The position numbers were made by a program, and so were the translations under genes. A stretch of DNA of 32,000 bases from the NCBI RefSeq assembly GCF_000196555.1, contig NC_015067.1, forward strand, positions 420,001 through 452,000. Reading direction: 5' to 3'. Below, one piece after another: positions 1-32,000 of the stretch. Numbering within the stretch: the first letter of the stretch is position 1; each line of letters opens with the position of its first letter. The notes below the pieces were generated by a model that had not been told where the DNA came from, made no database searches, and saw only the letters and a list, made by a program, of their open reading frames with translations. This stretch comes from Bifidobacterium longum subsp. longum JCM 1217. GTDB lineage: Bacteria > Actinomycetota > Actinomycetes > Actinomycetales > Bifidobacteriaceae.

Positions 1-1203
1 GGCCCCGTCATGGTGTACGAAGCTCTGAAGCCGTACGCTGACGCTGGCATCTCCGCCCGCTACATCTCCAACATCGACCCGAACGACCTGGCCGAGAAGA
101 CCAAGGGCCTCGACCCGGAGACCACCCTGTTCATCATCGTCTCCAAGACCTTCACCACCCTGGAGACCCTGACCAACGCTCGCGAAGCCCGCACCTGGCT
201 GCTCGAAGAGCTCACCGCCAACGGCGCCATCGCCGAGGGCGACGAGGCTCAGAAGGCCGAGGCCATCAAGAAGCACTTCGTCGCCGTCTCCACCAACCTA
301 GAGAAGGTCGAGGAGTTCGGCATCGACCCGAACAACGCGTTCGGCTTCTGGAACTGGGTTGGCGGCCGTTACTCCGTCGATTCCGCCGTCGGCACCTCCC
401 TGGCCGTGATCTTCGGCCCGGCCCGTTTCGAGGAGTTCCTGCACGGCTTCCACGAGATCGACGAGTACTTCGCCAACACCCCGTTCGAGAAGAACGTCGT
501 GGTGCTGCTCGGCATGCTGAACGTCTGGTACCGCAACTTCTTCAAGGTTGCTTCCCACGCCGTGCTGCCGTACGACCAGTACCTGCACCGCTTCCCGGCT
601 TACCTGCAGCAGCTGACCATGGAGTCCAACGGCAAGTCCGTGCGTTGGGACGGCACCCCCGTCACCTCCGAGACCGGCGAGATCTTCTGGGGCGAGCCTG
701 GCACCAACGGCCAGCACGCCTTCTACCAGCTGATTCACCAGGGCACCCAGCTCATTCCGGCCGACTTCATCGCGTTCGTCAACACCCCGAACCCGACCAA
801 GGACGGCGACCAGGACGTGCACGAGCTGTTCCTGGGCAACTACTTCGCTCAGACCAAGGCTCTGGCATTCGGCAAGACCGCTGACGAGGTTCGCGCCGAG
901 GGTACTCCGGAAGAGATCGTTCCGGCCCGCGTGTTCTCCGGCAACCGTCCGACCACCTCCATCTTCGGTGTGGCTCTGACCCCGTTCGCACTCGGCGAGC
1001 TCATCGCCCTGTACGAGCACATCACCTTCGTGGAAGGCACCGTCTGGGGCCTCGACTCCTACGACCAGTGGGGCGTCGAGCTCGGCAAGCAGCTTGCCAA
1101 GCAGATCACCCCGGCCATCTCCCAGGACGACGACGCCCTCGCCGCCCAGGACGCCTCCACCCAGAGCCTGATCAAGTTCTACCGCGCAAATCGCGAATTC
1201 TGA
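1..1203 (+). CDS. pgi: glucose-6-phosphate isomerase, C-terminal ~400 aa (5' end outside window)
   Basis: Frame is open from base 1 and in frame with track ORF 10..1203. Translation carries PGI-family blocks ([46 protein letters not shown]). TGA stop at 1201-1203. Confidence 0.95.
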
Positions 1204-1303
1204 TTCGCTTTGCTCGGTCAGAATTCGTGATTCGCGCGACCGCGGCTGTGCTGTCTGGTGGGCAGTCTGGCGACTGCCCACGTCGCGAATTCTGATTCGC
1301 TTT
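1191..1303. repeat. 21-bp perfect direct repeat TCGCGAATTCTGATTCGCTTT (1191-1211 and 1283-1303) bracketing 71 bp
   Basis: Read directly. The first copy contains the last pgi codons plus the stop (cgc gaa ttc tga). The insert holds a third degenerate copy (GAATTCGTGATTCGC, 1221-1235) and a perfect 9-bp-stem hairpin, GTGGGCAGT (1258-1266) / ACTGCCCAC (1273-1281). Confidence 0.9.
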
Positions 1304-1306
1304 TCT

Positions 1307-1388
1307 AGCTCCCCTCAATACTGAGGGGAGCTGTCAGCGAAGCTGACTGAGAGGGAGTTATGGAACGCTCCGTATGCTCCCCCCTCAA
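1307..1388 (+). repeat. REP-like multi-hairpin element, family 1, copy A
   Basis: AGCTCCCCTCA-atac-TGAGGGGAGCT (1307-1332), GTCAGC-gaa-GCTGAC (1333-1347), TGAGAGGGAG (1348-1357), and a further complementary GCTCCCCCCTCA at ~1376-1387. Same architecture as 8125-8174 and 28259-28307. Confidence 0.85.
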
Positions 1389-1834
1389 CTATGACTGTTG
1401 CCGGCGGCGAAACTACTGGAATAATCACCGTCCATCGGACTCTCACCTTCTTCAAGCCGTGCGCTGAAACGCCAAATCAATACCATCGTCGGTATCCATG
1501 CGACCAGCAGGAGGGACGGAAAGTATTCGAATCCGCCATCCGTGCTGCCTCGGCCAAACTGATGCGTTAATAACGGAGAGAGACGACGACACGCCGATAC
1601 TGTCCGCAATAATCCGTAAAATGGTCGATTGCTGTGTCGAGAAGTGGGCCGCCGCATAAGCCCACGTCTCCATGGGTCCAGCCCGAACGGCCGCAAGGCC
1701 TGACTTTCGGCGGATCGGCAGGCTTCCCAAGGGCAAACTCGAGGGATAACGAGAACAGGCCAACGCGCGCGATGCGTAATCGCGTGGATGGCCCCAGATC
1801 TGTGGCTGATATGCGGCAGCACTGAAGGAAAACA

Positions 1835-2200
1835 ATGGTTAACGCTGTTGAGGCTTTTGACGCCAAGCACATGAAGCCGGCCGAGGAAATCCCGGCCTTC
1901 CGTCCCGGCGACACCGTCGACGTGAACGTGAAGATCCAGGAAGGCAACAACTCCCGTATCCAGACCTTCACCGGCGTGGTGATCGCTCGTAAGGGCGCTG
2001 GCGTGCGTGAGACCTTCGTGGTCCGCAAGATCAGCTTCGGCACTGGTGTGGAGCGTCGCTTCCCGGTGCACTCCCCGTCCATCGACTCCATCAAGCTCGT
2101 GCGTAAGGGCCGTGTGCGCCGCGCCAAGCTGTACTACCTGCGCGCTCTGCGCGGTAAGGCCGCTCGTATTGCCGAGCGCCGCGACAACTCTGCTAAGTGA
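1835..2200 (+). CDS. rplS: 50S ribosomal protein L19
   Basis: 121-aa ORF with the typical L19 sequence ([33 protein letters not shown]...[18 protein letters not shown]...RRAKLYYLR). AAGGAA lies upstream of the ATG. Confidence 0.95.
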
Positions 2201-2261
2201 GTCGATTCGCGGGTGCAATCGTGAGCCTGATGATGCAGGCGCGCGAATAAACCGTGAAATT

Positions 2262-2304
2262 CAGCCCGGAACCGTTTCGGTTTCGGGCTGTTTTCGTATT
2301 TTCC
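2262..2304 (+). terminator. Rho-independent terminator downstream of rplS
   Basis: CAGCCCGGAACCG-ttt-CGGTTTCGGGCTG is a 13-bp stem with one G-U pair (2262-2290), followed by TTTTCGTATTTTCC. Confidence 0.8.
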
Positions 2305-2366
2305 ACGTATGATGGACGGGCGCCGGCACCCCTCATATCCGGCAGCATGAATCGCGAGGAGATGGT

Positions 2367-3224
2367 ATGCAGGACGATCAGGATAACGGCGAATTCCCGA
2401 TTTCCGACAATCCGGAGAGCAACCAGACCTCGTATGATGACGAGGCCGATGCCCGCGATTCCCGTACGTTCCAAGTCGCCGACCACGGCATCGCCCTGTC
2501 CCCGGTTCCCCCGGCACCGGCGCGCCCGGCGCACGCCGCTTCTTCCGCTGGCGCGGGTGCAGCCGCTGGCGCGAATGCCGCGGCAGCATCATCGTCAGAT
2601 GATGACCACTTCACCCTACGCGACTTTTTCCTGTGGTGCGGCGTTCCCGTGCTTATCGTGCTGCTGATTCGCATTTTCGCCGTCGGCTTTTACGAGATTC
2701 CTTCGCGCTCGATGATGGACACCATGGTGCCCGGCGATCGCGTGGTGACCAGCAAGCTCACCCCCAAGATCTTCGATTTGCAGCGCGGCGACGTCGTGGT
2801 ATTCAAAGATCCCAACAACTGGTTGAACGAGGAGCAGAGCAGCGCTCCCGGTGGCGGGTACCTCATCAAGCGACTGATCGGCCTGCCCGGTGACGTGGTC
2901 GAATGCAAGGGCGCGGGCCAGCCGGTGACCATCAACGGCGTGGCCATCAATGAGACCTCCTACATTCGCCCCGGCGTGGACCCGAGCGCCTTCCCGTTCT
3001 CGGTAACCGTGACCGAGGGCCGCGTGTTCGTCATGGGCGACAATCGCGCCAATTCCGCCGACTCCCGCTATCATCAGGATGACGGCGATCGCGGCTTGGT
3101 TCCCATCTCCGATGTGGTCGGAGTCGGAATCGCGAAATACTGGCCGCTTGACCGGCTTGGTGCGATTGATGACCACCACGAAGTCTTCAAGGACGTGCCT
3201 GACGCTTCCGGCTCGAATTCCTGA
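2367..3224 (+). CDS. lepB: signal peptidase I (S26 family) with a long Ala/Ser-rich N-terminal region
   Basis: Motifs IPSRSMMDTM (Ser nucleophile box), YLIKRLIGLPGD (Lys box) and GDNRANSADSRY. GAGGAG lies 5 nt upstream of the ATG at 2367. Confidence 0.9.
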   Translation: MQDDQDNGEFPISDNPESNQTSYDDEADARDSRTFQVADHGIALSPVPPAPARPAHAASSAGAGAAAGANAAAASSSDDDHFTLRDFFLWCGVPVLIVLLIRIFAVGFYEIPSRSMMDTMVPGDRVVTSKLTPKIFDLQRGDVVVFKDPNNWLNEEQSSAPGGGYLIKRLIGLPGDVVECKGAGQPVTINGVAINETSYIRPGVDPSAFPFSVTVTEGRVFVMGDNRANSADSRYHQDDGDRGLVPISDVVGVGIAKYWPLDRLGAIDDHHEVFKDVPDASGSNS

Positions 3225-3343
3225 GTCTTTTTTTGAACCGTGTGAGTCTTTGAACTGATTGAGTTCCGGGCCGTCTGAACCCTGAACCATATGAATCCTG
3301 GACCGTCTGAATCCTAACCATTGTGAGACGATGGGAGCCGCGC

Positions 3344-4183
3344 ATGATTACCCCGACACTTGACTTGGAACGCAGCCTTGCGGCCCAGGGCTATGACCTT
3401 ATCGCTGGATTCGATGAAGTCGGCCGCGGCGCGCTCGCCGGCCCGGTGATGGTCGGGTGCGCCGCCATTTGGGCCCGTGATTTGGAGCCGTTGGATGGCG
3501 ATGATGCCGTCGAACTGTCCGGGCGGACCTACCTCGGCGTGCCGGACGGCGTGGCCGACTCCAAAATGCTCACCGAACATAGGCGCGAGGCGATTTTCGA
3601 CGAACTGCGCGACTGGTGCGCGGCCTACGCCGTAGGCCAGGCCAGCAACACCGAGATCGACGAATGGGGCATCACCTACGCGCTCGGCGTGGCCGCCCTG
3701 CGCGCGCTCAGCCAAGTCGAACGCGAACTTGGCTTACGACTTAGAGGGGAATCGACGATAAAAAAGGCTTCGGGGGAGTCTGCGGGGAAGATTGTGGAAG
3801 GTCGTCCGGGAGGCTCCGTAGGGGAATCCATTGGAAATTGCGAGGGAAGCGTTCGCGCTCTGCCCAAAGTCGCCGGAATTCTCGACGGGCCGAGCGATTA
3901 CATCACCAAGGCGCTCAACACGTTCGACGCGCCGGACGTGCCGATTCCAGCCGACATAACGACCAAAGTCAAAGGCGACCAGCATTGCGCCACCGTCGCC
4001 ACCGCGGCGGTCATCGCCAAAGTGACCCGAGACCGGCTGATGGTCGACCTCGCGCAAAGCAACCCACGTTACGCCGCCTACGAATGGGCTCATAACAAGG
4101 GCTATGGTTCCGCCGCACACCGTACCGCCATCGCCGAGCACGGGCCGACTCCGCTCCATCGTGTCTCATGGCACCTGACCTGA
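3344..4183 (+). CDS. rnhB: ribonuclease HII
   Basis: GFDEVGRGALAGPV metal-binding box, DSKML and KGDQHC...ASVIAKV-like blocks. The start is placed at ATG 3344 (GGGAG 6 nt upstream); the track ORF begins at an upstream GTG at 3323. Contains a ~40-aa Gly/Glu/Ser-rich insertion (~3730-3860). Confidence 0.88.
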   Translation: MITPTLDLERSLAAQGYDLIAGFDEVGRGALAGPVMVGCAAIWARDLEPLDGDDAVELSGRTYLGVPDGVADSKMLTEHRREAIFDELRDWCAAYAVGQASNTEIDEWGITYALGVAALRALSQVERELGLRLRGESTIKKASGESAGKIVEGRPGGSVGESIGNCEGSVRALPKVAGILDGPSDYITKALNTFDAPDVPIPADITTKVKGDQHCATVATAAVIAKVTRDRLMVDLAQSNPRYAAYEWAHNKGYGSAAHRTAIAEHGPTPLHRVSWHLT

Positions 4184-4202
4184 GCCGCGTGCGACACGAC
4201 AG

Positions 4203-4216
4203 TGTGAGCGCTAACG
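4203..4216. promoter_or_regulatory. LacI-family operator-like imperfect palindrome TGTGAGCGCTAACG upstream of the regulator gene
   Basis: Differs by only 1 nt from the site at 5514-5527 and lies ~95 nt upstream of the regulator start. A weaker relative, TGTGGACGCGCTAA, follows at ~4226-4239. Confidence 0.65.
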
Positions 4217-4309
4217 CAAAACTGTTGTGGACGCGCTAAAGTCAGTATTGATTAAGGTACAAGCCTGGCCGTGCACGGATGCCGGCCGCCAGCGGGGAGG
4301 TTAGGCAAT

Positions 4310-5425
4310 ATGGTGACCAGCCGCAAGCCAAGCAAACGTCCGTCCATGTTCGAAGTGGCCAAGCTCGCCGGAGTCAGCCACCAAACCGTCTCCCGTGTGA
4401 TCAATGACTCGCCGGACGTTTCCGACGCCACCCGTGCGCGAGTCCAGACCGCCATTGACCAACTCGGCTACCGCCCCTCCAACTCCGCGCGCGCACTGGC
4501 TTCCCGCCGTTCGCGCACCATAGGGCTGATCGCCGGAGGCCTCAAATTCTTCGGCCCGATTTCCTCCATCTCCTCCATCGAATCCATGGCCCGCGAGCAC
4601 GGTCTGTTCATGAGCGTGATGATGGTCCACGAGGCCTTGTGCGCGCAGGCCGACTTCGACAACCTGTGCGACACCTTCAACGAGCAGAACGTCGACGCCT
4701 TCATCTTCCTGACCCCGACCGACGTGATGTTCGCCGCCGCCTGCCGTGCACGAGTCACTCAGCCGCGCGTCATCGTCACCGCCACCCACGGCCAAATGAC
4801 CGTGCGTGAGGGATTGGGCCTTATCTCCACCGAAAACAAGCGTCGCACTGCGCTGGTCGGTATCGACCAGTGGGGTGCAATGGCCAAAGTGGTGGCCTTG
4901 CTGGGCGAATACGGGCACAAATCGGCTCTGTATTTTGCCGGTCCCAACGAATGGCGCGACGCCCACACCCGACTGGATGCGTGGCGCAAGCTCGCCGCCT
5001 CCCGATCCATCGATTCACAGATCGTGCGCTGCCATACGTGGGATGCCTCTGAGGCATATGCGCACATGAATCATCTCATTGATGAGTATGGGCGTCGAGG
5101 CGCGGCGTTGCCCACCGCGGTCGTCGCCGCGAACGACAATCAGGCCGTCGGCATCATGCGCGCGTTGCATGAGCATGGGCTTCGGATTCCGCAAGACATC
5201 AGCGTGGTCGGATTCGACGACATGTCTGGCGTGGATAACATGTACCCACCGCTGACCACCGTGCATCCCGATTTCGAGGGGCTCGGCGTGGCCGCCATGC
5301 GAGAGACGCTGCGCTTGCTGGGGGAGGGCGGCGAGCCGACCTTCCTGACCACCCAGCACGGCATGGGGCTGATTCCCGCCGAGGTGCGTGCTCGGCGGTC
5401 CTTGGGGCCGGCTCCTCGGCGGTAA
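4310..5425 (+). CDS. araQ: LacI-family transcriptional regulator adjacent to araBDA (AraQ-like)
   Basis: N-terminal HTH (MFEVAKLAGVSHQTVSRVINDSPDVSDATRARVQTAIDQLGYRPSNSAR) plus a periplasmic-binding-protein-like sugar domain. Start placed at ATG 4310 (GGGGAGG 9 nt upstream) rather than the track GTG at 4271. The araQ name is inferred from its position next to araBDA in bifidobacteria. Confidence 0.85.
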   Translation: MVTSRKPSKRPSMFEVAKLAGVSHQTVSRVINDSPDVSDATRARVQTAIDQLGYRPSNSARALASRRSRTIGLIAGGLKFFGPISSISSIESMAREHGLFMSVMMVHEALCAQADFDNLCDTFNEQNVDAFIFLTPTDVMFAAACRARVTQPRVIVTATHGQMTVREGLGLISTENKRRTALVGIDQWGAMAKVVALLGEYGHKSALYFAGPNEWRDAHTRLDAWRKLAASRSIDSQIVRCHTWDASEAYAHMNHLIDEYGRRGAALPTAVVAANDNQAVGIMRALHEHGLRIPQDISVVGFDDMSGVDNMYPPLTTVHPDFEGLGVAAMRETLRLLGEGGEPTFLTTQHGMGLIPAEVRARRSLGPAPRR

Positions 5426-5470
5426 ATTGGCCCTGTTATCAAACCGTTATGATGCGTGACACGGTATAAG

Positions 5471-5499
5471 TTGTGTCGAATGCAGGTTATCGGTACAAT
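5471..5499 (+). promoter_or_regulatory. candidate sigma-70-type promoter of araBDA (-35 TTGTGT 5471-5476, 17-nt spacer, -10 TACAAT 5494-5499)
   Basis: Hexamers and spacing read from the sequence. The operator lies immediately downstream. Confidence 0.55.
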
Positions 5500-5513
5500 G
5501 TTTTTTGGGAAAT

Positions 5514-5527
5514 TGTGAGCGCTAACA
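5514..5527. promoter_or_regulatory. LacI-family operator TGTGAGCGCTAACA between the ara promoter and araB
   Basis: 14-bp imperfect palindrome (12 of 14 positions self-complementary), ~15 nt downstream of the -10 element and 54 nt upstream of the araB ATG. Confidence 0.7.
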
Positions 5528-5580
5528 CCCTCCCCAAGGAAGGGGATAACAACGCCGGCGCTCCAAGGCAAAGGAAAGAT

Positions 5581-7227
5581 ATGGCAGCAACCGACAACGC
5601 GGCCGAGCAGGTCGCCCACATCGCCGAGAAGATTCGCGCTGGCAAGACCACGCTGGGCATCGAATTCGGCTCCACCCGCATCAAGGCCGTCCTCATCGAC
5701 GACAACTTCCAGACCATCGCCTCCGGCGACTACAGCTGGGCCTCTCACTTGGAGGATGGTCTGTGGAGCTACACCACCGAGGAGATCTGGGGCGGTTTGC
5801 AGTCCGCTTACGCCTCCATGGCCAACGACGTCGAGACCGTCTATGGCGAGAAGCTCACGCACGTCGGCCACATCGGCTTCTCCGCCATGATGCACGGTTA
5901 CCTCGCATTCGACGAGGCCGGCGAACTGCTGGTGCCGTTCCGCACCTGGCAGAACACCAACACCTCCGAAGCTCACAAGAAGCTCTCCGAGCTGTTCCAG
6001 TACAACATCCCCGAGCGTTGGTCCATCGCTCACCTGTACCAGGCCGTGCTCAACAAGGAAGAGCACGTCTCCAAGGTGGCTTACTTCACCACACTCGCCG
6101 GTTACGTGCACTGGAAGCTCACCGGTAAGAAGGTCCTCGGCGTGGGCGATGCCTCCGGCATGTTCCCGATTGACCCGACCACTCACACTTACGAAACCGC
6201 ATTCATTGAGAAGTTCGACGCTCTACCTGAGGTCGCAGCCCAGCCGTGGAAGCTGGAGAACCTGCTTCCTGAGCCGCTTGTGGCCGGCACTCCGGCTGGC
6301 GAGCTGACCGAGGAAGGCGCCAAGCTGCTCGATCCGTCCGGCGCCCTGAAGCCCGGCATCGTGCTCGCCCCGCCTGAGGGCGACGCCGGTACTGGCATGG
6401 TGGCCACCAACTCCGTGCGCGTACGCACTGGTAACGTCTCCGCCGGCACCTCCATCTTCGCCATGGTGGTTCTGGAGCACAAGCTCAAGGCCCTCCACCC
6501 TGAGGTTGACTTGGTCACCACCCCGGCCGGCGATCTGGCCGGTATGAGCCACGCCAACAACTTCACCTCCGACCTCAACGCTTGGGTCGGCCTGTTCGGC
6601 CAGTTCGCCAAGGCTATCGGCCAGCCGGTTGACGCAGGTATGCTGTACGGCACCCTGTTCCGCGCGGCCATCGCCGACGACGTGGACGCCAACTGCGGCG
6701 GCCTGCTGAACTACCCGTTCCGTTCCGGCGAATTCCTGGCCGGTCTGCCTGAAGGTCGCCCGCTGTTCGCCCGCAGCCCCGAAGCCAACATGACCCTCGG
6801 CAACTTCATGCGCGCCCAGCTGTTCTCCGCGTTCTCCCCGGTCAAGATCGGCATGGACGTGATGACCAAGCAGGAGCGCGTGCAGGTCGACTCTCTCGTG
6901 GGCCACGGCGGCATCTTCGCCACTCCGAAGGTGGCTCAGAAGATTCTCGCTGCTGCCTTCAACACCCCGATCAAGGTCATGTCCACCGCCGCCGAAGGTG
7001 GCGCCTGGGGCATGGCCGTGCTCGCCAACTACCTGTGGAACACCAACGAGGATCACAGCAACCTCGCTGACTTCCTTGACGGTTGCGTGTTCAAGGACGC
7101 CCAGTCCACCACTGAGAAGCCGGTGGCTTCCGATGTGGTTGGTTTCGAGGACTTCTTCGCCCGCTTCACCAAGGGCCTGCCCATCGAGCACGCCGCCATC
7201 GAAACCATCAACCTCGAAGATAAGTAA
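5581..7227 (+). CDS. araB: L-ribulokinase (FGGY carbohydrate kinase family)
   Basis: Start at ATG 5581 (AAGGAAAG upstream); the track ORF starts earlier inside the promoter/operator. N-terminal LGIEFGSTRIKAVLID actin-fold phosphate motif, ~549 aa, directly upstream of araD and araA. Confidence 0.9.
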   Translation: MAATDNAAEQVAHIAEKIRAGKTTLGIEFGSTRIKAVLIDDNFQTIASGDYSWASHLEDGLWSYTTEEIWGGLQSAYASMANDVETVYGEKLTHVGHIGFSAMMHGYLAFDEAGELLVPFRTWQNTNTSEAHKKLSELFQYNIPERWSIAHLYQAVLNKEEHVSKVAYFTTLAGYVHWKLTGKKVLGVGDASGMFPIDPTTHTYETAFIEKFDALPEVAAQPWKLENLLPEPLVAGTPAGELTEEGAKLLDPSGALKPGIVLAPPEGDAGTGMVATNSVRVRTGNVSAGTSIFAMVVLEHKLKALHPEVDLVTTPAGDLAGMSHANNFTSDLNAWVGLFGQFAKAIGQPVDAGMLYGTLFRAAIADDVDANCGGLLNYPFRSGEFLAGLPEGRPLFARSPEANMTLGNFMRAQLFSAFSPVKIGMDVMTKQERVQVDSLVGHGGIFATPKVAQKILAAAFNTPIKVMSTAAEGGAWGMAVLANYLWNTNEDHSNLADFLDGCVFKDAQSTTEKPVASDVVGFEDFFARFTKGLPIEHAAIETINLEDK

Positions 7228-7235
7228 GCCTTTCT

Positions 7236-7259
7236 GACCTCCCTCTATTGAGGGAGGTC
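7236..7259 (+). other. intercistronic perfect hairpin GACCTCCCTC-tatt-GAGGGAGGTC between araB and araD
   Basis: 10-bp perfect stem beginning 9 nt after the araB stop. Only a weak U-tract follows (gattttg). Possible attenuator or mRNA-processing/stabilising stem. Confidence 0.6.
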
Positions 7260-7311
7260 CTTGAGATTTTGAAAAAACGTCCATCCATCACAGTGGAAAG
7301 GAAAACCAATA

Positions 7312-8004
7312 ATGGCAACTTTGGCTGATTACGGCCCCGAGGTTCGCGCCGAGGTCAAGCAGGTTCGTGAGGTCGTCTCCAACCTGCACCAGCAGCTGAT
7401 CAAGTGGAACCTGGTCGTGTGGACCGCGGGCAACGTTTCCCAGCGTCTGCACACCGCCGACCTGTTCGTCATCAAGCCCTCCGGCCTGCGCTACGAGTAC
7501 CTGACCCCGTCCTCCATGGTCGTGTGCGACCTTGACGGCAACGTGGTCGACGGCACCGAAGCCCCGTCCTCGGACACCGCTTCCCACGCCTACATCTACC
7601 GCAACATGCCCGACGTCTACGGTGTCGTGCACACCCACTCCACCTACGCCACCGCTTGGGCTGCCACTGGTCAGAACATCCCGTGCGGCCTGACGATGAT
7701 GGGTGACGAGTTCGGCGGCCCGGTGCCGGTCGGCCCGTTCCGTCTGATCGGCTCCGAGGCGATCGGCAAGGGTGTCGTCGAGACCCTCAAGAAGTACCCG
7801 AAGTCCCCGGCCGTCCTCATGCAGAACCATGGCCCCTTCACCATCGGCAAGGATGCTGAAGGCGCCGTCAAGGCCGCTGCCATGACCGAGGAAGTCGCTC
7901 ACACCATGTGGGCCGCCCGTCAGCTCGGTGACATCATCGAGATCGACCAGGCCGACATCGATAAGCTCAACGACCGCTACCAGAACGTCTACGGTCAGCA
8001 CTGA
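7312..8004 (+). CDS. araD: L-ribulose-5-phosphate 4-epimerase
   Basis: 230-aa class II aldolase/adducin-fold protein (GNVSQR..., VVHTHSTYATAWA, His ligands), sitting between araB and araA. Confidence 0.93.
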   Translation: MATLADYGPEVRAEVKQVREVVSNLHQQLIKWNLVVWTAGNVSQRLHTADLFVIKPSGLRYEYLTPSSMVVCDLDGNVVDGTEAPSSDTASHAYIYRNMPDVYGVVHTHSTYATAWAATGQNIPCGLTMMGDEFGGPVPVGPFRLIGSEAIGKGVVETLKKYPKSPAVLMQNHGPFTIGKDAEGAVKAAAMTEEVAHTMWAARQLGDIIEIDQADIDKLNDRYQNVYGQH

Positions 8005-8100
8005 TTTGATGGAGTGTCCGCCGCGTTACGGAAGGCCCGACGTACCTTCGTACGCCTTCGCCTTCCGCGCCTTGCGGACACACACATCAAATCAGCGCTG
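7996..8100 (+). repeat. ~105-bp palindromic element, family 2, copy 1; its left arm overlaps the last two codons and stop of araD
   Basis: CAGCACTGATTTGATGGAGTGTCCGC ... GCGGACACACACATCAAATCAGCGCTG, with a 28-nt core CGACGTACCTTCGTACGCCTTCGCCTTC (8038-8065) identical to 9786-9813. Confidence 0.8.
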
Positions 8101-8124
8101 ACTCCGCCAGCACGGTGGTGTCTT

Positions 8125-8174
8125 GGCTCCCCTCTCTGAGGGGAGCTGTCAGCGATAGCTGACTGAGGGGAGCC
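8125..8174 (+). repeat. REP-like multi-hairpin element, family 1, copy B
   Basis: GGCTCCCCTC-tc-TGAGGGGAGCT GTCAGC-gata-GCTGAC TGAGGGGAGCC. Confidence 0.9.
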
Positions 8175-8235
8175 TCGGTCGGCGAATGAAACTTAAACAA
8201 ACCCCCATAAACAAAGAAGTAAAGGAAGTAACCCT

Positions 8236-9753
8236 ATGGTTATGGAAAATCCCTTCGAGGGCAAGGAAATCTGGTTCGGCGTTGGTTCGCAGGACCTGTA
8301 CGGCGAAGAAGCCCTGCGCCAGGTCGCCATTCACTCCGCTGAAATGGTCGACTACCTGAACAACACCGGCAAGATTCCGGCCAAGATCGTCCTCAAGCCC
8401 ACCCTGAAGTCCTCCGACGGTGTCAAGGAGTTCATGGTCGAGGCTTCCGCCAACCCGAACGTCATCGGCGTCATCACCTGGTGCCACACCTTCTCCCCGG
8501 CCAAGATGTGGATTCGCGGCCTCGAAGTGCTGACCAAGCCGCTGCTGCAGCTGGCCACCCAGCACCACAAGGAAATCCCGTGGGAGACCATCGACATGGA
8601 CTTCATGAACCTGAACCAGGCCGCCCACGGCGACCGTGAGTTCGGTTACATCGTCTCCCGCCTCGGCATCAAGCGCAAGGTTGTCGTCGGCCACTACACC
8701 GATCCCGAGGTCGCCGAGAAGCTCGGCACCTGGGCCCGCGCCTGCGCCGGCTGGGATGCCTCCAACAACATGAAGGTCATGCGCTGGGGCGACAACATGC
8801 GTAACGTCGCCGTCACCGAGGGCGACAAGACCGAGGCTGAGCGCGTGTTCGGCGCCTCCATCAACACTTGGGCCGTCAACGAGCTCGTCGCTGCGTACGA
8901 CGCCGTCAAGGACGACCAGGTCAAGGAGATCATCGAGGACTACAAGGCCAAGTACGACGTCGACCCGGCTCTGCTGGACGCCAAGTACGACTCCCTGTTC
9001 ATCGCCGCCAAGGAAGAGGCCGCGATGGTCAACATGATGCGCGCCAACGGCTGCACCGCCGGCGTCGACAACTTCGAGGACCTCGGCGCTCTGCCGCAGC
9101 TGCCGGGCGTTGGCCCGCAGCGCTTCCCGTCCGAGTACGGCTGGGGCTTCTCCGCTGAAGGCGACTGGAAGACCGCCGTCCTCGTGCGCATCGGTGCCGT
9201 CATGGGCTACGGCCTTGAGGGTGGCGCCTCCCTCATGGAGGACTACTCCTACAACTTCACCGAGGGTGACGAGCTCGACATGGGCTCCCACATGCTCGAG
9301 GTTTCCCCGTCCATCGGCACCATCGCCAAGCCGAAGCTGGAGATCCACCCGCTGGGCATCGGCGGCAAGGCCGACCCGGTCCGCCTGGTCTTCTCCGGCA
9401 AGCCCGCCAAGGACGCCGTCGTGGTCTCCATGTCCGACGTTCGCGAACGCTTCCGCCTGCTCATGGACGTCGTCGACGTCGTTGAGCCGCAGGGCTCCCT
9501 CAAGGAGCTTCCGTGCGCCCGCGCCGTCTGGGAGCCGAAGCCGAGCCTGAAGACCGCTGTTGAGTGCTGGATCACCGCCGGTGGTTCTCACCACACCTGC
9601 ATGACCACCTCCGTTGGTCGTGAGGCTTGGGAAGACTTCGCCCGCATCGCCGGTGTTGAGCTCGCCGTCATCGACGAGAACACCACCGCTCGCCAGTTCG
9701 AGAAGGAACTGGAGCTGTCCGAGATGTACCACCGTCTCAACAACCAGCACTGA
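8236..9753 (+). CDS. araA: L-arabinose isomerase
   Basis: 505-aa ORF with AraA-family sequence throughout (EIWFGVGSQDLYG..., HTFSPAKMW, FMNLNQAAHGDREFG, GFSAEGDWKTA, MLEVSPSI, GGSHHT). AAGGAAG lies 7 nt upstream of the start. Confidence 0.95.
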   Translation: MVMENPFEGKEIWFGVGSQDLYGEEALRQVAIHSAEMVDYLNNTGKIPAKIVLKPTLKSSDGVKEFMVEASANPNVIGVITWCHTFSPAKMWIRGLEVLTKPLLQLATQHHKEIPWETIDMDFMNLNQAAHGDREFGYIVSRLGIKRKVVVGHYTDPEVAEKLGTWARACAGWDASNNMKVMRWGDNMRNVAVTEGDKTEAERVFGASINTWAVNELVAAYDAVKDDQVKEIIEDYKAKYDVDPALLDAKYDSLFIAAKEEAAMVNMMRANGCTAGVDNFEDLGALPQLPGVGPQRFPSEYGWGFSAEGDWKTAVLVRIGAVMGYGLEGGASLMEDYSYNFTEGDELDMGSHMLEVSPSIGTIAKPKLEIHPLGIGGKADPVRLVFSGKPAKDAVVVSMSDVRERFRLLMDVVDVVEPQGSLKELPCARAVWEPKPSLKTAVECWITAGGSHHTCMTTSVGREAWEDFARIAGVELAVIDENTTARQFEKELELSEMYHRLNNQH

Positions 9754-9847
9754 TTGGCGGAGCGTATACCGCCTTTCCTCAGGTTCGACGTACCTTCGTA
9801 CGCCTTCGCCTTCGGACGGCGGTCTCCGCACGCGCCAATCAGCGCTG
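9745..9847 (+). repeat. ~103-bp palindromic element, family 2, copy 2; its left arm overlaps the last two codons and stop of araA
   Basis: CAGCACTGATTGGCG... ...CGCGCCAATCAGCGCTG, with the same 28-nt core at 9786-9813. CCAGCACTGAT recurs at 9853-9863. Confidence 0.8.
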
Positions 9848-9894
9848 GCAAGCCAGCACTGATGACTAAATCAGTCTGCTGACTGCTACCGCTG

Positions 9895-9932
9895 AAAAGG
9901 GGCTGTTCCGGGAAACCGGAGCAGCCCCTTTT
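9895..9932. terminator. bidirectional Rho-independent terminator between convergent araA and the amidotransferase gene
   Basis: AAAA-GGGGCTGTTCCGG-gaaa-CCGGAGCAGCCCC-TTTT: 13-bp stem with one G-U pair, A-tract on the 5' side and T-tract on the 3' side. Confidence 0.85.
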
Positions 9933-9936
9933 GCTG

Positions 9937-10653
9937 TTATCGGCAACTCCCCACAAACGCATCAAAAATCGCCTGCGAGCGTGGATCTACCTTGTAGAGA
10001 AACTCGGGATGCCACTGCACGGCCCACAGGAAGTGGCTTGCCGGCCGGTACAGGGCCTCGATCACGCCGTCGGGCGCGACGGCCATGACCTCGAGTCCAG
10101 CAGCAGGCTCACGAACCGCCTGATGGTGATAGCTATTCACCGCAATCTCAGTCTGCCCTGCGAACAATGAAGCCAGGGGAGTGCCGGGCACCAAGGAAAC
10201 GTTATGTCCGAACGCATCGTACGGCGGATTCATATGGTGTTCGATATCGCTCGGATGCTGGCTTGGCAGATCCTGCCACAACGTGCCGCGCAGCGCTGCG
10301 TTGATGAACTGAATGCCACGGCAGATGCCCAGAATCGGCTTGTCCCAAGCCATTACAGCTGGCAGCAGAATCGATTCCATTCGGTCGCGCTCAGGAGAGA
10401 GCACCTCGCTACGGCCGGTGGCGGAGGCCGCTGCACCAACCATCGGTCCCACATCCGGCCCGCCCGTAAACAGAAACGCGTCAAACCGTTCGGCGCATTG
10501 CGCAAGAATGTCGGTGTCATCGGTCAGCGGCAACATGACGGGCGTACCGCCGGCCCGCATTATCGCCTCCATATATCCGGGCAGCATCCACAGACTATCG
10601 CGCCCGTAATCCATCAGCGGAGTCACCGCAATGAGCGGTCGATTCGTAGTCAT
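9937..10653 (-). CDS. class I glutamine amidotransferase / gamma-glutamyl-GABA hydrolase-like protein (peptidase C26)
   Basis: 238 aa. ILGICRGIQFIN (nucleophile Cys elbow), SYHHQAV and WAVQWHPE blocks typical of PuuD/C26 proteins. Confidence 0.85.
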   Translation of the reverse strand: MTTNRPLIAVTPLMDYGRDSLWMLPGYMEAIMRAGGTPVMLPLTDDTDILAQCAERFDAFLFTGGPDVGPMVGAAASATGRSEVLSPERDRMESILLPAVMAWDKPILGICRGIQFINAALRGTLWQDLPSQHPSDIEHHMNPPYDAFGHNVSLVPGTPLASLFAGQTEIAVNSYHHQAVREPAAGLEVMAVAPDGVIEALYRPASHFLWAVQWHPEFLYKVDPRSQAIFDAFVGSCR

Positions 10654-10926
10654 GCCTGCCTCTTTTCGCCCAAGTGTTGTTTTCGTCGTTCTGCCGCAAA
10701 TCGCTTGATTCAGTGGCCAATAATGCCGCCACTGTACCGAACCAATGTAACCGGTCGGCCAACATTATTTCGTCAGCCAGCCGCGACGAGATCGCACAAT
10801 GTGCCAATGATGGGGGCATTCGGTGCGACCTTGTCAATGTTCGGGCCATTGCACTTTCAGCGGGGAAAGCATGCCCCGTCCGCGCATCATGATGAACGAG
10901 TAAGGTTGACGGGGAGGGAGAATCAC

Positions 10927-12501
10927 ATGAACCAGGCATGCGTACGCAACGACACCATCGACGCGGGCAACCATCATGGCCGACCGCAATACCGGTCGTT
11001 CCTGCGATTTCTGACATCGCAGGAACGCAACGTCATTTGGCTGTTGCTGGCCATTGCTTTTCTTCCGGTGGACGGCACCACGCTTGGCCTGTACGCGCCG
11101 TTCTGGTCTCCAATCAGTCCGGCGCTGTTCGCCGTGTACTGCCTATGCAATTGGCGGCAACTGCGCATCGCAGCCAACCGGTACCTGCCAATGTTCCTCC
11201 TACCGGTGGCCTGCATAATCCTGTCCATCCCGGGATGGCTGAAGTTCGGCATCCACCTCAACGCCGCGTTCATGAGCATCACCGGATTGCTGGGCGTGCT
11301 CGCCACTTTGGGTGCGATCGCCCTTGCGTTCGACATCAAACGCATTCCGTGGCGTACGCCATTGCGGATTCTCATCGCATCATACTGGGTTTCCTTCGGA
11401 GTGGGCGTCGTGCAATGGCTGTCCATCCGTCTGCACGCCAAACCGTTGACCGACTATTTCTCGCACCTCATGTACCGGCAATACATCAGCGACAACTCGG
11501 TGTGGGGCGGCGGCCGTCCGCAGTTCCTGTTCGCCGAGCCCAGCTATATCGGCATGCACCTGTTCGGCATACTGCTTCCGCTCATGTGGCTCATGCGCGG
11601 GCGCGACCGCATCTACGCCAAACGGCTGCGTGACCTCATCGTCACGTATGCCGTCGGCGCGGTGCTCATGCAAGCCGGCACCAGAATCGTCATCGATTCC
11701 GTCGTGGCGTTGCTGATCGCCCTTGTGGCGCGCACCGATTGGCATGACGGCGCACGCCGCGTCCGGGGCATGCTGCAGATTCTCGGCGCATGCGCACTGG
11801 GCCTGCTGGGTGTGCTGGCGGATTCCAGACTCTCCGCCATCGCGGAAAACGGGGCCGAGGGAGACGGCTCGTTCTTCGCGCGGATCTACCAAAGCCTCGA
11901 TCCGATATGCGGATTGCTCACCCATCCGTGGACGCTGCTCACCGGTTATGGCGCGGGCAACATCATCAATGCGGTGTGGGCCGGCGCGGCCAAAGCCGGA
12001 CGGCTGCTGGACGGTCTTGGCATGAACGGCGGCGCGGCCACGGGATTCGCGGCCGGCGTGAACGCGGACACGGTGTGGACGATGTGCGCGTATACCAGCG
12101 TCATCGCCGAATACGGGCTGATCGGGCTGGCCATGCTGGTCGGAGCCTCGATGGTCTGCATGACGCGCGGGAGGACGGTATGCCGTGGCGGTGCGGATGG
12201 CGCATCGTCCGACGAGCTGGCGCACGGTGTTTGTGTCGCCGACGTTGCCGACGTTGCTGATGTTGCCGGGGGTAATAGTGGTGGCGGCGTTGCCGGCGCG
12301 GGTTCGGGCGAATCCGGCGTCTGGCACAAGACCGTCATCTGCTGGCTCGTCCTGGTCGCATACCTGTACATCCAATGCGAGAACTATGCGTTCGCCGCTC
12401 TGCCGCTTCTTGTGTTCGCCGCCTCGAAGGTGAGGCGCGAGCCTGATTTCTCGCGGGCCGACGCATCGACGCGGCCCGAGATGGACCAAAATCCAGAATA
12501 A
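10927..12501 (+). CDS. polytopic membrane protein, O-antigen ligase / Wzy-like (functional assignment tentative)
   Basis: Start set at ATG 10927 (GGGGAGGGAG ~7 nt upstream). The upstream part of track ORF 10204.. is antisense to the amidotransferase gene. About 10-12 hydrophobic segments with a large loop (WGGGRPQFLFAEPSYIGMHLFG) resembling Wzy_C-type proteins. Carries a low-complexity insert with VADVADVADVAGG. Confidence 0.6.
   Translation: MNQACVRNDTIDAGNHHGRPQYRSFLRFLTSQERNVIWLLLAIAFLPVDGTTLGLYAPFWSPISPALFAVYCLCNWRQLRIAANRYLPMFLLPVACIILSIPGWLKFGIHLNAAFMSITGLLGVLATLGAIALAFDIKRIPWRTPLRILIASYWVSFGVGVVQWLSIRLHAKPLTDYFSHLMYRQYISDNSVWGGGRPQFLFAEPSYIGMHLFGILLPLMWLMRGRDRIYAKRLRDLIVTYAVGAVLMQAGTRIVIDSVVALLIALVARTDWHDGARRVRGMLQILGACALGLLGVLADSRLSAIAENGAEGDGSFFARIYQSLDPICGLLTHPWTLLTGYGAGNIINAVWAGAAKAGRLLDGLGMNGGAATGFAAGVNADTVWTMCAYTSVIAEYGLIGLAMLVGASMVCMTRGRTVCRGGADGASSDELAHGVCVADVADVADVAGGNSGGGVAGAGSGESGVWHKTVICWLVLVAYLYIQCENYAFAALPLLVFAASKVRREPDFSRADASTRPEMDQNPE
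12238..12267 (+). repeat. in-frame 9-bp tandem repeat (GCCGACGTT x3.3) encoding (ADV)n
   Basis: GCCGACGTT GCCGACGTT GCTGATGTT GCC, read directly. Confidence 0.85.
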
Positions 12502-12649
12502 CCGACATTCGCCGCTGTTCCGTTTTTCGCTCAAGGCGTATATCTCCCGTATCTTGAGGTGCATCATGTATCGTCGCGGCTAACTAATCGGCGAAACGCG
12601 GCATGTTTCGCATTTTGGGCGAAAAGCCCAAGTCCCACAGGAGGTATTG

Positions 12650-14017
12650 ATGACGTTCGTTGCACGGTCGGTGCGCTATGTGCTCAGAAAACGAGTGCGA
12701 ACCATAGTGCTCCTTATAATACTGACCATCATAACGGCGAGCATGCTATCCACGATCGCGGTTTCTCGGGCAGCTCAACAGGCCGCCGGACGAATCGAGA
12801 AGGAAGCGGTCGGTGGATTCGTGCTGTCCAGCAACATGCAGGGCAGCATGCTCACGCCTCGCGGAGGCGGCATGGTGCGCCCCGCCGACGTGCGCAGGAT
12901 CGCCCAACTGCCCGGGGTCGATTCGTATATGGTCCGTCAGAACGCCACCGCCGATCTCGTGGGGGCGAATGTGGCGAAGGTCCCCGGCGGCGATGATTAC
13001 GATGCGACCCAGGAGCAGCAGTTTGGCAACGCCGCCAACGTCATGGGCACGAATGATTCGTCGAAACTCAACGTGTTCACGTCGCGCACGCTCGGCATGG
13101 CCGAAGGACGACATCTGAAGGCCTCCGACAAGTACACGTCGATGATCCATGAGGATCTCGCCAAAGCCAACGGGCTCAAAGTCGGAGACACGCTCACGCT
13201 CAAGGCCAACGCCTATGACGCCGACAACGAATCACATTCGACGGCGACCGTCAAGACCACCATCGTGGGCATATTCAAGGGCGACAGCGCCAGAAAGGTA
13301 TCCAGCCGAGCGGAACTCACCGCCAACACCATCTACACCGATCTGGATACCACACGCGACCTGTACCAGTACAAGGACGGCAAGGAAATATACCAGGACG
13401 CCACCTTCGTGCTGTCCAAGGGCGTTGACGTGGAGAAGACCATGGATGCCGCGAAGAAACTCCCGGTGGATTGGAACAACTATCAGATCACGCGCAACGA
13501 CCAGTATTCATCGAGCATGCTGCATGCCGCCCGCGGCGTGCGCTCCATGATGCGCGGCGCCCTGATCGGCGTGACCGTCTCGGCCGTGCTCGTGCTCAGT
13601 CTCATGCTGCTGCTGTGGATGAACGACCGCCGTCAAGAGATGGGCATACTGGTGTCCCTTGGCGTCGGCAAGCCCTCCCTGGTCGCCCAATACCTCACCG
13701 AGATGGTGCTGATCGGTCTGCCGTCCCTCGCCCTCGGCTGGCTGTGCGCGCAGGGAATGGCCCAATGGCTCGGCGCCACGGCGCTCCATTCCGTGAACGC
13801 CTCCGCGGCGAAGGAGCTGAGCAGCATGGGGCAGGTCGGCGGCGATCTTGAATCCAGCATGTCGGTGCGCACCCTGGATTCGCTCACGGTGTCGGTCGAC
13901 GGGACCGCCATGCTGTACGTGGCGCTCGGATTGTTGGCGGTGATGCTGGTGTGCGTCGCGGTGGCGTGCATGCCGATGCTGCGCAAATCGCCGCGAGACC
14001 TGTCGGAGATTCGATGA
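12650..14017 (+). CDS. ABC transporter permease, FtsX/MacB type (permease 1)
   Basis: AGGAGG lies 5 nt upstream of ATG 12650. N-terminal TM, ~270-aa extracytoplasmic domain, C-terminal three-TM FtsX domain (MNDRRQEMGILVSLGVGK...). Confidence 0.85.
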   Translation: MTFVARSVRYVLRKRVRTIVLLIILTIITASMLSTIAVSRAAQQAAGRIEKEAVGGFVLSSNMQGSMLTPRGGGMVRPADVRRIAQLPGVDSYMVRQNATADLVGANVAKVPGGDDYDATQEQQFGNAANVMGTNDSSKLNVFTSRTLGMAEGRHLKASDKYTSMIHEDLAKANGLKVGDTLTLKANAYDADNESHSTATVKTTIVGIFKGDSARKVSSRAELTANTIYTDLDTTRDLYQYKDGKEIYQDATFVLSKGVDVEKTMDAAKKLPVDWNNYQITRNDQYSSSMLHAARGVRSMMRGALIGVTVSAVLVLSLMLLLWMNDRRQEMGILVSLGVGKPSLVAQYLTEMVLIGLPSLALGWLCAQGMAQWLGATALHSVNASAAKELSSMGQVGGDLESSMSVRTLDSLTVSVDGTAMLYVALGLLAVMLVCVAVACMPMLRKSPRDLSEIR

Positions 14018-15237
14018 TGAGCATGAATGTGTGGAAGCGTGCCACGTTGGCGATCGTACGCAAGCCGGTACGTAGCGGCATCATCGGTCTGCTGATGCTG
14101 ATGGTCTTCACGAGCCTGGTGGCGCAGGTCGGAGTCTCGACGGCCCTGCGTACCATGTCCGACGGCATCGGCGCGGGCATGGGCATAGGGTTTACCGTCA
14201 GCGCCGGCGAGAATCCCATTAGCGCCGAGGAGGCGAGCCGGTTCTCGCGTATCCCCGGTGTGACGAAGACCGCCTATGCGACGAAGACCTTGGCGCAGGT
14301 GGATGGCGCGCGCCCGGTCATGCCCCGGCAGGGCCCCCGATTGGACTCCGATCTGGCCATGCAGGTCAGCGTGCTGGGCACCACCGATTCCTCATTGTCC
14401 GAGGAATTCCAGAGCGGCCTGTACCGCCTGGAGCAGGGCCGCCATATCTCGGGCGACGGCGACAATGTGCTGGTCCACCGCGACTTCGCGATGCAGAACG
14501 GCCTATCGGTCGGCTCGACATTCCGTCTCCGGCAGGAGGGGCGCAACGCCACGGTGCGTGTGGCCGGGATCTTCTCCGGCAACGTGCAGGCCCAAAGCCC
14601 CCTGCCCTCGGACACTTCCGAGAACCTCATCTATTCGGGTAGGCGAGTAGCTTCCGCTCTGACCGGAAACGACCGGATCGACATGATCCGATGCCTGTCG
14701 GATAATCCGCAGGACCTGTCCGCGGCTATTGGACGGGCCAAGACCATGGCCGGCGGCAAGTACGACGTCACCGACGATTCGGCCCGGCTCTCCGGCGTCC
14801 TGCAATCCGTGCAGACGGTGCGTAATCTGGTGCGCATGGTGCTGCTGTCCGTCTGCCTCGCGGACGTACTGGTGCTGGCGATGGCGCTGGTCTTCTGGAT
14901 TCGCTCACGCATCCATGAGATAGGCACGCTTCTGGCCCTCGGCATCGACAAGATGCGGATCGTCGCACAACTCGCCATCGAAACCGGACTCATGGCGGCG
15001 GTCGCCGCCCTGTGTTCGCTGGGCACCGGCGCCATGCTGTCGGGATACGTGTCTTCCCGACTGTTGCGCGATTCGGGCGTCGCGCCGTTGGAATCGTTGC
15101 ACGTGGAGGCCTTGCCGCCTGAGCAGACGATGCTCATCCTGCTGCTCGGATGCGCGGTCATCGCCGTGGCTCTTGCCGTGTCATGCGCCGCCGTGCTGTC
15201 CAAATCCCCGAAATCCATTCTTTCCTCTATGCGTTAG
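14014..15237 (+). CDS. ABC transporter permease, FtsX/MacB type (permease 2, paralogous to permease 1)
   Basis: The start ATG at 14014 overlaps the stop of the previous gene (ATGA coupling). Same topology, FtsX domain block IRSRIHEIGTLLALGIDK. Confidence 0.85.
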   Translation: MMSMNVWKRATLAIVRKPVRSGIIGLLMLMVFTSLVAQVGVSTALRTMSDGIGAGMGIGFTVSAGENPISAEEASRFSRIPGVTKTAYATKTLAQVDGARPVMPRQGPRLDSDLAMQVSVLGTTDSSLSEEFQSGLYRLEQGRHISGDGDNVLVHRDFAMQNGLSVGSTFRLRQEGRNATVRVAGIFSGNVQAQSPLPSDTSENLIYSGRRVASALTGNDRIDMIRCLSDNPQDLSAAIGRAKTMAGGKYDVTDDSARLSGVLQSVQTVRNLVRMVLLSVCLADVLVLAMALVFWIRSRIHEIGTLLALGIDKMRIVAQLAIETGLMAAVAALCSLGTGAMLSGYVSSRLLRDSGVAPLESLHVEALPPEQTMLILLLGCAVIAVALAVSCAAVLSKSPKSILSSMR

Positions 15238-15249
15238 GAGTCACCAATC

Positions 15250-15885
15250 ATGTCTAACTGTCTGCAACTGGACCATGTCGATTACGCCTACGGCGCGGCG
15301 AAGATCCGTGTTCTTTCGGATGTCAGCGCGGATTTCGAATCCGGGAAGATGTATGCGATCACCGGCCCGTCCGGCGCCGGCAAGAGCACGCTGCTGTCGC
15401 TGCTGGCCGGCCTGGACGCCCCCTCCCGGGGAGTGGTCCGCTTCGAAGGGGAGGACATCGCCGCATCGGGCTATGCGAAGCACCGCCGGGAGCACGTGTC
15501 CCTGGTGTTCCAGGACCATAACCTGATCGACTACCTCACCCCCGAAGAGAACCTGCGGCTGGTCAGCGCCAAGGCCGATATGAAGATCCTCGAGGAACTG
15601 GGTTTGAGCCGTGAGGAATCCAAGCGCAACATCATGCACCTGTCGGGCGGCCAGCGTCAACGGGTGGCGGTCGGCCGCGCGCTGGTCGCCCCGGGCCGCG
15701 CGATCCTCGCGGACGAGCCGACGGGCAGCCTCGACCCGGAGATGACCGACGAGGTGATTCATCTGCTGCAGCACGCCGCCCATCAGCTCGGCAAATGCGT
15801 GATCGTGGTGACGCATTCCAAGCGCGTCGCCAACTCCGCCGATGTCGTGCTGCGTCTCAGGAGCAAGAAACTGACCCGGGCATGA
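15250..15885 (+). CDS. ABC transporter ATP-binding protein (MacB/LolD-like)
   Basis: Walker A GPSGAGKST, signature LSGGQRQRV, Walker B ILADEPTGSLD, H-loop VTHS. Starts 12 nt after permease 2. Confidence 0.92.
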   Translation: MSNCLQLDHVDYAYGAAKIRVLSDVSADFESGKMYAITGPSGAGKSTLLSLLAGLDAPSRGVVRFEGEDIAASGYAKHRREHVSLVFQDHNLIDYLTPEENLRLVSAKADMKILEELGLSREESKRNIMHLSGGQRQRVAVGRALVAPGRAILADEPTGSLDPEMTDEVIHLLQHAAHQLGKCVIVVTHSKRVANSADVVLRLRSKKLTRA

Positions 15886-15967
15886 CCCACCTGGGCCGGG
15901 CGGCACCCCGGCGACGACCCGCATGGAATCATCGTCATAATGACGCCTGCGATCCCTGGACATGAGA

Positions 15968-16042
15968 AACCGCACCTCCGATCATCGAATCTGGATTACT
16001 CCAGTCCAACAATCGGGGTGCGGTTCAAAAGGCCCTTTTTTT
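15968..16042. terminator. possible terminator region between the convergent ABC ATPase and acyl-CoA ligase genes
   Basis: AACCGCACCTCCGAT ... ATCGGGGTGCGGTT long stem enclosing CTGGA-ttac-TCCAG, then AAAAGGCCCTTTTTTT. The geometry is not canonical. Confidence 0.35.
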
Positions 16043-16066
16043 GTGTCGGATTACGAACCGCGCGTC

Positions 16067-17890
16067 TCACCGCTTGCCGTTGTAGATCTCGTTGTCGATC
16101 ACATCGGCGAACACGCGATTGACGGCCGGGCGCACCACTTTCAGCGACGGTGTCAGGCACTTGTTCTCCTGCGTGAACTGCGTGTCCAGCACGGCGAACT
16201 TGCGTACGGATTCGGCGCGCGAGACCGTCGCATTCGCCTTGTCCACGTACTGCTGAATCTCCTCGCGCACCGCGGCGTTCGTGGCGAGCCGGTCGACCGG
16301 CGTCTCCGTGGACAGGCCGTGCGCGGGCAGCCACAATGCCAGCGACTCCGGATCGAGCGTCACCAACGCGCCGATGAACGGGCGCTGGTCGCCCACCACC
16401 ACGCAGTGCTCCACGATCGGGCACTTGGCGATCTCTTCCTCCAGCGGAATGGGGGAGACGTTCTTGCCGCCGGCAGTAATAATAATGTCCTTGATGCGGC
16501 CGGTGATGACGATGTGGCCCTCATCATCGATCTCGGCCAAGTCGCCGGTCCTGAGCCAGCCGTCGGCGGTGAACGCCTCAGCCGTCTTCTCCGGCAGATT
16601 GTGGTAGCCGCGGAACACGTTCGGGCCCTTGACCTGCAGTTCGCCTTCGTCGGAAATGCGAATCGAGGAGCCGGGCGCGGGCTGGCCTACGGTGCCGATC
16701 ACATTGTCGGTCACGCGCGTGGCGGCGAACGGGGCGGCGGTTTCGGTCATGCCATAACCCTGAATCATCGGCAGTCCGATGCCGTTGTAGAAATGCGCCA
16801 GATCGAGCGACAGTGGTGCGCCGCCGCAGGCCACGTACTTGATCTTCGGGCCCAGAGCACCGCGCACCGTGCGGTAGACGAGCGTTTCGTACTTGGCGCG
16901 CTCGGCGATTTCGGCAAACGTGTGCTGCTCGCCGGCCTGCTCCTTGCGGCTCCAGACGCGCGCGGCCTCGGCGGCCTTGACAAACAGGCGGCCCTTCCAG
17001 CCGGCACCGGCCTTGTGCGAGGCGGCGTTGTATACCTTCTCGAACACGCGCGGCACGCCCAGCAGGTAGGTCGGTTCAAACGAACGCAGGTCCGGCAGCA
17101 GGGTTTTGGTGTCCGGCAGATAACCGACCACGCCGTCATCGGAGGCGATGGAGGCGTACTGGATGAATCGCGCGAAGCAGTGGGCCAGCGGCAGGAAGAG
17201 CAGCAGGCGCGGATGGTCGTCAAGCACCACTTCATGCAACGCCTGCGAGGCGGAGATGGTGATGGACACGAAGTTCTTGTGGGTCAGTTCGGCACCCTTC
17301 GGGTTGCCGGTGGAGCCCGAAGTGTAGACGATGGTGGCCAGATCGTCGGCGCGCACGGTGGCCACGCGCTCGTTCAGTTCCTCGTCCGAAACAGCCACGC
17401 CCAGACCTTCGAGCGCGCCCAGCGCGTTGCCCTCGATCATGAGAATCTGCTTCAAGGCAGGACAGTGGTCCTTGACCGAGTCAAGCCGGTCGAAGCGCTC
17501 GCGGTTGTCGGCAAAGGCCAGCTTGACCGCCGAATCGTTCATGATGCGCTGGGCTTGCGGGGCGGAGTCGGTGTCGTAGATCGGCACGCTTACCGCGCCC
17601 ACTGCGGCCAGTGCGAAATCGAGAATGCCCCATTCGAGACGGGTGGAGGAAAAGATGGTCACCGCGTCGCCCTTGGCGATGCCGAGCGCGATCAGGCCCT
17701 TGGCGGCTGAGACCACGCGCTCGTGGAATTCGCCGGTGGTGACGTTCTGCCAGCGGCCGGGGCCGATTTTCTTGGCGGCGATTACCGTGTCCGCGCCGGT
17801 GCGGGCCAGTCGTTCGGTGAGCAGTGAATAGATAGTTTGGTCATCGCGGATCTCGATGGATTCGCCGGGCGTGGTGTATTCGGTAAGCAT
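16067..17890 (-). CDS. fadD: long-chain-fatty-acid--CoA ligase (AMP-dependent synthetase, FadD15-like)
   Basis: 607 aa. AMP-binding motif IVYTSGSTGNPKGA, GYGMTETA, TGDLAEIDDEGHIVITGRIKDIIITAGGKNVSP. Confidence 0.9.
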   Translation of the reverse strand: MLTEYTTPGESIEIRDDQTIYSLLTERLARTGADTVIAAKKIGPGRWQNVTTGEFHERVVSAAKGLIALGIAKGDAVTIFSSTRLEWGILDFALAAVGAVSVPIYDTDSAPQAQRIMNDSAVKLAFADNRERFDRLDSVKDHCPALKQILMIEGNALGALEGLGVAVSDEELNERVATVRADDLATIVYTSGSTGNPKGAELTHKNFVSITISASQALHEVVLDDHPRLLLFLPLAHCFARFIQYASIASDDGVVGYLPDTKTLLPDLRSFEPTYLLGVPRVFEKVYNAASHKAGAGWKGRLFVKAAEAARVWSRKEQAGEQHTFAEIAERAKYETLVYRTVRGALGPKIKYVACGGAPLSLDLAHFYNGIGLPMIQGYGMTETAAPFAATRVTDNVIGTVGQPAPGSSIRISDEGELQVKGPNVFRGYHNLPEKTAEAFTADGWLRTGDLAEIDDEGHIVITGRIKDIIITAGGKNVSPIPLEEEIAKCPIVEHCVVVGDQRPFIGALVTLDPESLALWLPAHGLSTETPVDRLATNAAVREEIQQYVDKANATVSRAESVRKFAVLDTQFTQENKCLTPSLKVVRPAVNRVFADVIDNEIYNGKR

Positions 17891-18043
17891 ACGGCCGTTT
17901 ATTCCTTACAAACATGATGGCAAGTTGACAACCCGAGCCATTCTGACGAGTTAGATTACGCTGGCGTAAGGTTGCGCGCGTTGTGGGCAATGGAGAAGTT
18001 GTCTGTCTGGTTTTGTGGATTGTATACAACGCCGTGTCTAACC

Positions 18044-18209
18044 GATTTGCTCTACGGTTATGACCGTGTCCATTTCGGGAGCCATCGACTTCCTGCAGGA
18101 CAAGTACGTGCTGAGCCCGGCCCTGCAGGGTCCGGTCATCAGCTCCAGCATCATCGGCGGCGTCGGCATTGGGGAGTCTGTGGCTTCTTATTTGGGAACG
18201 AAGCTCAGC
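18044..18209 (+). pseudogene. frameshifted N-terminal stub of an MFS sugar-porter gene
   Basis: Reads DLLYGYD (frame of 17972), then after a 2-nt gap TVSISGAIDFLQDKYVLSPALQGPVISSSIIGG... (frame of 18060). Aligns with residues LLYGYDTVSISGAIEFLRARYGLSTLMEGLVVSSIMLGA of the intact transporter at 22303-24546. Nothing corresponding to the remaining ~400 aa follows. Confidence 0.6.
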
Positions 18210-18398
18210 GTGACAGTCGTCTCAGCTGAAGGTCTGGCGTGTATGTGCGCTTTCGCCTAAGGTAAATAGGATTGCGCAGTGCACGCCATCGGTATGTGCA
18301 GGTATGCGATTGGTGGCACCCGCGACTGATGCATGACGAGACCTACTGCAGTACCACGGCAACCAACACCGCAACAACACGGCAAGGGGAAGCGAACC

Positions 18399-21300
18399 AT
18401 GTTCGACAAACGACTGTTCCAATTGGCACCAGGTCTCGGCAAGCTCATAGCCGGCAAAGTGGCTCTGATGTGGGTTGGGCTGCTTGCCAATATCGGCTTC
18501 ATGCTTTCGCTGGTCATGCTGCTGCAAGGACTGCTCGCCGCAGCCGACCCACACACTTTCTCCTGTAACGCCGCCTCGGCCTCCGAGTGCCCCGCCAATC
18601 TGTTCGGCGTTCCGGGCACCACCGTCGCCCCGATGGCCGGCGACCTCATGGTTTACGTGGCCTTGGCGATCGTCTGCATGCTGGTTCGCTACCTGGCCAC
18701 CACACACGCCACACGCCTCGGCACCGAAGCCGCCGAACGGGTCAAGCTCGCTTTGCGTTCCAAGCTGTACCGCAAAATGGTGGCCCTCGGCCCGTCCTAC
18801 AGGTCGCGCGTCAAGACCTCGGATGTGGTCCAGTCCGCCGGCGAAGGCGTCGAGCAGATTCAAAGCTTCTTCGAACTGTTCCTGCCGCAGCTCTTCTATG
18901 CGATTCTTGCGCCGATCACCCTGTTCGCCGTGATTGCGCCGATCAACATGCCGGCCGCCGTGACCATGCTCGTCTGCGCGCCGCTCATTATTATTGTCAC
19001 CGGCATCGTATCCATGACCGCCGCCCGCGCCTTCAAAAAATACTGGGGCCGATACACCGACATGGGTGCCGCATTCCTCGACAACCTGCAAGGCCTCGAA
19101 ACCCTGAAGAACTTCGACGCCGACGACCGTGCCGCCGCCGAAATGGACAAGAAGGCCGAAGGCTTCCGCGTCATGACCATGCGCGTGCTGCAGATCCAGC
19201 TGCGCTCGCTGACCGCCATGGATATCGTGGCCTACGGCGGTGCGGCGGCCGGCATTGGTGTGGCTCTATGGCAGTATGCGCATACCGCCGCGGCCGCCGC
19301 AGGAGCCAGCGCCGCCGGCTGGTCTCCGATTATGCTCGCCGCCCACCTGCCCGGTGCGTTCGCCTACCTGGCCTACGGCCTGCAATACCTGATGCCGTTC
19401 GGTGCGGGCTTCCCGCTCACCCTCGCCGGACTGTTGCTGATCGTGCTGCTGTCCGCTGAATTCTTCATCCCCATGCGCCAGCTCGGCTCCTACTTCCACG
19501 TGGCGATGAACGGCATGACCTCCACCAAGCGCATCTTCGCCCTGCTGGACACCCCCGAGCCCGCCCACGGCACTGCCACGCTGCCGGCCACCGCTGGTAC
19601 CGATGCCGGGACTGATGCCGGTACCAAGGCCGGTACCAAGGCCGATGGCGGAATCACCGTCAGCTTCGACCACGTCGGCTATTCCTATGACAGCGCCGAT
19701 TCCGGTGCCGCCGTTCAACAAACGAATTCCGCGCCGGCACCTGCGCTCACCGACCTCACCTTCACTGCCTACCCCGGTCAACTCACCGCCATCGTCGGCA
19801 TCTCCGGTTCCGGCAAATCCACGGCTGCCGCGCTGCTTGCCGGTACGCTGACCGGATACCAAGGCTCGCTTACGCTGAACGGCGTCAAGGTATCCGACCT
19901 GTCCGGAGAGACGCTCGCCCGAACCATCACCCTGATCGGTGCCAGTAGCCATCTGTTTGCCGGTACTCTGCGTGAGAACCTTCTGATGGCTTTGCCCGAT
20001 GACGGCCAGAACGGTGAAGCCGCGTCCGACGCCGTGGATTCCCGTCTCTGGGACGCGCTCGAACAGGCCCGTATCGCCGACTTCGTGCGTTCGCAGCCGG
20101 ACGGCCTTGACATGACGATTGAGCCCGACGCCGCCAACCTGTCCGGTGGCCAGCGCCAGCGTATCGCCATCGCCCGTGCGCTTCTGCATGATTCGCCGGT
20201 ATTCGTATTCGACGAGGCCACCAGCAGTGTGGATGTGGAATCCGAGGAACTGATTCTCGCGACCATCCGCGAACTGGTGCAATCCCGCAGCAAGACGGTG
20301 ATCATGATCACCCATCGCATGGCCAACGCCGAGCACGCCGACCAAGTGGTGGTGCTCGAACACGGCAAGTCGGTGGAAACCGGCACGCATGCCGAACTCA
20401 TGGCGGCCGGCGGCGTGTACGCCAAGTTGTTCACTACTCAGGCGGATATCGAGAACTTTGGGGCTGACCACCCTCAGCCAGCTTCGCTGACAGCTTCCGC
20501 CAGCGGGAGCGGGGCGGCTGTGGGCGCAGCTCCGGCTGCAGCTCCGGCCGAGATGAGCACGTTCCAGGTCATCAAGCGACTACTCGGGGAGGCCAAGCCA
20601 CTGGCCGGGCTTATGGTCGCGGCTTCCACGGCCGGCACCATCGGTCACCTTGCCGCAACCTTCCTACCGGTGTTCGGCATCATCGCCGGATTCGCGCTCG
20701 CCGGCAACCCCGTGTGGGGCATGAGTGCGGCCGGTGCAATCACCGCCATGATTGTTTGCGCGGTGTTGCGCGGCCTGACGCGCTACGTTGAGCAATATCT
20801 GAACCACAACGTGGCCTTCCACCTGCTCGCGCTCTTCCGCTCCAAGGCTTTCGCCGCCCTTCGCCGCCTCGCTCCGGCCAAGCTCGCCGGCAAGGGCAAG
20901 GGCGACCTCATCGCCATGCTCACCACCGACGTGGAACTGCTCGAAATCTTCTTCGCGCATACCATCAGCCCCGTGGCCATAGCCGTGACCACCACCATCG
21001 TCTACGCCATCGTGGCGGCCACGCTGAGCCCCTGGATGGCGTTGGCGCTGATCGTCTCCCATCTGATCATCGGCATCATTGTGCCGCGCTTCTTCGCCAC
21101 CGGCGTGCGCAATCTGGGCCCCGCCATCCGTGGCGCGGCCGGCGAACTCGACAACGTGATGCTCGACGACATGCGCGGTCTCGACGAGATCATCCGATTC
21201 GGTCGGGGTGAAGATCGTGCGCAGGCCATCGAAGACCGCACGCGCGCGCTATGGCGTGACCATGCCAAACTCAGCCGTGTCAACGGCCGGTTCGCCGGTG

Positions 21301-22250
21301 TCGGCGGATTGCTGGTTGCATTGCTTACCTCGGCGGCTGCCGGCATCGCCATCAATCTTGCCGGCGTGAACCTCTACGATATCCCGGCGCTGGTCGCCGC
21401 CTTCGCGCTGCTCGCCAGCTCGTTCGGGCCGACGCTGGCGCTCGCCGCCCTGCCCGCGAACCTCACCCAGACCTTCGCCTCCGCCCGTCGTCTGTTCGGT
21501 CTGATGGACGAAGCGCCGGCCGTGGTGGAAACTGGCACTGCGAACTCGGATTATGAGGGCATGCGCCTTGACCGCGTCATCTTCGCGTACCCGGGGGAGG
21601 AGAGCGAGGCGATTCTCGCCGACTTCTCGCTCGATGTGCCGCAGCACGGCATCCTCGGTATCCAAGGCCCGTCCGGCCGGGGCAAGTCCACTATGCTGAA
21701 GCTGCTGATGCGCTATTGGGATCCGCAGCGCGGCCAAGTGACGCTGTCCGGCACGCCGCTACCGCAAATCGATGTGCATGCCCGCCGCCGTATTCAGGCC
21801 ATGATGAGTCAGGAGACCCACCTGTTCGACGGCATGATTCGCGATAACCTGCTTATCGCCTTGCCCGAGGCAGAGATTCGCGATGGGGGAGCGGCCGGTG
21901 TTCTTGACGCCCGACTCCGCGAAGCCCTCGCCAAGGCATCCGTGCTCGACCTGATCGATTCCCTGCCGGATGGGCTCGACACCCAGGTGGGCGAGCTGGG
22001 CGACCGACTGTCTGAAGGCGAACGCCAGCGCATCGGCTTGGCCCGTGTATTCCTGCGCAATGCCGACTTGGTGCTCTTCGACGAGCCGACCAGTCGTCTG
22101 GATGCCTTGAATGAAGCCATCATTCTGCGTTCCATTCATGAGCTGTCCAAGAGCGAGCAGAATGCGGATAAGGGGCAAGACGTGGCTGTGGTGCTGGTCT
22201 CTCACCGTGAATCCGCCATGCGCGTTGCCGATGCGGTGCTGAATCTGTAA
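18399..22250 (+). CDS. cydDC: fused CydD-like/CydC-like ABC exporter (two TMD-NBD modules in one polypeptide, ~1283 aa)
   Basis: Start set at ATG 18399 (AAGGGGA 8 nt upstream). Module 1: six-TM domain plus NBD (GISGSGKST, LSGGQRQRIAIARALL, VFVFDEATSSVD). Module 2, from in-frame ATG 20553: six-TM domain plus NBD (GPSGRGKST, LSEGERQRIGLARVFL, LVLFDEPTSRLD). Confidence 0.85.
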   Translation: MFDKRLFQLAPGLGKLIAGKVALMWVGLLANIGFMLSLVMLLQGLLAAADPHTFSCNAASASECPANLFGVPGTTVAPMAGDLMVYVALAIVCMLVRYLATTHATRLGTEAAERVKLALRSKLYRKMVALGPSYRSRVKTSDVVQSAGEGVEQIQSFFELFLPQLFYAILAPITLFAVIAPINMPAAVTMLVCAPLIIIVTGIVSMTAARAFKKYWGRYTDMGAAFLDNLQGLETLKNFDADDRAAAEMDKKAEGFRVMTMRVLQIQLRSLTAMDIVAYGGAAAGIGVALWQYAHTAAAAAGASAAGWSPIMLAAHLPGAFAYLAYGLQYLMPFGAGFPLTLAGLLLIVLLSAEFFIPMRQLGSYFHVAMNGMTSTKRIFALLDTPEPAHGTATLPATAGTDAGTDAGTKAGTKADGGITVSFDHVGYSYDSADSGAAVQQTNSAPAPALTDLTFTAYPGQLTAIVGISGSGKSTAAALLAGTLTGYQGSLTLNGVKVSDLSGETLARTITLIGASSHLFAGTLRENLLMALPDDGQNGEAASDAVDSRLWDALEQARIADFVRSQPDGLDMTIEPDAANLSGGQRQRIAIARALLHDSPVFVFDEATSSVDVESEELILATIRELVQSRSKTVIMITHRMANAEHADQVVVLEHGKSVETGTHAELMAAGGVYAKLFTTQADIENFGADHPQPASLTASASGSGAAVGAAPAAAPAEMSTFQVIKRLLGEAKPLAGLMVAASTAGTIGHLAATFLPVFGIIAGFALAGNPVWGMSAAGAITAMIVCAVLRGLTRYVEQYLNHNVAFHLLALFRSKAFAALRRLAPAKLAGKGKGDLIAMLTTDVELLEIFFAHTISPVAIAVTTTIVYAIVAATLSPWMALALIVSHLIIGIIVPRFFATGVRNLGPAIRGAAGELDNVMLDDMRGLDEIIRFGRGEDRAQAIEDRTRALWRDHAKLSRVNGRFAGVGGLLVALLTSAAAGIAINLAGVNLYDIPALVAAFALLASSFGPTLALAALPANLTQTFASARRLFGLMDEAPAVVETGTANSDYEGMRLDRVIFAYPGEESEAILADFSLDVPQHGILGIQGPSGRGKSTMLKLLMRYWDPQRGQVTLSGTPLPQIDVHARRRIQAMMSQETHLFDGMIRDNLLIALPEAEIRDGGAAGVLDARLREALAKASVLDLIDSLPDGLDTQVGELGDRLSEGERQRIGLARVFLRNADLVLFDEPTSRLDALNEAIILRSIHELSKSEQNADKGQDVAVVLVSHRESAMRVADAVLNL
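19596..19643 (+). repeat. in-frame 12-bp tandem repeat x4 encoding (AGTD)2(AGTK)2 in the TMD1-NBD1 connector
   Basis: GGTACCGATGCC GGGACTGATGCC GGTACCAAGGCC GGTACCAAGGCC. Confidence 0.9.
20466..20512 (-). repeat. degenerate family-1 REP-like element, copy D, embedded in frame in the CydD/CydC linker
   Basis: The reverse complement of 20471-20495 is AGCTGTCAGCGAAGCTGGCTGAGGG, matching 24/25 to the family core AGCTGTCAGCGAAGCTGACTGAGGG. The flanks retain weaker similarity (GCTCCC..., ...AGCC). Confidence 0.75.
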
Positions 22251-22302
22251 AGTCGCACAGTCACAGGCCGCAATACTCTGCAATACAGGATTTCCTTATA
22301 TA

Positions 22303-24546
22303 TCAGCCTCTGATAAGGGCATCCAGAGAGTCGAGGGCCGCGTCGATGGCCTGAGCCTCGCGGTCGTCATCCGTCTCGGCGAAGGAATGCTCGCTGTAGG
22401 AATCCTCGTCGGCACTGGGCAACAACACTCCGCGAGGCGTATCGGCACTGTGCGCGTGCTCAATAGAGGCCATATGTGCCGGCTGCACGGCATTTGTCTG
22501 CTTGCGGTTTCGATTCGCGTCATTCGCGGAATCAACGGCATCTGCGGCATCAACGCTATCTGTATCATCCGCACCACTGCGCGTAGTCGGCCGATTCGCC
22601 AGCGTGAATGGATCGTCGGGCAGTGAATCGGCCAAGGCCGCGACTGCTGCGCTGGCCGCTGCCTCGGCCGCCGCGCCGTCCAGCATCGCACCATCCGCAG
22701 AGTCAGTCACGGAGCCATCCACAGAGCCATCCGCAGGGCCGTTCGCAGAGCCGTCCGTATACTCACCGTCGTGCCGTCTACTGGATGACTTACCAACCAG
22801 AACAGCGCCCCTCGTACGCCGCATAAGCGACGGCACGTTCTCATCCGTCGTAACTTCCGAGACGGTCGCTGCCGTGTCTTCTTCTGCAGCCATATTCGCC
22901 GCTGCCTTGGCGGCTTCCTCGGCAGCGCGCTGCGCCTCCAGCCGTTCTGCCTCGACCCTTTTGGCGGTCTCTATGGCGAAAATCTTCTGCTGTGCCGCAG
23001 CGCGAGCCCGCTCAGCCGCATCCATAATGCCCAATGCCTGCTGACGTTCGTTTTCAATACGACGCAGCGTGGCTTCCGCGTGGCGGATATTCGCATCAGC
23101 CGTGCTCAGCGCGTATTTTGCGTAGGCCAAATCGGTTTTCGGCTGCCATAGATGCTCGATTTCCTCCAGCGTGCGTCCCATTGTCTCCGGCACCAACGCC
23201 ACGATGCCGAACAGGCAAATCAGATCCAGAACCGCGAAAATCGCGAACGATATGCCGCCGCCCAATCCATCGATCATCATCGGCGTGAATTGTGCGATGA
23301 TCCAGTTGGCGAACAGCAGACACATCACACACAATCCGGTGGCGCGACCGCGCAGATACGTGGGGAAGAGCTCGGGAATCACAATCCAGGGAATCGGTCC
23401 CATCGAAAAGGCGAACGATATGGTGAACGCCATGACGAATATAAGCGTCAGCAGCGAATTGCCCATGAAATACGAGCCCGAAATGCATAGCGCGAACACG
23501 CACATCATGCCGGTGCCTATTTCCATAAGACGTTTACGGCCGAACGTGTCGATCAGGTACATGCCTACCACGGTGGCCACCAGCTCCATGCCGCCTACGC
23601 TGGCGGCCGCGAGGAACTGAGTGTCCCCGGCGAACCCGAGATCCGAGAACATCACCGGCCCATAGTAGGAAATGGCGTTCATGCCGATGAACTGGTTGAA
23701 CACGGCGAGAAAGATGCCGATGACGAGTGCCCGTCGCAGGCCTGGACGGAACAAATCATGGAATTCGTGCGACATCTCGGTTTCCAGTTTGACCGAGGCT
23801 TGGATGTCATCGGTGCGCAGGCGTGCGCGTTCGGTGCCGAGGATGTGCTCGAGCACCGCGAAACCTTCATCGGTTCTGCCTATCTGAATGAGGAATCGTG
23901 GGCTTTCCGGTGCCCTCCGCATAGCCAGCAGGAAGGTGGCGGCCGGAATCGCGCCTAATCCCAGCATCCAGCGCCATCCAGTGGCGATATCCCAGTCGTT
24001 TGATCCGTGGGAGGCGATGATGTAGTTGATGACGTTGGTCAGGAAGATACCGCAAACCGCAAGCAGCTGATAAGAGAAGGCGAGCAGACCACGGATGTTG
24101 GCCGGAGCCGATTCGGTGATGTATGTGACGGCCAGCGCGGCGGTCAGGCCGATGCCGTAGCCGCCGGCCACGCGCGCCACGATAAGCGCTATGGGACCTA
24201 TCGTCAGCGCACTCCATACAGCCGCAACGAGGAAGAACGCGCCGCCGATAATAAGGATACGTTTCCTGCCGAATCGGTCGGAAAGGAATCCGGCGGTGGC
24301 CGCTCCGATGACGGCACCGAGCATGATGGAGGAAACGACGAGGCCCTCCATGAGAGTACTGAGCCCGTATCTGGCGCGCAGGAATTCGATGGCACCGGAG
24401 ATGGAGACGGTGTCGTAGCCGTACAGTAATCCGGCAAGACCCGCACTCAAAGCCAGTCCGAATGTATATTTTCCTGATCCGCGGGTGCGTATGGCTGTTC
24501 CTAAAGGATTGGGCTGCTTGGAAGCAGTCCGAAACAGTCCCGCCAT
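22303..24546 (-). CDS. MFS sugar porter (sugar:H+ symporter family) with a ~270-aa C-terminal extension
   Basis: The N-terminal ~475 aa have sugar-porter signatures (GFLSDRFGRKR, PESPRFL, PELFPTYLRGRATG, PETMGRTLEEIE). GAGGAAGAG lies upstream of the ATG at 24546. The remaining ~270 aa are Ala/Glu/Arg coiled-coil-like, then Asp/Ser/Ala-rich. Confidence 0.88.
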   Translation of the reverse strand: MAGLFRTASKQPNPLGTAIRTRGSGKYTFGLALSAGLAGLLYGYDTVSISGAIEFLRARYGLSTLMEGLVVSSIMLGAVIGAATAGFLSDRFGRKRILIIGGAFFLVAAVWSALTIGPIALIVARVAGGYGIGLTAALAVTYITESAPANIRGLLAFSYQLLAVCGIFLTNVINYIIASHGSNDWDIATGWRWMLGLGAIPAATFLLAMRRAPESPRFLIQIGRTDEGFAVLEHILGTERARLRTDDIQASVKLETEMSHEFHDLFRPGLRRALVIGIFLAVFNQFIGMNAISYYGPVMFSDLGFAGDTQFLAAASVGGMELVATVVGMYLIDTFGRKRLMEIGTGMMCVFALCISGSYFMGNSLLTLIFVMAFTISFAFSMGPIPWIVIPELFPTYLRGRATGLCVMCLLFANWIIAQFTPMMIDGLGGGISFAIFAVLDLICLFGIVALVPETMGRTLEEIEHLWQPKTDLAYAKYALSTADANIRHAEATLRRIENERQQALGIMDAAERARAAAQQKIFAIETAKRVEAERLEAQRAAEEAAKAAANMAAEEDTAATVSEVTTDENVPSLMRRTRGAVLVGKSSSRRHDGEYTDGSANGPADGSVDGSVTDSADGAMLDGAAAEAAASAAVAALADSLPDDPFTLANRPTTRSGADDTDSVDAADAVDSANDANRNRKQTNAVQPAHMASIEHAHSADTPRGVLLPSADEDSYSEHSFAETDDDREAQAIDAALDSLDALIRG

Positions 24547-24726
24547 GTGCTCTTCCTCTCAATACAGCTATGGTGGTGCCTATTCATACTAGCCGAACTG
24601 GCTCCGTCTGGCGCTGGACATCCACGAATGTGAACGCTCTCGGAATTGTGGATGTCGGAGGCTGAAGATTCTTCTGTGTGCCCGAGGTGGCGAGTTTTGG
24701 CGGGAAATCAGGCGTGTCGCTTGATT

Positions 24727-24754
24727 TTGACAAATTGGTACACGGGTGTATCAT
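24727..24754 (+). promoter_or_regulatory. candidate promoter for the GH42 transcription unit (-35 TTGACA 24727-24732, 16-nt spacer, -10 TATCAT 24749-24754)
   Basis: Consensus -35 hexamer and good -10 hexamer, overlapped and followed by the paired operators. Confidence 0.6.
24734..24750. promoter_or_regulatory. operator O1 (ATTGGTACACGGGTGTA) within the promoter spacer
   Basis: 17-nt exact direct repeat of the left part of O2. Confidence 0.65.
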
Positions 24755-24762
24755 CATAGATA

Positions 24763-24782
24763 TTGGTACACGGGTGTACCAA
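24763..24782. promoter_or_regulatory. operator O2: 20-bp palindrome TTGGTACAC-GG-GTGTACCAA
   Basis: Two perfect 9-bp arms around a 2-nt centre, just downstream of the -10 hexamer. Typical LacI-family operator geometry; the cognate regulator is probably the LacI gene at 27194. Confidence 0.7.
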
Positions 24783-24899
24783 AGAAAACACCCCAAAAAA
24801 GACCGTCAGCGGAGCATATCGCAGGCGAGGAACCCAGGCCCAAGGTAAGTCCAAAGTCCCGAAGCCACGACCAATCCCAACGGCTCAGGAGGAGATAAC

Positions 24900-24989
24900 A
24901 TGCGCAACACCAAGAAGGTCATCGCAGCAACGGCCGCCGCCAGCAACATAGCATCGGCCATGAGCCGGTACAATAAAGGACTTGATTGA
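24900..24989 (+). CDS. 29-codon small ORF (MRNTKKVIAATAAASNIASAMSRYNKGLD) with consensus SD; probable stub of a solute-binding-protein gene or a leader ORF
   Basis: AGGAGGAG at 24887-24894, 5 nt before the ATG at 24900. The TGA at 24987-24989 is 1 nt before the GH42 ATG. Too short for the supplied ORF track. Confidence 0.45.
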   Translation: MRNTKKVIAATAAASNIASAMSRYNKGLD

Positions 24990-24990
24990 T

Positions 24991-27150
24991 ATGACTACTC
25001 GTAGAACGTTCAGGTGGCCGTCCCTGCTGACTGAATCCGGTCGTGGCATCGCGTTCGGCGGCGACTACAATCCGGACCAGTGGCCCGAGGAGACACTGGA
25101 CGAGGACATTCGCCTGATGGTCCAAGCCGGCGTCAACACCGTGGCCCTCGCCATCTTCAGCTGGGACAAGATCGAACCGCGCGAGGGCGAGTTCACGTTC
25201 GAGTGGCTTGACCACGTGATCGACAAGCTCGGCGCGGCGAGCATCGCCGTGGACCTGGCATCGGCCACTGCCACGGCCCCGTTGTGGCTGTACGAGCGTC
25301 ATCCTGAGGTGCTGCCAATCGATCGGTACGGCCATGTGGTCAATGCGGGCTCACGCCAGTCGTGGCAGCCCACAAGCCCGGTGCTCAAGGAATACGCGCT
25401 GCGCCTGTGCCGCAAACTTGCCGAACACTACAAGGACAATCCATACGTGACGGCCTGGCACATGGGCAACGAATACGGCTGGAACAACCGCTACGACTAC
25501 TCCGACAACGCCTTGGCCGCGTTCCGCACGTGGTGCGAGGCCAAATACGGGACCGTCGACGCGTTGAACGAAGCGTGGGGCACGGCCTTCTGGTCCCAGC
25601 ACGTGAACAGCTTCGACGAGGTGTTGCTGCCTCGCCACATGGGCGGCGACAGCATGGTCAACCCGCCCCAGCAGTTGGATTACGAGCGGTTCGGCAACGA
25701 CATGCTGCTCGACTTCTACAAGGCCGAACGCGACGCCATCGAAGAAATCTGCCCCGGCAAGCCGTTCACCACGAACTTCATGGTCTCCACCGACCAATGC
25801 ACCATGGACTACGCGCAATGGGCAAACGAAGTGGACTTCGTGTCCAACGATCACTACTTCCATGAGGGCGAATCCCATCTGGACGAACTCGCCTGCTCGG
25901 ACGCGCTCATGGACTCGCTCGCGCTCGGCAAGCCGTGGTACGTGATGGAGCACTCCACCTCCGCCGTCCAATGGAAGCCGCTTAACACGCGCAAGCGCGC
26001 CGGCGAGCTCATGCGCGACTCCTTGGCCCACGTGGCCATGGGTGCCGACGCCATCAACTTCTTCCAATGGAGACAATCCGCATCGGGTGCCGAGGCGTTC
26101 CACTCCGCGATGGTGCCCCACGCGGGCTCCGATACGAAACTGTTTCGAGGAGTGTGCGAACTCGGCGCCGCGCTGAAGACGCTGTCCGACGCGGGTGTGC
26201 AAGACACGGAACTGAAGCGCGCGGACACGGCGATTCTGTTTAGTGCGGAATCCGAATGGGCCACTCGCTCCGAGACCCTGCCCAGCATGAAACTCAATCA
26301 CTGGCATGACGTACGCGACTGGTATCGCGGATATCTCGATGCCGGAGCGCGCGCGGACGTGGTCCCGCTCGCCTACGATTGGAGCGGCTACCAGACTATC
26401 GTGCTGCCCACCGTGATCGCCCTGTCCGACGAGGATACCCGTCGCATCGCGGACTTTGCCGAAAACGGCGGTACGGTCATCGTCGGCTATGCCACCGGCC
26501 TGATCGACGAACACTTCCACATCGGTCTCGGCGGATACCCCGGCGCCGGCAACGGACTTCTGCGCGACATGCTCGGCATCCGCTCCGAAGAATTCAACAT
26601 CCTCGGAGAAGAAGCCGAAGACGAACCGGCCGAAATCGGTTTGTCGAATGGACTCACGACACGTCTGTGGCAGAATGACGTGACCTCGGTCGCTCCAGAC
26701 ACTCGCGTGCTTGCCACGTACGTGGGTACAGCCGCTGCTGACTGGGAGCTCGACGGCGTCCCCGCCATCACCAGTCACCCCCACGGCCAAGGCGCCGCCA
26801 TCTACGTGGGCTGCGATCTTGGCCGCCACGACATCACCCACTTGCTCAAGGAACTCAACACAACAGCCCCCTCCGACGAAAGGGCTCCCGACCAAAGGCC
26901 GGGTGGGGGAGAGATCAACGCCGCAACTACGACCGCAGCAGCCACGACTCATGACCCCCGCATCCTGCACACCATCCGCCAATCCTCAGACGGTACCATC
27001 CGCTTCGATTTCTATCTGAACCGTTCGAAGCAGCCCGTTGCCGTCAACGGTGTGGAAGGTGATCCCATCATCGCCCACCGTTGCGAGACTGACGCCGTTG
27101 GATATACGCTGAACCGCAACGCCATTCTTATCGCTAAAACGTCCTGCTAA
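24991..27150 (+). CDS. beta-galactosidase, glycoside hydrolase family 42
   Basis: Start at ATG 24991 (AAAGGA upstream). GH42 blocks GGDYNPDQWPEE, WHMGNEYG (acid/base Glu) and WYVMEHSTSAVQW (nucleophile Glu), plus trimerisation and C-terminal beta domains. Position next to a LacI gene resembles galG-galR of bifidobacterial galactan clusters. Confidence 0.92.
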   Translation: MTTRRTFRWPSLLTESGRGIAFGGDYNPDQWPEETLDEDIRLMVQAGVNTVALAIFSWDKIEPREGEFTFEWLDHVIDKLGAASIAVDLASATATAPLWLYERHPEVLPIDRYGHVVNAGSRQSWQPTSPVLKEYALRLCRKLAEHYKDNPYVTAWHMGNEYGWNNRYDYSDNALAAFRTWCEAKYGTVDALNEAWGTAFWSQHVNSFDEVLLPRHMGGDSMVNPPQQLDYERFGNDMLLDFYKAERDAIEEICPGKPFTTNFMVSTDQCTMDYAQWANEVDFVSNDHYFHEGESHLDELACSDALMDSLALGKPWYVMEHSTSAVQWKPLNTRKRAGELMRDSLAHVAMGADAINFFQWRQSASGAEAFHSAMVPHAGSDTKLFRGVCELGAALKTLSDAGVQDTELKRADTAILFSAESEWATRSETLPSMKLNHWHDVRDWYRGYLDAGARADVVPLAYDWSGYQTIVLPTVIALSDEDTRRIADFAENGGTVIVGYATGLIDEHFHIGLGGYPGAGNGLLRDMLGIRSEEFNILGEEAEDEPAEIGLSNGLTTRLWQNDVTSVAPDTRVLATYVGTAAADWELDGVPAITSHPHGQGAAIYVGCDLGRHDITHLLKELNTTAPSDERAPDQRPGGGEINAATTTAAATTHDPRILHTIRQSSDGTIRFDFYLNRSKQPVAVNGVEGDPIIAHRCETDAVGYTLNRNAILIAKTSC

Positions 27151-27193
27151 ACCGCGCTAGAATGGCAATGTTGTCCGGATAGAGGAGTGTGGC

Positions 27194-28249
27194 ATGAGCG
27201 ACGAGAAAACAGCCAAGCGTCGAGTGACGCTACGCGATGTCGCTCAGGCCGCCGGTGTATCGCTCAAAACTGCGTCGAACGTGATCAATGGCTCCGGGCG
27301 TATGACCGATGAAACCCGTGCAAAGGTTGAAACAGTCATTAAGGACCTCGGCTACCGAGTCAACGTGGCCGCCCGTAACCTCAACCGCGATCACACCGGT
27401 TTCATCACCCTTGCCGTGCCTTCGCTGATTCCGCCATATCTGGCCGAGTTGGCCAACCGCACCATCGAGGCCGCCCGTCAGCGCGACTACTCCGTATACG
27501 TCACCACGTATGCAGAGGGCTCGGCCAAAGGAGCGCGTGACCTGCTCAAGAACTTCAACTCCACCGTGTCAGACGGCATGATTCTCTCCATGAGCGAGGT
27601 GGAGGATATTTCGCCCGAAGACCTGAAGGTCGATTTCCCGCTGGTTATTGTCGGTGCCCGAACCACATGGGGTGTTGCCGACCACGTGACTCCGGACGAT
27701 GTTGCCGCCGCAGCAACAGCGGCAGGCTACCTATACGATCGAGGTTCTTCTCGCCTCGCTGTAGTGGGCGCACGAGACGACTATAACGCGGCCGCTTTGT
27801 TGCAGGCTGTGGAAGGCAACGCACAACTGCGTTTGCGTGGTGTCATTGAAGAAACGCGCCGCCGTGGGCTTGAGCTGGATCCTCATCTGATTGGCAACAC
27901 CGATCAGGATTGGACCATCGGCGCTGGCGCTCGCGTGACTCAGCGACTGATTGATTCCGGCGTGCCATTCGACGGTGTGATCGCACTGAACGATCAGTTG
28001 GCCATCGGCGCATTGACCGCTCTGCGCACCGCTGGTTATGAGGTGCCCGCGCAGGTGCAGGTCATCGGCTTCGACAACAACGAGGAAGCCCCCTACCTGC
28101 AGATTCCGCTGACCACCATGGATTCCCGCCTTGACTGGACAGCTCCCACGGCAGTGAATCGCATCCTCGGACGCATCGATGGCAGCATCACCAAACCCGA
28201 ACTGCTCACCACCGAATCCCAAGTCATCGCCCGCGCCTCCACACGCTGA
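27194..28249 (+). CDS. LacI-family transcriptional regulator (GalR-like by context)
   Basis: HTH VTLRDVAQAAGVSLKTASNVINGSGRMTDETRAKVETVIKDLGYRVNVAARNL plus a sugar-binding domain. AGAGGAG lies upstream of the ATG. Confidence 0.9.
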   Translation: MSDEKTAKRRVTLRDVAQAAGVSLKTASNVINGSGRMTDETRAKVETVIKDLGYRVNVAARNLNRDHTGFITLAVPSLIPPYLAELANRTIEAARQRDYSVYVTTYAEGSAKGARDLLKNFNSTVSDGMILSMSEVEDISPEDLKVDFPLVIVGARTTWGVADHVTPDDVAAAATAAGYLYDRGSSRLAVVGARDDYNAAALLQAVEGNAQLRLRGVIEETRRRGLELDPHLIGNTDQDWTIGAGARVTQRLIDSGVPFDGVIALNDQLAIGALTALRTAGYEVPAQVQVIGFDNNEEAPYLQIPLTTMDSRLDWTAPTAVNRILGRIDGSITKPELLTTESQVIARASTR

Positions 28250-28258
28250 CGCTAATCT

Positions 28259-28307
28259 GGCTCCCCTCCCTGGGGGGAGCTGTCACCGAAGGTGACTGAG
28301 GGGAGCC
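28259..28307 (+). repeat. REP-like multi-hairpin element, family 1, copy C
   Basis: GGCTCCCCTCC-c-TGGGGGGAGCT GTCACC-gaa-GGTGAC TGAGGGGAGCC. The central stem carries a compensatory G>C / C>G pair relative to copies A and B. Confidence 0.9.
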
Positions 28308-28448
28308 TTGCGGAACATTGTCATCTCCCGTCGTAACTCGTAATTGTCACTCGTTTGAGTGGCCCCATGTGTCATCGGAGGTAGCCGTTCACTCCGCTCC
28401 GAGTTCGTGCATCTCTCTCCCCCCCCACGATAAGAGACGCCGTTGGCG

Positions 28449-29839
28449 GGTTCTAGTGATCGTTGCAACACCTGACCTACCGCAAGGAGGGTCAGGTGAC
28501 CAGAAGCCACCGAAACGAAGACCGTGGCGGGGAACACCGTTGGACGTTCAACGGCGTCGAATATCCGACGAGGAAGCTGATGTGCGAGGCGAGACGCGCC
28601 GAGTACGTGCGCCTGCTGGACGAGGAAGGCATGAACTTCACCCAGGCCGCGCACGCGGTCGGCGTCTCGAAACGCACCGGCAAGGCGTGGCGCAACGGCA
28701 GGACGCGCGCCACGGGAAGGAACGAGAAACCCCTGGTGGACTGGTATCGTTCCACCATGGACAAACCCAAGACCCTCCATCCGCGCTACCTGAGCCAGGA
28801 GGAGCGCATCCAGATCGCGGACCGTCTGCGTCTGGGCGATTCGATCCGCGCCATCGCCCGCCTGCTGGGCCGCGACCCCGGCACGGTCAGCCGCGAGGTC
28901 GAGCGCAACAGGAATCCCGAGTCCGGCGGTTACGAGCCTTACCGCGCCCAGCAGAAGGCCGCGGACCGGCTCAAACGCCCCAAACCGCGCAAGGCGGCCG
29001 AGGGCACGCGACTGTGGGACGAGATCGCCGCCGGGTTGCGCAGGCATTGGAGCCCGGAGCAGATAGCCAACCGGCTGAGGCTGGACTTCCCGGATAATGG
29101 GGATATGCACGCGAGCGTCGAGACGATCTACCAGGCCATCTACCTGCAGGCCAGGGGCGAACTCAAGCAGGAGCTGAAACGCGCCATGAGGCAGGGGCGA
29201 ACCGCCCGCAGACCCCAAGGCGGCCAAGGCCGCAAACCCCGTTTCCGCGAACCCATGGCCATGATCTCGGAGCGACCCCCGGAGATCGAGGACCGGGCGG
29301 TCCCGGGCCACTGGGAGGGCGATCTCATCACCGGCAGCCGCAACAAAAGCGCCATCGGCACGCTCGTCGAGCGCACCACCAGGTTCACGATCCTGCTGCA
29401 CCTGCCCGACGGGCACGACGCCGAACACGTCCAGCAGGCCATCATCGACAAGATGCAGCACCTGCCCAAACTCCTGCGCAACAGCCTGACCTGGGACCAG
29501 GGAGCGGAACTCGCCCTGCACAAACGGATCGGCGCCTCGCTGGACATGGCCGTCTACTTCTGCGACCCGCACTCCCCGTGGCAGCGCGGCACCAACGAGA
29601 ACACCAACGGGCTCCTGCGCCAGTACTTCCCCAAAGGCACCGACCTATCCGTCTACCCGGAGGACTACCTCGACGCGGTCGCCGAGGAACTCAACGACCG
29701 GCCACGCAAAACCCTCGGGTTCATGAAACCAAGCGAGAAGATCATCGAACTGCTCGACGCCGCGTGATAACCTCAACAACCGACAACGTGACCATGGAAG
29801 GCCGCTCAAACCTCAGGTGTTGCAACCACCACTAGAATC
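28449..29839 (+). mobile_element. IS30-family insertion sequence (~1.39 kb)
   Basis: Terminal inverted repeats TTCTAGTGATCGTTGCAACACCTGA (28451-28475) and TCAGGTGTTGCAACCACCACTAGAA (29813-29837), 23/25 complementary, enclosing a single IS30-type transposase ORF. Confidence 0.85.
28496..29767 (+). CDS. IS30-family DDE transposase
   Basis: Start at GTG 28496 (AAGGAGG 6 nt upstream). N-terminal HTH; catalytic region PGHWEGDLI ... LTWDQGAE ... PWQRGTNENTNGLLRQYFPKGTDLS and RPRKTLGF, characteristic of IS30 transposases. Confidence 0.9.
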   Translation: MTRSHRNEDRGGEHRWTFNGVEYPTRKLMCEARRAEYVRLLDEEGMNFTQAAHAVGVSKRTGKAWRNGRTRATGRNEKPLVDWYRSTMDKPKTLHPRYLSQEERIQIADRLRLGDSIRAIARLLGRDPGTVSREVERNRNPESGGYEPYRAQQKAADRLKRPKPRKAAEGTRLWDEIAAGLRRHWSPEQIANRLRLDFPDNGDMHASVETIYQAIYLQARGELKQELKRAMRQGRTARRPQGGQGRKPRFREPMAMISERPPEIEDRAVPGHWEGDLITGSRNKSAIGTLVERTTRFTILLHLPDGHDAEHVQQAIIDKMQHLPKLLRNSLTWDQGAELALHKRIGASLDMAVYFCDPHSPWQRGTNENTNGLLRQYFPKGTDLSVYPEDYLDAVAEELNDRPRKTLGFMKPSEKIIELLDAA

Positions 29840-29932
29840 TGCCGTTCAATCGTTTAGTGACTTTTTGTTAATTTCTGTGCTTAAGTAGCAACTTTATGTG
29901 TGTTTTCTCTACGATCTGGTGTATATTATTTT

Positions 29933-29950
29933 TTGGTTTACCGGTGTATT
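29933..29950. promoter_or_regulatory. weak operator-like site TTGGTTTACCGGTGTATT in the AT-rich region upstream of the GPH transporter
   Basis: Shares TTGGT..AC.GGTGTA with the 24763-24782 palindrome (13/20 positions). Lies ~70 nt upstream of the transporter start. Confidence 0.35.
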
Positions 29951-30019
29951 GCACGCGCGATGTGTGAATTGCCGCAACATCGCTGATATGCGTACATGGA
30001 ATCTGGAGGAATGTATCTG

Positions 30020-31618
30020 ATGACGGCATCAACTGAATCGTCTACGCAATCCCATCATGATGAGAAAGAGGCCATTGCTCCCGCGCGACTTGTGGCCTAC
30101 GCGCTCGGCAACTTCGGCCAGTCGGCGTTCTACAACGCGCTAAGCACCTACTTCGTGGTCTATGTGACCAACTCGCTGTTCTCCGGAGTGGACAAGGCCG
30201 TGGCGGGCAAGCTCATCGGCATCATCACCTCGCTGATCGTGATCATTCGTATCGCGGAAATCTTCGTGGACCCGCTGCTGGGCAACCTGGTGGATAACAC
30301 CACCACCAAACTCGGGCGATTCCGCCCTTGGCAGCTCATCGGCGGTCTGGTGTCCGCCGTGCTGATCGTCATGGTCTACACTGGCCTGTTCGGCTTGGTC
30401 AACGTCAACACCACGCTGTTCATCGTCCTGTTCGTGGTGGTGTTCGTGGTGCTCGATGTGTTCTACTCCCTGCGCGATATCTCCTACTGGGGAATGATCC
30501 CCTCCATCTCTTCCGACTCCCATCAGCGCGGCATCTACACCGCAGCCGGCACCTTCACCGGATCGCTCGGGTACAACGGTCTGACTATCGCCGTGATGCC
30601 CATCGTCACCTTCTTCAGCTTCGATGCCGGCCAGCAGAACCAGAATGGTTGGACCGCGTTCATCATCATCGTGGCCCTGCTCGGCGCTCTCACGGCTCTG
30701 AGTGTAGTGTTCGGTGTCAAGGAAAAACAGAGCACGCTGCGCACCAAGGCCCAGGAGAACGGTAACCCGATTGAAGCGTTCCGCGCCCTGATTCACAACG
30801 ACCAGCTCATGTGGACCGCTTTGTCTTATGTGTTCTACGCCGTCGCCAACGTGGCCACCGGTGGCGTGATGGTCTACCTGTTCAAATACGTGATTGGTCG
30901 CATGGACCTTTTCCCGGTCACCGGCGTCATCCCTATTGCGTGCGGTCTGATTATGTCGGTACTGTTCCCGGTCATCACTAGGTGGGTGCCCCGCCGTTAT
31001 CTGTTCCTCATCGGCATGTCCGTGATGGTCGTGGCCTACCTGCTGCTGATTGTCGCCTCCACGAATATACCGCTGCTGCTGGTGGCACTAGTGCTGTTCT
31101 ACCTGCCGCAGACCCAGATTCAGATGACCGTGATCGTGTGCCTTGAGGACTCCATTGAATACGGCCAGCTGAAAACAGGCAAACGCAACGAAGCCGTGAC
31201 GCTGTCCGTGCGTCCGATGCTCGACAAGATCGCCGGCGCATTCTCCAACGGCTTCGTCGGCTTCGTGGCCGTGGCCGCCGGCATGATCGGTTCCGCCACC
31301 GCCGCCGACATGACGGCCAAGGACATCACCATCTTCAAGACCTTCGCCTTCATGATTCCGCTGGTGTGCATTGTGCTTGGCCTGATTGTGTTCGCGATTT
31401 TCGTGAAGATCGACGAAAAGGCCCATGCGCGTCTGGTCGCCAAGCTCACTGAGAATCTTGCGACGGCTGGCGATGGTGGTGGTAACGACGATGGTGTTGG
31501 TGTTGGTGTTGGTGACAATGGTGAGCATAATGGTGGCCACGCCAGCATCGCGTCGGAAGATTCCGCATTGGCGGAATACGGTCCCGAACTCGCCAAGCGG
31601 GTGTTGCTCGGCAAATAG
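30020..31618 (+). CDS. glycoside-pentoside-hexuronide (GPH):cation symporter family transporter
   Basis: Start preferred at ATG 30020 (GGAGGA 9 nt upstream); the track ORF starts at 29996. GPH signature LGNLVDNTTTKLGRFRPW and 12 hydrophobic segments. Gly/Asp/Val-rich C-terminal tail. Confidence 0.88.
   Translation: MTASTESSTQSHHDEKEAIAPARLVAYALGNFGQSAFYNALSTYFVVYVTNSLFSGVDKAVAGKLIGIITSLIVIIRIAEIFVDPLLGNLVDNTTTKLGRFRPWQLIGGLVSAVLIVMVYTGLFGLVNVNTTLFIVLFVVVFVVLDVFYSLRDISYWGMIPSISSDSHQRGIYTAAGTFTGSLGYNGLTIAVMPIVTFFSFDAGQQNQNGWTAFIIIVALLGALTALSVVFGVKEKQSTLRTKAQENGNPIEAFRALIHNDQLMWTALSYVFYAVANVATGGVMVYLFKYVIGRMDLFPVTGVIPIACGLIMSVLFPVITRWVPRRYLFLIGMSVMVVAYLLLIVASTNIPLLLVALVLFYLPQTQIQMTVIVCLEDSIEYGQLKTGKRNEAVTLSVRPMLDKIAGAFSNGFVGFVAVAAGMIGSATAADMTAKDITIFKTFAFMIPLVCIVLGLIVFAIFVKIDEKAHARLVAKLTENLATAGDGGGNDDGVGVGVGDNGEHNGGHASIASEDSALAEYGPELAKRVLLGK
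31493..31514 (+). repeat. in-frame hexanucleotide repeat (GGTGTT)x3+ encoding GVGVGVG in the transporter tail
   Basis: GGTGTTGGTGTTGGTGTTGGTG, read directly. Confidence 0.85.
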
Positions 31619-31641
31619 TGTTGCTGTGCGAATGAGCTGTT

Positions 31642-31785
31642 TCATGGGGTGGTGATTGGCCCATGGGGCGGTGAATTCCTCATGGGGCGGTGGCTGAAAA
31701 TGGCTTTATTCTGCGGAAGGTAAAATTTTACCGACCGCCCCATGGGCAAGTTACCGCCCCATGGGATTTTCGCCGCCCCATGGAT
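31642..31785. repeat. phased motif array: 3 forward CATGGGG(C/T)GGTG and 3 reverse (A/G)CCGCCCCATGG copies
   Basis: CATGGGG starts at 31643, 31662 and 31681. CCCCATG ends at 31744, 31763 and 31782, so spacing is exactly 19 bp in both sets. The sets are separated by a ~40-nt AT-rich spacer. Degenerate relatives occur at ~31814-31829, 31899-31912 and 31970-31983. Confidence 0.85.
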
Positions 31786-32000
31786 GTACGGGTAAAGGCG
31801 GCCGAATTGCCTCGTGCCGCCCCCGTGGATATGCAAGTTAAAGAGCATCGGCAGCATGACTGAATGCACATAGAGCGTCCCCCGCATGGTTGTGCCACGT
31901 TCCATGGCGGGGTCGCCGTGGTGACTGTCGCCAGTACACGCCATGCCACGCGAGCACGTTGTTGCCGGTGTTCCATGGCGGAAACGTCGTGGGCATACAC

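Follow-up and report, generated by a model that had tools for sequence, protein, structure and literature searches.

The six GC-rich motifs at positions 31643 to 31782 of the 32,000-nt stretch of Bifidobacterium longum subsp. longum DNA analysed here (the whole stretch is hereinafter designated the window) probably constitute one copy of a composite small interspersed repeat family of the foldback type, restricted to B. longum and its closest relatives, a reading to which we assign a probability of about 0.6. The family is dispersed over at least 13 unrelated intergenic loci of B. longum-type contigs, and comparison of its copies shows its dispersed, modular and hypervariable nature. The explanation of the six motifs lies outside the local frame in which the initial annotation of this DNA had sought it, and the interpretation given there is, taken as a whole, partly supported. 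The family is new, but of an ordinary and well-known kind of bacterial repeat, for which reason its interest is moderate. The literature searched contains no published description of it, with the proviso that journals outside that search may have one; string searches with the motif retrieve only unrelated primers and aptamers, and keyword searches retrieve no bifidobacterial repeat family.

The window copy begins 24 nt after the stop codon of a transporter gene whose 90% protein cluster includes a B. longum GPH:cation symporter. The strand of an element is taken from the orientation of the asymmetric box in its core, and the parts and neighbours of the window copy are as follows.

29996..31618, plus strand: upstream gene for a GPH/MFS_2 galactoside-type (lacS-like) transporter (PF13347, 1.8e-70)
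31643..31782, plus strand: whole composite element, 140 bp, with three forward modules, a 42-nt core and three inverted modules
31643..31661, plus strand: left module L1, CATGGGGTGGT GA TTGG CC
31662..31680, plus strand: left module L2, CATGGGGCGGT GA ATTC CT
31681..31691, plus strand: inner left motif L3, CATGGGGCGGT, adjoining the core
31692..31696, plus strand: core segment GGCTG, 5 nt, locus-specific (it differs among loci in the alignment)
31697..31716, plus strand: conserved asymmetric core box, AAAATGGCTTTATTCTGCGG, which sets the orientation of the element
31717..31733, plus strand: subfamily-specific core segment, AAGGTAAAATTTTACCG, 17 nt
31719-31732: 14-bp palindrome, GGTAAAATTTTACC, inside the 17-nt core segment
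31734..31744, minus strand: inner right motif R1 (inverted module), ACCGCCCCATG
31745..31763, minus strand: right module R2, GGCAAGTT ACCGCCCCATG
31764..31782, minus strand: right module R3, GGATTTTC GCCGCCCCATG
31816..31828, minus strand: possible degenerate, out-of-phase inverted module, GCCGCCCCCGTGG, of uncertain membership

A family-profile nhmmer search recovers this element as the single copy in the window (31643..31782, E=1.4e-29). Its arms are arranged as the initial annotation had described them: CATGGGG(T/C)GGTG begins at 31643, 31662 and 31681 on the plus strand, its reverse complement occupies 31733-31744, 31752-31763 and 31771-31782, and repeat analysis confirms exact 19-bp phasing in both arms (TRF period 19), with an AT-rich spacer of 40 nt (37.5% G+C) between them. 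The 12-mer, with up to one mismatch, occurs seven times in the 32-kb window versus 0.67 times expected, a count reached in none of 100 shuffles, and six of the seven matches fall within the 140-bp element. The motif, originally delimited to 12-13 bp, is real, but the conserved module is larger and comprises 15 of 19 positions, with the other four free (50 modules from 13 loci). Since the element is non-coding and has phased counterparts elsewhere, neither of the two outcomes named beforehand as fatal to a binding-site-like array, namely a conserved coding region or a motif at background frequency with no phasing elsewhere, is what we find.

The family emerges from two scans. The first, of one genome per species with the pattern CATGGGGYGG-N9-CATGGGGYGG, yields 47 stretches, among which the Bifidobacterium matches lie on eight different contigs of Map_4_007 and in one other Bifidobacterium MAG; two mislabelled contigs, one from a 'Collinsella' MAG and one a 511-bp 'Sphingomonas' contig, are evidently Bifidobacterium DNA as well. 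All Bifidobacterium matches have facing arms and the box AAAATGGCTTTATTCTGCGG with no more than four mismatches, and the box is present in 0 of the approximately 35 matches from other phyla (Streptomyces, Planctomycetes etc.). The second scan, anchored on the inner motif together with the box and run on human-gut metagenome contigs, yields at least 104 contigs, and the 115 instances among the matches listed cluster by flanking sequence into approximately 13 loci (at least 13). The profile search never detects two copies on the same contig, and contigs from more distant bifidobacteria give no match. In the 90% protein cluster of aspS, which lies beside another copy, members are named Bifidobacterium longum, as is the symporter in the cluster of the window transporter, and the transporter's closest other named species is only 60-70% identical, placing the host as B. 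longum or a very close relative. A phage or plasmid origin can be dismissed, with plasmid and phage BLAST searches giving no match to the element and three pattern matches in viral contigs proving to be unrelated simple repeats.

Read in the orientation of the box, every copy consists of 1-7 forward modules, 5 variable nt, the box, 17 nt and 1-3 inverted modules, with element lengths of 100-235 bp. Multiple separate copies of a similar sequence, shorter than about 200 bp and lying outside coding sequence, and subsequences arranged in a regular pattern, are the properties of a composite small interspersed repeat. The 19-bp module has the consensus CATGGGGCGGTRA-NNNN-CY, in full CATGGGGCGGT-(A/g)-A-NNNN-C-(C/t), with 11 near-invariant positions in the motif, and the 20-nt box has the consensus AAAA(T/C)GGC-nnn-ATTC(C/T)GCG(G/A) and an invariant position. 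Measured from start to start, the inner forward and inner inverted motifs are 53 nt apart in all family members, L3 and R1 of the window included, and the AT-rich core has a fixed length of 42 bp. Within this core, the 5-nt segment differs by locus and the 17-nt segment falls into three sequence classes among the loci, one of which is common to the window copy and the adhE-locus copy (L035). In 1.02 Mb of Bifidobacterium contigs the exact motif occurs 0 times outside box-bearing elements, and one-mismatch singletons of the motif number 14, approximately the chance number; in about 1 Mb of Bifidobacterium DNA no orphan box is credible, the sole orphan match having four mismatches.

The early view that motif and phasing are conserved, and not a perfect hairpin, is borne out by the near-invariance of motif and box and by four free positions per module that show no compensatory pairing. 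Taken together, the conserved features are the motif, the phase, the core length and the box, which, judged from the alignment, is a pattern to be expected of protein recognition sites. In the mechanism that we propose, modules and box would be recognised either by the protein responsible for moving the element or by a DNA-binding protein of the host. The more specific idea that they form a recognition platform for a novel B. longum protein, either a recombinase or transposase (domesticated or active) of a kind for which phased 19-bp sites would be new, or a host factor, is tentative and in our estimate rather unlikely. In the host-factor version, assembly on the arrays could block transcription or organise the chromosome at gene 3' ends; if this is true, the effect would be graded by a module number that differs between strains, and the family would be a functional system and not decaying selfish DNA.

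All 13 loci are intergenic, between ORFs with Pfam support or a coding signature, and the copies adjoin unrelated, mostly housekeeping genes with no common functional theme. The loci include those of xanthine permease and a DEAD-box helicase, a P-type ATPase, rlmH and a glycerophosphodiesterase, an EamA transporter, a thiamine-binding protein and an MFS transporter, aspS and a DUF559 protein, an OYE-type oxidoreductase and pyrD, and ilvC and an alpha-glucosidase; adhE, yhgE, phoU and an aminotransferase gene are further neighbours of copies. The gene context is convergent for 5-6 copies, tandem for 4-5 and divergent for 1-2, and for most copies the distance to a stop codon is at most about 50 nt.

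This distribution leaves next to no chance that the window block is a locus-specific site, whether a multi-operator array for a LacI-type regulator or for galA, a set of iterons or a centromere-like parS array. The block does look like clustered binding sites, and it is embedded in a sugar-utilisation cluster with a GH42 beta-galactosidase, a LacI regulator and an MFS transporter, with galA downstream in the related contig L010. However, an iteron, centromere or operator would be locus-specific, and the same architecture recurs at at least 13 unrelated chromosomal loci, beside aspS, pyrD, adhE, ilvC, rlmH and the P-type ATPase gene among others, so that these candidates are unsupported. Moreover, no replication or partition genes lie nearby, no plasmid matches the element, and the motif is not a LacI-type palindrome.

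Contigs extending past position 32000, obtained by exact-protein look-up of the transporter, bear on the same question. In L001, where coordinates equal window coordinates minus 29994, the element is followed by just a 107-aa C-terminal remnant of a GH53 endogalactanase, beyond which come another repeat family, unrelated to this one, and an aldo-keto reductase gene. In L010 (MAG Bifidobacterium sp. Map_4_007, approximately 96% identical), the element lies between the transporter gene and an intact 950-aa galA. Because the element stands beside an endogalactanase remnant in one contig and an intact galA in the other, it is not an operator array made by or dependent on the edge gene, and the earlier proposal of a multi-operator region for a gene just past the edge is not supported. 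Among the candidates originally put forward, the foldback MITE or abutted multi-site transposon ends come closest, whereas the iteron, the centromere-like site and the multi-operator find no support.

The copies differ in the number of modules that they carry at one and the same locus. Among the matches listed, the commonest left/right configurations are 3/3 (46 instances), 4/3 (23), 3/2 (16) and 4/2 (8), the P-type ATPase locus has 1, 2, 3 or 7 left modules, with six identical modules in tandem in L071, and the xanthine-permease locus has a third right module in some samples and lacks it in others; some of the low counts stem from indels in low-coverage contigs, and part of the variation may be an artefact of short-read assembly. 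Such minisatellite-like change within a locus fits slippage during replication, or unequal exchange, inside the arrays. The orientation of the core relative to the flanks is single at every locus (115 instances among the matches listed); an inverton is rejected because the core is never inverted relative to its flanks.

Three loci, namely the window, aspS and oxidoreductase/pyrD, were sampled irrespective of whether they carry the element. It is found in all contigs of the window locus (6/6), two of which have a divergent transporter allele (74-76% identical). At the aspS locus, it is present in 2/2 close contigs (protein identity of at least 97%) and absent where amino-acid identity is 96% or lower, the downstream region there being rearranged as well. 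At the oxidoreductase/pyrD site, the element fills the entire convergent spacer in B. longum-type contigs, other GC-rich hairpins occupy the site in a lineage of 94% identity (L165), and a lineage of 87% identity (L166, L167) has an empty 10-nt spacer. Presence in close relatives and absence in distant lineages indicate that the family is a derived feature of its lineage, fixed at these three sites. In the comparison of strains for presence or absence of the block, which the initial annotation had called for, all close strains have the element at the window and aspS loci, and it is missing only from more distant lineages, whose flanks have diverged as well.

At the aspS and pyrD loci there is no clean pair of filled and empty sites within the lineage, only lineage-level absence with rearranged or diverged flanks, and no ongoing or recent insertion polymorphism is seen at the loci sampled. 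We infer that the family may have spread once, in the ancestor of the lineage, by a transposition-like or recombination-like process, and that its copies would have been inherited vertically after that initial spread.

A host-functional array, in which modules and box bind a chromosomal protein (for instance a nucleoid-associated protein, a factor acting in roadblock or termination, or, as at BIMEs, a topoisomerase) under host selection, is possible but on the whole unlikely. Such an array would fit the conservation of motif and box with free positions in between, the fixed core length, the strict co-occurrence of motif and box, the presence in all close strains sampled without bias and in a lineage of about 96% nucleotide identity, and the lack of both a TSD and a parent element. 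It would also fit the sequence diversity, which in box and motif does not exceed that of the mostly coding flanks: within-locus pi is 0.008 for the box, 0.016 for the motif, 0.008-0.028 for the mostly coding flanks and up to 0.037 for the spacers, although this comparison is biased by retrieval of the copies with the exact motif-plus-box pattern and counts as a hint only. To the extent that the alignments can be so read, low motif and box diversity could mean host-level constraint rather than selfish DNA. On the other hand, the neighbouring genes lack a functional theme, the module number is unstable between strains, the 19-bp spacing places successive sites on different faces of the helix, and the binding protein is purely hypothetical. 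The element is, in addition, absent at orthologous sites of the next-closest lineages, in one of which only a 10-nt gap is found, implying that it is dispensable there.

The foldback character of the proposed repeat family is apparent from predicted secondary structures. As RNA, the window copy folds into one interrupted hairpin (-101.7 kcal/mol, z=-8.9), its DNA fold has an energy of -49.4 kcal/mol, and the RNA folds of all loci range from -64 to -105 kcal/mol. The consensus fold contains three helices of approximately 15 bp, separated by 4x4 internal loops and topped by a 42-nt apical region. Since the palindrome within a module is limited to a short YCATGR centre, pairing requires the opposite arm. 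In the mechanism that we propose, wherever a copy is transcribed as the tail of its upstream gene, here that of the lacS-like transporter, the inverted arrays would fold into a rod-like hairpin of ~15-bp helices with 4x4 internal loops, which may serve as terminator, insulator or obstacle for 3' exonucleases.

It is a different matter whether the family exists for the sake of its RNA, as a 3'-UTR stabiliser, terminator or small RNA dependent on the rod hairpin and the apical box, and we consider this improbable. The fold is extremely stable on both strands, the element lies just past stop codons (24 nt in the window), and the box falls within the predicted apical region. However, the RNAalifold covariation term is +0.22, with a double change in just 3 of 45 pairs, and at the free positions complementarity within a locus equals that between loci in all registers tried, in keeping with the initial observation that the inter-motif positions are not complementary between the arms. 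Folding has no consistent strand preference, the box strand giving the better fold at six loci and the opposite strand at five. A terminator consensus scan of 31300-32000 finds no T-tract or U-tract after the hairpin, nor is there a T-run beyond the right arm; T-tracts are also missing from the other B. longum 3' hairpins examined, and the element may still function as a terminator. Rfam has no match at the gathering threshold, and a cut-off relaxed to E up to 10 brings up sub-threshold noise alone, so that a known RNA family is rejected. A selected RNA hairpin is rejected by the lack of covariation, of excess complementarity within loci and of strand bias in folding energy, and as far as these alignments can tell there is no sign of selection for pairing or RNA structure itself.

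The box is co-oriented with transcription in 4/4 tandem contexts in which both neighbours are identified, which would favour a function in the transcript but is not significant (p=0.125). At the aspS locus, a canonical T-tract terminator precedes the element, which abuts the convergent gene in antisense orientation. Given that preceding terminator, aspS transcription does not require the element in order to end, and the arrangement contradicts a simple 3'-UTR model; a rule of orientation relative to the upstream gene is therefore not upheld.

The arms, being inverted arrays of the same module, represent terminal inverted repeats as in MITEs, and the 19-bp phased modules, direct within an arm and inverted between arms, with 1-7 on the left and 1-3 on the right, have the layout of Tn7/Tn402-like ends. 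IS21-type elements also carry multiple terminal repeats. For comparison, the ends of Tn7, Tn5090 (Tn402), Tn5053 and Tn552 have as their hallmark arrays of ~20-bp sites that are direct within and inverted between ends and often unequal in number (3 versus 4) (PMC8649781), and B. longum has 7-10 IS21-family copies (PMC2430713 table). These parallels raise the possibility of a true MITE in which the two multi-site ends of a transposon of the Tn7, Tn402, Tn552, Mu or IS21 type abut, leaving no more than a 42-bp remnant between them, and which a transposase encoded elsewhere in the genome, or by now lost, would mobilise in trans. Often unequal arms (4/3, 3/2, 4/2) and subfamilies defined by a core segment, as in MITE families, are in line with it. 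We nonetheless regard it as decidedly unlikely. The arrays of Tn7, Tn402, Tn5053 and Tn552 flank kilobases of DNA including the transposase gene, whereas the B. longum arms are 42 bp apart and their module number varies in place, in a manner resembling slippage and not transposition, with no recent insertion polymorphism seen.

The TSD of Tn7 is 5 bp. Across the 13 loci, no direct repeat of 5 bp or any other length is found at a consistent offset, where element boundaries are blurred by degenerate outer modules and a very short TSD is possible. No autonomous parent carrying the modules is found either, the motif never flanking a longer segment in Map_4_007 or in the ~1 Mb of contigs; no Tn7/Tn402-like DDE transposase with an AAA+ partner adjoins any copy, only 42 bp lying between the arms, and no ORF of the window and flanks examined has a RAYT (TnpA_REP) Pfam match. 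An IS30-family element 1.8 kb upstream of the window copy is the only IS in the window, and the block is not a MITE derived from it, as its 31-bp inverted repeats are unrelated. Nor is the block a miniature version of the mobile integrase cassettes of B. longum (MIC, or three-integrase cassettes). Their inverted repeats, 96 bp long and containing sub-repeats as well as a palindrome (PMC2430713), are unrelated: neither the sub-repeat TTAAGCCGGG, which those inverted repeats carry instead, nor the palindrome TTAAACCGACATCGGTTTAA resembles CATGGGGCGGT or the core box.

Several observations run counter to the interspersed-repeat reading itself. The copy number (at least 13 loci) is low compared with the classical REP, BOX and Correia families, and the arms are GC-rich, unlike typical MITEs. 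TSD, parent element, clean filled/empty pair, T-tract, covariation and strand asymmetry are all lacking.

By analogy, the closest counterparts of the family appear to be other composite interspersed repeats, namely pneumococcal BOX and also the BIMEs of enterobacteria. Like the B. longum element, BOX of Streptococcus pneumoniae is composite, shorter than 200-300 bp, intergenic, strain-variable in the number of its tandem modules, predicted to be structured and found in one species group. BOX, however, has unique end modules A and C around direct 45-nt boxB repeats, whereas the B. longum element has inverted module arms around a unique core; there is no sequence similarity between the two, and the TIRs of BOX resemble ISSpn2, with no IS counterpart here. 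BOX is present in well over 100 copies per genome, whereas only approximately 13 loci are seen for the B. longum element. The boxA-boxB(n)-boxC elements appear to have multiplied at an earlier time and to have inserted at few new sites thereafter (PMC3049150).

BIMEs share with the B. longum element a mosaic build in which short GC-rich units, alternating or inverted in orientation and variable in number, are joined with further conserved motifs. REP and BIME sequences are located at gene 3' ends and between convergent genes and are bound by the host proteins IHF, gyrase and Pol I. The REP unit is an imperfect palindrome of about 35 bp that exists in hundreds of copies and is linked to the RAYT (TnpA_REP) transposase. 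The B. longum module differs in that it is 19 bp long, low in copy number and not self-palindromic, forming no hairpin by itself. BIMEs inserted in operons can act as transcriptional attenuators (PMC3049150).

Correia elements and other foldback MITEs, of which those of Neisseria are the example, resemble the B. longum element in being small, non-coding and intergenic, with inverted ends, a short core, a hairpin and subfamilies (PMC3049150). MITEs are characterised as AT-rich and TSD-generating (PMC3049150), and Correia elements have single 26-bp TIRs, in contrast to the GC-rich tandem-array arms of the B. longum element, for which no TSD and no parent IS are found. Within B. longum itself, the TIGR arrays of the TasA system consist of short, poorly conserved repeats with stems (bioRxiv 10.64898/2026.09.09.750476). 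These arrays are direct tandem repeats beside or inside a tas gene, whereas the element described here is dispersed and has inverted arms, its module consensus contains no box C/D, and it has no tas neighbour. A TIGR-Tas array is rejected, as neither the architecture nor the housekeeping neighbourhood fits.

B. longum is among the most studied gut commensals and probiotics. If confirmed, the repeat family would allow puzzling intergenic blocks to be annotated and would caution against mistaking them for operators, and its variable module number would make about a dozen hypervariable loci available for following strains in metagenomes. It would likewise supply candidate strong terminator or insulator modules for bifidobacterial genetic tools, and a tractable case of protein recognition of a phased 15-of-19-bp motif with a fixed core. 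The family marks a lineage boundary because close relatives are without the element at the same sites.

The right edge of the window copy is less regular than its core. R3 and the next ~30 bp are missing or degenerate in the orthologous copy of Map_4_007 (L010), and the possible module at 31816..31828 aligns with the degenerate third right module of that copy and sits in a ~45-bp segment missing from Map_4_007. It is the only one of the looser copies, said to continue to the window edge, that resembles a degenerate module; most of the others are not family members, and the stretches at 31899-31921 and 31970-31992 form a locus-specific two-copy repeat in unique sequence.

The transporter gene (window 29996-31618, +), which encodes a GPH/MFS_2 galactoside-type transporter just upstream of the composite foldback repeat (window 31643-31782, +), has a divergent allele in one strain. 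When L051 10001-11650, the contig segment of this strain, is compared with the gene, identity reaches only ~78% in the 5' part where alignable (window 30095-30626) and rises to 96-98% from position 31094 onward, and the allele adjoins a GH2 lacZ in place of the GH42 gene. Together, these features of the aligned sequences imply that a recombination breakpoint lies within the transporter gene, before the element is reached. Near its 3' end, the coding sequence also contains a perfect (TGGTGT)x3.8 repeat (window 31492-31514) that codes for GVGVGV. Members of the 90% cluster of the transporter protein span 530 to 540 aa, suggesting a coding length polymorphism.

On the other side of the element, galA, a GH53 endogalactanase gene, is broken into fragments directly downstream (window 31800-32000 and 1786-2304 of L001, the contig running past the window end). 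The rearrangement starts no more than a few tens of bp from the element's right arm, and the C-terminal remnant of 107 aa retains a sortase-type sorting tail. An intact galA of 950 aa is found at 2445-5297 of L010, a contig of the MAG Bifidobacterium sp. Map_4_007.

Additional features in the window
28445-29843: IS30-family insertion sequence, separating the transporter gene from the LacI gene
28463-29767: transposase ORF of this insertion sequence, with HTH_38 and rve domains
31899-31921 and 31970-31992: direct repeat GTTCCATGGCGG... in two copies, with 83% identity and a distance of 71 bp
10204-12501: 765-aa ORF; an ABC ATPase gene and two genes for FtsX-type permeases lie downstream of it

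The IS30-family insertion sequence is bounded by imperfect 31-bp terminal inverted repeats and is missing from the orthologous region in MAG Map_4_007 (L010). The 765-aa ORF has no Pfam match.

Within each copy of the direct repeat there is a short inverted repeat, CCATGGCG/CGCCGTGG. The direct repeat is unique to the window locus and does not belong to the dispersed family of the composite foldback repeat. A second repeat family, unrelated to the element, lies about 0.4-0.7 kb beyond the window end (L001 2380-2720), where several GTCCCGGT / ACCGGGACA copies, placed palindromically on either side of AT-rich spacers, precede an aldo-keto reductase gene. Further GC-rich hairpins without T-tracts occur after gene ends, for example GGCTCCCC..GGGGGAGC downstream of the LacI gene (window 28255-28305). 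In a related lineage, the pyrD spacer (L165 2073-2216) contains GGCTCCCGCcagCGGGAGCC twice, together with CTGAGGGTGGT..ACCACCCTCAG. These hairpins may represent additional repeat families, or terminators of the kind usual in the genus.

Two contigs carry other genus names. L015 (NZ_BNAQ01000051.1), 511 bp long and assigned to a Sphingomonas glacialis assembly, is identical to the window over the compared stretches, including 31790-31980, which suggests contamination. L009 (CAADTZ010000079.1), binned as Collinsella, is orthologous to the Bifidobacterium locus L038, a relationship suggestive of mis-binning.
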